Assembly: GCA_964387885.1 (NCBI GenBank)
Contig: CAYLYZ010000016.1
Coordinates: 3,352 to 67,351, forward strand
Direction of reading: 5' to 3'
Length of the DNA stretch: 64,000 nucleotides
Source of the DNA: an uncultured bacterium
GTDB taxonomy: Bacteria > Electryoneota > AABM5-125-24 > Hatepunaeales > Hatepunaeaceae
A model generated the notes under the pieces. That model saw nothing but the letters and a program-made list of their open reading frames with translations, was not told where the DNA came from and made no database searches. Positions 1 through 64,000 of the stretch are shown here, one piece after another (the stretch's first letter is position 1; every line of letters begins with the position of its first letter). Made by a program: the position numbers and the translations under genes.

Positions 1-63
1 GAGACTGCCCTCATTATACAACTTTCCGAGTTTTCCGAACCAAGTCCTGCCTTGACTTGCGGG

Positions 64-603
64 ATGCTTCACTCTATATTTATAAAGAGTAGCTGTATCA
101 ATAAACTGCGGTCGTTAACCATTAGGCTAAACACAGATTTGGACAGGCTCGATAATGTGACATGGACGGTACATCCTATGCTGGACAATCCCAAGAAAGG
201 AATCCTGTTCTGGATAATTCTTCCGATTGTTATCTACCTGTTTTACTGGAATATCGAACCAGATTTCTCAAGAATGGCAAGCAGGCTAAGCACAGTTGTG
301 ATTACATTGATACTCCTGATTTATTTCTCTTCGATCTATCTATCAACAAGATTCACAATTGACTCAGATGGGATAGCCCTTTCGCGATGGCTTATTACTA
401 AACGTCTTCCATGGAACAGGGTCAGATCGATAGTTGAAGAGAAAACCGGAGTTTTCATATCTCCATTTCCGGTAAGAACGAGATTAGAAAATTTTCGAGG
501 AATATTCCTCTTTTTCAGGAATAATCGTGACGAAGTGATAAATTGCATTCGGATTCACAAGCCGGATTTACCGGGATTAGCAGAGATTAACAATGACGGG
601 TGA
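64..603 (+). CDS. small membrane protein, function unknown
   Basis: ORF 52..603 starts at TTG, with an internal ATG at 64. Two hydrophobic helices (ILFWIILPIVIYLFYW, VVITLILLIYFSSIYL) are followed by a soluble tail. Overlaps the next ORF by 11 nt. Confidence 0.4.
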   Translation: MLHSIFIKSSCINKLRSLTIRLNTDLDRLDNVTWTVHPMLDNPKKGILFWIILPIVIYLFYWNIEPDFSRMASRLSTVVITLILLIYFSSIYLSTRFTIDSDGIALSRWLITKRLPWNRVRSIVEEKTGVFISPFPVRTRLENFRGIFLFFRNNRDEVINCIRIHKPDLPGLAEINNDG

Positions 604-952
604 ATCCAACACCTCAGTCTTTGAAGATGAGCTGACGGAACGGCAGAAAGAACTGATAGGAAAACTCGCTGACTGGACAGTCAGGAAACGTATGACAGCA
701 CCTGCTATCCTCTTCCTCGAATCAATCCGCCCACTGAATTACGTTGGCAGTCAGGTCATGGTGTTCTTTGCGCCTGTAGTTAACGCAGTTTTCAATTTGC
801 CCGAATGGGATGAACTAAGAGCTGTTCTCGAACGTCGCGAATCGGTCGCATATATCCTTGACCTTATCGAAGAAAAGGAAGCAGATTTCTTGACCGAAGA
901 GAGTATCAGAAAAAAAGAAGCAAAAGCCCGAAAGAAAGAGGCAACCAAATGA
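593..952 (+). CDS. hypothetical protein with Lys/Glu-rich tail
   Basis: 119-aa ORF that overlaps both neighbours (ATGA overlap with 949..1452), so it looks operonic. No recognisable motif. Confidence 0.4.
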   Translation: MTGESNTSVFEDELTERQKELIGKLADWTVRKRMTAPAILFLESIRPLNYVGSQVMVFFAPVVNAVFNLPEWDELRAVLERRESVAYILDLIEEKEADFLTEESIRKKEAKARKKEATK

Positions 953-1452
953 ACGAAGCAAACGCAACATCCTTTTTGCGCGGTCTGCGCGGAATGTGGT
1001 CACACCCGGATCCTGTCCAGGTGATAGCCAATATCGATTTCGAATCCGCCGGAGCCTCAATGCCCGGAAACCCGCATACGATCTGGCAGATACTCCGTCA
1101 CACCTACGGATGGTGCTGGCTTTCAATAGATTGGGCACGACCCGACGACAACTTTCCAGATCCGGATAAAGATAATTACTTCTTCCCGGAGAAAGCACCC
1201 GAAAACGAGGAACAATGGAAAGCTGCGCAAAGTGAAATGCAGGAAATAGTAGACGCCTTGAAAGAAATTCTTCCGGATATCGATCTTGAACATAAATACG
1301 AAAATCTCCATAACATGACATCCGGTGATCTGCTGATGATCCTGACAACTCACACGAGTTATCATATGGGGCAGATTAGCATGATTTTGAAAACGAATGG
1401 GAAGATGAAGGATATGAAAGATTTATTTGTTGAAGATGTTGGGGAATTGTAG
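949..1452 (+). CDS. DinB-family (four-helix bundle, metal-binding) protein
   Basis: Length about 165 aa. The C-terminal HTSYHMGQISMILK matches the DinB/YfiT-type His motif. Confidence 0.55.
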   Translation: MNEANATSFLRGLRGMWSHPDPVQVIANIDFESAGASMPGNPHTIWQILRHTYGWCWLSIDWARPDDNFPDPDKDNYFFPEKAPENEEQWKAAQSEMQEIVDALKEILPDIDLEHKYENLHNMTSGDLLMILTTHTSYHMGQISMILKTNGKMKDMKDLFVEDVGEL

Positions 1453-1460
1453 GGGGAGAT

Positions 1461-2705
1461 ATGGCTAAAAAGAAAATACCTGAACAAAAAGAATCATCGG
1501 TTCTAACCAAGATTTCGGTTGAGGGATTTAAGTGTTTTCGGGATAAGACTGATGTCGAAATCCGTCCACTTACGATTTTGGCGGGCGCAAATTCAAGTGG
1601 GAAGACTTCTATTATGCAGCCTCTTTTGTTGATGAAACAAACTGTGCTCTATCCAACAGAAATGAGTTCAGCACTGAATATTAACGATTCGAATGTATCA
1701 CTTACATCTTATGACCAGATTTTCGGGAATCACGGTGGTAAAAATATAGAGGAAGTTCGTTTCAAATTATCTCGATCTGACCTCAGTAGTATTGAGTTCA
1801 TATTAAAGGATGGAGATGTTGACCTAACCTGGGAGAAATTGACACCTGAACCGAAAAGTTTTGATTTACGTGTTAAGAAATCTATCGGAATCAACGATCC
1901 AAATGAAAGTATACATGCTAATGCGAAGAATTTCAAACATATAATTCAAATACATTTCAGTGATGTAATGGGACTCCTGCATGTGGCTGGGATCAGAATG
2001 TCTGAACCTAGACACCACGCTTTCTTAGGCTTAGTTGATCAGAAGAGCCTATACCGAGGACGATTTGATGATTATGTCGCAAGTTTACTTTTTACATGGC
2101 AGTCAAAAAATAGACGTCATGAACTACTTCAATTATATAAACAACTTGAGGAACTCTCATTAGCCTATAATGTTTTTACTGAAAGACACTATTCTGATAA
2201 ATTGTACATTAAAGTAAGTATGATCTCCAAATCTCATAAGCCTGAGAGTAAATACAATATAGCAGATGTAGGTATCGGAGTTTCTCAAGCATTACCCGCT
2301 TTGGTTGCTCTAATTGCCGCAAAACCCGGCCAAATCGTCTACATCGAGCAACCCGAAATCCACATCCACCCTCGCGCACAATTCGACCTTGCAAAAATCC
2401 TCGCGGATGCATCAAATCGGGGTGTTATCGTCATTGCTGAAACTCACAGTGACCAATTGCTGTTAGGGATTCAGCATCAAGTGGCAAGTGGACAGATTGA
2501 TACGAGCAAGGTAAAACTTCATTGGTTTGAACGGGACGAAGAAGGCGCGTCGCATGTTGACAGCACCGATTTGGATGAAAGAGGAATACCAAAGAAGGAC
2601 TGGAAAGCAGACTTCGACGAAGTCTATATGGCTAATCAAGGTAAGTATCTAAAAGCATCCTTTAATAAGGAAAAAAAGAAATTAAAAACGAAAACACCCG
2701 CTTAA
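1461..2705 (+). CDS. ABC-type (AAA_21/AAA_15-like) ATPase with DUF3696-like C-terminal tail
   Basis: GGGGGAG RBS upstream. Walker A is LAGANSSGKTS. Walker B/D-loop is IVYIEQPEIHIHP. H-loop is IAETHSDQLL. The tail VKLHWFERDEEG...DWKADFDEV resembles DUF3696. Confidence 0.75.
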   Translation: MAKKKIPEQKESSVLTKISVEGFKCFRDKTDVEIRPLTILAGANSSGKTSIMQPLLLMKQTVLYPTEMSSALNINDSNVSLTSYDQIFGNHGGKNIEEVRFKLSRSDLSSIEFILKDGDVDLTWEKLTPEPKSFDLRVKKSIGINDPNESIHANAKNFKHIIQIHFSDVMGLLHVAGIRMSEPRHHAFLGLVDQKSLYRGRFDDYVASLLFTWQSKNRRHELLQLYKQLEELSLAYNVFTERHYSDKLYIKVSMISKSHKPESKYNIADVGIGVSQALPALVALIAAKPGQIVYIEQPEIHIHPRAQFDLAKILADASNRGVIVIAETHSDQLLLGIQHQVASGQIDTSKVKLHWFERDEEGASHVDSTDLDERGIPKKDWKADFDEVYMANQGKYLKASFNKEKKKLKTKTPA

Positions 2706-3217
2706 TTATCGATGCTTGTGTTGCCGGGAGAGTCGGTGGTGATAATCCGGAGAACGAATCAGCTCAGTTATGTCTGGACTGTCTCATTTCAATTTTCGAC
2801 AACGAATACTCAATTGTATTCGATGATATAATCGAAGAGGAATGGGATAATCATGCATCACGTTATTCTAAGGGCTGGCTCTTAGCGATGAATAATAAGA
2901 ATAGAATTGAAAGGCCAGAGATAATTCAGGATGAGCGTCTAAGAGACTTCATTCAATCGCTCCCTGATCAGGGTGTGACGAACCTTTTATTGAGAGATGT
3001 TCACATGATAGAGGCAGCTTTCGTAACTGAAAACAGAATAATTTCAACAGATGATAAAGCCAGGAAGCATTTTGGATTACAGATACTTGAATTATATGAC
3101 CAACTTAGAGATATTCTTTGGGTGAATCCGGAGAAGCCAGAAGAGAAGTGTGTTGAGTGGCTTGATAAGGGTGCAGTAGCAGACGATAAATACAAACTTG
3201 AAAACTTTAACAACTAG
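2672..3217 (+). CDS. PIN-like nuclease-domain ORF lacking a canonical start; probably a -1 frameshift or fusion extension of the ATPase
   Basis: The frame is open from 2669. The first ATG is at 2888, but 73 upstream codons are stop-free and protein-like (LIIDACVAG...EEEW...). The acidic pattern IIDAC / EEEW / LLRDVHMIEAA / IISTDDK resembles PIN. A slippery A_AAA_AAG lies at 2672-2678 in the ATPase frame. Confidence 0.5.
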   Translation, partial: KKEIKNENTRLIIDACVAGRVGGDNPENESAQLCLDCLISIFDNEYSIVFDDIIEEEWDNHASRYSKGWLLAMNNKNRIERPEIIQDERLRDFIQSLPDQGVTNLLLRDVHMIEAAFVTENRIISTDDKARKHFGLQILELYDQLRDILWVNPEKPEEKCVEWLDKGAVADDKYKLENFNN

Positions 3218-3220
3218 ATA

Positions 3221-5002
3221 ATGCCAAACGAACCAAAAACCATCCTCGCCACAGATTGTGGCTCGACGACAACCAAGGCGATCCTGATTGAAAAGCAGGA
3301 TTCCGGTGAATACCGCCTTGTGGTGCGTGGTGAAGCTCCAACAACGGTTGAAGCTCCATTTGAAGACGTCACTAAAGGTGCCTTGAACGCGATCCGTGAG
3401 GTCGAGGAACTGTCAGACAGACATTTTATCTCCGATGACGAGACAATAGTACGCCCCGACAGCGGCGACCTCGGCACGGATATTTACATATCGACCTCAT
3501 CGGCAGGCGGTGGCTTGCAGATGATGGTCTCCGGTGTAGTTAAATCAATGACAGCCGAATCAGCAGAACGCGCCGCACTCGGTGCCGGATCAATCGTGAT
3601 GGATGTGCTCGCTTCCAACGACGGACGTCTCGCTCATGAGAAAATCGAGCGAATAAGACGCTTGCGCCCCGACATGATATTGCTCTCCGGAGGGATTGAC
3701 GGCGGGACGACCAAACATGTCGTTGAACTCGCCGAGTTAATATCAGCGGCACGTCCCCGTCCACGATTGGGCGGTGGCTACGATCTGCCCGTTATCTATG
3801 CCGGGAACAATAAAGCCTGCGATGAAGTTGACAATGCACTGGGAGATAAAGTATCGCTCAAGATAGTTGACAACCTCCGCCCTATCCTCGAGCAGGAAAA
3901 CCTTGGACCGGCACGTGACAAGATACACGACCTTTTCATGGAACATGTTATGGCTCAAGCTCCTGGTTACAATAAACTGATGAGCTGGACGGATGCTCCG
4001 ATTATGCCTACACCTGGTGCAGTCGGTAATATAATGGAAACAATCTCGAAGAAAGACGGTATCGACCTCGTCGGAGTTGACATTGGTGGAGCTACAACTG
4101 ACGTTTTCAGCGTCTTCGGAGGTGTCTTTAACCGAACGGTATCGGCTAACCTCGGAATGAGTTATTCAATCTCGAACGTACTCGCCGAAGCCGGCTTTGA
4201 TAACATCATGCGCTGGGTTCCCTTTGATATCAGCGAGGAAGACTTGCGTGACCGGATCGGTAATAAAATGATCCGACCGACCACGATCCCGCAGACACTT
4301 GAGGAATTGAAGATTGAACAGGCAATTGCGCGTGAAGCATTGAGGCTGGCATTCATACAGCATAAATCTTTTGCCGTTGGGCTAAAAGGTGTTCAGCAAG
4401 AACGCTCAATCTCAGATACTTTTTCACAGAAGTCTACCGGTGAAACTCTCGTCGACATGATGTCGTTAAACATGTTGGTCGGTTCGGGAGGCGCATTATC
4501 ACATGCTCCCAACCGCTCCCAGGCTGCACAGATGATGATCGACGCATTTTTACCGGAAGGTGTAACCCGATTGGCTGTAGACTCAATTTTCATGATGCCC
4601 CAACTCGGTGTGCTTGCAACGGTGAACGAACGGGCAGCAACTGAAGTCTTTGAGAAAGACTGCCTGATCCACCTTGGAACCTGTATTGCCCCATTGGGCA
4701 CAGGCAAAGCAGGAAAACCTGTACTCCAGATTACCGGCAAATCCAATAGAGGCAGAGAAGTTAACCTTGAAGTCAATTTTGACGAATTAGTGCTGACCGA
4801 GTTCGAAGTTGACGAAACCATGCATGCTCACATAACTCCGGCTAAAGGACTGGATATGGGCGAAGGACCCGGTAAACCTGTGGAGCGAGTGGTTCATGGG
4901 GGCGTCGTCGGCTTAGTAATTGATACTCGAGGCCGCCCTTGTGACTTGAGACGTGATACTAAGGAAAGAGTTCAGAAATTGAACAAATGGAAATTGGATT
5001 GA
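3221..5002 (+). CDS. GlmL/MutL-family (glutamate mutase L-like) ASKHA-fold ATPase-like protein, long form
   Basis: The N-terminal ILATDCGSTTTKAILIE, the second phosphate motif VGVDIGGATTDVFSVF and LLSGGIDGGT are typical of the GlmL/MutL family. Confidence 0.65.
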   Translation: MPNEPKTILATDCGSTTTKAILIEKQDSGEYRLVVRGEAPTTVEAPFEDVTKGALNAIREVEELSDRHFISDDETIVRPDSGDLGTDIYISTSSAGGGLQMMVSGVVKSMTAESAERAALGAGSIVMDVLASNDGRLAHEKIERIRRLRPDMILLSGGIDGGTTKHVVELAELISAARPRPRLGGGYDLPVIYAGNNKACDEVDNALGDKVSLKIVDNLRPILEQENLGPARDKIHDLFMEHVMAQAPGYNKLMSWTDAPIMPTPGAVGNIMETISKKDGIDLVGVDIGGATTDVFSVFGGVFNRTVSANLGMSYSISNVLAEAGFDNIMRWVPFDISEEDLRDRIGNKMIRPTTIPQTLEELKIEQAIAREALRLAFIQHKSFAVGLKGVQQERSISDTFSQKSTGETLVDMMSLNMLVGSGGALSHAPNRSQAAQMMIDAFLPEGVTRLAVDSIFMMPQLGVLATVNERAATEVFEKDCLIHLGTCIAPLGTGKAGKPVLQITGKSNRGREVNLEVNFDELVLTEFEVDETMHAHITPAKGLDMGEGPGKPVERVVHGGVVGLVIDTRGRPCDLRRDTKERVQKLNKWKLD

Positions 5003-5060
5003 CTTCCAAAAGAAGATGAAAATTAATCGGTTGAAAGATGTAGATGTTTAGGGAAAACTC

Positions 5061-5537
5061 ATGAAGAAGATTATTTTTGTAGTATTTTTGATGCTCTTCA
5101 CGCTGGGTTGTTCAGAAGAGAAAGCAAAAAACGAGAACCCAAAAGTTTATCCCGGGCTACCACGGAAATTTGATGTGGGAGATCAGACTCTGAAAAACAA
5201 ACTTCCGGCAGATGTGAGCGATGGATTTCTCGGTTTCGGAAAAGCTCCCGGATTCAGTTATGGCTTGCTGATGGCTCACAAAACTATTACACCCCGATAT
5301 CATGAGCGTAGCGATATGCTTGTTTATATACACAGTGGAATTACACGATTTCAGGTCGGTGATGAGAATTTTTGGGCTGCGGGTGGAGATATTGTATATA
5401 TTCCTCGAGGTTCAACATATGCAGTCACAACCAAAGAAAGATATCCGCTTGAATTTGTAACGGTTTATTCTCCACCTTTTGATCCCAATGATGTAGTATA
5501 TCCAGTACTCGAAAAACCAGCTCCTTTGGTCGAATAA
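5061..5537 (+). CDS. cupin-domain lipoprotein
   Basis: Signal peptide with lipobox (FTLGCSEE). Cupin beta-barrel pattern YIHSGITRFQVGDE...GDIVYIPRGSTYAV. Confidence 0.55.
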   Translation: MKKIIFVVFLMLFTLGCSEEKAKNENPKVYPGLPRKFDVGDQTLKNKLPADVSDGFLGFGKAPGFSYGLLMAHKTITPRYHERSDMLVYIHSGITRFQVGDENFWAAGGDIVYIPRGSTYAVTTKERYPLEFVTVYSPPFDPNDVVYPVLEKPAPLVE

Positions 5538-5538
5538 G

Positions 5539-6294
5539 ATGAACCGAAAAAAACTTGAGACATATCTGTCAGATTTCCTTGACATCCAAAGCTATAAAGA
5601 TTATTGTGTGAATGGCTTGCAGGTTCAGGGACGTGAAGAGATCAAATCAATTGTTACTGGCGTCTCTGCCAGTGAGCGCTTATTTAAAGCTGCAATTGAT
5701 AATAAGGCAGACACAATTATTGTTCATCATGGCTTATTCTGGCGAAATTCACCTAATCCGTTTCATCTTACAGGGATAACTTATAATCGTGTTAAGCTGC
5801 TAATTAAGCATAATATTAACCTGTTTGCATATCATCTACCGCTCGATTCACACCCGAAGATTGGTAATAATGCCTTAATAGCTAAAGCCCTTGGACTCAA
5901 GAACAGGAAAATGGTGGAATTTCCTGACATCTCAGCTGGAATGGGTGAGCTTAAGACACCATTGTCAGCAAATGAATTTAAAGGCTACGCTGATAAACTT
6001 CTGGATACTAACGGATTAATGTTACCCGGCAACAAGAACTCTATTCTAAAAGTGTTTGTTATATCCGGTGGCGGTGGGAATGATTATCATGATGCCTATT
6101 CAAATGGCGCTGATGTCTATGTTACAGGAGAATTGGAGGAGCACTCCGTAAGAGGAGCAGAAGAACTTGGATTGGCATTATATGCCCCGGGACATTACAA
6201 CAGCGAGAAGTGGGGAATTCGAGAACTTGGCAACTTTCTCCAAAGAGAATTAGGTCTAAAGACAGAATTTGTTGATGTTCCCAATCCAATTTAG
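5539..6294 (+). CDS. Nif3-like dinuclear metal centre protein (YbgI/GTP cyclohydrolase 1 type 2 family)
   Basis: NGLQVQG, IIVHHGLFW, AYHLPLDSHP and GHYNSEKWG are characteristic NIF3 motifs. Length 251 aa. Confidence 0.85.
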   Translation: MNRKKLETYLSDFLDIQSYKDYCVNGLQVQGREEIKSIVTGVSASERLFKAAIDNKADTIIVHHGLFWRNSPNPFHLTGITYNRVKLLIKHNINLFAYHLPLDSHPKIGNNALIAKALGLKNRKMVEFPDISAGMGELKTPLSANEFKGYADKLLDTNGLMLPGNKNSILKVFVISGGGGNDYHDAYSNGADVYVTGELEEHSVRGAEELGLALYAPGHYNSEKWGIRELGNFLQRELGLKTEFVDVPNPI

Positions 6295-6441
6295 CAATCG
6301 TACATACTCATTTGATCGCAACATTAAGAACCGTAGATCGATTTCTTCGGTGAAATAGAAAAATTTACTTCCCGTAGACATAACGGGAAAACGACTTATG
6401 CGAGCTGAGTGGAATGTTTATTTATTTTAGTGGAGGTTTTC

Positions 6442-7212
6442 ATGTCTGATTTTGAATTTATCAAGTTTAATCGAGATGGTGGTCGCGCTGACCTGAAGTT
6501 CAGTAATCCACCTCACAATCTGTTAACTGTTGAGATGCTTGAAGAAATCGTTCGAGCACTCGATACTCTACGTGATGATGATACACTGAAAGTTTTACTT
6601 ATTCAGGGTGAGGGTGACACCTTCTGCGGTGGTGTCAGGACTGAGGATATAATGGCTGATAGTATTGGCGCATTAATGCCTCTCTATTCAAGAGTGTATA
6701 ACCACCTGAACGATATCCGAGGCGTAACGGTTTCTGCTGTTTTAGGTGAAGCCTCCGGTTTCGGTTGTGAGCTTGCAGCATTCTGTGATGTTTGTATCGC
6801 CGCCGATAACGCTATGTTCAGCTTTCCGCAGATTCAACTTGGGCTGTTTCCGCCAATTGCAACTGCTATTCTGCCTCGTCTTATCGGTCGAAACCGTGCC
6901 ATAGACTGGATCGTATCCGGAAGACGGGTAACAGCCAAAGAAGCTGCGGAAGCTTCAATGGTCGCAAGGACTATTCCCGATTTAGCGCTGTCACAGTATG
7001 CGAATGCCTATGCAGAGAGGATTAACCACTTCAGTGCTCCGGCAGTTGTACTTGCAAAACGTGCTGTCGATCAAGCACTATACACACCGGCAATGGATGC
7101 ACTTAGAGCTACGGAATCACTCTACATGCTGGATCTGATGAACAGTCTTGATCCAACTGAAGGATTAAAAGCCAGCCTCGAAGATAGAGATCCCGTGTGG
7201 AAGAACAAGTGA
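6442..7212 (+). CDS. enoyl-CoA hydratase/isomerase (crotonase) family protein
   Basis: GGAGG RBS before the ATG at 6442. Crotonase core FCGG...GFGCELAAFCDVCIAADNAMFSFPQIQLGLFPP. Confidence 0.8.
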   Translation: MSDFEFIKFNRDGGRADLKFSNPPHNLLTVEMLEEIVRALDTLRDDDTLKVLLIQGEGDTFCGGVRTEDIMADSIGALMPLYSRVYNHLNDIRGVTVSAVLGEASGFGCELAAFCDVCIAADNAMFSFPQIQLGLFPPIATAILPRLIGRNRAIDWIVSGRRVTAKEAAEASMVARTIPDLALSQYANAYAERINHFSAPAVVLAKRAVDQALYTPAMDALRATESLYMLDLMNSLDPTEGLKASLEDRDPVWKNK

Positions 7213-7265
7213 GTTAGATATATTACCTGTACGGACGCAATGTGAGTATAGTTAACGATTCTACG

Positions 7266-7715
7266 ATGGTTGCTGCCTATGTATTTCGCAAAGCAGGTGA
7301 AGAAATACAACTGCTGCTAATGCAACGTCCTCCGGACTGTCGATATGCACCTTTGACCTGGCAGATTGTCTATGGTCATAAAGAACTTTTCGAGAATGGT
7401 GATAATACAATTCTCCGGGAAATTCGTGAGGAGACGGGGATTAATCCCGAATCGATTTATAACACAGACAAAAGGTTCTATAATGTCCGGGAAAACATTT
7501 GGGTATCTACACCTGTACCCGTTTATGTTGCTTTCGTGGATTATAAAGCGACAGTTGTTCTTAATAGTGAGCATATCGCCTATCAATGGTGTGATTTGGC
7601 GGATGCTGAGGATATATTTATTTGGCCGGATCAGGTAAAGATGCTAAAGAAAATTCGTACCGTATTCATTGAGAATAATCCTCCCCGGGAAAATCGGATT
7701 GAGATCCCATTGTAG
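7266..7715 (+). CDS. NUDIX hydrolase
   Basis: Nudix box remnant GHKELFENGDNTILREIREETGI. The ORF opens at GTG 7242 and the ATG at 7266 is the likelier start. Confidence 0.7.
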   Translation: MVAAYVFRKAGEEIQLLLMQRPPDCRYAPLTWQIVYGHKELFENGDNTILREIREETGINPESIYNTDKRFYNVRENIWVSTPVPVYVAFVDYKATVVLNSEHIAYQWCDLADAEDIFIWPDQVKMLKKIRTVFIENNPPRENRIEIPL

Positions 7716-7800
7716 TTTCAATTAGTTATAGCAATTGATCTCAAGTGAACCTGGAAATTAGTTAACAATTGTCTTAGGTGAACTGAAAAAAACATTAAAA

Positions 7801-8793
7801 ATGTCACAAAACAAAAAACTGGTATTTTCCGGTATTCAACCTTCCGGAAATATACACATCGGAAACTACCTCGGTGCAGTAAGTAACTGGGTTGAACAAC
7901 AGGAGAATTACGACAATATCTTCTGCATTGTTAATCTTCATGCCATCACTGTCCCACAGGATCGAAAGATACTGAAAAAAAAGATATTTGAGCTTGCAGG
8001 ACTGCTTCTCGCAGCTGGAATTGATCCTGAACGATCATCCCTGTTTGTTCAATCTGATATCCCAGCTCACAGCGAATTAGCGTGGATTTTGAATTGTTAT
8101 ACTCCTATGGGTTGGATGCAAAGGATGACACAGTTCAAGGAAAAGTCTGGTAAACAAAAAGAGGAAGTTACAGTTGGGTTGTTCGACTATCCGGCACTTA
8201 TGGCTGCAGATATATTGTTGTATAATGCTAATGGTGTCCCTGTTGGAAACGACCAGAAACAGCATGTAGAACTTACACGGGATATTGCACAACGCTTTAA
8301 TCATATATATGGTGAAACTTTTGTGGTGCCTGAACCGATTATTCCGAAAGCTGGTGCTCGGATTATGGGTCTTGATGATCCACTAAAAAAAATGAGTAAG
8401 AGTGATGACAGCAAAGGTCATGCAATAGGTTTGCTCGACTCACCGAGTGAAATTCGCAAGAAATTTAAACGTGCCACTACCGATTCTGACCGATTGATTG
8501 CGTTCGACGAAAAAAGGGCAGCGATGTTTAATCTACTAACCATTTTTCAGATCTTCTCCGGTAAATCAAAAGCTGAAATCGAATCCCATTTTGACGGTAA
8601 AGGCTATGGAGATTTGAAAAATGACATTGCCGAAGCGGTAATAGAAAGATTGAGACCTCTTCATGAACGCTATGCACAAATCACCTCAGATAAGGGTTAC
8701 ATTGAATCTGTACTCGCAAAAGGTGCCGAAGAAGTCCAACCCATTGCAGAAAAGACTATTCGTAAGGTTCGTCGCAGAATTGGATTGGAATAG
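7801..8793 (+). CDS. trpS: tryptophan--tRNA ligase
   Basis: Class I signatures: the HIGN-type motif GNIHIGNYLGA and KMSKSD. Length 330 aa. Conserved DQKQHVELTRDIA. Confidence 0.95.
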   Translation: MSQNKKLVFSGIQPSGNIHIGNYLGAVSNWVEQQENYDNIFCIVNLHAITVPQDRKILKKKIFELAGLLLAAGIDPERSSLFVQSDIPAHSELAWILNCYTPMGWMQRMTQFKEKSGKQKEEVTVGLFDYPALMAADILLYNANGVPVGNDQKQHVELTRDIAQRFNHIYGETFVVPEPIIPKAGARIMGLDDPLKKMSKSDDSKGHAIGLLDSPSEIRKKFKRATTDSDRLIAFDEKRAAMFNLLTIFQIFSGKSKAEIESHFDGKGYGDLKNDIAEAVIERLRPLHERYAQITSDKGYIESVLAKGAEEVQPIAEKTIRKVRRRIGLE

Positions 8794-8806
8794 TCACTTA
8801 AGTGTT

Positions 8807-8866
8807 GTCAGACGTCCTCGTCTGACTCTCAAACCATCGTTTTTATGTCATGTGAGGACACCTGAC
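8807..8866. repeat. GTCAG-hairpin doublet
   Basis: GTCAGACGTCCTCGTCTGAC, a spacer, then GTCATGTGAGGACACCTGAC. Confidence 0.6.
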
Positions 8867-8886
8867 AGTGTTTTTGAAGTAGCCTT

Positions 8887-10941
8887 TTGACATTTTTATA
8901 TTCAGTATTCATCCCTGCACTCGCAGCTGCAACTATCCCGGTTTTGTTGCATTTGCTAAGCAGAAGACGATTGCCACTGATTTCTTTCTCAACACTTGAA
9001 TTCCTTCAGAAACTCCAGAAAAAGAAATCGCGACGTGTTCAGATAAAACAGTTAATCCTGCTTATAATCCGGACTCTGGCTATAATTGCACTCGTTCTTG
9101 TTTTTGCAAGACCTGCTCTGCGAGGTAATCAAGCTGGTGCAGGCTCAGCCGCAGCGGTTGAGATTGCGCTTGTAGTAGATAACAGTCTTAATTCAGCAAC
9201 TGAAACCAGAGATGGACAGATCATTCGTCTTACTACTAATAGAGTCCAGAACCTATTTGAACTCTGCGGACCTAATGATCGGATCACTCTGATCCCTACT
9301 GCACAGCCATTCCGAAGGATTTCTGTTGGATCAGGACAAATAGACCTGCTTCGAGACCGACTCGAGAACCTGACGCATGGATTTTGGTCACCTCAACTCA
9401 CTGACACTCGATCGCAAATAGATTCTCTCTTATCCGAAACTCCCAGGTTTAATCGCGAGGTCTTTTTTATAGGTGGTTTCTATTCCTCCGAATGGGATTC
9501 ACTTGATTTGAGCCAGCCCGGAGAAACCGAACGACGTTACCTGATCCCGATCGGACCTGATAATAATCCAAATCTTTCGGTTGACGACATTACTGTTGGA
9601 AATGCTATTTTGCAGCATAACCGACCGGTGGAGCTAAACGCAGCTCTAAGTAATCACTCATCAAAATCGATCGAGAATGCCCTTGTAAGTGTTTACCTCG
9701 AAGGTGAGAGAGTTGCTCAAAGCTCGGTCAATATCCCCGGTAATGGAACAATAATCAGGGACTTTGCCATTGTGCCCGATAAATCAGGGAAACTTGCGTG
9801 TTCGGTAAAATGGGAGAATATTGATCCATTCAAACCCGATGACAGATTGTGGACCATTCTGGATATCCCTGACAGTTTAAGAGTCCTGGCAATCGCTCCA
9901 AAGAATGTCTCAAGAGTAATTGTTAACGCTGCCTTATCTGCTTCTGAAGCCAATTTTGTTCAGTTAACATGGGCAGATCCCGTTAAATGGGAAACGATGT
10001 CACTTGCCGGTTTTGATGCCGTCTTGATGATCGGTCTCAAAACTGCCTCTGCAGGAGCATCGGAGCGAATCACCGAGTTTATCAAACGGGGAGGCGGTGC
10101 AGTAATCTTCCAAAACCCAGAAGCTGATCTTGCAGGTCTCAGTCGTGGATTATGGAACAAACTTGGATTTTCCGGAGCAAAAGGTTTAAATGTTGGTGAA
10201 CCCACAGGATGGGGAAACATTGACCTTGAGCATCCAATTTTTAACGGTGTGTTTGATGATAAAGGAGCACCCCGCACTCCTCTATTCGATTTCTCTGTAG
10301 ACTTGGCAGTTGGAAAAAACGATCAAATCGTGATCCCTCTTTCGAGTGGAAAGCCATTCCTCATGGAAAGGCAAGTAAGTCGTGGACGAGTTATGATGTT
10401 TTCCGTCCCTGTTGATCCGTCAAGCAGCAATTTCGTCTACAGCGGTATATTCGCACCCTTATTGCTTAGATCACTTAGTTATGTCGCATCGGGAACAGGC
10501 AATGGATCATTGGAATGGGAAACCGGGAAATCATATAAAGTAATTCTACCGCTTTCAAATGCACAGAATATCCAAATGTCCGTGCCCAACGGAGACCAGG
10601 AAGAGCTTATCCCACGCCCTGTTGTCGGAGGTGTTGAGTATGAAATCGGCAGGATTGCATTACCGGGAATTTACGATCTGAAGATTGGAAAACGCATCAT
10701 TGCACGGTATGCAGCAAATATCCCGGCCAACCAATCTGATTTAAAGAGAAGAAACATTGATGATATTGCGGAACGACTTGAAAACTGCGCGATAATCTCA
10801 CCCGAAAATGAAAACCTGTCAGAGACCATCAAACAGGCACGATTTGGACGTGAAATATGGTCTCAGATTGCAGCGATTTTTATTGCTTTACTCGCTGTTG
10901 AATCGGTTTTAGGCCGGTCCGGTAATCGTGAAGAAGAATAA
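8887..10941 (+). CDS. BatA-type N-terminal double-TM anchor protein, large extracytoplasmic body, C-terminal TM
   Basis: The N-terminus IPALAAATIPVLLHLLSRRR...FSTLEFL followed by a second TM matches the aerotolerance-operon BatA N-terminal domain. TTG start. Confidence 0.55.
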   Translation: MTFLYSVFIPALAAATIPVLLHLLSRRRLPLISFSTLEFLQKLQKKKSRRVQIKQLILLIIRTLAIIALVLVFARPALRGNQAGAGSAAAVEIALVVDNSLNSATETRDGQIIRLTTNRVQNLFELCGPNDRITLIPTAQPFRRISVGSGQIDLLRDRLENLTHGFWSPQLTDTRSQIDSLLSETPRFNREVFFIGGFYSSEWDSLDLSQPGETERRYLIPIGPDNNPNLSVDDITVGNAILQHNRPVELNAALSNHSSKSIENALVSVYLEGERVAQSSVNIPGNGTIIRDFAIVPDKSGKLACSVKWENIDPFKPDDRLWTILDIPDSLRVLAIAPKNVSRVIVNAALSASEANFVQLTWADPVKWETMSLAGFDAVLMIGLKTASAGASERITEFIKRGGGAVIFQNPEADLAGLSRGLWNKLGFSGAKGLNVGEPTGWGNIDLEHPIFNGVFDDKGAPRTPLFDFSVDLAVGKNDQIVIPLSSGKPFLMERQVSRGRVMMFSVPVDPSSSNFVYSGIFAPLLLRSLSYVASGTGNGSLEWETGKSYKVILPLSNAQNIQMSVPNGDQEELIPRPVVGGVEYEIGRIALPGIYDLKIGKRIIARYAANIPANQSDLKRRNIDDIAERLENCAIISPENENLSETIKQARFGREIWSQIAAIFIALLAVESVLGRSGNREEE

Positions 10942-11005
10942 TGTTGTGATGTAAAATGTGTTTTATGCTTGGAACTAAAGGATTTGTAATATAAATTATG
11001 TAGTA

Positions 11006-11081
11006 TGTCCCCGCCGAAAGTGGCTCGTATACCTCCAGTTGGAAGATACTTGAAGGTGTAAAGGCGGGGACATTCTTTTTT
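11006..11081 (+). terminator. long-loop hairpin plus T-run between convergent genes
   Basis: TGTCCCCGCC (11006-11015) pairs with GGCGGGGACA (11063-11072) and is followed by TTCTTTTTT. Confidence 0.45.
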
Positions 11082-11100
11082 CACCTTCCTATTTTACCAG

Positions 11101-11733
11101 TCAAACAAACTCCGGCTCAATCAACTCATCCCCATCACGCAAGAAAACGATTCCAAGCATTATCTGAAATGCAATCATAAATACCAGACCCAATGGCATT
11201 AGAATTATTGAAGCAAGACAAATTGAAGCTACAATCTGTGTATATGCCAATGGTTTCAGCAATCCGCTTAATCCCCGTTCGAGTTTCAATAGTTTTAAAC
11301 CGAATACAATACCAGCAACAGCTAACGGAATACTCAAAATAATCACCAATGATGTAAATATCACACTCAAGTTTATACTATCGGACGGAATTATTCCTAA
11401 AGTGTTCATTGTCCTGACGAACAATCCTATCGAGGTTAATATCATACTTCCGAAAATGATGAAAATAATCAATGTATCTACACGATGAAATTCATATCGT
11501 TCATTTAGCAACTGCTTAAAACGGAAGAACGCAAACAGGGTGATTGCAGTTTCTGCAATTGTAATAAACACATAAGGAATAATGAGTATACCGAGTTTTT
11601 CCGGTTTAATGTCCAACAACATTCCCATAATAATTTCCGGAAAAATCATAATTGCCCCAGTTATGGCCATCCATCCGGCTAATGTATATTTTGAGCTGTC
11701 TATCTCAGCTCGATCAAATGAATTGCTTTCCAT
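11101..11733 (-). CDS. multi-pass membrane protein (DUF2975-like), paralog 2
   Basis: GGAG RBS before the ATG at 11733. Five to six hydrophobic helices. The C-terminus VFLRDGDELIEPEFV parallels that of its paralog. Downstream of a YozG-type HTH gene. Confidence 0.5.
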   Translation of the reverse strand: MESNSFDRAEIDSSKYTLAGWMAITGAIMIFPEIIMGMLLDIKPEKLGILIIPYVFITIAETAITLFAFFRFKQLLNERYEFHRVDTLIIFIIFGSMILTSIGLFVRTMNTLGIIPSDSINLSVIFTSLVIILSIPLAVAGIVFGLKLLKLERGLSGLLKPLAYTQIVASICLASIILMPLGLVFMIAFQIMLGIVFLRDGDELIEPEFV

Positions 11734-11804
11734 GCTAATACTCCTCAGACAAAGTTTCACATTTTTGGCAGTTAGCCAATAATACACGTAAACAGATTAG
11801 TGAA

Positions 11805-12446
11805 TTATACAAATTCAACTTCTCTCGGTTCTTCAATTCCCCGCATCAACAAAATTCCCAATAATAACATAAACGTCATGTTGAAAACAGCTGGAATAAC
11901 AAGAAATACTGCCGAGAGAAGAATCAATCCAAGCACCAGGGACTTAGAAATGAAAATGAATGCCATTGATTTCAGAAGAAGATTCACCTCACCTTTCAGA
12001 TTCAGCAGTTTTATCCCGAAAATGATTCCGATCACTGCCACTGGGATTGCCACACCAATAATTGTCAGGAATGAAACAACATCGGTTGTCATATTCAGTG
12101 TAACAAGAATTGTCATAAGCAGTGCAGTTGTGGTGAGTGCGAGTTCACCCAGGAGAACGAGTATTACAAGCGTATCAACTGTATTAGAACCAAAGGTTTT
12201 ATCTATAAAGTTCTTGAACCTTATAAAGACAATAGTAGTTAGTATCATTTGGACCAGGCTCGTGGCGGATAGAACCATGGCAATGACTATAAAACTGGCT
12301 ATGCCAAGGCCGATAACTCCAACCAGGATGATGTTTATACCGATAATACAGGCAGCAACAATCGACATATATCCTGCATTTGAGAATTTTCTCAGATCAG
12401 ATTTTTCACGATTGCCCGTCGAAGCTGAAGCAGAATTTGGTCTCAT
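11805..12446 (-). CDS. multi-pass membrane protein (DUF2975-like), paralog 1
   Basis: AGGAG RBS. Same topology as 11101..11733, with C-terminus LLMRGIEEPREVEFV. The mirror ORF 11800..12465 (+) is judged antisense noise. Confidence 0.5.
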   Translation of the reverse strand: MRPNSASASTGNREKSDLRKFSNAGYMSIVAACIIGINIILVGVIGLGIASFIVIAMVLSATSLVQMILTTIVFIRFKNFIDKTFGSNTVDTLVILVLLGELALTTTALLMTILVTLNMTTDVVSFLTIIGVAIPVAVIGIIFGIKLLNLKGEVNLLLKSMAFIFISKSLVLGLILLSAVFLVIPAVFNMTFMLLLGILLMRGIEEPREVEFV

Positions 12447-12461
12447 TATTCGATCTCCTTG

Positions 12462-12674
12462 TTAAACATAATCGGGAACATGTTCAAGAATATCCCCCGG
12501 TTGACATTCAAGTTCCCGGCAGATCGCATCAAGTGTGCTGAACCGAATCCCTTTTACGCGACCGGTCTTCAGCAGTGAGAGGTTGGTGATAGAGATTCCG
12601 ATTCTTTCCGAAAGTTCAGTCAATCTCATCTTCTTTTTCACCAGCATCATATCGAGATTAATTTCAATAGCCAT
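12462..12674 (-). CDS. XRE/YozG-type helix-turn-helix transcriptional regulator
   Basis: 70 aa. MRLTELSERIGISITNLSLLKTG..IRFSTLDAICRELECQPGDIL is the classic short HTH_26/YozG pattern. Confidence 0.8.
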   Translation of the reverse strand: MAIEINLDMMLVKKKMRLTELSERIGISITNLSLLKTGRVKGIRFSTLDAICRELECQPGDILEHVPDYV

Positions 12675-12680
12675 ACGGAG

Positions 12681-12709
12681 AATATAAAATACGTTTTTAC
12701 GTTTGTCAA
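12681..12709 (-). promoter_or_regulatory. sigma70-like promoter, probably producing a leaderless HTH mRNA
   Basis: On the minus strand, TTGACA (12709-12704), a 17-nt spacer, then TATATT (12686-12681). Only 6 nt separate the -10 from the ATG (12674), with no SD. The spacer contains ACGTAAAAACGT. Confidence 0.5.
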
Positions 12710-12764
12710 GGGATATTTTATGTTTAACGTAAAATTTTCAATTTTTACATAAAACTATCGTGCT

Positions 12765-12784
12765 GTCAGGTGCCCTCACCTGAC
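12765..12784. repeat. GTCAGGTG...CACCTGAC hairpin (single)
   Basis: GTCAGGTGCCCTCACCTGAC. Confidence 0.6.
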
Positions 12785-13059
12785 AGTTGAATTTGTTAAT
12801 ATTATAAACCTGAGACTCCAACTCCATCTGTGGCACGGTCAGCCATAATAAAAGAGGAATAGTTCAAAGTGTAGTTATTACCACAAACTGAAAGAAATCA
12901 ATCCATACGCTGACCGTGAAATACACAGTTCAATCCCGGTCAGCTCAAGATGAGTAAGTCTCACAGATAACAACGCTTTCAAAATATAAAAAGACCCAGG
13001 CAATCAATAGCTGATCCGGCCACAAATTGAGGGGGAGGGGGGGAATGTACCAGAAATTA

Positions 13060-14232
13060 CTACCGAAACGCTTCAATCCCGGTAAGATCTGTTCCGACTA
13101 TGAGTTTATGAATATGATCAGTTCCTTCGTACGTGTACACTGATTCGAGATTAAGCATATGTCTTCCGGAGTGGAATTCGTAAGTAATCCCGGCTGCACC
13201 GAGTATATCTCGTGCCTTTCTGGCTATTTCGAGGGCTTCTCGGCAATTATTATACTTAGCCATAGAAACCATCTGGTGAGTCAGTTTTCCTTCCTGCTTA
13301 AGTTGTCCAAGACGATACAGTAATAATTGGGCTTTGGTAATCTCGGTCGCCATTACCGTCAGTTTTTCCTGGACAAGTTGAAATGAGGCGATAGGTTTAT
13401 CAAACTGAATACGGGTTATTGCATACTGTCTCGCTTCATCAAAACAAGCCATTGCGGCACCTATTACTCCCCAGGCAATCCCATATCTCGCCTGGTTCAG
13501 GCATGTCAACGGAGCGGATAAACCCTTCGCTTCAGGCAGTATCGCACTGACAGGTATTTGACAATCATCGAAAACGAGCTCCGAAGTTACAGAAGCCCGA
13601 AGCGACCATTTCTTTTTCATTTCGGGAGCAGAGAATCCTGGAGAATCTTTCTCAACAATGAATCCGCGCACTTCACCATCAAGTTTAGCCCATACAATAG
13701 CGATATCAGCGAACGAACCGTTCGTGATCCACATCTTGGCACCATTGAGGATATATTCGTCACCAACTTTCTTCACCCTGGTGTTCATCCCACCCGGATC
13801 AGAGCCGTGATTTGGACCGGTCAGTCCAAAACAACCTATCATCTCGCCTGCAGCAAGTTTGGGCAGATACTTCATTTTCTGTTCTTCCGATCCGAATCGG
13901 TAAATCGCATACATAGCAAGGCTGCTCTGAACTGAAGCAAATGAACGAATCCCACTGTCCCCCCGCTCAAGTTCCTGCAGCATTAAGCCATACGCTATCT
14001 GCGAAACACCGGCACCACCATATTCCTCGGGAAGTGTCGCGCCGAAAAGGCCAAGTTCTGCCATTTCCGGTATGAGGTCGAATGGGAATTTTCCCTCATC
14101 AACGGATTGTCCGATAATCGGAATGACATTGTCGTCAACCCAGCCTCTGACCATATCCCGAATCATCCGTTCTTCTTCAGTCAGAAGGTCGTCGAGTCTG
14201 TAATAATCAAGGGCTGTGTATTTCTGGTTCAT
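13060..14232 (-). CDS. glutaryl-CoA dehydrogenase-type acyl-CoA dehydrogenase
   Basis: 390 aa. N-terminal LDYYRLDDLLTEEERMIRD, GLTGPNHGSDPGGM, and a C-terminal YEGTDHIHKLIVG motif carrying the catalytic Glu. Confidence 0.85.
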   Translation of the reverse strand: MNQKYTALDYYRLDDLLTEEERMIRDMVRGWVDDNVIPIIGQSVDEGKFPFDLIPEMAELGLFGATLPEEYGGAGVSQIAYGLMLQELERGDSGIRSFASVQSSLAMYAIYRFGSEEQKMKYLPKLAAGEMIGCFGLTGPNHGSDPGGMNTRVKKVGDEYILNGAKMWITNGSFADIAIVWAKLDGEVRGFIVEKDSPGFSAPEMKKKWSLRASVTSELVFDDCQIPVSAILPEAKGLSAPLTCLNQARYGIAWGVIGAAMACFDEARQYAITRIQFDKPIASFQLVQEKLTVMATEITKAQLLLYRLGQLKQEGKLTHQMVSMAKYNNCREALEIARKARDILGAAGITYEFHSGRHMLNLESVYTYEGTDHIHKLIVGTDLTGIEAFR

Positions 14233-14453
14233 TTTTGTCGTCTTAAAGTTTGTTGTAGTTTATCAATTAAAATAGTACGACAAAAATCATTTCCGGGATT
14301 GGAAAATTGGTGTAAGTGATTATAGTGAAGTCATTGATCGAAAGGAAGGGTATTTATTGATCGGGCACGACGCTCATGCCCTCTCTATCTTGCAAGGATG
14401 TATCGGAAAACCATTATCCTCGTTATATCATCAAAGGCGCACGCCATGCGCCC

Positions 14454-15761
14454 CTACTTCGCTTCTTCCTCTTCACCTCCCTCAACCTTGATGAGGTAAT
14501 CAACAATAATCATCCCATCGCGAAACGTCCTGCCGAGGATTTTTACCTTATCCTCGAATCGTTTCAGTTCGTCGACTTCTTCCGGAGAGAAAGCTCGTGT
14601 ACCTCGTACCCATTTAGTTTCAGCAAATTGAGCGATGCGTTCAGGAAGTTCATATAGCCGGATACGACGACTGGCGCTGATAAAAATCGCTTCCGGGAAC
14701 TGGCGTTTCATGCCCTCGAGCAAGATTGGATCGGTTATCAGGTCGACCTTGTTGAAAACGGTCAATTGCGGAGTCCGGTCAAGTTCGAGTTCCTTGACAA
14801 TTTCTTCGGTGCGAGTGTACTGTTCCTCCCAGTGTGGGTGGGCAAGGTCGATCACGTTTACCAGCAAATCAGCAGTCAGTGACTCCTCGAGAGTACTGCG
14901 AAATGATGCCAGTAAACCAACCGGTAATTTTCGGATAAAACCTACTGTATCGATAAGCAATGCTTTCTTTCCGGTCGGGAGATGCATTGCGCGGACTGTC
15001 GGATCGAGTGTGGCAAAGAGCAAGTCCTCAACGAAGACATTAGCATTCGTCAGGGCGTTAAGAATTGTCGATTTTCCGGCATTCGTATATCCGATTAAGG
15101 CTACCTTAAACAGGTCGTGACGTTTCTTTCGTCTATTAGCTCGAGCTTTTTCAATTTTTGCAAGTTCACGTTTAAGCTGAGTTGTTCGACGTTTGTTAAC
15201 CCTTCGATCGAGTTCAATCTGAGTTTCACCCGGACCTCGAGTTCCAATAGCACCTGATGTACCCCCGGCTCCACCCCCTGCCCCGCTGCTCCCGACAACT
15301 TGACGCCCAAGATGCTGCCACCTTCCGGCGAGGCGCGGCGCCATGTATTCGAGCTGAGCAATTTCAACCTGGATTCGAGCTTCAACTGTCCTCGCCCGAG
15401 TTGCGAAGATATCGAGTATCAGCCCCGATCGGTCGATCACCGGACATTTGATCTGCTTCTCGAGGTTCCTGACCTGAGCCGGATTCAGGTCGTCATCGAA
15501 AACGATTATATCCGCTCCGAACAACGAAATCATATTCTTGAGCTCGTTAACCTTACCTTTCGCAAGAAAAGTTGATGCAGTCGGATTCCCCCTTGTCTGA
15601 ACCAACCTCGCTTCAGGAACCCCACCCGCAGTATGTACGAGTTGTTCGAGTTCATCGAGGTTGTCATTAACCTCCCACAGGGGAGATCCCTTCCGCTGTA
15701 TCCCAACGAGGATGGCGGATTCGCGTTCTTTATTTTTGACTTCTATCATCTTGTCCGGCAT
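14454..15761 (-). CDS. hflX: GTPase HflX
   Basis: HflX N-terminal domain followed by a coiled linker. G1 is GYTNAGKST, G3 is DTVGF, and NKVD is present. Confidence 0.9.
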   Translation of the reverse strand: MPDKMIEVKNKERESAILVGIQRKGSPLWEVNDNLDELEQLVHTAGGVPEARLVQTRGNPTASTFLAKGKVNELKNMISLFGADIIVFDDDLNPAQVRNLEKQIKCPVIDRSGLILDIFATRARTVEARIQVEIAQLEYMAPRLAGRWQHLGRQVVGSSGAGGGAGGTSGAIGTRGPGETQIELDRRVNKRRTTQLKRELAKIEKARANRRKKRHDLFKVALIGYTNAGKSTILNALTNANVFVEDLLFATLDPTVRAMHLPTGKKALLIDTVGFIRKLPVGLLASFRSTLEESLTADLLVNVIDLAHPHWEEQYTRTEEIVKELELDRTPQLTVFNKVDLITDPILLEGMKRQFPEAIFISASRRIRLYELPERIAQFAETKWVRGTRAFSPEEVDELKRFEDKVKILGRTFRDGMIIVDYLIKVEGGEEEEAK

Positions 15762-15916
15762 GGATTAACTCGTATTTTCTTCACTACGAAATCGTATCTT
15801 TTCATTATACACAATGAAAACCTTGTAAACAAGGGAGTGTTTGGGTGCTGGGATATTCCAACAATCCGGGGAGTGCGGATATATTTATCCGCATGTTTTC
15901 TAAATCTTCAAGTAGT

Positions 15917-15976
15917 GTCAGGTGTCCTCGTCTGACGAAATAACAAAAGCTTAAGTGTCAGGTGAGGACACCTGAC
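15917..15976. repeat. GTCAGGTG hairpin doublet
   Basis: GTCAGGTGTCCTCGTCTGAC, spacer GAAATAACAAAAGCTTAAGT, then GTCAGGTGAGGACACCTGAC. Confidence 0.7.
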
Positions 15977-16081
15977 ACCACTCATTGGGCATTCGGACGA
16001 TCTCCTGCGCGGGAACGACGTGCTTCTGCAAGAGTTGAAAATATCAAAGAACCTGTCTTAGACTGTTGCCATTTTTCTTAT

Positions 16082-16110
16082 GGCAGACGTGGGCGTCTGC
16101 CAGCGCGATT
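16082..16110. repeat. GGCAGACG-NNN-CGTCTGCC hairpin with AGCGCGATT tail
   Basis: GGCAGACGTGGGCGTCTGCCAGCGCGATT. Further copies lie at 22527-22556 and 46504-46532. Confidence 0.7.
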
Positions 16111-16191
16111 GCTGCAAACGAGAGGGCATCCCAGCATGAATGCGGTAGACGAGGGGGTTTGTCAGCATGATTATGGCATTATCGAAATTTA

Positions 16192-16423
16192 TGATATATA
16201 CGTCTTTATTGTTGTCAATATACTACATTTCTCCCCAAAAGTCAAGTTTCATTGCAGTGCACAGGAAAGATCAGGGATAGCATAAATTATCGTCACATCG
16301 TCACACTATTGGCTGAAAGCACCTGTGGGTGGTGGATTGAGGGTGTGACGGAAATGTGACGGAAGTGATGAAACGGATATTCACAACGGATTAAGGGTAT
16401 TAAACGGATTTTTCGTCGTCGTG
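16192..16423. repeat. copy 1 of a ~230-bp non-coding module (promoter + GTGACG iterons)
   Basis: Aligns by eye with 16868-17089 from TGATATATACGTCT to CGTCGTG. Contains CGTCAC x2 (16291, 16299) facing GTGACG/GTGACG/GTGATG (16345, 16356, 16365). Confidence 0.7.
16217..16245 (-). promoter_or_regulatory. near-consensus sigma70 promoter inside repeat copy 1
   Basis: Minus strand: TTGACT (16245-16240), 17 nt, TATATT (16222-16217). Confidence 0.5.
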
Positions 16424-16867
16424 TATTTTTGTTTCATTTGAATATTCAGGGAGTCGTGGTCGGAAACTTTTTCCGACGGATTTTTCGATCAAATCACAAT
16501 TGATGTCCCAATGAGATTGCAACCAACTTCCGTAAATCGTAGCCCGATGTCCTGAATCCGGGAGCTTGTAGTTTTTTGTGTTACAATTCCTTAGACCCAA
16601 CATCACGTCATTTCCACGAAGAGCCTGTCCTCGACCTAATCGGGGAAGGGAACCCAGAAAATACGCTCAACCTCTCCCCCTCGCTTGCGGGGGGGATTAA
16701 AGGGGGGGGAGTCGTAGGTCGGAAATTTTTTCCGACGGATTTTTCGATCAAATTACAATTTATGTCGAAATGAGATTGCGACATCCTTCCTGGATTCCTG
16801 CCTTCGCAGGAATGACGTAGTTTTACAAGAATTGAATATTTCAAAAGTCTCGGTGATGCCTAATTTG

Positions 16868-17089
16868 TGATATATACGTCTTCATGTTGTAAATATACAA
16901 CATTTCTCAGCAAAAGTCAAGTTTCACCGTAGTGCACTGTAAAGATCGGTGATAGCATAAAAATCGTCACTTCGTCACCCTTTTGGCGGAAAGCGGTTGT
17001 GGGTGGGGGATTGAGGTGGTGACGAAAGGGTGACGAAAGTGACGGAATGATGTATTCACAACGGATTCAACGGATTTGACTTCGTCGTG
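16868..17089. repeat. copy 2 of the ~230-bp non-coding module
   Basis: Same layout as copy 1: CGTCAC x2 (16965, 16973) facing GTGACG x3 (17019, 17030, 17039). Confidence 0.7.
16892..16920 (-). promoter_or_regulatory. near-consensus sigma70 promoter inside repeat copy 2
   Basis: Minus strand: TTGACT (16920-16915), 17 nt, TATATT (16897-16892). Confidence 0.5.
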
Positions 17090-17164
17090 CTGCCCTTCGT
17101 TCCGGTTAATTGATTTTTTCGTCGTGGTGTTGTGGTGAAGTGGTAAATTGGTACGGTCTCGAAA

Positions 17165-17188
17165 GGGCGAAAGATTTTTCGCCCCTAC
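17165..17188 (-). repeat. GTAGGGGC-type REP (loop variant GAAAAATCTTTC)
   Basis: Plus strand GGGCGAAAGATTTTTCGCCCCTAC. Confidence 0.7.
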
Positions 17189-17255
17189 ATTGCCTGGGTT
17201 AAGTAATTCACCAAATCCTGAGTTGTTAATTTACTACTTCACGATTATTATATTT

Positions 17256-17804
17256 ATGGAAAAAACAAGAATCGTTCACAGGAGAAACATGACCATCACG
17301 GAAACTGAAAGGCTGCTGATCCGTCAATTTGAATTGTCCGATGCAATCCCGATGCAGGGCGTGTTCTGTGATGAGGACGTGATGCAATTCAGCAGCGGGG
17401 TGAAAACTCAGGACTGGATAACGAAATGGATAAAATGTTGTTTTGAAGACTATAACACCAACCTCGGTGGTGGTCTATGGGCGGTGGTAGAAAAAAGCAG
17501 CGGTGACGTAATGGGATATTGCGGCTTGACATATTTCCCTGATATAGACGGTCAATCAGAAATCGAGATCGGGTTTCGACTTATTAAGAGGTGTTGGGGA
17601 AAAGGCTATGCGACTGAAGCAGCTTTGGCTGTCAGAGATGTAGCATTTAATCGTTATGAGGTTTCCAGATTAGTCGGTATGATAGATCCCAGAAATACAG
17701 CTTCAATTCGCGTAGCAGAGAAGCTGGGGATGGTGTTTGAAAAAGAAGTGATGATGCCGAATTATAGTCATCCCGACAAATTATTTGTTGTTAATAAATC
17801 GTAG
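17256..17804 (+). CDS. GNAT-family N-acetyltransferase (RimJ/RimL-like)
   Basis: TERLLIRQFELSD start region, and an acetyl-CoA motif RCWGKGYATEAALAVRD. The ORF opens at TTG 17148 inside a REP; ATG 17256 or 17289 is the likelier start. Confidence 0.8.
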   Translation: MEKTRIVHRRNMTITETERLLIRQFELSDAIPMQGVFCDEDVMQFSSGVKTQDWITKWIKCCFEDYNTNLGGGLWAVVEKSSGDVMGYCGLTYFPDIDGQSEIEIGFRLIKRCWGKGYATEAALAVRDVAFNRYEVSRLVGMIDPRNTASIRVAEKLGMVFEKEVMMPNYSHPDKLFVVNKS

Positions 17805-17927
17805 CTCAGACATTTGCTCGTCAGGTTTCGCTCGGGTAAGAGGTGTCCAGGATTGGTAGGTCTTGCTCATATAATGCCATACACTTCTAATCACATCATT
17901 CCCCAAAACTGCGAGAATCCAACCACC

Positions 17928-17951
17928 GTAGGGGCACGTCGCCACGTGCCC
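17928..17951 (+). repeat. GTAGGGGC-type REP (ACGT variant), left of the KAP gene
   Basis: GTAGGGGCACGTCGCCACGTGCCC. Confidence 0.75.
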
Positions 17952-18077
17952 TTGCTCTCTTTTTAGATCACTCTCAGTTTATGTAATTAACACTAATTAC
18001 ACTATTTAAGACCGGAATCTTATCCCACCGAATAATTCATGTAATTAGAATTAACAACAGTAGTATCCTAGACTCTT

Positions 18078-18132
18078 GCCTGCCATGCTTCGCTCCTGCT
18101 ACGCCAGCGTAGCGTGGCGAGCGCGTAGCAGG
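18078..18132 (-). repeat. ~55-nt CCTGCTACGC...GCGTAGCAGG element, left copy
   Basis: The reverse complement CCTGCTACGCGCTCGCCACGCTACGCTGGCGTAGCAGGAGCGAAGCATGGCAGGC aligns with 22415-22468. Confidence 0.7.
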
Positions 18133-18186
18133 AAGGCGGGGTAACTGCTTCACCAGTGAAGTGCATCCAGGTTGTATGTCTCACCT

Positions 18187-21100
18187 TTAATCAATTTTCC
18201 GATCAACTCGAACATGAATGTCAGAGTTCTCCAGATTATACTCTACAGGATACTCTGCAATCGGATCTTTCGGCGGAGTTCCCTGGTCATATTTCCTGAA
18301 GCTAAACCTTTTTACTATGGGGATCCATTTATGGAGGGTTTTTATTTTGAGGTAACAGCCAGGAAGTCTGTAATCACCTTCTTTTTCAGGTATTTCAGGA
18401 TTACTAAATATTTTCCTAATTGCAATCATTAAGTCGCTCGGATCTGGACATTTGGTTGATTGAGGTGCATACCACGAGCCTGTGAAATTCTTCTCTCCAC
18501 GTTTAAACATCCCATCAACCTCATTAAAGAAATCTCCTGCATCATCGGGAAATCCACTTACAACAGCCAAAAGGAGAAGAATAGCCTCAAAATCACCTTC
18601 ACCATTTTCATGAACGCCCTCATCGAAACTATTCTTCTGAGTCTCAGGATCACTCGTCTTGATTATTCTATAAACATTAACGAAACGTTTAACCTGACGA
18701 GGAGAATGCCCGATTATCCCCGTCAGGGATTTCATCATTTTTCTTTCTTTGTCTGAGAGTTCAAGGGTTTTGGGATTTAAGTCAACCACAGGATCATGTT
18801 CGAGCTTCTCATCATTACTCCCGCTTAGAACAGTCACACCAGATCGCAATTCTGATACAGCTTGCCGGAAGCCGTTTATTACTTTTTTTGTGATTTTCTC
18901 TGGCTCTTCTTTAGGTTCATCAGCCTCAGTGGGTAGGGGTTCTTCTTTAGGTTCAGGAATAGCAGGTTCAGGTTTGGATTGTTGTGTTTTTTCTTTCCCA
19001 ATTAGATCATCTATTAAGTTCCTTGCCCCTTTTGAATCCATCGGTCTTAATCGAAATGGGATCTGAAAAATCTTTTCAAGATAGTTCTGTACACTTGCTC
19101 CGATTTCTTTTTTACCTTTTATAGTTCTGTTTTGCCCTGGTTCAACGAGTAAGTTTCTATATTGAGTTACCAGTGATTTTGTAACCCACCGGGTATCAAC
19201 TCCAACAACCACCGCAAACAGAGGTAATGCGAGCAAAAGGTGTATAGCCTGTAGTACTGCTACAACTCTTTTTGGTGGACACCGATCAAGATCGTCTATA
19301 TAGAGAATAATTCTATCTATTGAAGGAAGGTTCGGATCGTAACTTTTCTCGCTTTTTTGCTCTTTCATCAGGTCATCAACACGCTTGAAATCCTCTCTTA
19401 TTTGACTCAGAATACCTAAGTTCTTCCTGTAATCGTCAGTGGAAATTCGTTCTTTAATAAATTCTTTTAACAGGCTTTGAGGTTCTAAATCCTTTAATTC
19501 TTTTTCGATACATCTTATTTGTTCATCTATTTCAGTCAAATCTTTGTGAACATCCTCTATGCTGCTATACTGAGGATCTTCCAAATTTACCATCTTTTCA
19601 GTTGTTATTCTATAAGCGTTCTCCAATAAGGGGACCGCCTTAAGAACTTTTTTGAAGTTCTTTATTACCCAGGCAAGTATTGGACTATTTAGTACTAATA
19701 GGGGAACTGAACGAATGAACACACCGATATCTAAGTAATTCCAGACCATTACAGAAAGAATAGTGAGAACAATACCAATTGCATAGAGGAGTTTGTTCTC
19801 CTGGAGGGACTTCAATAAAACTCTTAATATCCCAACAACTCTTCCGGAATTTTTGACTAAATCATCTAATACGGGAATAATATCTTCTGAAATATTTATT
19901 AATCTGTCGTTTCCAAGTACTTTTCCAGCTGCTCTTAACAAAGGTCCGACTTCATCATCAATTAATATGTTCTTTAATTTTTCTGATTTCCTTTTTGACG
20001 ATTGATTTAAGTTATCTACTTCATTCTGTTTCTCTTCAATTTCTCTCTGTGTTTCCTTCTGCTTCCTGAGCTTACCATCAAGTCTGATCAATAATTTATC
20101 CCTGAGTTGCTGATCTTTGCTCTTATCATCGGAAGTTGCAATATAAAGATTCTCGAAAATGTGGTTAACCAGACTCGCCCAGAGGTCAGCTTCCATATAA
20201 TGCCATGCATTGAATTCTATTTGAACAATATTCTCGTAATATGCAATCTCATTTTTTTTTGATTTCTTAACCTCACCTGCAATTTTAGTGATTCTTTGGA
20301 TGAGTTTTTCCATAAAAAATGATTTTCCCATACCCCAATCACCAAATAGTCCTATTGCAAGCGGTAGTTTGGTATCTTTTGCAGCAAGAATTGATGCAAA
20401 AGCATTTATTTCATTATCAAGCTCTAACTGATCCTCCCCTTTAATATCGTCTGCCTCAATGTGGGTTAGTGATGAAGGTTCAGGAGTGATCCTTATTTGT
20501 TCAGGTTTTTTTGAATTTGCTTTTAGCTCTATTTCAAATGGATTAGCTGGGAAAAATCCCTCTGTGTTCATTTCTCCACACAAGAAAGGTCTGACTTCTC
20601 CCAACCGTGAAGTTGTGTTAATTTCTACAATGCTGAAATTATAATGCTTGCCATCGGAAGCTTCTAACAACCCGGATTTAACTACCGGGATACTAGGTAT
20701 AACGAAATCGAGAAATGCACTATCACTAATCCCATAAATGTCATTGTTAAATGATGAGTGAATAATACATGCATTATTAATAATATAACTTAAACTCTCT
20801 CGATCAGCATGATGTAGAGAATTATAATCATGATGAAATAAGGCAATTGTAAGATCTGCATCTTTATTCATTTTCTCAAAGGACTCTTTAACTAACTCAG
20901 GACCTAATGCAAGTCTTTGCTGTTTATCTTTCCCATAGCTATTTCCATGGAAAAGAGATGAATTCAATCCTATGATATTTATAAAGATATCTTTGTCGGC
21001 CTTATTGAGTTTAATATTTTCTGTGAAATTAAGTAAATACGGATCTGAATTGGTGTATTTAAAGTTATCTGTGAATTTATAGAAATGGCTGAATTCATTT

Positions 21101-21540
21101 CTTTTTTCCAACATTAATTCGGGGTTATTGATTATCCTGTTTAATGTAATATCATCATCAAAATCATACCTGTTCTCATTCGAGTCTTCATTTTGAACTT
21201 GAACCATATCACGGGGACCAGGAACTATGTAGGTGGGAATGAATTTATTATCTGTACTTAGATTTTGAGCGAGAAACTCCAAAGCTTGGGAATATTCAGA
21301 GCCCGTTCCACTTCTCGCAATATCACCGGTAATCAACACAAAATCTAATGCATTCTCCGCTGTAATTTCAGCGAGGATTTTTTTCAGACTGATCCTGCTA
21401 TTATCCTGTGATTCAAGTTTCATTTTCCTATGATTATCGTGTGGCCAGAACAATCCATCCTGTTCCGTACTTCCTTTAAATCTCAGATCTGATAAATGAA
21501 GATAGCGAATTTTGCTGTTGTCTAAATTTTGATTTTCCAT
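18187..21540 (-). CDS. fusion protein: N-terminal calcineurin-like metallophosphoesterase-like domain + KAP-family P-loop NTPase with inserted TM hairpin and coiled coils
   Basis: MPE-like motifs: YLHLSDLRF, VLITGDIARSG, YIVPGPRDM, IALFHHD. KAP Walker A is GLFGDWGMGKSF (about 20323-20346). TM pair is LLYAIGIVLTILSVMVW / VPLLVLNSPILAWVI (about 19660-19791). Walker B is ILYIDDLDRC (about 19282-19305). C-terminal KAP motif SPRQVKRFVNVY. Confidence 0.85.
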   Translation of the reverse strand: MENQNLDNSKIRYLHLSDLRFKGSTEQDGLFWPHDNHRKMKLESQDNSRISLKKILAEITAENALDFVLITGDIARSGTGSEYSQALEFLAQNLSTDNKFIPTYIVPGPRDMVQVQNEDSNENRYDFDDDITLNRIINNPELMLEKRNEFSHFYKFTDNFKYTNSDPYLLNFTENIKLNKADKDIFINIIGLNSSLFHGNSYGKDKQQRLALGPELVKESFEKMNKDADLTIALFHHDYNSLHHADRESLSYIINNACIIHSSFNNDIYGISDSAFLDFVIPSIPVVKSGLLEASDGKHYNFSIVEINTTSRLGEVRPFLCGEMNTEGFFPANPFEIELKANSKKPEQIRITPEPSSLTHIEADDIKGEDQLELDNEINAFASILAAKDTKLPLAIGLFGDWGMGKSFFMEKLIQRITKIAGEVKKSKKNEIAYYENIVQIEFNAWHYMEADLWASLVNHIFENLYIATSDDKSKDQQLRDKLLIRLDGKLRKQKETQREIEEKQNEVDNLNQSSKRKSEKLKNILIDDEVGPLLRAAGKVLGNDRLINISEDIIPVLDDLVKNSGRVVGILRVLLKSLQENKLLYAIGIVLTILSVMVWNYLDIGVFIRSVPLLVLNSPILAWVIKNFKKVLKAVPLLENAYRITTEKMVNLEDPQYSSIEDVHKDLTEIDEQIRCIEKELKDLEPQSLLKEFIKERISTDDYRKNLGILSQIREDFKRVDDLMKEQKSEKSYDPNLPSIDRIILYIDDLDRCPPKRVVAVLQAIHLLLALPLFAVVVGVDTRWVTKSLVTQYRNLLVEPGQNRTIKGKKEIGASVQNYLEKIFQIPFRLRPMDSKGARNLIDDLIGKEKTQQSKPEPAIPEPKEEPLPTEADEPKEEPEKITKKVINGFRQAVSELRSGVTVLSGSNDEKLEHDPVVDLNPKTLELSDKERKMMKSLTGIIGHSPRQVKRFVNVYRIIKTSDPETQKNSFDEGVHENGEGDFEAILLLLAVVSGFPDDAGDFFNEVDGMFKRGEKNFTGSWYAPQSTKCPDPSDLMIAIRKIFSNPEIPEKEGDYRLPGCYLKIKTLHKWIPIVKRFSFRKYDQGTPPKDPIAEYPVEYNLENSDIHVRVDRKID

Positions 21541-21644
21541 TTATTTCTCACATTTCGAACATTAATTGATAACTTTTGAATGTACGATTGTACATCCTGA
21601 TTTGTCAAGGTGTTTTGGTAAGTATTATTTCAATCTGGGAACGA

Positions 21645-21667
21645 GGGCACGTGCGACGTGCCCCTAC
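21645..21667 (-). repeat. GTAGGGGC-type REP (ACGT variant), right of the KAP gene
   Basis: Plus strand GGGCACGTGCGACGTGCCCCTAC, inverted relative to 17928. Confidence 0.75.
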
Positions 21668-21677
21668 AATTGGGTGA

Positions 21678-22373
21678 TTAATGCACTTTCTGCCAGCAGC
21701 AATTTTTGAATTTCTTGCCGCAGCCACAAGGGCAGGGCTCGTTTCTATTTAACTTCTTTTGGGGTGTTTTGGATTCCTTTGCTTTACGTATAATCTCTCG
21801 GTAGGGCAGCCAGAATCTGTAGATTTCCGGAACTGAAGCTCGGATCTCTGCGACCCACCGGTCATGCGGGATCTTCTTTAGCTCGGGATCATTTTTGAGA
21901 TCCTCCCAACCCTCTTCTGTGCCATATGTTGCTATGGCTGCCAGAAGTGCATAGTGTTTCTCATGCTTAATAAGCGGTTCCCAGGAGTCGCCTGAAATTA
22001 CAGTTCCTGTCATAAATCCCATACACCACTCGTCAACAATTGTATAAGTCTTCCCTTCAACTGTTCTTTCATAGAACATCGGTTTATATGAATCCGGATT
22101 GGTCAAAAATTTTGCAGCTGTTATGTTATAATGAGTCATGATCAATTCGAGGATTCTCTGCATTTTTTCGGTAGATACCATCTTCGACTCCCGCTCAGAT
22201 TTGGGGCGGAAAACATAATTTAACCAATCATATGGCTGAGTCGTTTCGGGACCAATCAGAATTGCTGCCAGGAACCCATCCAGCATCGAGATATCCATGC
22301 AATCCTCGGGTGATTCCTCGGAGATCAGGAAATCTTCCAGTTCTTTGTAATCTGCTTCAGATAATTCAAACAT
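21678..22373 (-). CDS. YecA/UPF0149-family protein with C-terminal SEC-C zinc motif
   Basis: N-terminal DISMLDGFLAAILIGPE (UPF0149) and C-terminal NEPCPCGCGKKFKNCC (SEC-C). Confidence 0.8.
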   Translation of the reverse strand: MFELSEADYKELEDFLISEESPEDCMDISMLDGFLAAILIGPETTQPYDWLNYVFRPKSERESKMVSTEKMQRILELIMTHYNITAAKFLTNPDSYKPMFYERTVEGKTYTIVDEWCMGFMTGTVISGDSWEPLIKHEKHYALLAAIATYGTEEGWEDLKNDPELKKIPHDRWVAEIRASVPEIYRFWLPYREIIRKAKESKTPQKKLNRNEPCPCGCGKKFKNCCWQKVH

Positions 22374-22414
22374 AGGGTATCATAGCCTTTTCTTGCTATT
22401 GGTTTCCCGGGATG

Positions 22415-22468
22415 CCTGCTACGCACCGCCACGCAATGCTGGAGTAGCGGGAGCGATACATGGCAAGC
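22415..22468 (+). repeat. ~55-nt CCTGCTACGC element, right copy (inverted relative to 18078)
   Basis: CCTGCTACGCACCGCCACGCAATGCTGGAGTAGCGGGAGCGATACATGGCAAGC. Confidence 0.7.
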
Positions 22469-22526
22469 GGAGGGATCCGGGCTACTTACTGATTTTCCGG
22501 GATGCGTCGCTTCCAGGTTACATACT

Positions 22527-22556
22527 GGCAGACGAAGGCGTCTGCCAGCGCGAATT
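22527..22556. repeat. GGCAGACG hairpin family
   Basis: GGCAGACGAAGGCGTCTGCCAGCGCGAATT. Confidence 0.7.
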
Positions 22557-22589
22557 TAGACACTTCTCCCCGGGTTCGAGGAACTCGGG

Positions 22590-23813
22590 CTACTTTAAGA
22601 GTGTTATGCTCTTCCCTGCTGTTTTCCGGGCACTGTTCAGAGTTACGTAGTAACGTCCGGCGGGAAACTGTGCTAAAACAAGGTTCAGGTTGTGCTGTCC
22701 CGGTGATATTTCCCCCAATGTGCTGGATTGGATTAATTTACCAGCTGTATTAAAAAGCTGCATGTTCAGGTTTTGTGAGCCTGTACACTCGAAACTTAAT
22801 GTTGTGCTGCTGTTAAACGGTTCGGGATAGTTTTCGAGAAAACTGAATGCGACCGGGGTTGGTTTGAAACTGTCGTCTACCGAGTTTACGTCCCGGTTGG
22901 TATATAATCTCACAAATGGATCGCCCATTCCGCATACAATATCGAGGTCGCTGTCTCCATCCCAGTCAACTAATGTCGGACGGGAATATCTCTCAACGTA
23001 GATCATATCATTGACATCCCAGAGCATAACTTCAGCTTCAAACTCAGGGCTGCCCTCTTCACCGATATTGCGATAGTAATGTAATCTCCCCTGCACAGAT
23101 CCGGCTACGAGATCAAATAATCCGTCACCATCCAAGTCACCAGTCGTGCATGTCGTCTCACTTTGAAGTCTAATGGCTTCTCCACCGGCTTCAACATCAC
23201 CTATAACTACAAACTCATGTTCTTCAACTGAACCTTCATTGATAACTAAAGCGATGTTTCCCTCAGCGGTTCCGATCAGCAGATCAAAGTCTCCATCTCC
23301 ATCCCAGTCCATAGCATGCGGTGCCGTCCTGCCTCCGACATCGAGGTCGTGTCCTTCGGTTTGGAGGTCATCCTGTGCTGACAATGTGCCGTCTTCGTTG
23401 CGGAGGTAAAAATCGACATGCCCGAATTCTTCACCCACCAATAAATCCATATCACCATCTGCATCTATATCCACCATCTGTGGATAAGCACCCTGACATC
23501 AACCAAAGTTGGTCGTTATCCTCTCACCATCCGCCGCGAGATTTCCCATATCCTCAAGAACGGGCTCTCCAGCATCAGCATTATTTTGATACAAATAAAC
23601 AGGACCTTCCCAGAAAGTCCCGACCAGCATGTCCAAATCTCCGTCACCGTCCCAGTCTCCGACGTTGGGAACGGTGTACCCGCTCTCATCTTCGGGGATT
23701 GTCTCACCACCAGCCATAAGATTCACAGGGGCATTAAAAATAGGCGGTTCACCGAAACCTGTTGTTGACAAACAGAGTATCAACCCTAAACAAATAATCA
23801 GTTTTAAATTCAT
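22590..23813 (-). pseudogene. FG-GAP/VCBS-repeat secreted protein with T9SS C-terminal domain, interrupted by one in-frame TGA
   Basis: ORFs 23499..23837 (signal peptide, GDWDGDGDLD repeats) and 22590..23477 are in the same frame. They are separated only by a TGA at 23499-23501. The repeat register continues across it (NFG*CQGAYPQMVDIDADGDMD). The C-terminus is YPEPFNSSTTLSF... Confidence 0.6.
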
Positions 23814-24054
23814 ATCCATCCTCTCCTCCTGCTGCAAAATAAATTCACATTACCCTAAGTGTAAGTTATCAAATCAGGCTGAGCATGTCAAGTTTTCGCT
23901 CGTGATATTCGCAGGCATGGACGCCTGCGCTACTTATGTGTGGCCTGGGTTACTCGTTACTCAGGTTTCTTTATTAAGTAAAATATGATCTTTGGTTACT
24001 TCGATTTATTAGGAGACCCGGGCAATGAATAGCCCGGGCCGCACTTCCTCAACT

Positions 24055-24074
24055 GTCAGGTGATGGCACCTGAC
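24055..24074. repeat. GTCAGGTG...CACCTGAC hairpin (single)
   Basis: GTCAGGTGATGGCACCTGAC. Confidence 0.6.
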
Positions 24075-24116
24075 AGCACTTTATTAACACCTGACACCAC
24101 CTTTTTAGATATTAGC

Positions 24117-24183
24117 GAGAAAAGATTCTCTTTTTACTTGACAAAGTAAAATTTTGCCCTTATGTTTAAGAGAAAAGATTCTC
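24117..24183 (+). promoter_or_regulatory. promoter flanked by two identical 14-bp palindromic operators (putative BlaI-family repressor sites)
   Basis: GAGAAAAGATTCTC occurs at 24117-24130 and 24170-24183. TTGACA lies at 24138-24143, followed by a 17-nt spacer and TATGTT at 24161-24166. Confidence 0.5.
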
Positions 24184-24205
24184 GCATAAGAAATCAGGAT
24201 TAAAA

Positions 24206-24601
24206 ATGGCAGGTCGAAAGTCTCCTACATTTACAGAGGTTGAGCTCGAATTCATGCAGATATTCTGGGAGCATGGTGAGATGTCTTCTGAAGATATTCA
24301 GAATATCCTCAGCACCCAGGGTCGTGAATTGACTGACGGAACCGTAAGGAAGGTACTCGGGATTTTGCTTAAGAAGGGATACCTTGAACGCGAACGCCGT
24401 GGGCGGAGTTTCTATTATGTTCCCAGCGTGGTCAAGGAGCAGGCGAATGGTCGGATGATTCAAGATCTGCTCAATCGTGCTTTCTCCGGATCGATACCAA
24501 ACATGGTCGCTACCCTACTCGACAATCGTGATATTAACTCTGATGACATCAAGGCAATTAAGGGTATGATCGACGAGTATGAAAAAGGAGACCAGGAATG
24601 A
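24206..24601 (+). CDS. BlaI/MecI/CopY-family winged-helix transcriptional repressor
   Basis: 131 aa. LTEVELEFMQIFWEHGEMSSEDI...TVRKVLGILLKKGYLERERRGRSFYY is the Penicillinase_R pattern. Confidence 0.85.
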   Translation: MAGRKSPTFTEVELEFMQIFWEHGEMSSEDIQNILSTQGRELTDGTVRKVLGILLKKGYLERERRGRSFYYVPSVVKEQANGRMIQDLLNRAFSGSIPNMVATLLDNRDINSDDIKAIKGMIDEYEKGDQE

Positions 24602-26370
24602 GCGCAATGTACTTCCTCAACCTCGCTGACAACGTTGGATTTGCCCTGATAAGGTTCATCGTTTCACTTTTCTGGCAATCTTCGATTGTATTGCTCGGTG
24701 CATTTGTAATAATGAATGTTCTCCGTAATCACCGAGCAGATGTCAGGCACAGAATACTAACAGCGGTCTTTCTTTCCATACCCTTGATCCCGATATTATC
24801 CTGGTTCGCTGGTTACATAGGTGTACCTCAAGCTTCTTTATTTATACCACCTGAATTTGCTACGATTTCTGCAGAGTCAGCACCCACCGAACCGTTGAAA
24901 AATGAGATCATTCAGACGGTATATACAAGCTCCCAATCTGAAATTATACCGGGATTATTCAATTTTCCGTTCGCATTAACCGCACTTGTCCTGATTTCTG
25001 TCGGAATAGCAATGTTAAGTATTGTGTTTGCCGGTAGAAGACGCATTTCTCTACTTTTGAGGAATGGAGCTGAACTTACCGATAGTAACTTGATATCGAT
25101 TTTCAAACGAGGGGCAAAAAGACTTGATCTACAAAAAGAATTCACTCTGGTCAGTTGTTCGGAAATTGATACTCCTTTCACTTCAGGAACTCGAAAACCA
25201 GTGATATTTTTGCCCACTGAAATTAGAGATAATCTATCCAATAATGAAATTTCGGACATTGCTCTGCATGAACTCGCACACATAAAAAGATATGATTCCC
25301 TCTGGTTGACAATGATATCGGTTTTCAGGGCGTTTATCTTCTTTAATCCTCTGGCATGGTTGGCAGCAGGACAGATATTGAAACTGACCGAAGAAGCTTG
25401 TGATGACATGGTCATACGATCGACAGGGAAACCAGTTGATTATGCGAGAATGCTCACTCGGATCGCAGAGAAGTTATCAAACAGGAGATTAATAATGGAG
25501 CTTTCAGCCGGAATAGTACTTTCACGAAAAGCATTCATAAAGAGAGTCAGGAACATATTGTCAAGTAAGGGAAGAGCTGTTCGGAAGTTTACGATGATTC
25601 AGTGTACAGCCATGATCCTTGACCTAATGCTTGTTTTCGGAATAGCAATTGCCGCTCCACTTAATGATAAGACTGATGTGAAAGTAATGAAGGCGACTGC
25701 AGACAAAGCCGGATTGCAGGAGAAGGGTGAGATACTAAATACCGGTATGGATCTTCAAACTGTGACGAGTATTCTTGGCTTCGAGCCTGAGATCAAAGAT
25801 GTGTATACTCCCACGCGTGACATCTATGTCTGGAAGGAAAAGGGCTTTTTCAGCACAAAGCACACCCTGATTGTTGTCTTTGAAAACGATAAGGCCTGGA
25901 TGATAAGTAGTGTAACCGGTAATGTTAAAGACATAAATAAGCATGTGGCAAATGCTGAAGAATCTTCGCGTCGGGCGAAGAAAGTGGAAGTTGACGGCGA
26001 GCTTATACCCATGCACGAGGCGGATAACATTTGGGTTGATGTTCCTCATGCGATGAAACGATTGATAGAATCAGGTGAAGAGGAATTGGTCCTCGACCAG
26101 AAGACAATACAACTATTCGACAGCATCGAAATGAAGATGCCGTTCGAAAAAGTCGCCCAACTGCTGGGTGAACCGACAAGACGGAAGATAAATAAGAGAA
26201 GTGAATCTTACATCTGGGATTTCGGTGAAATTAAATTCAAAGTCAACTTAAAGAAGGGATTTGTCCTGACAAAGGAATTGAAAGCCCCTCATTTTAACCT
26301 GTTTGTAGAAAAAGAGCATTGGACTGTCCACGGCAGTAAAAACAAAATCACTGTTGAAGTTAGAAATTAG
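24598..26370 (+). CDS. BlaR1/M56-family membrane metalloprotease-type signal transducer
   Basis: 4-nt overlap with the repressor gene. N-terminal TM helices. HEXXH motif ALHELAHIKRYD. Large uncharacterised C-terminal sensor region. Confidence 0.8.
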   Translation: MSAMYFLNLADNVGFALIRFIVSLFWQSSIVLLGAFVIMNVLRNHRADVRHRILTAVFLSIPLIPILSWFAGYIGVPQASLFIPPEFATISAESAPTEPLKNEIIQTVYTSSQSEIIPGLFNFPFALTALVLISVGIAMLSIVFAGRRRISLLLRNGAELTDSNLISIFKRGAKRLDLQKEFTLVSCSEIDTPFTSGTRKPVIFLPTEIRDNLSNNEISDIALHELAHIKRYDSLWLTMISVFRAFIFFNPLAWLAAGQILKLTEEACDDMVIRSTGKPVDYARMLTRIAEKLSNRRLIMELSAGIVLSRKAFIKRVRNILSSKGRAVRKFTMIQCTAMILDLMLVFGIAIAAPLNDKTDVKVMKATADKAGLQEKGEILNTGMDLQTVTSILGFEPEIKDVYTPTRDIYVWKEKGFFSTKHTLIVVFENDKAWMISSVTGNVKDINKHVANAEESSRRAKKVEVDGELIPMHEADNIWVDVPHAMKRLIESGEEELVLDQKTIQLFDSIEMKMPFEKVAQLLGEPTRRKINKRSESYIWDFGEIKFKVNLKKGFVLTKELKAPHFNLFVEKEHWTVHGSKNKITVEVRN

Positions 26371-26795
26371 TAATCAACCGATTTCCCCGGGACTTTGATT
26401 TGACCCACAGGAGTTCCGGGGATTTCCTCCTTGCCATCAATCTACGAAGTATTAGGATTCAAAACGACTCGACGCGGGATGAGATGCTCGATTAGATCAT
26501 AACTACTGGATTACCATCTATCCGGTACATGAGCGAAGCTCAGCGAACTCGGGAGCGACATGAATTTTACTGAACATTAAGGCTACTAAGCAAATTACTT
26601 ATATAATAGAGATTATATATTCTATCAACAGCCTAATACCACAGGGGCTTTCATGCGTAAGTAATTATTATCTAATAAGAAAGTAATATTTTTTGATATT
26701 ACCTATCATTTCTGTCCGAATGCTATTGTAGAAGGAATTATTATTTATTAACTTAAAATATAACAGTTTCAAACCCCTGAGAGGAGGAACCTTCG

Positions 26796-28880
26796 ATGCA
26801 TACGAAATGGTTTGTTATACTGAGTATGATTCTAATTTGTAATAGTACTTTCGCCGGTGAGTGGTCTGCGTATACTTTACGTCCGGATCAACTTCCCGCT
26901 GCTTCAGTCCAACCCAACCGCGATGACCCGCAACCAGATACCCTGTCTTATGATGACGGCAACGGACACCGTGTTTACCCACATCAACTTTTTTCATGCA
27001 ACTGGTTTACCGCACCTGAAGAATTCGAATTGCGAAGCATATACTTCCACCCCTGCAACCACAGGAATAACCAAAATCTCGGTTGCAATGTTTACATTTA
27101 CACTGCTGGTCAAAACGGTCTCCCGGTCGAAAGGTTGTGGACTACCTGGATAGATCCACCGTTGAGGCACGGTTGGAACTCCGTTGACCTTCCTGAGGAA
27201 GATTATATAACATTCGAAGCTGGTGATCACTTTAATATCATCTATGGTCCTTCGTCTGGTGATGCATTCCCGGGTGGTCAGGGAGATGGATGGTGGAATT
27301 TTCTCGATGAGGCGACCAATTCAAATCGCAGTTTTATCTCAGACAATCTTCAAAATCGCTGGACGCTTATCGGAGGAGATTTACTGATTCGTGCCGGAGG
27401 TGAAATTGGAGGGGAATTGCTCGATCTCGGTGTCGATGCCGTTGCAAACGAAATAGAAAAATTCTTCCTGACAGGAATTGAACCCATCTCTTATAATGCA
27501 ACGATTACCAATTATGGTGAAGTTGATGTTGAGGAATTTTCGGTGACATTTTCTGCGCTAATAGTTGGTGAAAATGATCCGGTATGGACAAATACGGTTG
27601 AGTGCGGTAACCTCGCAGTAGATGAAAGCGTCTCCGTGGAGACTGAAGAAGCGTTTGAAGCTTTCGGTGGACTTGGTTATCACATCATTGCGGAAGTTAT
27701 CACAGACGGTGATGACAACCCGGATAACGATGACAACAGTCTCGAACAGATAATTGATTTTCCTGCTGATGTTGGTGAAAACGAAGGTACATGGTTTGGG
27801 TACACCGATGGACACACAGACGGTGGTTTGCAATTCGACGGAGGTGTATTCGGCGTGATGTTCTACCCCCCGGATGACCAGCCGACAAGAGTCACCCGGA
27901 TTCGTGGCAGTGTTGAACCTCAGAACTGGAATGATGTTGAGTTTCGCATCTACATATACGATGGAGAAACATACGATCTGCGCTGGTCGGGAATGGTTGC
28001 ACCATTGATGGATCAGTGGATGGAAGTTGACGTCAGCGATGAAGAAAACCTTACTGCATTCCCGGGAGAGAGCATCCTTGTTGCATATGAATACAGCGAA
28101 CGCATTATGATGCGATTCGACCGTGACCATCCGATAGCCGGATCAAATCCCCTAATGCCGGCAACTATGTTCCAGAGCATTGACGATGGTGAAAGCTGGG
28201 AAGCTCAGGGCATGGGAGATTATGGACTTGAGGTAAGGTTAGCTTATACGGACGAAATCCCGCCACGAGGGATTCTTGAACATAGCCCTGCAGCAATAGA
28301 TTTTGGTAATGCAGTGGATATCGAAATTGGAATCCCGATCGAAAGACAACTTGCACTCCACAATACTGGCAATGCCACAGTCTCTATTGACGATATAAAT
28401 ATCGGAGAAGAATTCACCGATGAGTTTTCATTCAGCGATACAGAGTTCGATATTCTTCAGGCAGACAGCTTTATTGTTACGCTGACATGGACACCGGAAG
28501 ATCTGGATTTACTGGAAACTGAAATTACAATTTCCAATGACTCCGAAAATGAGACATACACAATTCCCGTAATAGGCAATAATCTTGGAATTGATGGAAA
28601 TACCTCGAATGCTCCGACTGAATTTGGGCTTTCAACCGCTTATCCCAATCCATTTAACAGTTCAACTCAGCTTTCTTTCAGTTTACCATTTACAAGCGAA
28701 ACCATGCTGACAGTTTACGACATTAATGGCGCGGAAATCACACAATTGGTGAAGGGTGAGTTTCAAACCGGTAGTTATGATATAACCTGGAATGCGAACA
28801 ATGTTTCTTCAGGTGTGTATTACATTCGACTTGAAGCCGGAATCTTTATTGATACAGAAAAGGTTGTTCTAATCCGATAG
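26796..28880 (+). CDS. secreted protein with T9SS (Por) C-terminal sorting domain, function unknown
   Basis: GGAGG RBS and a signal peptide. C-terminus AYPNPFNSSTQLSFSL...GVYYIRLEAG...VVLIR. Confidence 0.7.
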   Translation: MHTKWFVILSMILICNSTFAGEWSAYTLRPDQLPAASVQPNRDDPQPDTLSYDDGNGHRVYPHQLFSCNWFTAPEEFELRSIYFHPCNHRNNQNLGCNVYIYTAGQNGLPVERLWTTWIDPPLRHGWNSVDLPEEDYITFEAGDHFNIIYGPSSGDAFPGGQGDGWWNFLDEATNSNRSFISDNLQNRWTLIGGDLLIRAGGEIGGELLDLGVDAVANEIEKFFLTGIEPISYNATITNYGEVDVEEFSVTFSALIVGENDPVWTNTVECGNLAVDESVSVETEEAFEAFGGLGYHIIAEVITDGDDNPDNDDNSLEQIIDFPADVGENEGTWFGYTDGHTDGGLQFDGGVFGVMFYPPDDQPTRVTRIRGSVEPQNWNDVEFRIYIYDGETYDLRWSGMVAPLMDQWMEVDVSDEENLTAFPGESILVAYEYSERIMMRFDRDHPIAGSNPLMPATMFQSIDDGESWEAQGMGDYGLEVRLAYTDEIPPRGILEHSPAAIDFGNAVDIEIGIPIERQLALHNTGNATVSIDDINIGEEFTDEFSFSDTEFDILQADSFIVTLTWTPEDLDLLETEITISNDSENETYTIPVIGNNLGIDGNTSNAPTEFGLSTAYPNPFNSSTQLSFSLPFTSETMLTVYDINGAEITQLVKGEFQTGSYDITWNANNVSSGVYYIRLEAGIFIDTEKVVLIR

Positions 28881-29363
28881 AATAATTTTATACGAGTCGG
28901 ATTGTTACTTAGGATTTGCTGAATAACTTTTAACATTAAGATAAATAAAGATTTGAAAGATGAGAGTTGGTGCTCAACTACAAGGATATTTATCGATTTC
29001 AGGGAATAACTTACATTCATCAGTCGACCTCAACCCCCCTTTAATTCCCCTCCCCGCCTTCGCGAGGACAGGCTCTTCAATAGAAGGGGGGAGAACTATC
29101 TCTCCTCCTGCTATCGCAGGGAGGGATTTAGGGGGGTAAAAAAAACGAGCAAGAACGGAAATGCAAGCCTTATGACTTATTCAGCAGACCTTACTTATAG
29201 CACCTCTTGAAAGTAGTGCCTATCAAACGAAGTGAATCAATCTCTTAAAAGGTGTATATACAAACAGATCGCTTCGTCTCTTCGTTCCTCGCGAAGACGA
29301 ATATCAGTCATTACTTTCGGGAAATGTTATAACAATAATCCGACTGCTAAAATCACGCTTTCA

Positions 29364-30434
29364 TCACCGTCCGGGGTGTCCGTATTCCTCGCTATCCATT
29401 CTGTTTATATGATACCGCACTTCATCAGAACTCAAACTATTCTGCCAGATACCAAAAGAGCGAGCCCCGACATAACCGATGAGGAATATCCCGAGAGTAA
29501 TAACTGCTAATTGAAACGGAGTCAGGGAATCCTTTCGGGTCCCGATCTCGAGAGCCTCCGGGACCGGGCAGGATGTAACGCAATCTCCACAGCCGATGCA
29601 CTCCGGATCAATTATTCGTAATTTGGTATCAACCGGAAGTCTCGCCGGACAAATCTGCTCGCAGATACCGCAATCCGTGCAAGTCACGGGATCACGTCTC
29701 ACCTTGATTGGGCTCATCCAACTGAACAGACCCATAAGAGCTCCATACGGGCATAAGTACCGACACCAGAAACTGTGAATTAGTATTGACAAGAGGATCA
29801 ATCCAATAAGAATCCCTGCAGCAAGGCCACTTAAATTCAGGAAGAACATCCCCATTTTAACATCGGAAATTTTGTTATATGGGCTTTCTATGAATGCACG
29901 TAAACTCTCAGCTGACATGTTAAGAATTGCCCAGGCGAAAAATGCAAGGAGGAAGTATTTTATCCCGCGCAGGCTGAAGTCAAGCCAGTCGGGCAGCCTG
30001 AAATTACGCTTGAATATCAGTTGCCCGATTCGAGCAAGCCATTCTGAGATAAATCCTACAGGGCAGATCCATCCACAGAATGCCTTCCGTACAACGATAG
30101 ATATCAAGATAAATAATAAAAACAGGACGGTTGCTGCCGGGTGAATATCATTGAGTACCCCCTGCCTTATCCAATCAATCAGACCCATAAATCCACTGAT
30201 CGGTAAGTATCCTTCAACTCCGGGAGGACGAGGCGGGAGTTCTCCATGTTCTGAAGTTAGAGCAGAACTTACAAAGTTTGCGAACATTACTCCAAGGACA
30301 ATTGAGGTTAATACGAATCCAAGCTGCACACCTAATCGCCAAACTGACGTCCTCGCTGTACCAAGTTTGAGTGAGAATTTCTTTTTATTCCACTTGAGTC
30401 GCGGTCTTTTCTTTACCAATTTGTTTCTACTCAA
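29364..30434 (-). CDS. NapH/MauN-like membrane polyferredoxin (4Fe-4S binding protein)
   Basis: TM helices with CGWICP and CRYLCPYGALMG. Two ferredoxin clusters, CTDCGICEQICP and CIGCGDCVTSCP. Confidence 0.75.
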   Translation of the reverse strand: MSRNKLVKKRPRLKWNKKKFSLKLGTARTSVWRLGVQLGFVLTSIVLGVMFANFVSSALTSEHGELPPRPPGVEGYLPISGFMGLIDWIRQGVLNDIHPAATVLFLLFILISIVVRKAFCGWICPVGFISEWLARIGQLIFKRNFRLPDWLDFSLRGIKYFLLAFFAWAILNMSAESLRAFIESPYNKISDVKMGMFFLNLSGLAAGILIGLILLSILIHSFWCRYLCPYGALMGLFSWMSPIKVRRDPVTCTDCGICEQICPARLPVDTKLRIIDPECIGCGDCVTSCPVPEALEIGTRKDSLTPFQLAVITLGIFLIGYVGARSFGIWQNSLSSDEVRYHINRMDSEEYGHPGR

Positions 30435-30830
30435 TCTGTTGATGTTTTAGCATTTCTTAAAAGTAATGACAGTGTGCGCAAAGCGAACCAATCTCTTATA
30501 TCACACATTTCCAAACGGATCGTTTTGTCTCTATTCTCCTCTCGACAAAGTACATTATTTATTACTCTCGACAAATACTATACTCATTGTTTTTTTGGTG
30601 CTGTTATTGGTTTATAACACTGCCTGGAAGTTTATCAAGCCCTTTAGATTCGCTAAGATAAGAGGGCTCAATAAATTGGCCCCTACGCGAAACTAAACAA
30701 TTGCTTCATAAAACGAAATTACTTTTGAGCAACAGTATAATCCCTTATTATATAACGAAATATTGGTACTTAAATTTGAAAGATGCTTACATTCTATTTG
30801 ACTTTTTCAAGTTTATTGGGATTATTCTAA

Positions 30831-30883
30831 CAAACAAAAAAAGAAGCAACTCACTACTCGACGACGAGTTGAGAGTTGCTTCT
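30831..30883 (-). terminator. rho-independent terminator of the S8 peptidase gene
   Basis: On the minus strand, AGAAGCAACTC...GAGTTGCTTCT forms a long hairpin followed by TTTTTTTGTTTG, about 55 nt after the stop at 30937. Confidence 0.6.
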
Positions 30884-30936
30884 TAAATATCACATACAAT
30901 CCCGAGTTTAACTTTCAGGAGAGTAGAAAATCAAAA

Positions 30937-33666
30937 TTATTTCACAAGTATCATCTTGCGAACTGTCGAACCTTTTTCATGAATCAGTCTGAAGAAGTAC
31001 TCACCAGCAGGCACACCGGCTGCATCCCAAACGAAATTGGCGTATCCCGGAGCGTGGTAACCTTCATGAAGTCTGGCAATACTGCGTCCGTGAACATCGA
31101 CAACATCAAGCCGGAAATCACCGACTTCCGGGATTCTTACCCTGACTTCAGTAGTAGCGTTGAACGGATTAGGCCACGGTTGGCTCATGTTGAAAGTCTG
31201 TGGCATCGGACGTTGCGGATTGTCATTAACTCCGACTTCAAACAATGAATCGAGAACCACCTCGATAAACTCATGACGCTGAGAAGTTCCACCAAGTCCG
31301 GCAGCAGCTTCTAACGCAAAACCAACATAAATTGCGGTATATCCGTCTTCCTGCTCATATATGGTTGCCCCTACATCCTCCGAGTTTCCATAGGTGAACA
31401 ATGGCTGAGCACCTTCAAGAGGTTCGAGAATACTTGGGAATCTGCTATTTGCAGCAGCTGTACCTCCAAGCAAAAGGAATCTCATTCCATCTGTTAACTC
31501 ATTTCCTTCAATACCCATTGGTTCTCTTGAGTTGCTGTTACCCGAATATCCTGCATACAGATAATCTGTAAAGAATTCTGAGTTACCATGATCATCACCG
31601 AGGTATTGACCAACTATAATCAGCTTTCCTCCGTTATCGAGGTAATCCTGAAGTATAAGCATTTCTTCTTCAGCTAATGCGTCTCGCTCATTTCCAGTAA
31701 ACCAGAATACGACGGGAAAACCATTTAACCACTCTTGATCAGGCCACCATTCTTCGGCAACCATGTCCCAGTATCCATAGGTAAAAGGTCTGACCCCCAT
31801 ATCTTCCTTATAATACTTCTCAATATCTTCACCACCATCGTCATCGATAATTGCATAATACGGATAGCCAATCGTTACAGGAATTTCAAATTCCTGTGAC
31901 CAACCTTCATTGGATGTTACAGAAATCTCAAATGTTGAGAAATGAGGGTGTGACCAAGCCATTGTAAAAGCCGGTGCCTGGTTATCTTCGACTTCTAATC
32001 TATCACCTGCATCAATATTCCCAATTCTACCGCGACGGTTTGTAAATCTGACGGTTCGATCATCGGAGCGTATGCTGTACCTGACGTTAGTTGCGTCTGT
32101 GTATCCTTCTGTATTGCTGATCGTTATAGGCATATGGAAGATTTCATGAGGTTCAGGTATACCGTTATCGTTACCTTCAATCTCATCAAAATCCCATCTG
32201 TGAACACTGAAATCCGGATGTGTGCTGTTTAACAGTTTATCTGCATCGATTCTATATTCGATTCCGGGATAATTTTCATTGCGTTCAGCAATATTAACAG
32301 CCGTATCCTGCATTCTTCTCAACATCTGTTCAGCATCCAGATCCGGTGTGACTGAAAGCAGTAGCGCCCCTGTACCGCAAGCAAATGGGGAAGACATTGA
32401 TGTTCCCTGTGTAGATATATAGGTATTATGCGGCCATGCAGATAGCATATCAACTCCGGGAGCTACTATATCCGTAAAATCTCCCCAGTTTGAAAAATCT
32501 GCTTTGCGGTCCCCGCTTGTAGTTGCGCCGACTCCAATAACATCATCGTATGCACATGGGTAAAAGTGATCTCGACCACCTGCAAAATCACCTGTATCAT
32601 CATTTCCAGTTCCAGCGAATATTATTACGCCTTCTGCTTGCGCAAACTCAACAGCATCTCTGTTTCGCGGATTCGCACCACCAAAGTGCCCCCATGACAA
32701 ATTGATGACATCAGCACCATTTGAAGCACAATATATAATTCCCTGATGGACATTCCGCGACATGCTTTCCGAATCTTGTGCATTGTAGCAAGCGGCAATC
32801 ATTAATTTACAACTGAAAGCAGCTCCTGAAATTCCAATTCCGTTGTCAGTATCTCCGGATGCTAAACCAGCAACATGGGTGCCATGACCACCACCGTTAT
32901 CCGGTCCATGGGCATCATTTGGCCAGTTGTGATTTGCTTCGAAATCCCATCCAAAAAAGTCATCGATATATCCATTGTCATCATTATCCTGACCATCCCA
33001 ATCATCAATATCACTGTAAACACCGTCACCATTGGCATCTTCACCAAGGTTAAACCAAAGATTTATAAGGAAGTCATCGTGAATAACCATTGAATCATCA
33101 CCATATATATCCATATCTAAGCCACTGTCGACGATTCCAATAATGACATCCTCATCACCTTGCGAAACGTCCCAGGCTTTCTCAAATCCACATTTATGCA
33201 AATGCCATTGTGTTCTATAGCGAGGATCATTGGGGACATAAATTGGTTTTTCGATTGTTACAAATGCGGTGTTTTCAAGCTCAATGCAGTTATGATATGC
33301 TGCTTTTACCTCAAATAAATCAAAGTCTTCAGGAAAGTTCACATAATACCATCTGTCAAGATCATCTGCTTTGGGATTATCAAAAGCCTTTTCAGGGATT
33401 ATGTGCGCCTTTTCAATTTCGTAAACTCCGAAAATATCGGCTACTGCATCAAGTGATTGAATACCTGTAACAGCGATGTTGTCATATAGATTAAGATTCA
33501 AGGGAGCGTGCGTCGCATGGATCTTTATTAAAATCTGGTTTGTAAAAACATTTTCCCCCGGTCGAACTCCAGGATACTCATCACCAGCAATGACACAGGA
33601 AAAGATCGAGATTGTTACGAAAACAATCGCTATTGTAATCTGCGTCAGTCGTGAACGGTCTAGCAT
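30937..33666 (-). CDS. S8-family (subtilisin-like) serine peptidase with T9SS C-terminal sorting domain
   Basis: Catalytic triad contexts IGIVDSGLD, HGTHVAGL and GTSMSSPF. C-terminus WPNPFNATTEVRV...GEYFFRL. Confidence 0.9.
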   Translation of the reverse strand: MLDRSRLTQITIAIVFVTISIFSCVIAGDEYPGVRPGENVFTNQILIKIHATHAPLNLNLYDNIAVTGIQSLDAVADIFGVYEIEKAHIIPEKAFDNPKADDLDRWYYVNFPEDFDLFEVKAAYHNCIELENTAFVTIEKPIYVPNDPRYRTQWHLHKCGFEKAWDVSQGDEDVIIGIVDSGLDMDIYGDDSMVIHDDFLINLWFNLGEDANGDGVYSDIDDWDGQDNDDNGYIDDFFGWDFEANHNWPNDAHGPDNGGGHGTHVAGLASGDTDNGIGISGAAFSCKLMIAACYNAQDSESMSRNVHQGIIYCASNGADVINLSWGHFGGANPRNRDAVEFAQAEGVIIFAGTGNDDTGDFAGGRDHFYPCAYDDVIGVGATTSGDRKADFSNWGDFTDIVAPGVDMLSAWPHNTYISTQGTSMSSPFACGTGALLLSVTPDLDAEQMLRRMQDTAVNIAERNENYPGIEYRIDADKLLNSTHPDFSVHRWDFDEIEGNDNGIPEPHEIFHMPITISNTEGYTDATNVRYSIRSDDRTVRFTNRRGRIGNIDAGDRLEVEDNQAPAFTMAWSHPHFSTFEISVTSNEGWSQEFEIPVTIGYPYYAIIDDDGGEDIEKYYKEDMGVRPFTYGYWDMVAEEWWPDQEWLNGFPVVFWFTGNERDALAEEEMLILQDYLDNGGKLIIVGQYLGDDHGNSEFFTDYLYAGYSGNSNSREPMGIEGNELTDGMRFLLLGGTAAANSRFPSILEPLEGAQPLFTYGNSEDVGATIYEQEDGYTAIYVGFALEAAAGLGGTSQRHEFIEVVLDSLFEVGVNDNPQRPMPQTFNMSQPWPNPFNATTEVRVRIPEVGDFRLDVVDVHGRSIARLHEGYHAPGYANFVWDAAGVPAGEYFFRLIHEKGSTVRKMILVK

Positions 33667-33874
33667 TGATACCTCTCAATGTTTGCTTATTATTTTTCAA
33701 CACGAACCGCGATGGACCGGACGTGTTGCCATCTTTTGTATCTTCCGGATACAGAATTTAAAAGTTAAAACCAAATCGTAAATAAGTCAACCTTGAATTC
33801 CGAACTAATGTCAACAGGGTTGACTCTCGATCAGGATTAATATATATTAATTGCGATTTGTTTGGATGCGAATT

Positions 33875-33948
33875 GGCGGAGTAGCTCAGCTGGTCAGAGC
33901 AGCGGAATCATAATCCGCGTGTCGGGGGTTCAAGTCCCTCCTCCGCTA
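33875..33948 (+). tRNA. tRNA-Met (anticodon CAT); tRNA-Ile2 (lysidine) cannot be excluded
   Basis: Manual cloverleaf: GGCGGAG/CTCCGCT acceptor (G1-U72), GCTC/GAGC D stem, GCGGA-ATCATAA-TCCGC anticodon arm, GGGGG-TTCAAGT-CCCTC T arm. 74 nt, no encoded CCA. Confidence 0.85.
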
Positions 33949-33971
33949 CTACCCTTTGGATCATTGCACAG

Positions 33972-34001
33972 CCTTCGTCAGTCAGACGAAGGTTTTTATT
34001 T
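33972..34001 (+). terminator. rho-independent terminator after the tRNA
   Basis: CCTTCGTC (33972-33979), loop AGTCA, GACGAAGG (33985-33992), then TTTTTATTTT. Confidence 0.6.
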
Positions 34002-34019
34002 TCAGACTTGGATATTTAC

Positions 34020-35120
34020 ATGATCATTGCTGAAATATGTTTTTCCAAAGCCTGGGGCGGACTCGAGATGAAATTCATCGAGGATGCCCGTCTGTTAAGA
34101 GAGCGCGGTCATTCTGTCCATACATTTACTTCTCCCGGATCAGCAGTAATCACTCCCCTGAAGGATATCGGATTTGATCCAGTCCTTCTCAACGTCAGGA
34201 AATACTTCTCACCCCTCTCAACAATCCGAATGGCAAGTTTCTTCCGTAAGTCAAAGATCGATTCCGTACACATGCATCAGTCTGTCGACCTTGGACCAGC
34301 GCTTCTTGCAGCTCAATTAGCTGGTGTTCCAAGCCGAGTATTCACATTGCGGATGGAATCCGCTAAAAAAAAGAACGATCTCTACCATCGCTGGATATAT
34401 TCCAATCTCACATCAGTCTTAACTATAACAAAACGACTGCGAAAAATTGTGATAGATAACCGTCCGATATCTGCAACTAAGGTTCATTGCCTGTATAACG
34501 GTCTTGATATAAAGAAATTAACTGAAGGTGTTGAAACGAGATCCACTATCCGAAGCAGGTGGAAAATCAATAAGGATTCATATATTTGCGGTATTGTCGG
34601 AAGACTCGATCCTCTCAAGGGGCAGCGGGTATTAATTAAGGCAGCAACAATACTTAAAAGCCGGATCCCGAACCTCATCTTAATGATAGTCGGTGATGAA
34701 ACTGCTGGTGAAGAGGGCGAGTTGCTAATTCTGAAAGGATTGGTGGAAGAGTCCGGGCTCGAATCGAGGGTAATTTTCACTGGACATCAGTCACCCCCGG
34801 GTTCAATTGTGCCTGCATTTGACGTGGCGGTAATGGCAACCAAACGGGAGACATTTGGCAACGTTGCGGTTGAATCTTCGGCTCTTGGAATACCGACAAT
34901 TGCTACCAATGCTGGTGGTGCTCCAGAAATTATAGAGGATGGAGTTAATGGTTTGTTAGTGACACCTGAAGATCCACAGGCTTTTGCGGAGGCTATTGAA
35001 AAGTTGTATCATGAGCCGGAATTAAGAGGGAAAATGGGGGAGGTTGGGAGAAGGTTGATGTCGGAGAAGTTTTCGGTTGAGAGGCATGTGGTTGGGTTGG
35101 AAAAGGCCTTGGGGGAATAA
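34020..35120 (+). CDS. GT4-family (GT-B) glycosyltransferase
   Basis: N-terminal GGLEMKFIEDA pattern. C-terminal E(x7)E region ETFGNVAVESSALGIPTIATNAGGAPEIIEDGVNGLL. Confidence 0.85.
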   Translation: MIIAEICFSKAWGGLEMKFIEDARLLRERGHSVHTFTSPGSAVITPLKDIGFDPVLLNVRKYFSPLSTIRMASFFRKSKIDSVHMHQSVDLGPALLAAQLAGVPSRVFTLRMESAKKKNDLYHRWIYSNLTSVLTITKRLRKIVIDNRPISATKVHCLYNGLDIKKLTEGVETRSTIRSRWKINKDSYICGIVGRLDPLKGQRVLIKAATILKSRIPNLILMIVGDETAGEEGELLILKGLVEESGLESRVIFTGHQSPPGSIVPAFDVAVMATKRETFGNVAVESSALGIPTIATNAGGAPEIIEDGVNGLLVTPEDPQAFAEAIEKLYHEPELRGKMGEVGRRLMSEKFSVERHVVGLEKALGE

Positions 35121-35289
35121 TCATTAGTTCGTTATCATAGATAATATCGTTACAACAACGAAAACTTGCATTTACGAAATTACATAAGCATATTGAATTG
35201 GTGGTGTGTCCAATTTGAGATAGACAGTAAAGATTAAAGTTTGAAGTATAATCTTCTGTTTAACAAGATTTTACTTTGCAGGAGAGAAA

Positions 35290-36333
35290 ATGATAACATC
35301 TTTAGAGATAAAAAATTACAAGTGTTTCAAGGAAATTACTCTGCCCAATCTATCGAGGATCAATCTTTTTTCAGGATCTAATAGTGTCGGGAAAAGTGCA
35401 ATTTTGGAAGCAATCTGGTTAAATAATGGATATTATAATCCTCATGTGGAATTTCAAACATATACATTTAGAGGCTTCACGACTTTTCAAAAAGACAATT
35501 TGATGAAGGATTTGTTCCACAATTTCACCTACTCAAATAAAATCATTCTCATCTGTAAGGGTGAAACTGATATATATTGCCGATCACATACCATAGAGTC
35601 TTTTGATCTAGAATCCTTTTCCACTGACAATGGAAAAGATGGAACATCATTTGATAGTACACTTCGCAATCAAAAGGGAATAAAAACTACCACCAATATA
35701 AAGAATCACGACTCTGAATCAACTCAATTGTATTTCAAGGGAGATGAATTGGTTGCCCAAAAAGCAAGAGAGCTTATTGCAAACAGCATATATGTTCAGA
35801 GCAAAGGAAGCGATTTTAATGAAGAAGAATTTGATGCATATACACTTCTGTCTGAGGAAGGAAAGAAGAAACTATTGGTAACTGCACTTCAAGAGTTTGA
35901 TCCATATTTTGAGGGAATAGAAATTGGCTCGAAAGGTGGCAAAAAATATTTTCAGATAAAGGTCTCTTATCTACAGCAGGCTATACCAATGAATTTTCTA
36001 GGGAATGGAATTGTACATCTGATGCATTGTATATTAGCAATTATTAGAGCAAAAAGTGGTTCAGTAATGGTAGATGAAATCGAAAATGGCATTTACCACG
36101 AGAACTTAGGTATAATTTGGACACAACTACATAAACTTGCGGAAAAATTCAACGTTCAAATATTTGCATCAACCCATAGCTATGAATGTATTCGCGAAGC
36201 CCATAATGCATTAAAGGGCAAAGATGCTTTGAAGGTCTTTCGGTTACAGAGATCAGATTCGGATATCGAAGCTATCGAGTATAATGAAGAATCCTTAGGC
36301 GCATCGCTTAAATTCAACATGGAGATCCGGTAA
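35290..36333 (+). CDS. ABC-type (AAA_21/AAA_15-like) ATPase, small form
   Basis: N-terminal LEIKNYKCFKE. Walker A is FSGSNSVGKSA. Walker B is VMVDEIENGIYHENL. H-loop is IFASTHSYE. Confidence 0.8.
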   Translation: MITSLEIKNYKCFKEITLPNLSRINLFSGSNSVGKSAILEAIWLNNGYYNPHVEFQTYTFRGFTTFQKDNLMKDLFHNFTYSNKIILICKGETDIYCRSHTIESFDLESFSTDNGKDGTSFDSTLRNQKGIKTTTNIKNHDSESTQLYFKGDELVAQKARELIANSIYVQSKGSDFNEEEFDAYTLLSEEGKKKLLVTALQEFDPYFEGIEIGSKGGKKYFQIKVSYLQQAIPMNFLGNGIVHLMHCILAIIRAKSGSVMVDEIENGIYHENLGIIWTQLHKLAEKFNVQIFASTHSYECIREAHNALKGKDALKVFRLQRSDSDIEAIEYNEESLGASLKFNMEIR

Positions 36334-36983
36334 TGGTTGATGAGTCTATTGACCAATTAATAACTATTGGATTTAATAAGCAGAATCTCATTTTATGTGA
36401 AGGAATAACCGATAAAGACTTTTTTGAAATACTTATTCAAAGAAACTCAGAACTCAATCCTTTTAAGGATCAATTTCAAATTGAGTCGTTTTCTGGTGTG
36501 GAGACATTTACACGAGAATATGTAAAAACCATCCGAGTTACACCAGGATTTAAAAATATCAGAAAAATTCTGATTGTTGCGGATTTTGATGATGGTTTAA
36601 AGAATCGTTTCGATTCGATTAGAAATGCCTTATCAAAAAATAACTTACCCTCACCCGACAAACTTGGAATCTGGTCGGAGGATTCACCTGGTATTCAGAT
36701 ATACTTGTTTCCAAATAATAAAGGTACAGGCATGCTTGAAACACTTTGCTGGAATTCAATTGGGGACACTGAACTACAGAAATGTGTATCTAGGTATGAG
36801 GAATGTATTGAGGGTACTGGTGTGAAAATCAAAAATCCGGATAAAATGCGAATGTTTTCATTTATCGCAGCTCATTCAAGGTCATGTAATGTTGGAGTTG
36901 CTGCTAAAGTTAAAATTATTGATGTAACTTCTGAGACATTTTCGGATATTAGAAGAGTTTTACTTGAGATGATTGAAGGTTAG
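36333..36983 (+). CDS. Toprim-like / DUF3226-like partner protein of the ATPase
   Basis: The start ATG overlaps the ATPase stop (TAATG). Motifs are LILCEGITDKDFFEIL (Toprim-type acidic motif), ILIVADFDDG, and GIQIYLFPNNKGTGMLETL. Confidence 0.55.
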   Translation: MVDESIDQLITIGFNKQNLILCEGITDKDFFEILIQRNSELNPFKDQFQIESFSGVETFTREYVKTIRVTPGFKNIRKILIVADFDDGLKNRFDSIRNALSKNNLPSPDKLGIWSEDSPGIQIYLFPNNKGTGMLETLCWNSIGDTELQKCVSRYEECIEGTGVKIKNPDKMRMFSFIAAHSRSCNVGVAAKVKIIDVTSETFSDIRRVLLEMIEG

Positions 36984-37001
36984 TGGTTTACAAGTTGATT
37001 A

Positions 37002-37310
37002 TTAAATCCGACTCGTCCCACACTTCCAACATTCTGTAAATTGACCTTCACTCTCTTCACCGCATTTGGGACAGATCCAGTGCGTGTTGTCTGACTCAGG
37101 TTCGGCGATTGCGACATCAACTAACTTCTTGGCTTCCGGGAATTGCTCATCGAATACCCATAACTCAGCCCAGCATTCGATCGGGGGGACTTCTCCGACA
37201 ACTCCGGCAAGTTTATCGTTCTTAATTATGCAGTCAATTTTATTGCTTTCGAGCATGTGCTTTATCGGATAGAGCATTGCAGCATCGGGATTACTATAAA
37301 CTCTTTTCAT
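37002..37310 (-). CDS. DUF2007-like small protein with C-terminal zinc ribbon
   Basis: MKRVYSNPDAAMLYPIKHMLESNKIDCIIKND resembles DUF2007. The C-terminus is CPKCGEE...CWKCG. The internal ATG at 37310 is preferred over the ORF start at 37385. Confidence 0.55.
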   Translation of the reverse strand: MKRVYSNPDAAMLYPIKHMLESNKIDCIIKNDKLAGVVGEVPPIECWAELWVFDEQFPEAKKLVDVAIAEPESDNTHWICPKCGEESEGQFTECWKCGTSRI

Positions 37311-37771
37311 CTCTTTGCCTTTTACAGCTAATTCGTTTATCTTTGCAGGATATCGAAAGGTAATATGAGGAGTGGTGTATTTCAATGGTGAAAGTTTAAA
37401 GATAGTAGAAAGGTACGAAATATTCTTTTAAAGAGAAGTGTTCGCGATCACTGTTTTTCAGGACAAAATTTCGTTTATTTATATTAAAGCCAGCGCACTA
37501 ATCGATATTCGATTCTTATATAGATTAACTGTGAGCCGGCAAATACTCACAGTAGTTTCGTCAATTAACATGGAGGAAACGATCAATGATACAGATACAG
37601 AAGGGCTCGTCCCCCTCTTAGGGAGCCTACTGTCTACGATACTAATACAGGCTTAGCCGCCCTGTAGGTGTCTTTACGGAGATACCTTAAGGTGGGGAAT
37701 AACCCTGAAATCCTACGATCTCGGAAAAGGGTCGGTTCGATTTGTCTGAGCCGACCCCGAGCTCAAAAACA

Positions 37772-37799
37772 AGCGCATTTATGCGCTGTTTTTGTTTTT
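37772..37799. terminator. bidirectional hairpin terminator
   Basis: AGCGCA-TTTA-TGCGCT, with GTTTTTGTTTTT on the plus strand and TGTTTTTGAG on the minus strand. Confidence 0.5.
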
Positions 37800-37890
37800 G
37801 GGATCAGCTGACAAACGGGGAGGACGGAAATATCTTTCCGTTTAGCGAATTAAGTTCTACAAAATTGTCATGAAAAACAAAAAAATGTTT

Positions 37891-38008
37891 AAAAGGCAGT
37901 TTTTTGTATAATCGAACAAGGGCACGTGCGACGTGCCCCTACATTGTGCGTTATTAATTACTTATATCGGAGGTAGAGGTGGAATATATCCCGAACATTG
38001 GGTGCCCG
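37891..38008. repeat. duplicate of the 3-prime end of the O-antigen ligase-like gene plus its REP
   Basis: Aligns by eye with 38127-38243, including GGGCACGTGCGACGTGCCCCTAC and the last ~18 codons of the gene. The copies are offset by 236 bp. Confidence 0.65.
37920..37942 (-). repeat. GTAGGGGC-type REP (ACGT variant)
   Basis: GGGCACGTGCGACGTGCCCCTAC. Confidence 0.75.
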
Positions 38009-38070
38009 TCAGGCGTCCCCGCCTGACAGAAAAACAACGACTTAACCATCAGGTGAGGACACCTGACGGG
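38005..38070. repeat. GTCAGG hairpin doublet
   Basis: CCCGTCAGGCGTCCCCGCCTGAC, spacer AGAAAAACAACGACTTAACC, then ATCAGGTGAGGACACCTGACGGG. Confidence 0.7.
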
Positions 38071-38155
38071 CAAATTTTAGAATCTCGGACACACTGAAGT
38101 GGTTTTGTGCGAGCTTAGGATATGAAAAAATGGCAGGTTTCAGACAATCTAACAA

Positions 38156-38178
38156 GGGCACGTGCGACGTGCCCCTAC
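38156..38178 (-). repeat. GTAGGGGC-type REP (ACGT variant)
   Basis: GGGCACGTGCGACGTGCCCCTAC, 12 nt below the stop of the ligase-like gene. Confidence 0.75.
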
Positions 38179-38189
38179 ATTATGCGTTA

Positions 38190-39401
38190 TCAATTACTTA
38201 TATTGGATAGGGAGGTGGAATTTATCCCGAACATTATTCCAGCTGAAAACCAGAAGAGGTTGGCTACTTCAGCATCAGCAAGGTAATTCTGGAAAAGACC
38301 AGCAACAAGAACAGATCCGACTACAGCCATGCCTGAGATAAGAAGCCATCTTGTCTGGTGATCTTTGGGAGTATTAAGGATAAGTTTTGTGCCCTTGATA
38401 AAGAATATGATCCACACCCCGATAAAACATAGCATAGTTAGAATACCACCATCCACTGCAATGGTAATCATGTCGTTATGCGGATGAGAATGATTGTCGT
38501 AATATCCCGGGACTTTATACTCTTCGAATAAATGAAGGAAGTTGCTCTGCCCTACTCCCAGCAATGGGTGATCCTGTATCATGGCTGCGGAAGTCTGCCA
38601 TAAACGCAGCCTTGTTGTTTCGGCCTCATCTCCTCCCTTAAAAGTCTTCATAAACCGATCTGACATTCCCGGCATAACTACAAGCATACCGATCAATCCA
38701 ACAACTGCAAAAATAATTAGAATTATTTTCATCTTCCGAGTTGCAACAAGGAAAAATACCAGAAACGCTGCTCCCAGACCTAGAATTGCGCTGCGTGCAT
38801 AGCTTGCTACTAATCCGATTCCGCTGACTATTGTCATTATAACTAAATACATCTGGTACTTTCTCAGTTTTGAGAAGAGCAGACAGGTTATTGCGGTAAC
38901 AAAGATAATCAACGCTACTCCACCATAGGTGAGGTGGTGTGAAAACAACCCAAGTGCCATGTACCCACCGCTTACTGGCTCAAGTTCCTTTGCACGGATG
39001 ATATCGTATCCAGTGATAAATTGTACAATGGCATAAGCAGCCATAACAGATCCAACGATAACCTGAATCAACATCGAGCGAGTTATAACATTCAGGCTGC
39101 CCGATAGTCCAAGAGCTACAAAATAGGCTGAGACAACCCACTTATCCTCGAAAAATCCTGCGACATTTACAGGATAATTCGATGTTATTGTTGCCGTCAA
39201 GTACATTCCGAGATAGATCAGAAGAGGTATTGTGATCCCGCCTGTAATAATTTTCCTTACACTTGAATCCACAATCAGTTTTCTAATCACCAATAATAAA
39301 CCAAATCCAAGGCCGAGATTCGCCGGAGCAAGTCCTATTGGCAGTGCGGCTGCTGTGAATATTAAAGTTCCGGCTTCGATCTTTTCCCAGTTTAGTCTCA
39401 T
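38190..39401 (-). CDS. O-antigen ligase / O-antigen polymerase (Wzy_C) family membrane protein
   Basis: About 11 TM helices and a periplasmic loop with GDEAETTRLRLWQTS...HPLLGVGQSNF...HSHPHND, typical of the Wzy_C family. Confidence 0.75.
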   Translation of the reverse strand: MRLNWEKIEAGTLIFTAAALPIGLAPANLGLGFGLLLVIRKLIVDSSVRKIITGGITIPLLIYLGMYLTATITSNYPVNVAGFFEDKWVVSAYFVALGLSGSLNVITRSMLIQVIVGSVMAAYAIVQFITGYDIIRAKELEPVSGGYMALGLFSHHLTYGGVALIIFVTAITCLLFSKLRKYQMYLVIMTIVSGIGLVASYARSAILGLGAAFLVFFLVATRKMKIILIIFAVVGLIGMLVVMPGMSDRFMKTFKGGDEAETTRLRLWQTSAAMIQDHPLLGVGQSNFLHLFEEYKVPGYYDNHSHPHNDMITIAVDGGILTMLCFIGVWIIFFIKGTKLILNTPKDHQTRWLLISGMAVVGSVLVAGLFQNYLADAEVANLFWFSAGIMFGINSTSLSNISN

Positions 39402-40495
39402 GCCAGGAGGTCTCCCTCGGAGTTGATCTTTGAATACAAATCTAATGAAGCCCCTAAAACTTCAGAAACTTCCAATGATGCTACGTCTTCCCCTTTCTCA
39501 GCCAAAACAGCCGCAAATTGTACGCTGAGAGGATAAAAACGGTCATAAACATCGTGATCCCCATTGTATAAGACGGAAACCGGAATCTTTCGCGCAATTG
39601 CAGCATGGACTATACCGGTATCGGGACTTATTAGCATTTCTGTCCTTGCAATAACCGCGACAGCATCCATGAAAGACTTTGTTTCGATCTTTTCGGCATA
39701 ATCAAACTTTCCAGCAAGCTCGTCACATTGCTCTCTCTCCTGCGGAGCACTGAGTATTATGATCGAAATCCCCGGTTTGGCATCTTTTATCCGGGTTATC
39801 AACTCTGACCATTTAGGCGATGTCCAGAGACGACGAGGATTTGAGGCTGAAAGGTTAATGGAAATCAACGGACTGTTCCCTGCTAATCCGGAGATACTCT
39901 CCCCTGCCATTCTCTCAGACTCGGAATCTTTACCAATATAGATATCGGTATTGGCTTCCTCTGGATTACGCTTGAGTGGTGAGATCAGCTTCAGAATGGT
40001 GTGCACCCTGTGGTCTTTTTGGTCGTTATGTTTAACAGGATGTGTGAGTTGAGCGTTGTGACCGGGATGTTCAAGTCCAATCTTTATCGGGGCACCTGAG
40101 AGCACCATTAACATGCTTTCAGTAAAGGCTGGGTGAGGTTTTGGTAGAAAAACGATCTCCGGTCTAAATCTTACGATTTCAATAATTGAAACAAACCAGC
40201 CGGGGAGTTTTTTATATAAGAATACCCGATCAACTATCGGATCAACTGAGGCAACATCCAGGCTGGGTTTCGTAACGACTACGCCAATTTCTGTTTCAGG
40301 AAAATTACTGCGGATTTCACGGATCAGAGGGGTCACCATCAGGTAATCACCACGCAGTACCGGTGCAAGGATCATTACTTTTTTAGGTGCAGAGTGGATT
40401 TCTGGCGAATCTCCCATCTTTCCCGATGAGATCTTCGCCAGGAATTTAAATAGGATTCCCCGCCAATAGGGTCGCGAGAAGAATTTGTCAGCCAT
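39398..40495 (-). CDS. GT9-family glycosyltransferase (LPS heptosyltransferase-like)
   Basis: KKVMILAPVLRGDYLMVTPLIREI start, C-terminal LISPDTGIVHAAIA, and a 4-nt overlap with the ligase-like gene. Confidence 0.8.
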   Translation of the reverse strand: MADKFFSRPYWRGILFKFLAKISSGKMGDSPEIHSAPKKVMILAPVLRGDYLMVTPLIREIRSNFPETEIGVVVTKPSLDVASVDPIVDRVFLYKKLPGWFVSIIEIVRFRPEIVFLPKPHPAFTESMLMVLSGAPIKIGLEHPGHNAQLTHPVKHNDQKDHRVHTILKLISPLKRNPEEANTDIYIGKDSESERMAGESISGLAGNSPLISINLSASNPRRLWTSPKWSELITRIKDAKPGISIIILSAPQEREQCDELAGKFDYAEKIETKSFMDAVAVIARTEMLISPDTGIVHAAIARKIPVSVLYNGDHDVYDRFYPLSVQFAAVLAEKGEDVASLEVSEVLGASLDLYSKINSEGDLLA

Positions 40496-40520
40496 GTCTC
40501 ACTCTTGTTGCGGGAGGTAA

Positions 40521-40544
40521 GGGCGAATGATTATTCACCCCTAC
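40521..40544 (-). repeat. GTAGGGG-type REP (AATAAT variant) overlapping the glnS stop codon
   Basis: Plus strand GGGCGAATGATTATTCACCCCTAC. On the minus strand, the TAG of the GTAG head is the glnS stop (40543-40541). Confidence 0.75.
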
Positions 40545-42238
40545 TTTTTTGCCTGCTTCTGAATTCTCGCCCATGTGTCTCTGAGGGTTGTTGTCCTGTT
40601 AAAGACAAGATGATCCGGAGATGAATCAAACTCATCGATGCAGAAATAGCCCTGCCGTTCAAACTGGCAATTATACCCTGGTGCTTCGTCTTTCAGGCTC
40701 GGTTCGAGTTTAGCTTCTGTAATGACTTCGAGCGAATCCGGATTTATGTTTGTTTTCCAGTCAACTCCTTCCTCGACCGCTTCGGGATTTTCTGCGGTGA
40801 AGAGATGGCTGAAAAGTCTGACTTCAGCATTCACAGCATGTGCTGCTGAAACCCAGTGCAACGTTGCTTTCACTTTCCTGCCATCGGGTGAATTTCCACC
40901 ACGGGATGCAGGATCATAAGTGCAATGCAGCTCGGTGATTTCTCCAGTGTTTTCGTCTTTAACAAAATCAACACATTTGATGAAATATCCATAGCGAAGC
41001 CTCACTTCCCTGCCCGGTCCAAGGCGGAAGAATTTCTTTGGCGGATCCTCCATGAAATCCGCTCGTTCTATGTAGAGCTCCTTTGAGAAAGGCACTTTGC
41101 GCGTTCCTGCTGATTCGTCTTCAGGATTGTTGATAGCATCCATTTCTTCAACGAGATCATCCGGGTAGTTATCGATAATCACCTTGAGCGGGTTAAGAAC
41201 TGCCATTCTACGAGGAGCTGTTTTATTAAGGTTCTCGCGGACGCTGTGCTCAAGCAGTGCAAAATCGACGGTGCTGTTATGTTTGGCAACGCCTGTCAGA
41301 TCGAGGAAATTCCGAATAGATTTGGGAGTATAACCTCGTCTGCGCATTCCGGAAATCGTCGGCATACGTGGATCATCCCAATCGCTAACATGGCCTTCAT
41401 CAACCAATTGGGTCAATTTCCGTTTTGAAACAACGGTATAGTTAATACTCATTCTTCCAAATTCGATTTGCTGCGGGTGAAAAATCTCGAGCTCATCAAT
41501 GTACCAGTCATATAGAGGACGATGATCTTCAAACTCAATAGTGCATATAGAATGGGTAATACCTTCAATAGAATCTGACTGACCATGTGTAAAATCGTAG
41601 GTTGGATAGATACACCATTTGTCCCCAGTCCTATGATGCGAAGCACGCAATATCCTGTACATAACCGGATCGCGCATATTCATGTTACCAGAAAACATGT
41701 CAATTTTGGCTCTCAGTACCCTCGTTCCATCCGGAAATTCACCGGCTTTCATGCGTTCAAAGAGATCGAGATTTTCTACAACTGAGCGGTTTCGATATGG
41801 GCTGTTAGTCCCGGATTCAGTCAGGGTTCCTCTTGTTTCCCTCATCTCATCTGGACTTAAATCACAGACAAAAGCACTGCCCTTATTGATAAGTTTTACA
41901 GCATATTCGTAGAGTTGATCAAAATAATCCGAAGCGAAAAATAGCCTGTCCTGCCAATCAAATCCGAGCCACTTTATATCTTCGATAATTTTCTCAACAT
42001 AAAGCGTTTCTTCTTTAAGTGGATTTGTGTCGTCAAACCGAAGGTTGTAAAGCCCATTGAACTCCTCAGCCAGACCGTAGCTCAGGCATATTGCCTTGGC
42101 GTGACCAATATGCAGATAGCCGTTAGGTTCCGGTGGAAAACGGGTGTGGACTCGACCTTCGTTTTTGTTGTTCTCTCTATCCGCAATTATGATATTCCGG
42201 ATAAAGTTTGATGGTGTTGTGTTTTCTGTCTCTTTCAT
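40541..42238 (-). CDS. glnS: glutamine--tRNA ligase
   Basis: [17 protein letters not shown] (HIGH motif), VVSKRKL (KMSKS-type motif), and a GlnRS-type C-terminal anticodon-binding region. 565 aa. Confidence 0.95.
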
Positions 42239-42381
42239 TTTTCGCTTTTCCGTTTATGTTTTGTCTGTATTTCTACAGAATTGTCTTTACTTAATTAGGT
42301 TTTAGTGTATTAATCAAAATGCTTGCATTTAAGCACTGTAACAGTACTTAAAAGTATTTTCATCCCCAAAAACCACCTAAC

Positions 42382-42552
42382 CGTCATTCCGGCGAACGCC
42401 GGAATCCAGAGGAACAACCTAAGCTTAAAGTTCTGTATACTCCGTTCAGTTACCTTTAAGCATAAATAATAAAATAAGATAAGATAAGCTCGCAAAAGGA
42501 TACATTCATCTGTTTGGAACTTCTCTGGATTCTGGCGTTCGCCAGAATGACG
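42382..42552. repeat. inverted doublet of the GGAATGACG hairpin family
   Basis: CGTCATTCCGGCGAACGCCGGAATCC (42382-42407) faces GGATTCTGGCGTTCGCCAGAATGACG (42527-42552). Relatives lie at 16792-16817 and 46171-46196. Confidence 0.7.
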
Positions 42553-42693
42553 TCGTGATCGAAGCATCTACACACCCATGAATTTCTTCTTGTTGCATTG
42601 GACAGGAGCAAACTATTTCCCTGAAATCGGTAAATATCCTTACACCTGAGCACCAACTCTCACATTTCAAATCATTCGTTTATTCAACAAATC

Positions 42694-44139
42694 CTACCTA
42701 ATTAACATCACACTCTTTGAGCTTATTTCCTTTTGTGCCTCAAGCTTGATCAAATACTGTCCTGAAGGGACATCTCCTGCATCCCAAATAAACTGGTGTT
42801 TCCCCGCATGTTTGTACATGTGTTCAAACAGATCAAGTTTCCTTCCCATCAAATCATACACTCCAAGTTTGATACTCATTCTTTTGGGAAGTGTATAGTT
42901 GATTGTGGTTGATGAATTGAAAGGATTTGGATAAATATCATGCAATAGAATCTCACCTGGATAATAAACCTCCGGAGGCTCGTTTATCCCATTCAACACC
43001 GGATCTGGTCCTGTTTTTACTATCCAGAAGTTATTTACAATTTCACCACAAAATGCATAACTATCATTTTCAATGGTAAATCCAGCAATGCAGCTTTCTT
43101 CCGCTGCAATGCCTAGAAACAACTCCCAAAGCATGTTCCCAGCGGAATCTGTTCTTACTATAAAAAAATCATCTCCAAATTGATGAGATCTATCAGGTGA
43201 TCCACCTTCACCGACAGCAATAAATCCATGGTCATTTGTTTCAAATACTGAATAACATACGTTGCTCCTAATATATCCAAATTGACTTTCCCATTCCATT
43301 TCACCCAGAGAGTCTGTTTTAACCACCCAATAATTACCTTCAAAATTATCAATAAGCGTTTTACCACCAAGAAAATACCCGCCATCTTCGGTTTGAATCA
43401 GCGTTTCTCCCCTGTCAGTGGCCACTGTCCCATAAGTCTCCTGCCACTCGATCTCACCACGTTCATCCGTTTTGACAAGATAAAAATCATGCATCCCAGC
43501 ACCTAAGGAGGAAGTCCTGCCGGTTGCTGCATATCCACCATCCCTCGTCATAACAACGGATTTCAAGTTTGAGCTACCACCATATCCACGAATCCATTGA
43601 AGTTCACCGTTTTTATCAAGTTTCAAGAGGCGTCCGGAACCACCTTCAACCTCTCCTCCCCCCAAACCGCAAACTATACATCCTGAATCCGGTGTTGCAG
43701 CAACATCATATAACTCTCTGGTAACACTCGGGAATACAACTGACCAGAGCGAGTCTCCATTTTCTGTTACCCTCATTACCCAGCCATTATACGTACCATG
43801 ATCTCCATATGAATTGGTCTCACCCACAAATACTATACTGCTATCAGTCATTTCAGATATGCCATAAATCTGATCTCGCAATCTTCTCTCCTGTATTTCA
43901 CGTCCATACAAACGCTCCCAGACTTTTTCCCCATCGGAATCAATCCGCATCACTAGCGCCTGGGAAGTGCCCCTAATTGTACTATATCCAGCAAGAAGTA
44001 TTTCATATTCATTTGTAATGCAGGCTGCCCGGCACTCGTCGTTCTGCCACCTGTAATCATATATGCCTGACCAGAGAGAATCGGGCTGGGCATATATAAG
44101 CTTTGACAGAATCAGGAATATGAATATGGCTCTTTTCAA
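42694..44139 (-). CDS. secreted beta-propeller-type repeat protein with T9SS C-terminal domain
   Basis: Signal peptide. Roughly 50-aa repeats (DG..W...YG). C-terminus YPNPFNSSTTINYTL...GQYLIKLEA. Confidence 0.65.
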   Translation of the reverse strand: MKRAIFIFLILSKLIYAQPDSLWSGIYDYRWQNDECRAACITNEYEILLAGYSTIRGTSQALVMRIDSDGEKVWERLYGREIQERRLRDQIYGISEMTDSSIVFVGETNSYGDHGTYNGWVMRVTENGDSLWSVVFPSVTRELYDVAATPDSGCIVCGLGGGEVEGGSGRLLKLDKNGELQWIRGYGGSSNLKSVVMTRDGGYAATGRTSSLGAGMHDFYLVKTDERGEIEWQETYGTVATDRGETLIQTEDGGYFLGGKTLIDNFEGNYWVVKTDSLGEMEWESQFGYIRSNVCYSVFETNDHGFIAVGEGGSPDRSHQFGDDFFIVRTDSAGNMLWELFLGIAAEESCIAGFTIENDSYAFCGEIVNNFWIVKTGPDPVLNGINEPPEVYYPGEILLHDIYPNPFNSSTTINYTLPKRMSIKLGVYDLMGRKLDLFEHMYKHAGKHQFIWDAGDVPSGQYLIKLEAQKEISSKSVMLIR

Positions 44140-44332
44140 TATAAAACTCGAATTGTGCTCATTTTCTTTTGAAAGTTTTTTCGGTTGCTATTTGTCTGGA
44201 TTCTGTTCTCTGCGATTCACAGCGGAAACGATTACCCGGTTGCCAGTGTGTCCGAGAATAACACAAAGCAAGAATTTCATTCTTGCTCCTCATTCACGTG
44301 AAACGGGAATCCGGAATTTTCAACAGCTTACT

Positions 44333-44360
44333 GGATTCCCAATCAAGTTGGGAATGAGGA
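44333..44360. repeat. GGATTCCCAAT...TTGGGAATGAGGA hairpin family
   Basis: GGATTCCCAATCAAGTTGGGAATGAGGA. A second copy is at 48594-48621 (GGATTCCCAATCGAGTTGGGAATGAGGA). Confidence 0.7.
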
Positions 44361-44415
44361 GAGATTGAGACATTCTGCATTCTCAGACACACTGGTGCGC
44401 GGGAATGACAGATAC

Positions 44416-46089
44416 TTACTTTATCAGGCAAATCTTTTTTACAATTCTCTCTTCCGTATTCAAGCTCACAAAGAAAATCCCTGCGGGATATCCGGTTGCG
44501 TCGAATTCTAATTTGTGAATTCCGGCTGAATATTCTCTATTCGTCAGGCTTTTTAATGTCTCTCCGGAAATGCTCAGTATGTTCAGACTTACTTTAGATG
44601 TATACTGCAGTTCAAACTCGATTTGAAGTTTTGAGTTGAACGGATTTGGGTAGCATCTCAGAATACTGAAATCTGCGGGAACCGAAACATCCGGTTCAAC
44701 GGCTCTATGTCCCACAGGAACGATAAAAGTGCTTATCGAATTGGATACTATCTCGACTTCAAAACCATTATCATCATATTGAAGCGCATCCTGTTCGCCA
44801 TAATTCTCGCGTGCAGATGTTCTGATATGTTCAATTTCACCAGAAATCAACTCCAAATTGAAATTAGTCGCAATCGCTTCTTCAGTCCTGTTAAACGCAA
44901 CAATTACAATATCATCTTCATACCTGAACCCGGCAGTTAACAGGTTTTCGTCGTCACTTTCGGTTTCAATCCTGATTGACCCTTGTGGGATATTGTTTGT
45001 CCATTGCTTCATGCAGTGGTAGCGCGGGAAGACTTCAACTTCATTGGTGCGTGGTGCTAAAGAGATCACCCCTTGTGATTTGTTCTGTTCCGATTCATCC
45101 GGGTGGATGTATTGCCAGTAATGCCATGCCGTAACATTTCCCTGAGTTACCGCTGTCCACATAAGTAATGCAACTTTTAGTCCTTCCACGATATCTTCAG
45201 TCGCCTGATTATTCCCTCCGATAAACATCTCCGTTTCCCAGACCGGGACATTGTACTCGGCAGCCATATTTCTCAATCCTGCCCAATCATCTGCCGGACC
45301 GGTTCCATAGACAATCAACTGGTCGCCATACTGATGTGTTGTAATCTTATCTAAGTATGAAGTTGCAACCGAGTCGGCAAAGGTCACGGGTAGATATCTT
45401 GTTAAACAACCTCTGTCCCCGGTAATGTGACCACTTTCAGGTCCGATCAGCATTACATCACCCAGGTCATTTTCTTCAAAAGTCCGACCAACGATACTCA
45501 GAATATCCCGATAAGCCTTTGGTGAAGTTGAAGTCGATTCATAATTTACGTTGTTATGAGGCCAGCCCGGTTCGTTGAAGATGCTGACAGCGTCGATTGT
45601 TATATCATAGTCGCTTCTCATGTGCGAGATGTAGTATGTCAGATAATCCGCGTAATCCTGGTAATGCTCCTCGAGAACATTACCGGCATGTCGAGCATCG
45701 TTGTTGTCTTTCATCCAACCGGGTGGGCTTGATACTTTCAACCAGATTGTGTTGATTTTTCCGCGTTCGAGTGCTTCAGTTACGATCATACGCTGAATTG
45801 CCATGCATCCCCAGTTGTAATCTCCATCTTCCTCGGTTTGGAAATCCGAATATAGCCTTATGCAGAGGATGTTAGTTCCAAGATCATCGTATACTAAATC
45901 GAAGGCTCTTTCACGTTCATCCGCAGGCATCCTCCCAATTCTCTCTTCGTAGAAATTGGAAGATGCGCCCCAGCCTTCCATTGTCTGGTATTCGATTTCG
46001 GGATCAACGACAATTTCAGCTGAAAAAGCTGGGATAGAAACCGCCAGAATCAACAGACAGGATGCAAATCTAATTATCTTTCGAAACAT
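44416..46089 (-). CDS. clan GH-A glycoside hydrolase (GH30/GH5-like) with T9SS C-terminal domain
   Basis: GGAG RBS before the ATG at 46089 and a signal peptide. MEGWGASSNF, FNEPGWP (acid/base Glu context), VWETEM (nucleophile Glu context). C-terminus YPNPFNSKLQIEF. Confidence 0.6.
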   Translation of the reverse strand: MFRKIIRFASCLLILAVSIPAFSAEIVVDPEIEYQTMEGWGASSNFYEERIGRMPADERERAFDLVYDDLGTNILCIRLYSDFQTEEDGDYNWGCMAIQRMIVTEALERGKINTIWLKVSSPPGWMKDNNDARHAGNVLEEHYQDYADYLTYYISHMRSDYDITIDAVSIFNEPGWPHNNVNYESTSTSPKAYRDILSIVGRTFEENDLGDVMLIGPESGHITGDRGCLTRYLPVTFADSVATSYLDKITTHQYGDQLIVYGTGPADDWAGLRNMAAEYNVPVWETEMFIGGNNQATEDIVEGLKVALLMWTAVTQGNVTAWHYWQYIHPDESEQNKSQGVISLAPRTNEVEVFPRYHCMKQWTNNIPQGSIRIETESDDENLLTAGFRYEDDIVIVAFNRTEEAIATNFNLELISGEIEHIRTSARENYGEQDALQYDDNGFEVEIVSNSISTFIVPVGHRAVEPDVSVPADFSILRCYPNPFNSKLQIEFELQYTSKVSLNILSISGETLKSLTNREYSAGIHKLEFDATGYPAGIFFVSLNTEERIVKKICLIK

Positions 46090-46230
46090 ACGAACTCCAT
46101 TCAAGTTATCGACGATCTTTGAGTCAGTTGACTCCCGAAGCATTTGAAATACTCACTTTTTCAGATTGCACGTCGTTCCCGCGAAGGCGGGAGTCCAGTA
46201 GGCAATTGTGTTTTATTAGTTAATCTACCA

Positions 46231-46291
46231 GTCAGGTGTCCTCATCCTGACAGTTAAGTTGTTGTTTTTCCGTCAGGTGAGGACGCTTGAC
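46231..46291. repeat. GTCAGGTG hairpin doublet, spacer inverted relative to 38005
   Basis: GTCAGGTGTCCTCATCCTGAC, spacer AGTTAAGTTGTTGTTTTTCC, then GTCAGGTGAGGACGCTTGAC. Confidence 0.7.
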
Positions 46292-46503
46292 GGGCACTCG
46301 TAGTGCATTTCAATTTTCCACAGATATCATTTTACAGAAGTTGTTGTTATTTAAGAAATCCGCTATCCAGCGGATTAACAAGCAGGAATGCTTGTTCCAC
46401 CTACATCAAATTCTCTGACAATCTGGATCGCAAGTATGACGGTGCGATGATAGTCTCTATCTGCACACGAAATAACACTTACCGCAAAGATTCAGAAATA
46501 AAT

Positions 46504-46532
46504 GGCAGACGAGGGCGTCTGCCAACGCGATT
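46504..46532. repeat. GGCAGACG hairpin family
   Basis: GGCAGACGAGGGCGTCTGCCAACGCGATT. Confidence 0.7.
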
Positions 46533-46748
46533 CTGATATTACTATCAATCCTGAGATTGACGGATTCTTAAATTAACAACAACTTACATAGAATCCGCTT
46601 TGCCGCGGATGGTCGGACAAGAATGGCTGACCTACTGATTCGATCTCTGATTAACTGAACTCCGCTCTATGCAAGGTGAATTAATCTAAATCTACTTTCG
46701 TGAAAAGGCAAGTTTTGTGCCTAAGCTAAATCAATAAACTGCAGAGTA

Positions 46749-46787
46749 CAAAAATACAATCGGGGACGTAATGCTACGTCCCCGATT
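46749..46787 (-). terminator. rho-independent terminator of citrate synthase
   Basis: On the minus strand, AATCGGGGACGTA-GCAT-TACGTCCCCGATT (a 13-bp stem) followed by GTATTTTTGT. Confidence 0.6.
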
Positions 46788-46841
46788 ATCTAATCAGTTA
46801 AACTGATCTGCTATTTCATCAGGTTTATAGCATCGTTCAAA

Positions 46842-48140
46842 TTAAGCGTTAGCTTGAATCCACTTTGTGGAAACTGACTTCGGACGGGTAAGTGCTGTAC
46901 CCATGGCGCGATTAACGATTAATTGTGACAGCATACCCATTGCGCGGGAAACACTGAACAGAACCGTGTAATACGGGAATTCGGTGAGACCATAATGATA
47001 AAGAAGTGCACCTGAGCCTGCGTCGACGTTTGGCCAGAAGTTTGCGATCGGGTTCTTACCCTTTGCAACGCGTTCGGCTGAGAACTCTTCCAATACCTTA
47101 GGAACGACAGTAAAGATTGTGTCAACACACTTGAATACCGGATCGTTCGGCAGATATTTGTGGCCGAATTCATTGAAACCTGTGAACCGTGGGTCAGTTA
47201 CACGCAGGACGGCATGACCGTAACCCGGGACAACCTTACCGGCACGCAGTGTTTCAAATGCGAAATCACGCATCTGATCAGGTGTCGGAACACCGTCAAA
47301 TTTGTCCATAAGCTCAAGAACCCATCCCAAGCATTCCTGATTTGCAAGACCGTGCAGAGGACCGGCAAGACCGTTCAGGCCAGCTGATACTGCATAGTAT
47401 GCGTCAGACAGTGCTGAACCGACTGTGTGGCATGTGTTGGCTGAAACGTTTCCGCCTTCATGGTCACAATGGAAGTTCAAGTACAGGCGCATTAACTTGG
47501 CAAAGTCACCTGTGGGATCTGGTAAACCGAGCATACGGGCGTAGTTTGCACCCCAGTCGAGTGTTGGCAGATAATCAATGGGTTCACCCTTTCCGTAGCG
47601 AATGCGGTAGACACCGGCAGCGATTCCGGGAAGCACGCCGAGAATACGCAGTGCATCTTCCATCATTGGAATCCAGTATTCGGCTTTGGTCATACCCTTA
47701 TCGTACCATGCGCGGAACGCTGATTCTTTTTCCATGCAAAGAATGGCAGTGTTGAGCATGCACATTGGGTGCGAGTCCGCTGGCATTGATTCAAGAACGT
47801 CCCATACATAATCGGGAATATGTGACCGTGCCGCGAGGTCGAGTTGCAGTGCTGCAGTTTCTTCCTTGGTCGGTTTTTCACCTGTAACCAACAGATAGAA
47901 AATCTCTTCCGGCCAGAGTTCTTTCAATGTGAGCAGGGGATGTTCGCGGATGATCAGACCTTTGTCGGGTTCGACGACTGAGGTGTCACAGATCATGCCT
48001 TTAATACCACGCATACCACCATAAGCTTGCTTTACGGTGACATCAGCAATTTTGTTGTTGCCTTTTTCTTTTGCAAGAATTCCAAGTTCCTTACGTAGTT
48101 CAGGAACTTGAGCGGCAAATCTTTCTTGTAATGTTGCCAT
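46842..48140 (-). CDS. gltA: citrate synthase, eukaryote-like type
   Basis: YGGMRGIKG, HCDHEGGNVSANT, GLAGPLHGLANQE, VVPGYGHAVLR and WPNVDA align along the whole length with mitochondrial citrate synthase as I remember it. Confidence 0.9.
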   Translation of the reverse strand: MATLQERFAAQVPELRKELGILAKEKGNNKIADVTVKQAYGGMRGIKGMICDTSVVEPDKGLIIREHPLLTLKELWPEEIFYLLVTGEKPTKEETAALQLDLAARSHIPDYVWDVLESMPADSHPMCMLNTAILCMEKESAFRAWYDKGMTKAEYWIPMMEDALRILGVLPGIAAGVYRIRYGKGEPIDYLPTLDWGANYARMLGLPDPTGDFAKLMRLYLNFHCDHEGGNVSANTCHTVGSALSDAYYAVSAGLNGLAGPLHGLANQECLGWVLELMDKFDGVPTPDQMRDFAFETLRAGKVVPGYGHAVLRVTDPRFTGFNEFGHKYLPNDPVFKCVDTIFTVVPKVLEEFSAERVAKGKNPIANFWPNVDAGSGALLYHYGLTEFPYYTVLFSVSRAMGMLSQLIVNRAMGTALTRPKSVSTKWIQANA

Positions 48141-48672
48141 TAGTTTGACTCCTTAAGATTATATTCATCAACCAAGATTATGAACCTTAGGCTGTTACTG
48201 GGGAAAACAACATCAGGATTAAATGATATCACAGAGTTTTCCACAGTTAAGACCTCTTACCTTTTTACTCCAAGTATATTATAATAGAACTATTTGAATT
48301 GAAAGTCAAGAGCGAGTACGAGAAAAATTTCACATCAGCTCCGGTTATTGCTCAGTAACGGTTTTTTAGTGACTGAATAGAAGTTAAGAAATTTCAATTC
48401 TGATCCATGTGGTTGGGTCTATGTGTCAATCCTGGATGGTTCAAATTTTTTTTAGATATGTCTCTGACATTCAATCTGAAGCTCTTCATTAGGTGTGGAC
48501 TGAACAGAGACCTGCTAATTAATTATCCGAATTGCGTTATTGGTTAGTTTAAGTAAAATGAAGAGAATAAAACTCAAGACGTTTAATATTTATGGATTCC
48601 CAATCGAGTTGGGAATGAGGAGTCGAGTTAATGAGCAGTTCAAGTTGTTGAAGCGTTTGGAGAGAATTAATA

Positions 48673-49491
48673 TCACTGATTTTTCAGGAAGAGTTTTCCT
48701 TCACGTCTACCAACGGCTTCCATCTTGCGGAGAATCACAATTGAGGTATATACAAATACAACTCCCATTGCTAAAAGAGTTATCAACTCGGTTTTGGGTG
48801 TAAACAATGCGGTATAGTATGCTCCGAACATCGTCTGTCGTAACGCATCAAGACCTAAAGAGACGGGGATTAATGCTGCTGCAGCCGTAGCGACCATAAC
48901 ACCAAGTTGCCTCACCGGAAAATAGAATCCGCCGAGGAAGAATACAGGCTCCATCATCACCTGCATACCGTAGAATATTCCACGTCCCGCAATGAAAAAC
49001 AGGGAGCTCATCATCATGCCAAGACCGTAGAGTGCGAGCAACGTAGCGAGTGAAACAGCCCAAGCCATCAATGGTTCAGTGATATTAAACTGAATCCCAA
49101 AAAGAAATCGGCTGGCAACATAAATCATTATCGCCCTGGTACTTGTCATGACAATACCACCGAGAGCCATTCCTAACAGGAGAGCCGGTCTCGATAACGG
49201 AGCTGCCAGATACAGCGCCAGATTCCCCATCTCCTTTTCCCAGAAGAACTGCATCCCCATAGACCACAGCATGTGCATCCAGAATGTGACAACTATACCT
49301 CCGAGGACTACAAAACCTGTGTATTCGGGTGGTGCATTCATCGCCCGGTAAACATACACATAAGCAGCTACGGAGAGAAATGGGAGGAGGGTGTCTCCAA
49401 TTACCCAGGATAATTCGCGTTGAGCACCAATCACGCGTACATAGGCTCGTGCAACTGCCACCTTTATGAAATAGCGAACTCCGGTGATCAT
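48673..49491 (-). CDS. ABC-2 type transporter permease
   Basis: 272 aa with six TM helices. 4-nt overlap with the upstream ATPase gene. Confidence 0.8.
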   Translation of the reverse strand: MITGVRYFIKVAVARAYVRVIGAQRELSWVIGDTLLPFLSVAAYVYVYRAMNAPPEYTGFVVLGGIVVTFWMHMLWSMGMQFFWEKEMGNLALYLAAPLSRPALLLGMALGGIVMTSTRAIMIYVASRFLFGIQFNITEPLMAWAVSLATLLALYGLGMMMSSLFFIAGRGIFYGMQVMMEPVFFLGGFYFPVRQLGVMVATAAAALIPVSLGLDALRQTMFGAYYTALFTPKTELITLLAMGVVFVYTSIVILRKMEAVGRREGKLFLKNQ

Positions 49492-50513
49492 TTACCTGCT
49501 TCTTGAGTAACGGCAGAGGTTTCGGTCAATCTACGTCCTGTCATTTTAATAAAAACGTCTTCAAGTGTCGGTTCTGATGTTCGCAAATCCAATAGAAGCC
49601 TGCCGTCGGAGGTAATTTCATTTATGAATTTACCTGATGCATCTGCGCTGTCAAGTAATGCTCTGATACTGGTTACCTTTTCGGAAGGATCTGGTGTAGC
49701 AACAAGTTTTACAATTCCCTCAAAACTATGCCAGTGTTCAGGAACCGGTTCATCACCTGAGATTGTCAGCTCAAGCGCGGTCTCCTTCTGTACCATTTTT
49801 TTCAGAGCTGCAGGACTATCGCAACCCTGAATTGTACCCTGATCGACAATTGCAACACGGTCGCAGAGTTCATCAGCTTCAGCCATGTAATGTGTGGTTA
49901 AGAGAATTGTGCTGTCCGGATTTTCCTCCTGCCAGTTGGTGATAAAGTCCCGAATCTCACGAGCAGCATTCACATCCATACCAACTGTGGGTTCGTCAAG
50001 AAACATGACCTTTGGAGCGGTCACGAATCCACGAGCGAAGTTAACCCTTTGACGCATTCCGGTTGAAAGTTTGTTAACCTTAACACCTTTAAACTTGTCC
50101 AAGCCAACAACATGAAGCATTTTCTCAACACGAGGTTTCGCGATCTTCCAGGGAATGCCGTACAATTCAGTAAACAGACGCAGGTTTTCAGTAGCTGTAA
50201 GGATGCCATAACCACAGGTTTCACCACCTGAAACGGTATTGATGATCGGACGTACCCTTTTCAGGTCATTAATTGCATCAATTCCGTTAATATATGCTTC
50301 ACCACTGCTTGGAGACAACAAAGTACTAAGTATCCGGATCAAAGTGGTCTTCCCTGCTCCATTGGGTCCGAGCAGACCGAACAACTCACCGGGCTTCACC
50401 TGCAGATTGACATCATCAAGCGCGACAAGAATCCGACCGGCATCCTTTCGAGCCATGCGGTCGACTTTGAATGTACGGCTGATTTTAATTGTCTCTATGC
50501 TGTATTCGAACAT
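49488..50513 (-). CDS. ABC transporter ATP-binding protein (DrrA/CcmA-like)
   Basis: Walker A is GPNGAGKTT. Signature is LSTGMRQR. Walker B is VMFLDEPTVGMD. H-loop is TTHYM. Confidence 0.9.
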   Translation of the reverse strand: MFEYSIETIKISRTFKVDRMARKDAGRILVALDDVNLQVKPGELFGLLGPNGAGKTTLIRILSTLLSPSSGEAYINGIDAINDLKRVRPIINTVSGGETCGYGILTATENLRLFTELYGIPWKIAKPRVEKMLHVVGLDKFKGVKVNKLSTGMRQRVNFARGFVTAPKVMFLDEPTVGMDVNAAREIRDFITNWQEENPDSTILLTTHYMAEADELCDRVAIVDQGTIQGCDSPAALKKMVQKETALELTISGDEPVPEHWHSFEGIVKLVATPDPSEKVTSIRALLDSADASGKFINEITSDGRLLLDLRTSEPTLEDVFIKMTGRRLTETSAVTQEAGK

Positions 50514-50576
50514 GTTATGGTTTTATGGTGCCGGGTTGTTAAATAAATTGAATAATCTAAATCTTTGTTTCGCCTT

Positions 50577-50690
50577 GTAGGGTTGAATATTTTCAACCCT
50601 TGCGTTTATCTGACGAGTACCACGAGATCAATGGTGACAATCGAATTTATCTCAAGAAGGTGAGAAGGGCTGAAAATATTCAGCCCCTAC
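50577..50690. repeat. inverted REP doublet (REPIN-like)
   Basis: GTAGGGTTGAATATTTTCAACCC (50577-50600) faces GGGCTGAAAATATTCAGCCCCTAC (50667-50690). Confidence 0.7.
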
Positions 50691-50784
50691 ACACATTTAC
50701 TCAAACATAACTCGTTTCTCCAGGTTACGGGCTAAAGCCCTTGAAACCTGGCAGAAACAATTTGAATCCGTCTACTGACGGATT

Positions 50785-50808
50785 GTCGAACAGGAATGTT
50801 CGACCTAC
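50785..50808 (-). repeat. GTAGG-head REP (GTCGAAC variant)
   Basis: Plus strand GTCGAACAGGAATGTTCGACCTAC. Confidence 0.65.
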
Positions 50809-50824
50809 CGGGGTTTAATGTAAC

Positions 50825-52153
50825 CTAAAGACTCCCAACCACATCCGAAATAACACCGGCAGCCTTATCAATTTCCTGTGTATTAATCGTCAAAGCCGGT
50901 CTGAACCTGATTGAGTTAGTACCGCATGCAAGAACCAGCACACCATTATCGAATGCTTTGTTGCGCAGTTCATCACGTTTATCGGGAGTAATTACATCAA
51001 ACGCACACATCAAACCACGACCACGAGCATTTGATATGATACCTGTAAATTTATCCTGGATTTTCTGCAGTTCTCCGAGCATGTACTTACCCATCTCAGC
51101 AGCATTGTCGACGAGTTTATCTTCTTCCATGATCTCGAGATAACGCTGACAGCGAACCATGTCGATCAGATTGCCACCCCAAGTCGAGTTGATTCTTCCG
51201 GAAGTATTAAACACATTTTCATCAACTTCGTCAATCCTGTTACTGGCGAGGAATCCGCAAACCTGAGCTTTTTTACCAAAGCACATCATATCCGGTTTCA
51301 AGTCGTGGTGTTCAAACGCCCACATTTTACCGGTCAGTCCCATACCGGTCTGGATTTCATCAACGATAAACATTATATCGTTTTCATTGCACAATGACTG
51401 CAGCTCGGCCAGGAACTCAGTGCGGAAGTGATTGTCACCACCCTCACCCTGGATCGGTTCGATGATGAAAGCTGCAAGTGAATTTCCGTGAGTTAGGATT
51501 GCATGTTTGAACTGTTCGATGGCGAGTCTTTCACGGGCAAGCAATTCCACATGATTTTTCCCCTCGTCCGGGAATTTGATCATCGCATTTTCTATCCGTG
51601 GCCAATCGAATTTCGGGAAGAGCTCGGTTTTTCCGCGTTCGGTATTGGTAATTGACATTGTGTAACCGGATCGACCGTGGAAGGCACGTTTGAAGTGCAG
51701 CACTTTCAGGTCGAGCTGCCGAGTCTCCCCTATCATCAGGTTCTTCTTTGCTTTCCAGTCGAAAGAAGCTTTCAGGGCGTTCTCAACCGCCAGCGCACCA
51801 CCTGCGATCATGAACAGATGCGACATGTATGATGGTGCAGCCTTCTTAAAGAAGGTCTTAACGAACTCAGCCTTAAGATCCGTAAACAGATCTGAGCTCG
51901 TGACATTATTAATCCCCGCAATCTGCAGGCGGTTAAGTGTACTCCGATCCTTCAGTTTCGGATGATTAAATCCAACCGGATTCGAGGCAAAACATGTATA
52001 AAAATCGAGTAAGTCGCGACCGCTGAGCGCATCATGCATAAACGATCCATGACTCTTCTCCATATCCAGCACAAATTCAAAGCCGTCTCCGATCAGATGT
52101 TCCCTGATTGTTGGGATGACAGATTCGGGGCTGATGTTACTCTTGTATGGCAT
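50825..52153 (-). CDS. class-III aminotransferase, L-lysine 6-transaminase-like
   Basis: AAGGAG RBS before the ATG at 52153. PLP-fold motifs AFHGRSGYT, IIEPIQGEGG, IVDEIQTGMGLTG and FGKKAQVCG (Lys). Confidence 0.75.
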   Translation of the reverse strand: MPYKSNISPESVIPTIREHLIGDGFEFVLDMEKSHGSFMHDALSGRDLLDFYTCFASNPVGFNHPKLKDRSTLNRLQIAGINNVTSSDLFTDLKAEFVKTFFKKAAPSYMSHLFMIAGGALAVENALKASFDWKAKKNLMIGETRQLDLKVLHFKRAFHGRSGYTMSITNTERGKTELFPKFDWPRIENAMIKFPDEGKNHVELLARERLAIEQFKHAILTHGNSLAAFIIEPIQGEGGDNHFRTEFLAELQSLCNENDIMFIVDEIQTGMGLTGKMWAFEHHDLKPDMMCFGKKAQVCGFLASNRIDEVDENVFNTSGRINSTWGGNLIDMVRCQRYLEIMEEDKLVDNAAEMGKYMLGELQKIQDKFTGIISNARGRGLMCAFDVITPDKRDELRNKAFDNGVLVLACGTNSIRFRPALTINTQEIDKAAGVISDVVGSL

Positions 52154-52331
52154 TGTGACTCCTTTTATCTCTTGGTGTATTAATATTCTCTTCAAGAATT
52201 ATGTGGAAGTTAGTTGAAATTTTTCTTCTATAAAAGCCCGAATTTCCACAAGTAATAATATCGGTAAATTGTGGTGTGGTTTGCAAGGGGTTTCAGACGT
52301 GGTTTAATTATCAAAGAATAATTCGTATATC

Positions 52332-52355
52332 GTAGGGGCGAATAATCATTCGCCC
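52332..52355 (+). repeat. RAYT-associated REP
   Basis: GTAGGGGCGAATAATCATTCGCCC. Confidence 0.8.
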
Positions 52356-52364
52356 TTTTCCCTA

Positions 52365-52571
52365 TTAAACAAAATAAATATCATCTTTCCATTTCAATGC
52401 ATTGAATTGTATGTATTCTGATTTCTCAATAAAGAATTTCTCATCACGAATGACATGTTCATAATAATTTCGCTGCCAAACATTTCGAATATTTGTATTT
52501 TCATGGAACCATTTGGTTACTCCAATTTTGAATCCGCGGACAATTGAACCGATGGTTTTTGAGGTTCCCAT
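52365..52571 (-). pseudogene. C-terminal fragment of a second RAYT copy
   Basis: The 68 aa are about 80 percent identical by eye to the C-terminal half of 52619..53128 (TIGSIVRGFKIGVTKWF...WQRNYYEH). It lacks the HUH half and begins next to REP 52586-52609. Confidence 0.75.
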
Positions 52572-52585
52572 AGAACGTTTTCTTC

Positions 52586-52609
52586 GTAGGGGTGAATAAT
52601 TATTCGCCC
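52586..52609 (+). repeat. RAYT-associated REP
   Basis: GTAGGGGTGAATAATTATTCGCCC, 254 bp from the previous copy. Confidence 0.8.
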
Positions 52610-52618
52610 TTTTCCATC

Positions 52619-53128
52619 TTAAACAAAATATCTATCATCTTTCCAATTCAAGGCATTGAATTGAATATATTCTGATTTCTCAATAAAGGATTTCTCACTA
52701 CGAATGATATGCTCATAATAATTTCGCTGCCAAACCGCTTGAATTTGTGAATGCACACGAAACCATTTTGTTACACCAATTTTGAATCCACGGATGATAG
52801 AACCGATTGTTCTTGAGGTTCCGTGTGGGCATTGTGAGGGCGAATGATTATTCGCCCCTACAACAATTTCAATGATAAAATGTATATGATTTGGCATGAC
52901 AATATATTGATGTAATTTTGTTTGTGGGAAGTGATCAGGGATTGCTAATATGCACTTCTCAGCAATTTGTCCAGATTTATTCAGGATCATTTCATCATTT
53001 TTAATTTTCCCGAACAAGCATAATTTATTATTTGTGCATATTGTGATAAAATAAAATCCCTGTTGTGAATAATCAAAATCTTTTAACCGAATTGACCGAC
53101 GATGATGTTTATCAGGACAGTATTTCAT
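52619..53128 (-). mobile_element. REP-associated tyrosine transposase (RAYT; IS200/IS605 Y1 HUH family)
   Basis: HUH motif MPNHIHFII and Tyr region WQRNYYEHIIR. 169 aa. Flanked by REPs at 52586 and 53172/53278, with one REP inside the ORF (52838-52861). Confidence 0.85.
52838..52861 (-). repeat. REP copy embedded in-frame inside the RAYT ORF
   Basis: Plus strand GGGCGAATGATTATTCGCCCCTAC. The minus strand reads GTA GGG GCG AAT AAT CAT TCG CCC, which is V G A N N H S P of the RAYT. Confidence 0.8.
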
Positions 53129-53171
53129 CTATTCGCCCATTGTTTTGATTAACATAAAACCAATGTTGCTT

Positions 53172-53301
53172 GTAGGGGCGAATAATCATCCGCCCATTTC
53201 AAAATCCAAATATACCTGGTATGCAAAATAATCACCATTCTTCCACCCATAATGGAAACTATGTTTTGCGTTGGGAAGGGCGAATGATTATTCGCCCCTA
53301 C
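53172..53301. repeat. inverted REP doublet (REPIN-like) upstream of the RAYT
   Basis: GTAGGGGCGAATAATCATCCGCCC (53172-53195) faces GGGCGAATGATTATTCGCCCCTAC (53278-53301). Confidence 0.8.
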
Positions 53302-53316
53302 TTCTCAACAAACCGG

Positions 53317-54867
53317 CTATCTCACACAAACGACCTTCCGAAATATCTGTCTCTCACTATTGGAAAGAGCCAGAAAATATACCCCGGACTTGTCACTATG
53401 CCATGCAAGGCTATGCCTGCCCTTTGACAATTGCTTTTCAATTAGAGTATCCACAAGTCGTCCCCGTATATCGTAAACGGATAGATTTATTTTCCCGTCC
53501 TGCGGAAGTTCATAAATAATGTTGATAGAATTATTAAACGGATTTGGACTACCATTCAGTGAGAGTGTATATTCCTGCGGTACCAGTTCATCTGGTGCAT
53601 CAACTCTCCAATCACGATTTCCGGCGAAAACAACTAATTCGTATTCTCTACCTCTGCCGCGAGCAATGAAGTCATCTATATCATCTCCGTTATAATCTCC
53701 GACACCCCCAATCATGGTGCCTAAGGGGAAAAACTCACCATTGTACTCACTTTCAGAATCAATATAAATATCAGCCTCTTCATCCATCCACTGTGAACCA
53801 AAATGAATGTGAACCTCTCCCATGACGGGACCACTCACAACCGACATCCCTGCGGCAATATCACCAATACCGTCACCATTAAAATCACCTCCACATAGTT
53901 CCCCTTCACCTTGCCATAATCGACGATGCCCCTCGAGCTCGAGATCGGGCAACATATCAGGCTCATCACTCCCGAAGAATATCATAAAACCATCATCCAT
54001 CCGCATGCCTTCTGTTTCAGTATAATACAAACCCCAATCATCATAACCGTCATCGTTTAGGTCTTGAAGCATTGAGTAGCCATTTCTGATATCTCGAGTG
54101 CTCACCCTTCCCTCGAAATGGTCTAATTCAAAACTATAAAAGCAATTAGTGTCTGGTGGATCTCCACCAAGATACAAAGTATATCGATTGTGTCTTAGAA
54201 TTAAATCGTCACAACCATCATTATTGAGATCTCCTCCAGTGATCCACGAAATACCACTACCAAAATATGAAACTTCCCAATCCGGGATTGTATCAAATTC
54301 TGCCCCACCATAATAAACTTGGAATCTGTTGTGATAGTTTTCAATAATTATTGAAGTTAAAATATCACCAGCACCATCTCCATTAAAATCGAAAGATTTG
54401 GAACTCCGTGCAATGCTCGAGATAAAATCATTATTAAGAATATACTCTGGAATTTGATCAAGAGAGTCACCTCCCTCATACATTACGGTATGGATTTCTA
54501 TAGGTTCTGCTAAAACTACGGCTAATAATCCAACAAAAGGTTCACGATTGGGAATTAGATTTCTAATATTCAACATCTCGTGACGTGTGATAACTTCATG
54601 TTCCCCTTCAAATAAACCTGCCACATCAAATTGATATCCTATTTCTAATCCCATATTTTCACCACCAAAATATAGGTCAATAATATTTTCCTGGCTGTGC
54701 ATCATAATTTCGTCACAACCGTCCCCATTGTGATCACCTATGTTACAGAAATCGTAATGGTAAACTCCACCGTTGTGGATTCTTCCGATGACCTCCGGTA
54801 GAGCATAATCCTGTGCAGTAGCCGACATAGATAGAAGAAGCAACGATACTAAATATTTAATTTTCAT
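53317..54867 (-). CDS. FG-GAP/VCBS-repeat secreted protein with T9SS C-terminal domain
   Basis: Signal peptide. Repeated D.NGDG.DD motifs (GDHNGDGCDE, FNGDGAGD, LNNDGCDD, FNGDGIGD, YNGDDIDD). C-terminus SPNPFNNSINIIYEL...GVYFLAL. Confidence 0.7.
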   Translation of the reverse strand: MKIKYLVSLLLLSMSATAQDYALPEVIGRIHNGGVYHYDFCNIGDHNGDGCDEIMMHSQENIIDLYFGGENMGLEIGYQFDVAGLFEGEHEVITRHEMLNIRNLIPNREPFVGLLAVVLAEPIEIHTVMYEGGDSLDQIPEYILNNDFISSIARSSKSFDFNGDGAGDILTSIIIENYHNRFQVYYGGAEFDTIPDWEVSYFGSGISWITGGDLNNDGCDDLILRHNRYTLYLGGDPPDTNCFYSFELDHFEGRVSTRDIRNGYSMLQDLNDDGYDDWGLYYTETEGMRMDDGFMIFFGSDEPDMLPDLELEGHRRLWQGEGELCGGDFNGDGIGDIAAGMSVVSGPVMGEVHIHFGSQWMDEEADIYIDSESEYNGEFFPLGTMIGGVGDYNGDDIDDFIARGRGREYELVVFAGNRDWRVDAPDELVPQEYTLSLNGSPNPFNNSINIIYELPQDGKINLSVYDIRGRLVDTLIEKQLSKGRHSLAWHSDKSGVYFLALSNSERQIFRKVVCVR

Positions 54868-55093
54868 GATATTGCCTATTTAAAACAAAACACCCCACCA
54901 AAGCACTATGCCAAGTAGGGCAAACAGAGATATCCTGATCCGCTCGGAAATCGAGATGTCCTTCAGTCAGTTGACGAAATAAATCATACAAATAAAGAAT
55001 TTCCATTAATCAAATCCGCGACAAGAATAGAATTAATAACTAAAAATATATTGCCAATTCTACTTCAATAATTTACTGTACCCAGTTACAACA

Positions 55094-57436
55094 TTAACGT
55101 CTCCCCACCCGTACCGCAACCACCCAATTCCCATCCTCATCAATTTCATCATCATCTCCACCATAAAACGACTGACCCAGTTCGTAAACTGAGTTATCTA
55201 ACGTGAACGGGATTGTAATGCCGCGCTCGGTTATTTCGTGGATGGTAATTTTGCAGATGGTGCCGAAGTCGCCGAATTCGAGGTCTTCGTCCTGGTTAGT
55301 AGGATCTGGGGATGTTAGGGTGTACCAGCCGTCTTCTTCTTCTGTGATTGTCCAACCTTCACACAATCCCCCTCCGTTCTCGTTGGTTGGTGTGATGGTG
55401 ATTGGTTTATCTGTTTCGAGACTGAATTTGAATTCGTGGATGTAGCGGGGGATGTGCTCGCCCCATAGGAATACTTCGGCTTCCTCGTTCTGGATTACGG
55501 AAGGTGCACTGAAGGACATGATGCCTTTGATCGTTTCTCCGTAGATAAGGTTAGGATCTACGAGTTCCGTTAAGGGTGGATTGCTGGTTATGCCCTGATA
55601 GGTCACTGATACTCTTACGGAGAATATGTCGTCGACTGGTTCTTTCGGGGTGATGTAGCTGACCTTGTATTGGCCGCCGAGATCGGTGATTATCTGGTCG
55701 AAACGGTCTTCCAGAACATCAATATTCTCAGCATGGACATACGTACCGCCGGTCTGGTTGGCGATATTTTCCAACACGTCCTCGCGGTGAACCTGGCCGA
55801 CTCCGATGTTGTAGATGTGGACGTCGCGCTCATGAGCGAGGTTTATCAGGTCAATCGGCTGGTGAACACTGCTGTTGTCGAATCCATCGGATAAGAAAAC
55901 TAACGCCCGGATGTCATTTGGATCAGGATCCTGTGAGAATTGCTCAAGCCCGACGTATACTGCATCCCAGCAGATCGTGAAATCGCTGTAGAAATCGCTG
56001 TTTACGAACCTGTCTATGGCTCGCATTGCAGCTTGCTTATTGGTGGTGAAGGATTGCAGCACGTCCGGATCTTCCTGGGGACGGTGGAATTCGACAACTC
56101 CTATACGGTGAGTTTGCCCCATCTGATTGATGAGAGTTCGGGCTCCTTGAATCATCGTGTTAAAATCACTTTCCTGCTCCTTCATCGAAGCGGAGAAATC
56201 CAGCACCAGCATTATATCCATTTCGAAATCGGCAGCAGAGAATAAAAATGCATGGCTCTCAAGGTAGTCTATTTCGACATTATTCTCCCAGATTCGAACA
56301 GCATCCCATCCCAGATCATTCGGATCGAGCAGGACGGCGTGATTATTCTGGTCGCGCAACGAAAAGATAAATTGCACAGTGCTCGGAATCTGATGCGCAG
56401 GCTGAATATTCTGGAAATGAATTTCCGTCACAGGTTCCCATCCATGAGGAGGATCAAAGCGGATTGAATAGGCATCGTCAAATATCTGACTATTGGCTGC
56501 ATCCTGTACTTTGATCGAATACCCCCGGTCTGCAGTCAATCCAACGGAATTTGTCCATACATATCTGCCATCATCTTCATCATTAGATCTGTATCGAAAA
56601 TCGGTCACTATTACTTCTTCTAAAACATTATTGTAATATAGCTCAATATTAACAGAATCGCTGACTCCCCGGCTTGCTGACCATGTTATTGGCAGGTCAT
56701 CTCCGATATTAATGACGTCTCCATCGGATGGACTCAGGATTGTTATATAGGGCAGACTGATTCGGAAAAGGTCGGAAGATGCTGCCGTTTCAGGTTTGTT
56801 GGAATCTGTTATTATCAGTGTGTATCCTACGCCGGCATCGAGCTCGGTTGAAGGCACCCAGGTGTAATCCCCCGAGGTGGTATCATCCTCCCTGAAATGA
56901 TAATTACTGACAATTTCCTGCCTGAGAACGTCATTTAAGTAAAGGTCTATATCTACGGAGTCATCAACTCCCGGAGTTGCCGACCAGGATATAATTTCTT
57001 CATCAAGGATGGCGACAGTTGAATCGCGGGTTGGTTGTATTACGGTTATGCCCTGAATTTCGGCGTTGACTGCGAGGTCGTGGGTTCCTCCGTTTGACGA
57101 GACCTTAATTGTTCCTGTATTTTGCCCAACCACCAGGAATGTACGATCAATAGTAACATTTATACTATCTACTTCACCACTGCATTCACCGGAATCCGGA
57201 TTAATTGTAATCCACTCTTCTTCAACTTCAATCTCATATTTGAGCTTTTCGACACCTGATTTAAAAACACCATCGGTATCGCCAATGTTTCTAATGAAAA
57301 ACGATCCCTGTGTATCCTTAAGTCCAAAATCCATTTCCGCAGGAGTTACTTCAAGCCTCGGGCTTGCTTTTCCACATCCGAGAATAAAGATTGAAACTAA
57401 AAGCGTTAAAAGCATGCTGCAATAGCATCTTAACAT
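55094..57436 (-). CDS. lipoprotein with von Willebrand factor A (VWA) domain and repeated Ig-like/Kre9-like N-terminal modules
   Basis: GGAG RBS before the ATG at 57436. Lipobox FILGCGK. Two ~90-aa repeats (ISWSATPGVDDSVDIDLYLN / ITWSASRGVSDSVNIELYYN). MIDAS motif MLVLDFSASM. Confidence 0.7.
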   Translation of the reverse strand: MLRCYCSMLLTLLVSIFILGCGKASPRLEVTPAEMDFGLKDTQGSFFIRNIGDTDGVFKSGVEKLKYEIEVEEEWITINPDSGECSGEVDSINVTIDRTFLVVGQNTGTIKVSSNGGTHDLAVNAEIQGITVIQPTRDSTVAILDEEIISWSATPGVDDSVDIDLYLNDVLRQEIVSNYHFREDDTTSGDYTWVPSTELDAGVGYTLIITDSNKPETAASSDLFRISLPYITILSPSDGDVINIGDDLPITWSASRGVSDSVNIELYYNNVLEEVIVTDFRYRSNDEDDGRYVWTNSVGLTADRGYSIKVQDAANSQIFDDAYSIRFDPPHGWEPVTEIHFQNIQPAHQIPSTVQFIFSLRDQNNHAVLLDPNDLGWDAVRIWENNVEIDYLESHAFLFSAADFEMDIMLVLDFSASMKEQESDFNTMIQGARTLINQMGQTHRIGVVEFHRPQEDPDVLQSFTTNKQAAMRAIDRFVNSDFYSDFTICWDAVYVGLEQFSQDPDPNDIRALVFLSDGFDNSSVHQPIDLINLAHERDVHIYNIGVGQVHREDVLENIANQTGGTYVHAENIDVLEDRFDQIITDLGGQYKVSYITPKEPVDDIFSVRVSVTYQGITSNPPLTELVDPNLIYGETIKGIMSFSAPSVIQNEEAEVFLWGEHIPRYIHEFKFSLETDKPITITPTNENGGGLCEGWTITEEEDGWYTLTSPDPTNQDEDLEFGDFGTICKITIHEITERGITIPFTLDNSVYELGQSFYGGDDDEIDEDGNWVVAVRVGRR

Positions 57437-57818
57437 TTTGCTCTCCAAATGAATTAGTAATTGAACTTAAAGTATTGGTTTTCACAATCTTTCATGTTCA
57501 TGTGGATACGTAATTTATTAGAATATACTGAGACGAACATCGACAAACAAGCAAATAATTCTTGTATTATGTGGATTATCCACATCTTAAGCAGTTTATT
57601 CATCAGGATTGATTTACTTTTCGGGTATAACTCCCCGTCAATTTCTACCTGATTTCAGACGACTCATAATCTGGCAGGTTACAATCGTTCTGTTCAATTG
57701 AACCTAATCGGGAACAAAAGAGATTGCTTCACTTCGTTCTCAATGACGGAACTCTCGGAAAAATCCAAAAAACTGAAAAGCTCACCGGTACAAATCAGTG
57801 AGCTTTCTTGATTGTCAG

Positions 57819-57892
57819 TACGCCCATTAGGAATCGAACCTAAAACCTAGTGATTAAGAGTCACTTGCTCTGCCTGATTGAGCTATGGGCGC
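57819..57892 (-). tRNA. tRNA-Lys (anticodon CTT)
   Basis: Manual cloverleaf on the minus strand: GCGCCCA/TGGGCGT acceptor, GCTC/GAGC D stem, AGTGA-CTCTTAA-TCACT anticodon arm, TTAGG-TTCGATT-CCTAA T arm. 74 nt. Confidence 0.85.
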
Positions 57893-58044
57893 ATTCTTCA
57901 CATGAAGATTCAGGGAGAATCCTCAGTGCAAAGAATTACTAATATAATAACCGAATTTGGAAATGTCAAGAAGATTGAGATGAGTATTGGTATTGAAAAC
58001 GAAGTCTGACTCTTCAGTATTGCGTCCGGCTCATTTATATGAAT

Positions 58045-58722
58045 TTACTCTTCAAGGTTAATGCTGGTCGGACCCTTGATTTCATCAATTATTCTCTTTT
58101 TCCCGGTTCTTTTCTCCCATTCCTGTCTGGCAGCGAATGCTGACCTGCGAATGTCTGCGGGTCCAAGACCTATCCGCAAACCAATATCGTCAACTGTTCG
58201 TCGCTCCTCAAACTCGATATCATGCAGGTATGCAAGCATATAGATGGCATCAATAAATTGCCTGATTTGTGAGCGATTCATGTTTGCCTTCAGAAGGTGA
58301 CAATTGTTCTTGATGTTTATGGTGCTGACATCAACGGTTTCAAATAATTCAAAAAACTCTTCACACTGTTCATCGGTTGTGACTTTTGGCAGGATATTTT
58401 CAATGTACTTGTTAACAAATTCCTTTTCTTCATCACTTACATCACCGTCTTTTTCGCACACAAGTCGCATCATTTCAATTATTTGTGGGTAGATTTTCAA
58501 GTCATTGACTTTCTGAATTTCCTCTGACGCCAATCCCTCTGTCGATAGTCTATCGAGTGCCACTAAAGGTGCCTCATCATCAAGTGTGGGCATTATTTTA
58601 CGACGCATTGTAATATCACGCCAGGGTCGAAATGTGATAATAGATAGAAATCCCCCTATCAATTCCCAAATTCGCCAGGTGCGGCTTTCCTTTTCTTTAT
58701 CAAATTCTTTTATTTTAGCCAT
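58045..58722 (-). CDS. TerB-like-domain protein (tentative), paralog B
   Basis: KDGDVSDEEKEFVNKYIENIL plus a C-terminal helix pair shared with the upstream paralog (FIDAIYMLAYLHDI...RRSAFAARQ). The ATG at 58722 overlaps the upstream stop. Confidence 0.35.
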   Translation of the reverse strand: MAKIKEFDKEKESRTWRIWELIGGFLSIITFRPWRDITMRRKIMPTLDDEAPLVALDRLSTEGLASEEIQKVNDLKIYPQIIEMMRLVCEKDGDVSDEEKEFVNKYIENILPKVTTDEQCEEFFELFETVDVSTINIKNNCHLLKANMNRSQIRQFIDAIYMLAYLHDIEFEERRTVDDIGLRIGLGPADIRRSAFAARQEWEKRTGKKRIIDEIKGPTSINLEE

Positions 58723-59284
58723 TTTCACCCTCTACAGATGATTGATCAGATGATTCGACCAACTTTTTTGCAGCGAATGCTGCCTGTCGCATTTCTGTTG
58801 CGCGAATATTTAAAAACTGACCGACATCCTGAAAAACTATTTGCATTTTCTGATTAATTCCGTGGAAATATGCAAGTTGATACAAAACATCAATAAACTG
58901 TCCCATCTTGTTAGGTCTTGATCTGGTTTTGAATAGCTGACAGCATTCTTTCAATCTCAAGTTGGTAGTATCAAGATTTTTGAAGTACTCGATAAATTGG
59001 TCTTTTTGGTCAGCTGTTATTTCAGGAGCAAGTACGGATTCAAGGTGGGCTCGTACGATTGAAATTTCTTCCTCAATGACCTCTCCTTCCGGAATAACCA
59101 CAACTCGCATCAATCGAAGCATGGCTTCAACTTCATCTTCGTGATGAATTGGAATCGCTTTCTCTTTGGTAATCCCGTGTTTTATCAGACTTTCAAACTG
59201 GATAGCCTTGGAAGATATGTCAAATTGAGCTCCGAAAGTTCCCTTTCCAATCTTCGGCGGCTTTTTATTATTACTTACAACCAT
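58715..59284 (-). CDS. TerB-like-domain protein (tentative), paralog A
   Basis: GGAGG RBS before the ATG at 59284. Same architecture as paralog B (EGEVIEEEISIVRAHLES..., FIDVLYQLAYFHGI...RQAAFAAKK). Confidence 0.35.
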   Translation of the reverse strand: MVVSNNKKPPKIGKGTFGAQFDISSKAIQFESLIKHGITKEKAIPIHHEDEVEAMLRLMRVVVIPEGEVIEEEISIVRAHLESVLAPEITADQKDQFIEYFKNLDTTNLRLKECCQLFKTRSRPNKMGQFIDVLYQLAYFHGINQKMQIVFQDVGQFLNIRATEMRQAAFAAKKLVESSDQSSVEGENG

Positions 59285-59370
59285 CGATCCTCCTTTAAGC
59301 TCTGACATTAAAAGGAACTTCAATTTCAAAAAGTATCGATCACATCAACCTGGTAAACTCTAATTGTAAT

Positions 59371-60051
59371 TTATCCATTCAATTCTGAAATTATGTTAAG
59401 AAGTTGTGAAATGTCTTCTATTTCGTACATTGCTCCCGATCTGTCCAAATCATGTAATGCACCATACCGTGCAAATACAGTTTTTATCCCTACATTATTA
59501 GCACCTGCTATGTCACGTTCCGGCCAATCACCCAGCATCAATGCTTCAGAAGCGTCAATTTTAAATGTTTGCAATGCTAAATGAAAGGGCTTTGGAGACG
59601 GTTTCGGTTCACCGGTTTCTTCTGTGGTTATTACGGTATCGAAATAATTATGCAGATTCAGGTAACAGAGCCGCAACCAAACCTGCTTTACCGGTGCATC
59701 AGAAATTACTGCGAGTTTAATTCCATTTTTGACTAATTTCATCAGTGTTGCGGTGACATGCGGATAGAGCACCAATGTTGCTTCCCGTGCTCTTCTATAT
59801 GCAACAACTGCCGCTGCGAGAATTTTGTGGTTTATTACGCCATAGTGAGCCTTCAGAAAGTGATCGAATACAGTTTGATATTCAATTCCTTCTTCGTCAT
59901 AGATGCTCATTATCGAATCGTATGTCTCTTTATATGTCATTTCATGCCCCGCATCGAGCATAGCTGCTACAGCAGCCTTTACGGCTTCTTTTTTCATCCG
60001 CATAAAATCAACGAGAGTATTGTCGAGATCGAAAAAAACAGCTTTTATCAT
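59371..60051 (-). CDS. HAD-superfamily hydrolase
   Basis: Motif I is AVFFDLDNTLVD. Motif II is LAVISDA. Motif IV is MLGDWPERDIAGANNVG. Confidence 0.8.
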   Translation of the reverse strand: MIKAVFFDLDNTLVDFMRMKKEAVKAAVAAMLDAGHEMTYKETYDSIMSIYDEEGIEYQTVFDHFLKAHYGVINHKILAAAVVAYRRAREATLVLYPHVTATLMKLVKNGIKLAVISDAPVKQVWLRLCYLNLHNYFDTVITTEETGEPKPSPKPFHLALQTFKIDASEALMLGDWPERDIAGANNVGIKTVFARYGALHDLDRSGAMYEIEDISQLLNIISELNG

Positions 60052-62315
60052 AGTTTGCCCAATCTTCTGTGCTTTTTACATGTAGTTAACGGCTGAGCGT
60101 CCTGTCTGAAAACTTCTTCAACCTTTACCGGACAGTAAGGTGTCGCAATTTCCTTAGTTTCGTCACATATGCTTATACGCACAATGCCCGGTGGCATTTC
60201 AAATGAAACATCTTTCCAGCCTGTGGAATCGTAAACTGATTTCATAAACTTTGCCCAAATCGGTAGTGCAGCCCTTGAACCTGTCTGCCCATGTCCCAAG
60301 CTTTCGGAGGGATCATCCAATCCGATCCAGACACCACAGACTAACCTAGGAGTGAATCCGATAAACCAAGCATCTGTGTAATCATTCGTTGTTCCGGTTT
60401 TACCAGCAGCAGTATTAAAGAACTTATATTTCCATCGTGCCGAACCACCGGTTCCCCTGTTAATAGCTGTAGCCAGCATATCTGTTATAATATAGGATGT
60501 TTCGGCTGACAGCGCTACTTCACGCTTGGGAGGATATTCACTTATAACTTCACCAAAACGATCCGAAACTGAGATCAGACTTCGTGGAGTAGCTAAGATT
60601 CCACCTGCTCCAAGTGCTCCAAATGCAGATGTCACTTCAATTGGGTAAACACCGGAAGCTCCAAGAGCGATGGCATCAACAGCGGAAATTGAGGTAGATA
60701 TTCCGAGCTGACGTGCATATCTGACTACCATAGATGGTGGAACGACCTCCTGAACCAATCTCACGGAAACGAGATTCAGGGAATTCTTGAGTGCATCACG
60801 CAAAGTAGTTAATCCCCCGTGCGATAGGTCATAATTCTGCGGAACCCACCTCGTGCCGTCCGGGTTCGTTATCACGACATCCTGATTCAATAACTGGAAG
60901 CTGGGAGGATAACCATTATCAATTGCAGCAATGTAGGAGAAGGGCTTAAATATAGAACCGGGCTGCCTGACAGCTTGGATCACCCGGTTAAATTTTGAAT
61001 TTACAAAATCCCTCCCCCCAACCATCACAAGGATATCTCCCGTTTCCGGTTCGATACCGACCAGGGCAACCTGCACTATTGATCTTGTTGGAAACAGTGA
61101 ATCGATTCTTGCACTATCCGGGAGGAAATCCTCCAGATCAAGCAGGGATTTACCTTCTTCATCAAGAGCCATCGAATCGTAAAGCGCTACCGCGAGTTCA
61201 TCAAGTGATCTCGCAATAAATCGGTTCCTGTAAGCTGACTGGAAAGTAGAAAGATGATCTGTGATAGCGGATTCTGCAAGAAGTTGAAGGTCTGCTCTTA
61301 AAGTTGTGCGTACCGTTATTCCATCTTCGAGATAATCAAAACCGAACTTTTTGCCTTCATCTGATAATTTCTGACGGATCATCTCGGTGAAATATGGTCC
61401 TATGCCATAGTCATTTATCGAACTCTGTCGTGGAATGAGTTCAATCGGAGTTTCAATTGCTGAAATGTACTGATTACGTGAGATTTTATCCTGGTTAAGC
61501 ATTAATTTCAGTACGAGATTTCGGCGTTTTAGCGCTCTCTCAGGATGAAAACGCGGTGAGTATCTCGACGGTGCTTTTGGAAGCGCAGCGAGGAGCGCAG
61601 ATTCTGCAAGTGAAAGCTCTTCCACGGTACTCCCAAAATACTTCTGAGCTGCTGATCCTATCCCATACGCACCATGCCCGAAGTAAATTTGGGTCAGGTA
61701 CATTTCGAGGATTTCATGCTTTGAATAGTTGTGTTCTATATCGAGAGCAGTAAGAACTTCCCTGATCTTCCTTGCGAATGTCTGCCGTTTATGTAAATAG
61801 AGATCACGCGCCAGTTGTTGAGTAATTGTAGATGCTCCCTGACGCACACTGAAGGTTGAAATATTGATTACAGCAGCACTTACAACCCGGATTATATCCA
61901 TCCCCCAGTGATCATGGAAACGCCTGTCTTCAGTTGCAAGAATTGCGTTTATCGTATGCTCGGGAACTCTATCGAGAGGTACCATAAGACGACGTTGAGT
62001 ATATAACTCTGTCAGCAGCACTTCGTTCTGGTCGAGAATGCGTGTAGTAAGGCGAGGTTCATAATTCTTCAGGTTGTCAAGATCTGGCAAGTCAACCGAG
62101 AGGGCATACAGCAGCGCTCCCACTCCACTGATTATAACCATTCCTGAAATTAAACCTACCCATATCATCCGTATAAAATCATTAGGTCCGAACAGGTTCC
62201 AGATGTCATTTGCCAATCTGAAACAGAAACGGAAGAATAGGGGCAGTCTAAGATACCGCCAGGTTCTTACCGGGGATGTAAGGATTTTTTTGAGCAAAAT
62301 CAAATCTGCAGACAA
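60048..62315 (-). CDS. class A penicillin-binding protein (PBP1A-type transglycosylase/transpeptidase)
   Basis: GT51 motifs are ATEDRRFHDHWG and GASTITQQLAR. Transpeptidase motifs are SIFKP (SxxK), SLN and KTGTT. Confidence 0.9.
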   Translation of the reverse strand: MSADLILLKKILTSPVRTWRYLRLPLFFRFCFRLANDIWNLFGPNDFIRMIWVGLISGMVIISGVGALLYALSVDLPDLDNLKNYEPRLTTRILDQNEVLLTELYTQRRLMVPLDRVPEHTINAILATEDRRFHDHWGMDIIRVVSAAVINISTFSVRQGASTITQQLARDLYLHKRQTFARKIREVLTALDIEHNYSKHEILEMYLTQIYFGHGAYGIGSAAQKYFGSTVEELSLAESALLAALPKAPSRYSPRFHPERALKRRNLVLKLMLNQDKISRNQYISAIETPIELIPRQSSINDYGIGPYFTEMIRQKLSDEGKKFGFDYLEDGITVRTTLRADLQLLAESAITDHLSTFQSAYRNRFIARSLDELAVALYDSMALDEEGKSLLDLEDFLPDSARIDSLFPTRSIVQVALVGIEPETGDILVMVGGRDFVNSKFNRVIQAVRQPGSIFKPFSYIAAIDNGYPPSFQLLNQDVVITNPDGTRWVPQNYDLSHGGLTTLRDALKNSLNLVSVRLVQEVVPPSMVVRYARQLGISTSISAVDAIALGASGVYPIEVTSAFGALGAGGILATPRSLISVSDRFGEVISEYPPKREVALSAETSYIITDMLATAINRGTGGSARWKYKFFNTAAGKTGTTNDYTDAWFIGFTPRLVCGVWIGLDDPSESLGHGQTGSRAALPIWAKFMKSVYDSTGWKDVSFEMPPGIVRISICDETKEIATPYCPVKVEEVFRQDAQPLTTCKKHRRLGKL

Positions 62316-63136
62316 TTAAACGAATACCTAAAAATGCAATTAAAAGATAACACAAGCGATTCTCAATGTCAATGGAAGGATTTATTGGGGGATTGGAGTG
62401 GGGTTTTGAGGGAGTTATTATCATCAGAGATCGAGGTAGTGCCGGAATTCTCATACTTACTCAAAGGTTATCCTTGAGACACAATCTGCTTTGGCATTCA
62501 AGGATTCCGTACTAAAAATTCTCTTGCAAGTCATGAGCTAAATCCGGTCTGTATTTTGTTAAAATCCGCAGATCCGAAGAATTATCCATATCAATTGGAA
62601 ATGGTTCGTCGTGTTCAAAAGTGAAAACCACAGGTGAGTTCTAGAAATGTGGCATTTTGGTCTTGACATTGTGGGCGGTAGGGTTGTACATTAGCCAATA
62701 GTTTAACGTCTTGTAGTTGGGTTTTGCAGATCATTATTAGTTTAAGTGGTCAAGTACAACCACACATGTATCGATAAAAGGAGGTCTGCCATTTCATAAT
62801 CTGTGCGATAAAGATCGGAACACTCTTGTCATATATTTAGACGAAGGTTGAGATTGTTAAATGATTTTTCGAAGTTTGAAGACAGCTGGTGGATTGTGGG
62901 GAGACTGTATAATGGGCGGAGTGGAACATGATAATTGTTGTATTATTTTAACCCCTGGATTAGAAGGTTTTCGGGATTTCTAATCATTGAATTTTAGATT
63001 AGATACCAAATATAACTTGGCTCGAGGTTTGGATACTCCAAACTGCTTTCGATAGCCTTATATGGTTGAGTTCTTCTCTTTTGAATGTCTTTGAGATAAG
63101 TTATTCGGGATGAAGACTGAAAACTGGAGTTTAAAT

Positions 63137-63853
63137 ATGCGAGAAACAACCGTAAGGGGAGATAGAAATAGGGAACTATTGAGTCAGACAGTTCGCGGAA
63201 TTATTTTCGATTGTGATGGTGTCTTGGTAATGAACACTAATGAAATCTACGATGAGGCTTTAACGTTAGCAGTTAGATCCTTTAAAAGCGAGTTTTCAGA
63301 TATAGAACTTAAAGATTTGAAGTCTTCAACACGAGGTAAAACATTCCACTACCAATTAGAGAAAATCCTTGGGATCAGACATCCGCATCTTGGTGATGCT
63401 GTTCAGCAATATGAAAAATATCTCCATTCGGATAACATATTTAACCGAATTTCTTTATTAGAAGGAACTGATCAAGTATTAATGACACTTAAGCACGAAG
63501 GTTACGTTTTAGCTATGGCAACAGGGATGAATCCATCATTACTTACTCGACTTTTTCGAGAAAAAATCTTACCTAATGATATTTTTGAACATATTGGAAG
63601 TATTCACGATATTTCTAATCCAGAACTACAAAAACCTCATCCTAAAATCTTGTTGGATTTGTTATCATCATTAAAACTCTCACCAGAACAAGTTGCTTAC
63701 ATAGGAGATACAGAGGATGATATCATTATGGCAAGACGGAGTCGAATATTCTCAATTGCGGTACTTACCGGACGACTCAATGAGTCACATGCCAAGACCA
63801 TTGGTGCTGATTTAATTCTTACTTCAGTATTGGAATTACCAAAATGGATTTGA
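63137..63853 (+). CDS. HAD-superfamily hydrolase (phosphoglycolate phosphatase-like)
   Basis: GGAG RBS before the ATG at 63137. Motif I is GIIFDCDGVLV. Motif IV is YIGDTEDDIIMARRS. Confidence 0.75.
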   Translation: MRETTVRGDRNRELLSQTVRGIIFDCDGVLVMNTNEIYDEALTLAVRSFKSEFSDIELKDLKSSTRGKTFHYQLEKILGIRHPHLGDAVQQYEKYLHSDNIFNRISLLEGTDQVLMTLKHEGYVLAMATGMNPSLLTRLFREKILPNDIFEHIGSIHDISNPELQKPHPKILLDLLSSLKLSPEQVAYIGDTEDDIIMARRSRIFSIAVLTGRLNESHAKTIGADLILTSVLELPKWI

Positions 63854-64000
63854 ATGACTGTAATCGATCTCTAAATGGTTATCTCTCTGAGTTATCGTGT
63901 GTCCCACAAGCTCTTGAGCGGTTATGTCGATATTGTGAGAATGATGGAGAACCTTTATTCAAAGACGTTGCGAGTCAAATCAGGATTTGTTCAGATATAT
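63844..64000 (+). CDS. partial ORF (5-prime end only), possibly a SIS-domain sugar isomerase/aminotransferase-like protein
   Basis: The ATG at 63844 overlaps the upstream stop, and the frame is open to the window edge (MDLNDCNRSLNGYLSELSCVPQALERL...). The family guess rests only on the E..xxPxAL start pattern. Confidence 0.25.
   Translation, partial: MDLNDCNRSLNGYLSELSCVPQALERLCRYCENDGEPLFKDVASQIRICSDI

Follow-up and report, generated by a model that had tools for sequence, protein, structure and literature searches.

In a stretch of 64,000 nucleotides from an uncultured bacterium (hereafter, the window), an ABC-type ATPase gene resembling OLD and NsnB lies on the plus strand at positions 1461–2705, running from an ATG at 1461 to a TAA stop codon at 2703–2705 and encoding 414 amino acids. 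The Walker A motif (GANSSGKT), the signature (GIGVSQ), the Walker B motif (IVYIEQPE), and the H-loop (ETHSD, within AETHSD) are present, and so is IVYIEQPEIHIHP, as the initial annotation had claimed; its description of an ATPase ORF with GANSSGKT, ETHSD, and the terminal TAA was correct. The C-terminal tail is rich in lysine. In a domain scan, the protein matched AAA_15 (E = 5e-23) and AAA_21 (E = 8e-22), and its top PADLOC match was NsnB (7e-54, residues 15 to 385). NsnB was also the top PADLOC match, at 1e-54 to 4e-59, of all four homologous ATPases scanned (L030, L009, L096, and the Microcoleus locus L010). The tail had been called DUF3696-like. This holds for the homologue L096, which passes the Pfam cut-off of 22 with 25.2 bits (L030 reaches 21.6 bits), while the match of the window protein itself is a weak one to a C-terminal fragment (E = 0.037).

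The next gene lies in the −1 frame relative to the ATPase. This frame is closed by a TAA at 2666–2668, preceded by a second TAA at 2663–2665, and is then open from 2669 to a TAG at 3215–3217. Its first ATG is found at 2888–2890 (plus strand), and no ATG, GTG, or TTG precedes it in the open frame, leaving 73 codons without a start. Gene callers begin a 109-aa product at this ATG, which corresponds to the internal Met74 of the encoded domain. The PIN-like nuclease gene as proposed here occupies 2681–3217 on the plus strand (178 codons and a stop codon). Just before it, a run of seven A residues (A7) lies at 2671–2677, where the zero-frame codons of the ATPase are GAA AAA AAG and contain the heptamer A_AAA_AAG (2672–2678, plus strand). 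The opening of the −1 frame, the position of the first ATG, the 73 stop-free codons, and the heptamer had all been pointed out initially, and all were borne out on the sequence.

Is the start-less part of this frame really a coding sequence? The window was compared with a single diverged relative, L001, to which it is 84% identical. In the region 2705–2887, the two lineages are separated by 22 synonymous and 3 non-synonymous changes (dN/dS of 0.019 at a dS of about 1.1), while the remaining two frames are full of stop codons. Downstream of the ATG at 2888, the dN/dS value is 0.088, and the PIN frame has no indels or stop codons in either lineage. This substitution pattern indicates that the 73 start-less codons are truly coding.

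An AF2 model of the PIN ORF had a pLDDT of 94.5 and a pTM of 0.90. The top Foldseek matches of the model were the PIN proteins HARP/PRORP, VapC, Regnase, and Nob1; the top PDB matches (7e8k, 1v96, 1y82, 5x3t, and 7vwo) had probabilities of up to 0.99 but weak E-values (9e-3 or higher) and TM scores of 0.4 to 0.5. In the family alignment, D15 and D110 do not vary, at least 90% of the members have E58, and D128 is present in at least 90% of 40 sequences and in the majority of 56. The motifs LVIDASV, EW, KDxHLxEAA, and SxDxxAR are also kept across the family. Thus, the ORF is predicted with good support to be a PIN-fold protein with a conserved D-E-D-(D) set, and the PIN-type nuclease reading of the initial annotation is upheld by the model, by Foldseek, and by the acidic residues. 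At the sequence level, the window protein matched no curated PIN sequence model at E ≤ 1 and had no usable Pfam, NCBIfam, or PADLOC match. PF01850 and PF13470 each matched 3 of the 56 family members weakly (best E-values of 2.8e-4 and 1.1e-3, respectively), and a profile search of the family against PDB sequences gave nothing significant.

A word-indexed protein search with the PIN ORF returned only the ORF itself and one relative, and a related-locus search with the single PIN protein yielded a lone distant locus in metagenomes and none in genomes. The family is nevertheless large, with at least 1639 clusters at 50% identity (E ≤ 1e-3). The best 150 matches are all 226 aa or shorter, and the 120 PIN proteins among the matches listed in a profile search are all 225 aa or shorter. 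For the ATPase, at least 4308 relatives were found, the best 120 of which are 389 to 501 aa in length. A homologue of fusion length was found neither among these best 150 and 120 PIN matches nor among the best 120 ATPase matches. Judging from the sequences, the PIN protein appears to be a member of a large family of stand-alone proteins of about 180 aa that are always encoded behind an NsnB-like ATPase. Gene callers repeatedly shorten the members (calls of 109 to 145 aa), and the family is therefore hidden from annotation. Members of 133 to 145 aa were considered as further start-less or frameshifted cases and rejected; their short lengths are artefacts of gene calling, and a GTG or ATG is present where the family normally starts.

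In all loci examined (L008–L013, L030, and L094–L097), the PIN gene is preceded by the same ATPase, either as a protein of its own or as the C-terminal part of a longer one, and the two genes are usually tightly coupled. Thus, the pairing of ATPase and PIN genes suggested for the window is a conserved trait. PIN genes that seemed to lie behind an unrelated "TPR protein" were rejected as a separate class, since the 863-aa proteins in question turned out to be TPR-ATPase fusions that share the ATPase C-terminus of the other loci. The homologous PIN genes have start codons of their own (ATG or GTG). The distance to the catalytic Asp is usually 12 codons; this Asp is residue 12 in L008–L012 and L094–L097 and residue 8 in L030. 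Overlaps of the ATGA type were found in L008, L011, L012, and L030. The last of these is the syntenic counterpart of the window locus (orf119-DinB-ATPase-PIN...PF13941 gene), and its orthologous junction, GGAAAAAGT-ATG, is a canonical ATGA overlap. The heptamer is absent at the junctions of L008–L012, L030, and L094–L096. The ATPase tail of L097 has an in-phase A_AAA_AAG, and the PIN gene of this locus has its own ATG in the +1 frame; thus, the L097 heptamer cannot lead into the PIN frame. The L001 junction has TGG followed by A6, differing from the A7 of the window, yet the frame relation is unchanged. The homologues largely show what the initial annotation had named as evidence against its own frameshift proposal, namely independently initiated PIN genes and a heptamer that is not conserved.

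From a comparison of these junctions, it seems somewhat likely that the locus is a two-gene operon whose PIN start was lost by the substitution G2683T, that the PIN protein is made from an AUU codon at 2681, and that the heptamer is a by-product. The ancestral ATPase and PIN genes would have overlapped as ATGA, as those of the relatives still do. Through one G-to-T change at 2683 (ATGA into ATTA), the ATG would have become ATT and the TGA would have become TTA, and the PIN gene would have lost its start at the same time as the ATPase lost its stop. The TTA at 2682–2684 (plus strand) would be the former TGA stop, judging from junctions including those of L008, L011, L012, and L030. The loss of the stop would have given the ATPase seven extra codons, up to the TAA at 2703–2705; three of the last six residues of this extension differ in L001. 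The PIN gene is still under strong selection, and its protein would still be produced, most likely from the ATT at 2681–2683 (plus strand). This ATT is conserved in L001 and is part of the GAA-ATT (2678–2683) that fills the slot of the homologues' start in the window. The putative initiation region at 2667–2680 (plus strand) consists of AAGGA and an A-rich run and also encodes the Lys-rich ATPase tail. Its Shine-Dalgarno (SD)-like AAGGA (2667–2671) lies 9 nt before the ATT with an A-rich spacer between them, and coupling to ATPase translation may help the initiation. In the window, A-rich leaders are common before starts, and SD-like motifs precede only 7 of the 28 long ORFs. The outcome would be a free PIN subunit of normal length at a low level, and A_AAA_AAG would have been inherited as a by-product of the Lys-rich tail and the A-rich leader.

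Some observations count against the AUU start. With the ATT as the start, the Asp would be residue 11 and not 12, since the Met of the family lines up with the codon that precedes the ATT (the family values range from 8 to 12). The ATT state is common to one diverged relative only, L001, and is thus a single observation. The very lineage that lacks a PIN start also has a heptamer opening into the right frame. Moreover, AUU starts are very rare, and none is known from this lineage. The 14-nt block at 2672–2685 is identical in the window and L001 despite the dS of about 1.1, which fits a constrained initiation region and equally fits a constrained slip site. In E. coli, AUU initiation amounts to 1–2% of AUG initiation, and AUU is the natural start codon of infC and pcnB (bioRxiv 10.1101/063800). 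As in these genes, an AUU is found in the window; it takes the place of the AUG or GUG of the relatives and follows a leader of the ribosome-binding type, and low expression would be expected. Unlike in these genes, there is no sign of IF3-type autoregulation. Judging from the gene sequence, a toxic nuclease seems to have been attenuated by the AUU, a change that was either tolerated or selected for.

The main alternative is the one raised in the initial annotation, a −1 frameshift at 2672–2678, programmed or adventitious, that would produce an ATPase-PIN fusion of about 585 aa beside the free ATPase. The heptamer is identical to that of E. coli dnaX, it is in the zero frame with the −1 frame open downstream, and this frame opens 3 nt ahead of it. 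A slip would place the PIN domain directly behind the ATPase tail, with the joint exactly at the Met1 of the family members, L001 keeps both the heptamer and the frame relation, and the start-less half of the PIN domain is under strong selection. Furthermore, the ATPase C-terminal tails touch the PIN-like domain in models of Menshen (PMC12065111), and a short tether is therefore conceivable. Against this stands the lack of fusion-length homologues among the best 150 and 120 PIN and the best 120 ATPase matches. The RNA fold that had been proposed as a check gave no stimulatory structure: the region 2679–2760 folds at −15 kcal/mol (z = 0.15) and the region 2640–2800 has a z of 0.07, no better than shuffled sequences. 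An SD-like stimulator of dnaX-type frameshifting lies about 10–14 nt before the slip site. At this distance, the window has GCATCCTT (2655–2662), and its sole SD-like AAGGA (2667–2671) abuts the heptamer. The dnaX-type downstream stem-loop is likewise missing. In E. coli, the shiftiness of AAG rests on a sole tRNALys(UUU) that pairs better with AAA (PMC5009743), whereas the genome of the window has a tRNALys(CUU) as a dedicated AAG reader (tRNA-Lys(CTT) gene, 57818–57892, minus strand). In-phase A_AAA_AAG is not avoided, either, with six occurrences and no phase bias across the roughly 53 kb that long ORFs cover in the window. L030 and other homologues lack the heptamer, their second protein, unlike that of dnaX, has a separate start codon, and L097 carries the same in-phase heptamer in a homologous tail with no recoding role. 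Thus, a programmed frameshift as the designed route is not supported, and the frameshift idea is probably wrong, although slippage may still happen adventitiously at a low rate. That slippage acts as a "savior" frameshift, from which most or a considerable share of the PIN activity would come, is unlikely, and that the PIN domain has been supplied solely as a trans-frame ATPase-PIN fusion by slippage on A_AAA_AAG since the start was lost is quite unlikely. If the latter were true, a small fixed fraction of ATPase oligomers would carry a tethered nuclease, and the dosage of a defence effector would be controlled by recoding.

Other readings of the junction are weaker. The PIN start could be sought further in, at the ATT at 2705 or the ATC at 2708, which lie just ahead of the catalytic Asp, or the homopolymeric A7 might cause transcriptional slippage that adds an A. 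This is very unlikely: a start at 2705 or 2708 would remove most of strand β1 (residues 11–14 in the model) and leave an N-terminus shorter than in any family member seen, and the run in L001 is only A6, while appreciable transcriptional slippage in bacteria usually needs runs of eight to nine or more. It is hardly credible, too, that the PIN gene is decaying or already dead, untranslated upstream of the ATG at 2888 or altogether. Related copies do carry lesions (a 1-nt frameshift in L030 and an in-frame TAA in L097), and in the window, gene prediction yields no more than the C-terminal 109 aa. The low dN/dS values of both parts and the intact frame in both lineages speak against decay, and a 109-aa product would miss β1, Asp15, and Glu58 of the predicted fold. 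Finally, some sequencing technologies tend to make errors in homopolymer runs, and the initial annotation had considered that an assembly indel in A7 hides a simple fused gene of about 585 aa. This was refuted, because a comparison of 300 nt across the junction showed no difference between six independently assembled contigs, which come from different samples and pipelines (JGI, ENA, and Logan). In addition, 14 contigs carry the same 109-aa product, L001 has the same frames with a different local sequence (TGG and A6), and no fused homologue is among the matches listed; what chance is left to this reading is negligible.

The AUU start and the −1 slip predict different products. Initiation at the AUU would give an N-terminus of fMet/Met-KNENTR, while the slip would give the junction peptide FNKEKKEIKNENTR. 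The junction predicted in the initial annotation, FNKEKK-KEIK, has one K too many; since the codon next to the heptamer is GAA (2678–2680), the slip product reads FNKEKK-EIKNENTR. With a start lost as proposed, the locus would be a clean natural case in which one substitution in an ATGA overlap deletes a stop and a start while a toxin-like downstream gene stays strongly selected, and it may be useful as a test case of non-canonical initiation versus compensatory frameshifting.

The module as a whole belongs to a widespread, unnamed two-gene family of an ATPase and a PIN nuclease that is probably defensive. In agreement with the initial annotation, no named system could be assigned, the best match of the ATPase being NsnB (7e-54). 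The NsnB-like ATPase with its stand-alone and, by its residues, apparently active PIN protein is very common, and the PIN side is missing from PADLOC v2 and from the literature searched. A literature search for a system of an ATPase (DUF3696) and a PIN protein returned the Menshen paper alone. The L096 module sits between HsdR and HsdM/HsdS in a type I restriction-modification operon, and the slot between DinB and the PF13941 gene is occupied in related genomes by a type IIG restriction-modification gene, Fic, or MNT-HEPN. From this gene order, the module seems to occur in hotspots of defence and toxin-antitoxin genes, and it is a candidate for testing as a defence system. If the module works like Menshen NsnB-NsnC, Septu, and PARIS, an ATPase oligomer would probably hold the PIN subunit via its C-terminal (DUF3696-like) tails and then release or activate the nuclease upon a trigger.

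How does the module compare with known systems? It shares with VapC- and HARP-type PIN nucleases the fold and the acidic motifs (D after β1, E, D..hhA.A, and S/T-x-D). It differs from them in that the family adds a conserved C-terminal WVNP...W...GA region and in that the partner is an ATPase and not a small antitoxin-like protein. With Septu PtuA/PtuB, PARIS AriA/AriB, and Gabija GajA, it shares an OLD-type ABC ATPase (AAA_15/AAA_21), a small nuclease immediately downstream, contexts of defence islands, and ATPase gating of a nuclease as the likely logic. In contrast to these systems, the nuclease is PIN and not HNH or Toprim. The closest resemblance is to Menshen NsnB-NsnC (PMC12065111), where a PIN-like-fold gene also directly follows an ATPase with a GxG signature and a DUF3696-like tail, and where NsnB tails are predicted to clamp such a domain. 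Menshen has NsnA (ParB-DUF262 plus ParBDB) upstream, whereas the window has a 119-aa ORF with no Pfam match and a DinB-family protein. NsnC consists of an inactive PIN domain and a C-terminal nuclease, while the window partner, which matches no PADLOC model, is a single-domain PIN protein of about 180 aa with conserved catalytic acidic residues. Thus, the module resembles a minimal, NsnA-less cousin of Menshen and could show the origin of the inactive PIN adaptor of Menshen.

The ATPase ORF runs from the ATG at 1461 to the TAA at 2703-2705 on the forward strand (414 aa). The -1 frame is closed by TAA TAA at 2663-2668 and is then open to the TAG at 3215-3217 on the same strand, while its first ATG, GTG or TTG is the ATG at 2888. 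The zero-frame codons GAA AAA AAG carry the heptamer A_AAA_AAG at 2672-2678 (+), within an A7 run at 2671-2677. The coordinates of the initial annotation were all borne out by re-reading 1300-3400 and by the ORF listing. Its junction peptide had one K too many; the next codon after a -1 slip is GAA 2678-2680, and therefore the peptide would be FNKEKK|EIKNENTR. Translation of 2669-3217 gives 182 residues with the N-terminus GKKEIKNENTRLIIDACVAG.

Is the missing start an assembly indel in the A7 run, as had been considered? The 109-aa product called from the ATG at 2888 is present on 14 contigs, and six fetched loci (JGI, ENA and Logan assemblies; different samples) are identical to the window over the 300 nt compared. 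L001 (Logan SRR11600268), a diverged relative, keeps the frame relationship although its local sequence differs (TGG+A6+G), and upstream of its counterpart of the ATG at 2888 there is likewise no start codon. Thus, the junction is not an assembly artefact. Between the window and L001, the start-less part of the -1 frame (2705-2887) has 22 synonymous and 3 non-synonymous changes (dN/dS 0.019, dS 1.1), the PIN C-terminal half (2888-3214) 36 and 24 (dN/dS 0.088), and the ATPase C-terminal part (2292-2669) 48.5 and 18.5 (dN/dS 0.054). The remaining two frames of the PIN region have many stops and ratios >1. Judged by this pattern and these stops, the start-less stretch is translated, the N-terminal half is part of the protein, and the PIN gene is alive. 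The PIN stop codon has been lost in L001 (1386-1428), where the ORF gains 13 codons (called as 122 aa) and runs into the start of the PF13941 gene.

The second ORF has no match to any Pfam, PADLOC or NCBIfam model. An exhaustive HMMER search revealed a family of 1639 representative proteins at E<=1e-3 (833 at E<=1e-10), of which the best 150 are all <=226 aa, typically 175-185 aa. The alignments give the consensus MxxxxSxRLVIDASVAxSAG...EW..H...W...KDxHLxEAA...SxDxxAR...WVNP...W..GA; D15, W59, D110, W151, P154 and W164 are invariant, E58 is nearly invariant, and position 128 is Asp in most members. An AlphaFold2 model with the family alignment as input (pLDDT 94.5, pTM 0.90) shows a beta-alpha fold beginning at residue 11. 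Its best Foldseek matches in the PDB are PIN proteins, with weak statistics (E from 9e-3, TM 0.4-0.5): HARP/PRORP 7e8k, the Pyrococcus PIN proteins 1v96 and 1y82, VapC 5x3t and 7vwo, and further Regnase, Nob1 and Utp24. Pfam PIN is matched, weakly, by 3 of 56 family members. The structure matches and the four classic acidic motifs support the PIN-type domain recognized in the initial annotation, and the product looks like a divergent, seemingly catalytically competent nuclease.

An NsnB-like-type ATPase gene lies immediately upstream of the PIN gene in all homologous loci examined. The two genes have a 1-nt overlap in Sorangium (L009) and a 1-nt gap in Microcoleus (L010). An ATGA overlap was found in two metagenome contigs encoding an 863-aa TPR-ATPase fusion (L008, L011) and in a Candidatus Hatepunaea meridiana MAG (L030). 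In other metagenome contigs, the PIN start is a GTG with an 11-nt overlap (L094, L095), the ATPase lies directly 5′ of the PIN (L013) or is split (L012), or the module separates HsdR from HsdM/HsdS in a type I restriction-modification operon (L096, 1-6161). MAG GCA_964635255.1 (L097), the closest species by flanking gene, has an ATG and a 17-nt overlap. In L008 and L011 (2413-5004 in both), ~430 residues of TPR repeats are fused N-terminally to the ATPase. Identical copies of the PIN protein P0162 follow either this TPR-ATPase (L011) or a split plain ATPase (353-aa and 101-aa ORFs; L012:3699-5004), which indicates that the ATPase N-terminal part has been shuffled.

In L008-L012 and L094-L097, the PIN start (ATG or GTG) precedes the catalytic Asp by exactly 12 codons; in L030 the distance is 8 codons. 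The length of "truncated" family members (133-145 aa) proved to be an artefact of gene calling; their genes have a normal start. The corresponding window codons are GAA at -12 (2678-2680) and ATT at -11 (2681-2683), and the ATT is kept in L001. L030 is the syntenic counterpart (orf119, DinB, ATPase, PIN, as in the window), and its junction TTGGAAAAAGTATGAAT is a canonical ATGA overlap preceded by GGA and an A-run. The window ancestor may have had ATGA at 2681-2684. A single substitution, G2683T, would have changed ATG to ATT and TGA to TTA and extended the ATPase by 7 codons to the TAA at 2703, which would explain the lost PIN start and the lost ATPase stop together. This origin fits the low conservation of the ATPase extension (KLKTKTPA in the window, KLTAKTLA in L001); in the overlapping PIN frame, NTRLII is kept, with synonymous changes. 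In L030, a 1-nt frameshift near 4285 breaks the PIN gene (4090-4616) into ORFs of 76 and 109 aa. In L097, the PIN frame is interrupted by a TAA immediately ahead of the conserved WINPEKPEE region, through either a nonsense mutation or an error in sequencing. Counting the lost start of the window, three related copies have different lesions, which suggests recurrent attenuation of the nuclease.

The PIN would most likely be made as a free subunit of ~178 aa from the AUU at 2681. SD-like motifs precede only 7 of the 28 long ORFs in the window and A-rich leaders are common, a pattern that GGAAAAAAAGAA-ATT fits. Ribosomes translating the ATPase would stop 22 nt downstream, which may allow translational coupling. 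AUU, the natural start codon of infC and pcnB, supports initiation in E. coli at 1-2% of the AUG level (10.1101/063800). That a nuclease subunit is expressed at a low level is plausible and may be an advantage. The dnaX-type -1 frameshifting proposed initially is an improbable main route to the PIN, even though A_AAA_AAG is in phase, a slip would fuse the PIN to the ATPase tail precisely where the family has its Met1, and the window and L001 agree throughout the 14-nt block 2672-2685 (with differences at 3 of the 6 preceding and 4 of the 27 following bases). Fusion-length proteins are absent among the best matches listed for the PIN family (0/150, 0/120) and the ATPase family (0/120). The downstream RNA is no more stably folded than shuffled sequence (z = 0.15 and 0.07), and no SD-like element lies at stimulatory distance, AAGGA abutting the heptamer.

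A_AAA_AAG is exceptionally slippery in E. coli, a property linked to a single tRNA-Lys pairing better with AAA than with AAG. Only about half of bacteria are in this situation (PMC5009743), whereas the window encodes a dedicated AAG decoder, tRNA-Lys(CTT), at 57818-57892 (-). A tRNA-Met(CAT) gene lies at 33875-33949 (+). Furthermore, the in-phase heptamer occurs six times in ~53 kb of long ORFs in the window, e.g. within the TrpRS gene, against 6 and 4 in the other two phases, and is not avoided. GAA_AAA_AAG also stands in phase in the homologous ATPase tail of L097 (SFEKKKKMKEK...), but there the PIN is read in the +1 frame from an ATG of its own (MQQQSNLQIVID), and the -1 frame meets a stop ~18 codons on; this module (2230-2760) is a second ATPase-PIN module, in the closest related MAG. 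By this comparison, the heptamer was inherited as a by-product of the Lys-rich tail and the A-rich leader, and did not arise with the start loss. The dnaX-like recoding is probably a coincidence on top of a start-codon mutation, which makes the overall interest modest, while some adventitious slippage beside AUU initiation is quite possible.

The window ATPase has Pfam AAA_15 and AAA_21, and its best PADLOC match is NsnB (7e-54, residues 15-385), with HEC-03B, PDC-M55A, AriA and GajA scoring lower. The ATPases of L030, L009, L010 and L096 likewise match NsnB best (1e-54 to 4e-59). The DUF3696-like tail of the initial annotation is at or near the Pfam threshold in these four, but reaches only E 0.037 in the window. 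The C-terminal motif GDWPEDFxDVxLxAQxRYL is common to all ATPases of the examined modules. The window ATPase belongs to the NsnB-like branch of OLD-type ABC ATPases. Residues ~70-270 (1670-2270; middle/insert region) are hypervariable, with ~30% identity to L001, against ~90% for residues 271-414. Alignment of this middle region to L030 needs many gaps, whereas identity over the N-terminal 60 residues and the C-terminal third is ~75%. Sensor surfaces under diversifying selection or recombination typically vary in this way.

The interval between the DinB and PF13941 ("MutL", glutamate-mutase-associated type) genes (949-3220) is a variable slot in related genomes. It holds a type IIG R-M gene (Eco57I/MmeI-like, ~1070-1085 aa) in L015 and L016, Fic in L018, an MNT-HEPN pair with helicase-like genes in L019, and an ATPase-PIN module and MNT in L030, a pattern typical of defence/toxin-antitoxin islets. 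The window flanking genes have 81-85% identity to those of MAGs from uncultured organisms annotated as Calditrichaeota or Candidatus Hatepunaea, and the same contigs also encode a Por_Secre_tail (T9SS) protein close by. This places the window (42.6% GC) in an uncultured bacterium of the FCB group.

In Menshen, NsnB is the ABC ATPase and NsnC the effector; a predicted NsnB4-NsnC2 complex has the C-terminal DUF3696 helices of NsnB clamping the N-domain of NsnC, which is PIN-like and inactive (PMC12065111). By analogy with this model, Septu and PARIS, an ATPase oligomer would hold the PIN by its C-terminal tails, and a phage-derived cue would release or activate the PIN, which would cleave RNA. 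An AUU-started free PIN gated by the ATPase is, as a whole, the reading I somewhat favor; frameshifting as a main route comes far behind it, and what is left is divided among a silent gene, transcriptional slippage and non-canonical starts other than this AUU. No description of such an ATPase and PIN pair was found in literature searches. The pair is not Menshen by gene content: the window has no NsnA gene, the genes upstream of the ATPase being a 119-aa ORF and a DinB-family gene, and the partner, for which PADLOC has no model, is a single-domain PIN with catalytic residues instead of an inactive PIN with an effector domain. In its working, however, the pair may resemble NsnB-NsnC, with which it shares an NsnB-like ATPase, as well as the ATPase and nuclease pairs of Septu and PARIS.

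Follow-up and report, generated by a model that had tools for sequence, protein, structure and literature searches.

The calcineurin-like metallophosphoesterase (MPE) fold is shared by Vps29, Plasmodium GAP50 and the DNA polymerase B-subunits, which have lost metal ligands and use it as a non-catalytic scaffold or binding module. The fold also occurs in DS-8 (MPE-NACHT) and in DS-9A (an MPE protein paired with a HAD phosphatase), both of them anti-phage systems found with DefensePredictor (Science 2026, PMC13092281). Mutating the predicted catalytic MPE residues abolishes defence by DS-8 and DS-9 (PMC13092281). Kaur, Iyer, Burroughs and Aravind have described, from computational work, proteins that combine an effector with an NTPase to counter invaders (eLife 2021, PMC8195603; eLife 2020, PMC7159879). 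According to these papers, a KAP NTPase may stand in for the STAND NTPase behind TIR or calcineurin effectors (PMC8195603), and inactive enzyme versions at the effector position are a recurrent theme in conflict systems (PMC7159879). Among KAP NTPases, Tmn is a stand-alone anti-phage protein with two transmembrane (TM) helices, the activity of which requires its NTPase motifs (Gao et al. 2020), and the EF_KAP fusion proteins act in phage defence and require their Walker B motif (PLoS Biol 2026, PMC13552941). Here, we describe a gene that joins an MPE-fold domain to a KAP NTPase. It lies in a 64,000-nucleotide stretch of DNA from an uncultured bacterium, hereafter the window.

A metallophosphoesterase fold joined to a KAP NTPase

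The ORF at 18187-21540 joins an MPE fold (aa ~10-336) to a KAP P-loop NTPase (aa ~358-1117). The preliminary description of this DNA had located the 1117-aa frame correctly without giving its strand, which is minus. The motifs quoted there are all present in the translation, and both proposed folds are recovered by profiles (Pfam, phmmer) and by structure (AlphaFold, Foldseek). The ORF and its N-terminal features are as follows.

18187..21540, minus strand: whole ORF, pseudo-MPE and KAP NTPase fusion (ATG start, 1117 aa plus stop)
20533..21513, minus strand: calcineurin-like MPE-fold domain, aa ~10-336, of the DS-8/DS-9A type and catalytically degenerate (Pfam, NCBIfam, phmmer, AF2 and Foldseek)
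21481..21489, minus strand: motif I, D18-L19-R20 in YLHLSDLRF (aa 13-21); family D-x-H, His replaced by Arg (H in 123/131 family sequences)
21322..21327, minus strand: motif II, G72-D73 in VLITGDIARSG (aa 68-78), retained (invariant column)
21208..21219, minus strand: motif III, G108-P109-R110-D111 in YIVPGPRDM (aa 104-112); family G-N-H-D (N 144/145, H 143/145)
20830..20835, minus strand: motif IV, H236-H237 in IALFHHD (aa 232-238), retained
20746..20757, minus strand: motif V position, S262-S263-F264-N265; family G-H-x-H (G 140/145, H 138/145, H 134/145)

Pfam Metallophos (PF00149) matches aa 12-198 with an E value of 1.4e-5 and 26.1 bits against a cut-off of 21.5, and aa 1-340, searched exhaustively with phmmer, return 411 homologues (best E 2.6e-26), in which the canonical MPE motifs are present. 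The AlphaFold model (AF2) has a pLDDT of 75 and a pTM of 0.80; the core strands of the N-terminal domain reach a pLDDT of 85-94, and values are low at aa 265-297, just past motif V. When compared with solved MPE structures by Foldseek, the model matches YydB (1e-14), followed by GpdQ, Rv0805 and SMPDL3A (1e-14 to 1e-5). GAP50 ranks seventh with a significant score; 6tny_B, an entry of the polymerase delta holoenzyme, follows at rank 16 with a non-significant E value of 0.057.

Alignment with ~145 family members confirms the replaced ligands that had been assigned manually and raises their number: the substitutions first reported as three are real, but the near-invariant catalytic residues that have been exchanged number five (H20R, N109P, H110R, H263S and H265N), the His pair of motif V being the addition. 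D18, G72-D73, D111 and H236/H237 are kept. Against the five-motif di-metal set (D-x-H, G-D, G-N-H-D/E, H, G-H-x-H), two of the four ligands are left in each metal site. Four of the seven metal ligands are lost, and motif III lacks its catalytic His, so that a canonical di-metal site cannot form in this domain, as judged from the alignment. At nine catalytic positions, 130 of the 146 aligned sequences are unsubstituted, and five changes are seen only in the query and one other sequence. Of 38 conserved positions the domain keeps 24, and none of the 146 members is more divergent; many non-catalytic conserved positions are changed as well, and the family-specific non-catalytic motifs GLNS, LALG and HH are kept. 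That the losses extend beyond the catalytic residues also fits general relaxation, a counterpoint to the reading preferred below.

The KAP portion carries the following features.

18661..20469, minus strand: KAP-family P-loop NTPase chassis, aa ~358-960 (Pfam PF07693, 445 homologues, invariant columns retained)
20320..20343, minus strand: Walker A GDWGMGKS, aa 400-407, with K406 as its Lys (invariant across 80 homologues)
19651..19794, minus strand: TM hairpin, aa ~583-630, within the entirely helical insert that separates the two Walker motifs (hydropathy, AF2 helices)
19279..19305, minus strand: Walker B LYIDDLDRC, aa 746-754 (D749, D750, L751, D752, R753 and C754 family-invariant)
18670..18702, minus strand: KAP C-terminal motif PRQVKRFVNVY, aa 947-957 (P, R, K, R, N and Y invariant or nearly so)
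18190..18660, minus strand: C-terminal tail, aa 961-1117, part of the chassis, with VLFLLA... and W-P-V-RYSFR motifs (phmmer, 45 matched stretches in C-terminal regions of family members)

Pfam KAP_NTPase (PF07693) covers aa 375-960 with an E value of 1.5e-31 and 110.2 bits (cut-off 20), spanning profile positions 2-289 of 293. Walker A, previously placed at aa 399-406 with its Lys at 405, shifts to the position listed here; its distance to Walker B, estimated at ~340 aa, is 343 aa. The pair of hydrophobic helices expected at aa ~584-627 resolves into segments at aa 584-602 and 605-623 with hydropathy peaks of 1.9 and 1.72, on which the TM call is based, and the AF2 model has helices at aa 583-602 and 611-653. 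At least one TM-like peak is present in the insert of 80 of 81 aligned sequences, the query included. The tail, once counted as ~130 uncharacterised residues, comprises ~160 aa and belongs to the chassis, with which it is conserved. Every family-invariant column is kept, as are 102 of the 109 positions with at least 90% conservation (94%). The chassis is intact in its Walker A and Walker B motifs, invariant residues, TM hairpin and conserved tail.

Homologues, composition and genomic surroundings

The 445 homologues of the KAP part align only from aa ~332-360 onward (E 3e-104 to 4e-79, query coverage 55-72%), and 111 of 120 have an N-terminal extension of at least 150 aa. These N-termini include ~22 TIR, 8 Clp_N, 4 SEFIR, 3 PNP_UDP_1 and 2 SIR2 domains, and further kinase, lipase, patatin, trypsin and EVE domains. 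A common chassis with swapped N-terminal modules is a signature of conflict or defence proteins. The preliminary description knew of no described MPE-KAP architecture; no second such fusion occurs among the inspected homologues, and the available portions of PMC8195603 and PMC7159879 make no mention of a calcineurin-KAP fusion. However, the effector-KAP principle is already in the literature. No close relatives of the 1117-aa protein were found in the very large databases searched, so that it forms a singleton lineage.

With 36.6% GC against 42.6%, and a GC3 of 31%, the ORF ranks among the lowest 0.3% of windows of its size. Its neighbours have 42-50% GC; the AT-richness noted earlier thus stands, and the spot counts given for it (20/60 G+C at 20701-20760, 26/60 at 22861-22920) are exact. 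The gene looks horizontally acquired. It is flanked by a YecA-like gene, located upstream on the same strand across a 137-bp gap, and by a convergent GNAT gene; the housekeeping genes around it include HflX, acyl-CoA dehydrogenase, an aminoacyl-tRNA synthetase gene (Pfam tRNA-synt_1b) and BatA. The composition of the YecA-like gene is host-like (43.8% GC, GC3 47%). Its product scores above the cut-off of the NCBIfam model PRK10396, presumably the one for E. coli YecA, and its match to PDC-S12 is probably mere YecA-family homology. Three features lie in the intergenic regions.

21579..21608, minus strand: promoter-like site TTGACA-18-TACATT, within the 137 bp that precede the ORF (weakly supported; promoter-like sites in the region are no more numerous than in shuffled sequence)
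17928..17955, plus strand: REP-like hairpin GTAGGGGCACGTCGCCACGTGCCC, past the 3' end of the ORF, which also resembles a terminator of the convergent GNAT gene
21642..21667, minus strand: second, inverted copy of the REP-like hairpin, between the YecA-like gene and the ORF

Tabulation of eight homologue neighbourhoods yields no shared partner gene, and UPF0149 is absent from all eight. The suggested pairing with the upstream YecA-like gene is not supported, given the host-like GC of that gene, the hairpin between the two and the missing UPF0149; the ORF is a stand-alone gene. The swapped effector-type N-domains and the lack of a conserved neighbour fit a single-gene conflict system, which favours the candidacy put forward in the preliminary description; we infer the defence role of the clade and of this protein from architecture and from literature analogies. 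The locus itself lies in a housekeeping neighbourhood and outside any defence island, a counterpoint to the conflict reading.

Interpretations of the fusion

We regard the protein, with a probability of roughly 0.6, as a stand-alone, horizontally acquired, inner-membrane-anchored KAP NTPase that belongs to a clade of effector-module chassis and acts as a single-polypeptide conflict protein of the anti-phage type. By analogy with Tmn, for which such a role is proposed, and with EF_KAP, in which the need for Walker B is shown, the P-loop domain would act at the membrane as a switch or an oligomeriser that depends on NTP and is set off by an invader cue. The N-terminal pseudo-enzyme would be retained as a folded, non-hydrolytic module. 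It may act as a sensor, a sponge or a dominant-negative that binds, without cleavage, either a partner protein or a ligand that is phosphorylated or a nucleotide; a ligand-binding role is speculation by analogy.

The same degeneracy could mark a disarmed relic, i.e., a once-active MPE-KAP defence protein whose effector was inactivated, for example by selection against autoimmunity or by drift, and which is now inert or heading to loss. The extent of the decay (five catalytic and many non-catalytic conserved positions in the most divergent family member), the low model confidence right after the dead motif V, the singleton lineage and the locus outside a defence context are in keeping with such a fate, which we nevertheless consider rather unlikely. 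The protein and its context are identical on nine contigs from at least five samples with the 1117-codon frame intact, the chassis is highly conserved, and the N-terminal core is confidently modelled with GLNS, LALG and HH in place. Moreover, the N-terminal domain runs for 330 codons without a stop in DNA of 34% GC, which has a chance of 3e-12 in random codons of the same composition and is unexpected under neutrality. Because this stop-free, confidently folded frame persists in AT-rich DNA despite ~75% divergence from the MPE family, a selected pseudo-enzyme is favoured over a decaying relic on the sequence and the model. Altered chemistry is improbable. Under it the domain would still be an enzyme, using a single metal (D18, D73, D111, H236/H237) or Arg assistance (R20, R110), and would be the real effector, acting on a nucleotide or phospholipid substrate; the preserved fold, the remaining acidic and His ligands and the replacement of two His specifically by Arg, a phosphate-binding residue, would suit it. 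However, each metal site is reduced to half of its ligands, motif III is without its catalytic His, and MPE-fold proteins with comparable losses (Vps29, GAP50, DNA polymerase B-subunits) are, as generally known, non-catalytic.

Very improbable, in turn, is a housekeeping role, in which the membrane NTPase would act together with the upstream YecA-like (UPF0149/SEC-C) protein, e.g., in secretion or protein quality control, with no conflict system involved. The shared strand and short gap, the housekeeping genes nearby and the proposal that KAP NTPases regulate membrane-associated complexes (Aravind et al. 2004, as cited in later work) speak for this arrangement. It is countered by the mismatch in GC and GC3 between the two genes, by the hairpin and promoter-like site that separate them, by the UPF0149 count of 0/8, and by the probable reduction of the PDC-S12 match to family homology; furthermore, the homologues carry TIR, SIR2, PNP and patatin, which are not housekeeping modules.

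Within the preferred reading of a selected pseudo-enzyme, a more specific and decidedly doubtful extension is that the dead MPE might still recognise the nucleotide or phospho-ligand cleaved by its active DS-8/DS-9 relatives, as a membrane-anchored, NTPase-gated sensor or sponge. If true, it would be the first instance in which an effector-family domain without catalytic activity is the working input or output module of a bacterial immune NTPase made as one polypeptide. In P0246, another, independent dead MPE precedes TIR-NACHT, which hints at a recurrent non-catalytic role of the MPE domain.

Comparison with described systems

Assignment to named systems was rejected in three cases. DS-8 (NCBIfam NF053861) matches at 4.5e-12 but with 44.5 bits against 790, over profile positions 20-219 of 994, and the query has KAP, not NACHT. 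DS-9A (NCBIfam NF053862, DS9_1) reaches 5e-9 but only 35.5 bits against 420, and the neighbours are the YecA-like and GNAT genes, with no adjacent HAD phosphatase. QatA of QatABCD (NCBIfam NF041923) scores 85.2 bits in two partial stretches against 600, and there are no qatBCD (QueC-like/TatD-like) neighbours. In PADLOC-DB 2.0.0, which presumably contains a Tmn model, no model of that name matched at E values up to 1; only QatA, PDC-S20 and PifA did. The similarity to QatA (4e-24 in NCBIfam, 1e-18 in PADLOC) and PifA (1.5e-4) reflects KAP P-loop homology.

DS-8 and DS-9A share with the query a homologous, N-terminal metallophosphatase domain of SMPDL3A-like fold, and in DS-8, as here, this domain precedes a P-loop NTPase. 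However, that NTPase is a NACHT rather than a KAP with a TM hairpin, and catalysis is essential to DS-8 and DS-9, whereas five near-invariant catalytic positions are substituted in the query. Like Tmn, the query is a single gene with a KAP P-loop and two TM helices between its Walker motifs; it differs from Tmn in its much larger size, N-terminal enzyme-fold module, different conserved tail and membership of a distinct effector-swapping clade. EF_KAP illustrates how, in phage defence, a fused module can be under the control of a KAP domain, but there the functional region is C-terminal, in contrast to the N-terminal enzyme fold of the query. Vps29, GAP50 and the polymerase B-subunits likewise keep the calcineurin-like fold with ligands lost, but they belong to another sequence family and context, and none is fused to an immune-type NTPase chassis.

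The proteins of Kaur et al. resemble the query in their variable N-terminal effector (TIR, calcineurin-type phosphoesterases) and central NTPase, possibly KAP; the focus there is on STAND-FGS, with its FGE-sulfatase-like sensor domain, and on ternary systems of multicellular bacteria. The query is without FGS, TPR or another C-terminal sensor repeat; what it has instead are a KAP-type helical insert, a TM hairpin and a conserved tail. Both modules, the principle of effector-KAP fusion and inactive effector domains are already known (PMC8195603, PMC7159879, PMC13092281); a phosphoesterase "warhead" without its catalytic metal site is a curious variant, not a new kind of system.

A phosphoesterase fold with a substituted active site

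The open reading frame at 18187–21540 is real, lying on the minus strand with an ATG start and encoding 1117 aa. All motifs quoted in the preliminary description are present in the translation; its numbering, however, is to be corrected, as Walker A (GDWGMGKS) occupies aa 400–407 and the lysine is K406. Both proposed domains were recovered by Pfam profiles, KAP_NTPase at aa 375–960 (1.5e-31) and Metallophos, the calcineurin-like metallophosphoesterase (MPE), at 1.4e-5, above its gathering score. The NCBIfam model QatA partially matches the KAP region, and aa ~4–258 match DS8_antiphage (4.5e-12) and the DS9_1 anti-phage phosphoesterase (5e-9), all three scores being far under the equivalog cut-offs.

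A word-indexed search with the MPE part (N-domain, aa ~10–336) alone gave no match, and exhaustive phmmer with the same domain retrieved 411 homologues, 58 of them at E ≤1e-10 (best 2.6e-26; 27–37% identity). The homologues carry the textbook MPE motifs LHLSDLHF, ITGDLA, VPGNHDV, FFHHP and TGHLH. Some are joined to a NACHT, NB-ARC or nSTAND NTPase accompanied by TPR or FGE-sulfatase domains, and others are shorter and have a response regulator or a different partner. The fold is supported by an AF2 model (pLDDT 75, pTM 0.80; core strands 85–94), which Foldseek matches best to B. subtilis YydB (1e-14), and also to GpdQ, Rv0805, SMPDL3A, acid sphingomyelinase and the pseudo-phosphatase GAP50.

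The catalytic positions were compared by aligning the query with about 145 MPE family members.

Residues at the MPE catalytic positions
Position 18: D kept in query; family D
Position 20: R in query; family H in 123/131
Positions 72–73: G72-D73 kept in query; family G-D
Position 109: P in query; family N in 144/145
Position 110: R in query; family H in 143/145
Position 111: D kept in query; family D
Positions 236/237: H236/H237 kept in query; family H-H
Motif V: S262-S263-F264-N265 in query; family G-H-x-H

The replacement of ligands noticed earlier is thus confirmed by the family alignment, although its extent was underestimated: five catalytic positions are lost rather than three, namely four of the seven metal ligands and the motif III His. 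No substitution occurs at the nine catalytic positions in 130 of the 146 aligned sequences, and five changes are found only in the query and one other protein. With such a predicted active site, the query MPE cannot perform canonical di-metal catalysis.

Since the reading frame and fold are intact, we prefer to regard the MPE as a working non-catalytic module. The gene might instead be a disarmed relic, and the query is indeed the most divergent of the 146 members (mean identity 24.6% vs. a family median of 35%), retaining 24 of the 38 conserved MPE positions; this reading is nevertheless considered unlikely, as the N-domain frame runs without stops in 34% GC DNA (random expectation 3e-12), and the non-catalytic family motifs GLNS and LALG are still present. 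An enzyme with altered chemistry, in a site that keeps part of its ligands and has lost five catalytic positions, appears quite improbable.

The homologous protein P0246, in which an MPE of the same family precedes TIR and NACHT domains, is likewise dead at five catalytic positions (D73N, N109E, H110R, H263P and H265S). Judged by these residues, it is an independent, catalytically dead DS-8-type MPE located N-terminal to an immune-type NTPase; therefore, catalytic loss in the MPE domain is not unique to the query.

A conserved KAP chassis with swapped heads

The whole-protein search matched 445 proteins (E down to 3e-104, 30–35% identity), the alignments of which run only from query residue ~332–360 to the C-terminus, and the N-termini of these KAP homologues are unrelated to that of the query and to one another. 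Among the 120 listed of the 445, the heads comprise ~22 TIR, 8 Clp_N, 4 SEFIR, 3 PNP_UDP_1, 2 SIR2, 2 LTD and 2 protein kinase domains, with lipase_3, patatin, PF04185 phosphoesterase, EVE, trypsin, DUF2278 and WD40 seen once each. Of these 120, 111 extend N-terminally by 150 aa or more, and a few complete homologues have almost no such extension. The shared part, here termed the chassis (aa ~358–1117), has a well-defined consensus.

Consensus blocks of the chassis in the alignment of KAP homologues
First block: GLFGDWGSGKSFFM
Further blocks: IVQIEFNAWHY; DYRKHLG
Walker B region: LYIDDLDRCPP...VLQAVHLLLAFPLFVVVV.VDARW
After the VDARW block: DYLEKIFQIPFWL
C-terminal motif: GRSPR.VKRFVN.YRLIK
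Protein end: W.P.V.RYSFR

All invariant columns are retained by the query, together with 102 of the 109 positions conserved at 90% or more. Its NTPase part is very probably active. The C-terminal tail, previously called uncharacterised, proves to be part of the chassis because conservation among homologues extends through it to the terminal motif. The stretch between Walker A and Walker B spans 343 aa, and AlphaFold models it as helical throughout (pLDDT 74), with long helices; the hydrophobic helix pair reported within it is found as a hairpin at aa ~583–630 in both hydropathy and the model, and at least one TM-like peak occurs in this stretch in 80 of 81 aligned sequences, the query included. 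The chassis is without a solved structural relative: a PDB sequence search with the whole protein gave no match at E up to 1, and Foldseek of the KAP model against the PDB gave nothing significant (best E 0.045, weak AAA+/RFC/RdrA-like). In viral contigs the chassis is almost absent, with one weak match, and what the N-domain matches in BFVD are MPE folds of a generic kind, none as strong as the match to cellular YydB; phage origin or mimicry of a specific phage protein is accordingly unsupported.

No second MPE-KAP fusion was found within the best-ranked homologues of both domains: the KAP part is absent from all 150 best of the 411 N-domain homologues, the N-domain family HMM has no match among the 120 best of the 445 KAP homologues, and Pfam Metallophos occurs in 0 of 40 re-scanned homologues. 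Across 185,579 species genomes, only relatives of the KAP part (27–31% identity) and one short 76% segment were detected, with none covering query aa 1–337, and a JGI metagenome scan with the N-domain returned no close relative. The query's own 90% cluster holds itself and a 216-aa fragment only. This C-terminal fragment, P0272, which has one E-to-Q difference, represents the full-length query in the clustering, so that the full-length protein, and above all its N-domain, is invisible to cluster-representative searches. The exact protein lies on nine contigs from at least five samples with identical neighbours; the gene is hence a stable component of a single uncultivated population.

Composition, repeats and neighbourhood

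The gene is AT-richer than its neighbours, as claimed previously: it has 36.6% GC (GC3 31%; lowest 0.3% of same-size windows) vs. 42–50% GC, and this difference points to a probable horizontal acquisition. It is flanked by two inverted copies of a REP-like element with a GTAG head and a palindrome, (A)ATGTAGGGGCACGTCGC(C)ACGTGCCCT(T/C)GTT, which bound a 3.7-kb single-gene segment. Four copies are present in the window, with ~0.5 loose matches expected by chance.

REP-like element copies
17928–17955, plus strand
21642–21667, minus strand
37928–37942, minus strand
38164–38178, minus strand

Since the element also occurs at 37.9 and 38.2 kb, the inverted hairpins were not adopted as mobile-cassette ends, and the surroundings of the gene contain no tRNA, integrase or known RNA. 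A second dispersed palindrome, TGGCAGACGnnGGCGTCTGCCA, is located at 16081–16102, 22526–22547 and 46503–46524 (0 expected by chance), two copies bracketing the GNAT/MPE-KAP/YecA-like block. Between HflX and the GNAT gene, a 1.4-kb gap (15762–17147) lacks a convincing gene, its ORFs reaching at most ~107 aa, and contains two ~240-bp direct repeats 675 bp apart (16186–16423 and 16862–17089; 81–92% identity) rich in GTGACG motifs, as well as a 74-bp repeat pair at 16458 and 16717 (88% identity); nothing in Rfam matches it, even with E relaxed to 1.

The neighbourhood is of housekeeping character: besides HflX, acyl-CoA dehydrogenase and BatA, it contains a gene for an aminoacyl-tRNA synthetase (Pfam tRNA-synt_1b), cargo proteins of the T9SS and a BlaR/BlaI-like pair, with no recognisable defence genes. 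In the pair (24206–26370, plus strand), a Penicillinase_R repressor precedes a Peptidase_M56 sensor, and T9SS-tagged FG-GAP proteins and further secreted proteins flank it. The T9SS sorting domains encoded near the query gene suggest that the bacterium belongs to the FCB group. At 11101–12446 (minus strand), two multi-pass membrane proteins of 228 and 213 aa, paralogous and in tandem, adjoin a small 70-aa HTH_26 (XRE-type) gene, and Pfam families other than the HTH are absent from this group.

The upstream YecA-like gene (21678–22373, minus strand; UPF0149 + SEC-C) gives a full-length match to the PADLOC candidate PDC-S12 (4.5e-53), and its product also exceeds the cut-off of the NCBIfam model PRK10396, which presumably represents E. 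coli YecA; therefore, PDC-S12 calls may just flag ordinary YecA genes. As a partner it was rejected, given its host-like composition, the REP-like hairpin and promoter-like site between the two genes, and the occurrence of UPF0149 in none of eight homologue neighbourhoods.

The settings of these eight vary from ordinary ones to ones with an MGE or defence flavour (HipA/CHAT, SEFIR-TIR with transposases, eCIS, a second PNP protein). At locus L020 (4185–10258), a PNP_UDP_1-KAP homologue lies directly downstream of a 916-aa protein also bearing PNP_UDP_1, thus placing one effector type on two adjacent large proteins. The Metallophos gene adjoining a TIR-KAP homologue at locus L021 is SbcD/Mre11-like and unrelated.

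Relation to known conflict systems

The preliminary observation is confirmed and extended, and its proposal of a single-gene conflict system is supported, as a candidate, by the swapped heads and by the absence of any partner gene common to the eight neighbourhoods. Its chassis and effector logic, swapped-head identity and stand-alone mobile behavior argue for placing the query among NTPase-centred conflict systems as a candidate member. The protein would act as a membrane-anchored KAP switch with a pseudo-phosphoesterase in the output position.

If the protein is functional, an immune-type NTPase chassis could carry pseudo-enzymes besides toxic enzymes as its variable module, and its outputs would then extend to binding, sequestering or acting as a decoy. 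The query would in that case also provide a naturally occurring dead-enzyme control for the DS-8/DS-9 metallophosphatase effectors, which were validated only recently; a disarmed relic would represent the ordinary decay of a defence gene gained by horizontal transfer. The whole KAP clade, with hundreds of members, TIR, SIR2, PNP, lipase and patatin heads and a conserved TM hairpin, is a more valuable lead than the singleton query gene.

In the anti-phage systems DS-8 (MPE-NACHT) and DS-9A, both described by the DefensePredictor study, defence is abolished by mutations in the NACHT ATPase or at MPE residues predicted to be catalytic (PMC13092281). Tmn, a KAP protein with proven anti-phage activity, has two TM helices in its P-loop domain, and the KAP fusion EF_KAP, also proven anti-phage, requires Walker B and its fused region (PMC13552941). 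Kaur et al. (PMC8195603) state explicitly that a KAP ATPase can displace the STAND NTPase behind TIR or calcineurin-type effectors, and they also portray inactive enzyme domains as recurrent effectors, perhaps decoys or dominant-negatives (PMC7159879). What is new here is another head, and a dead one, on an already computationally described design.
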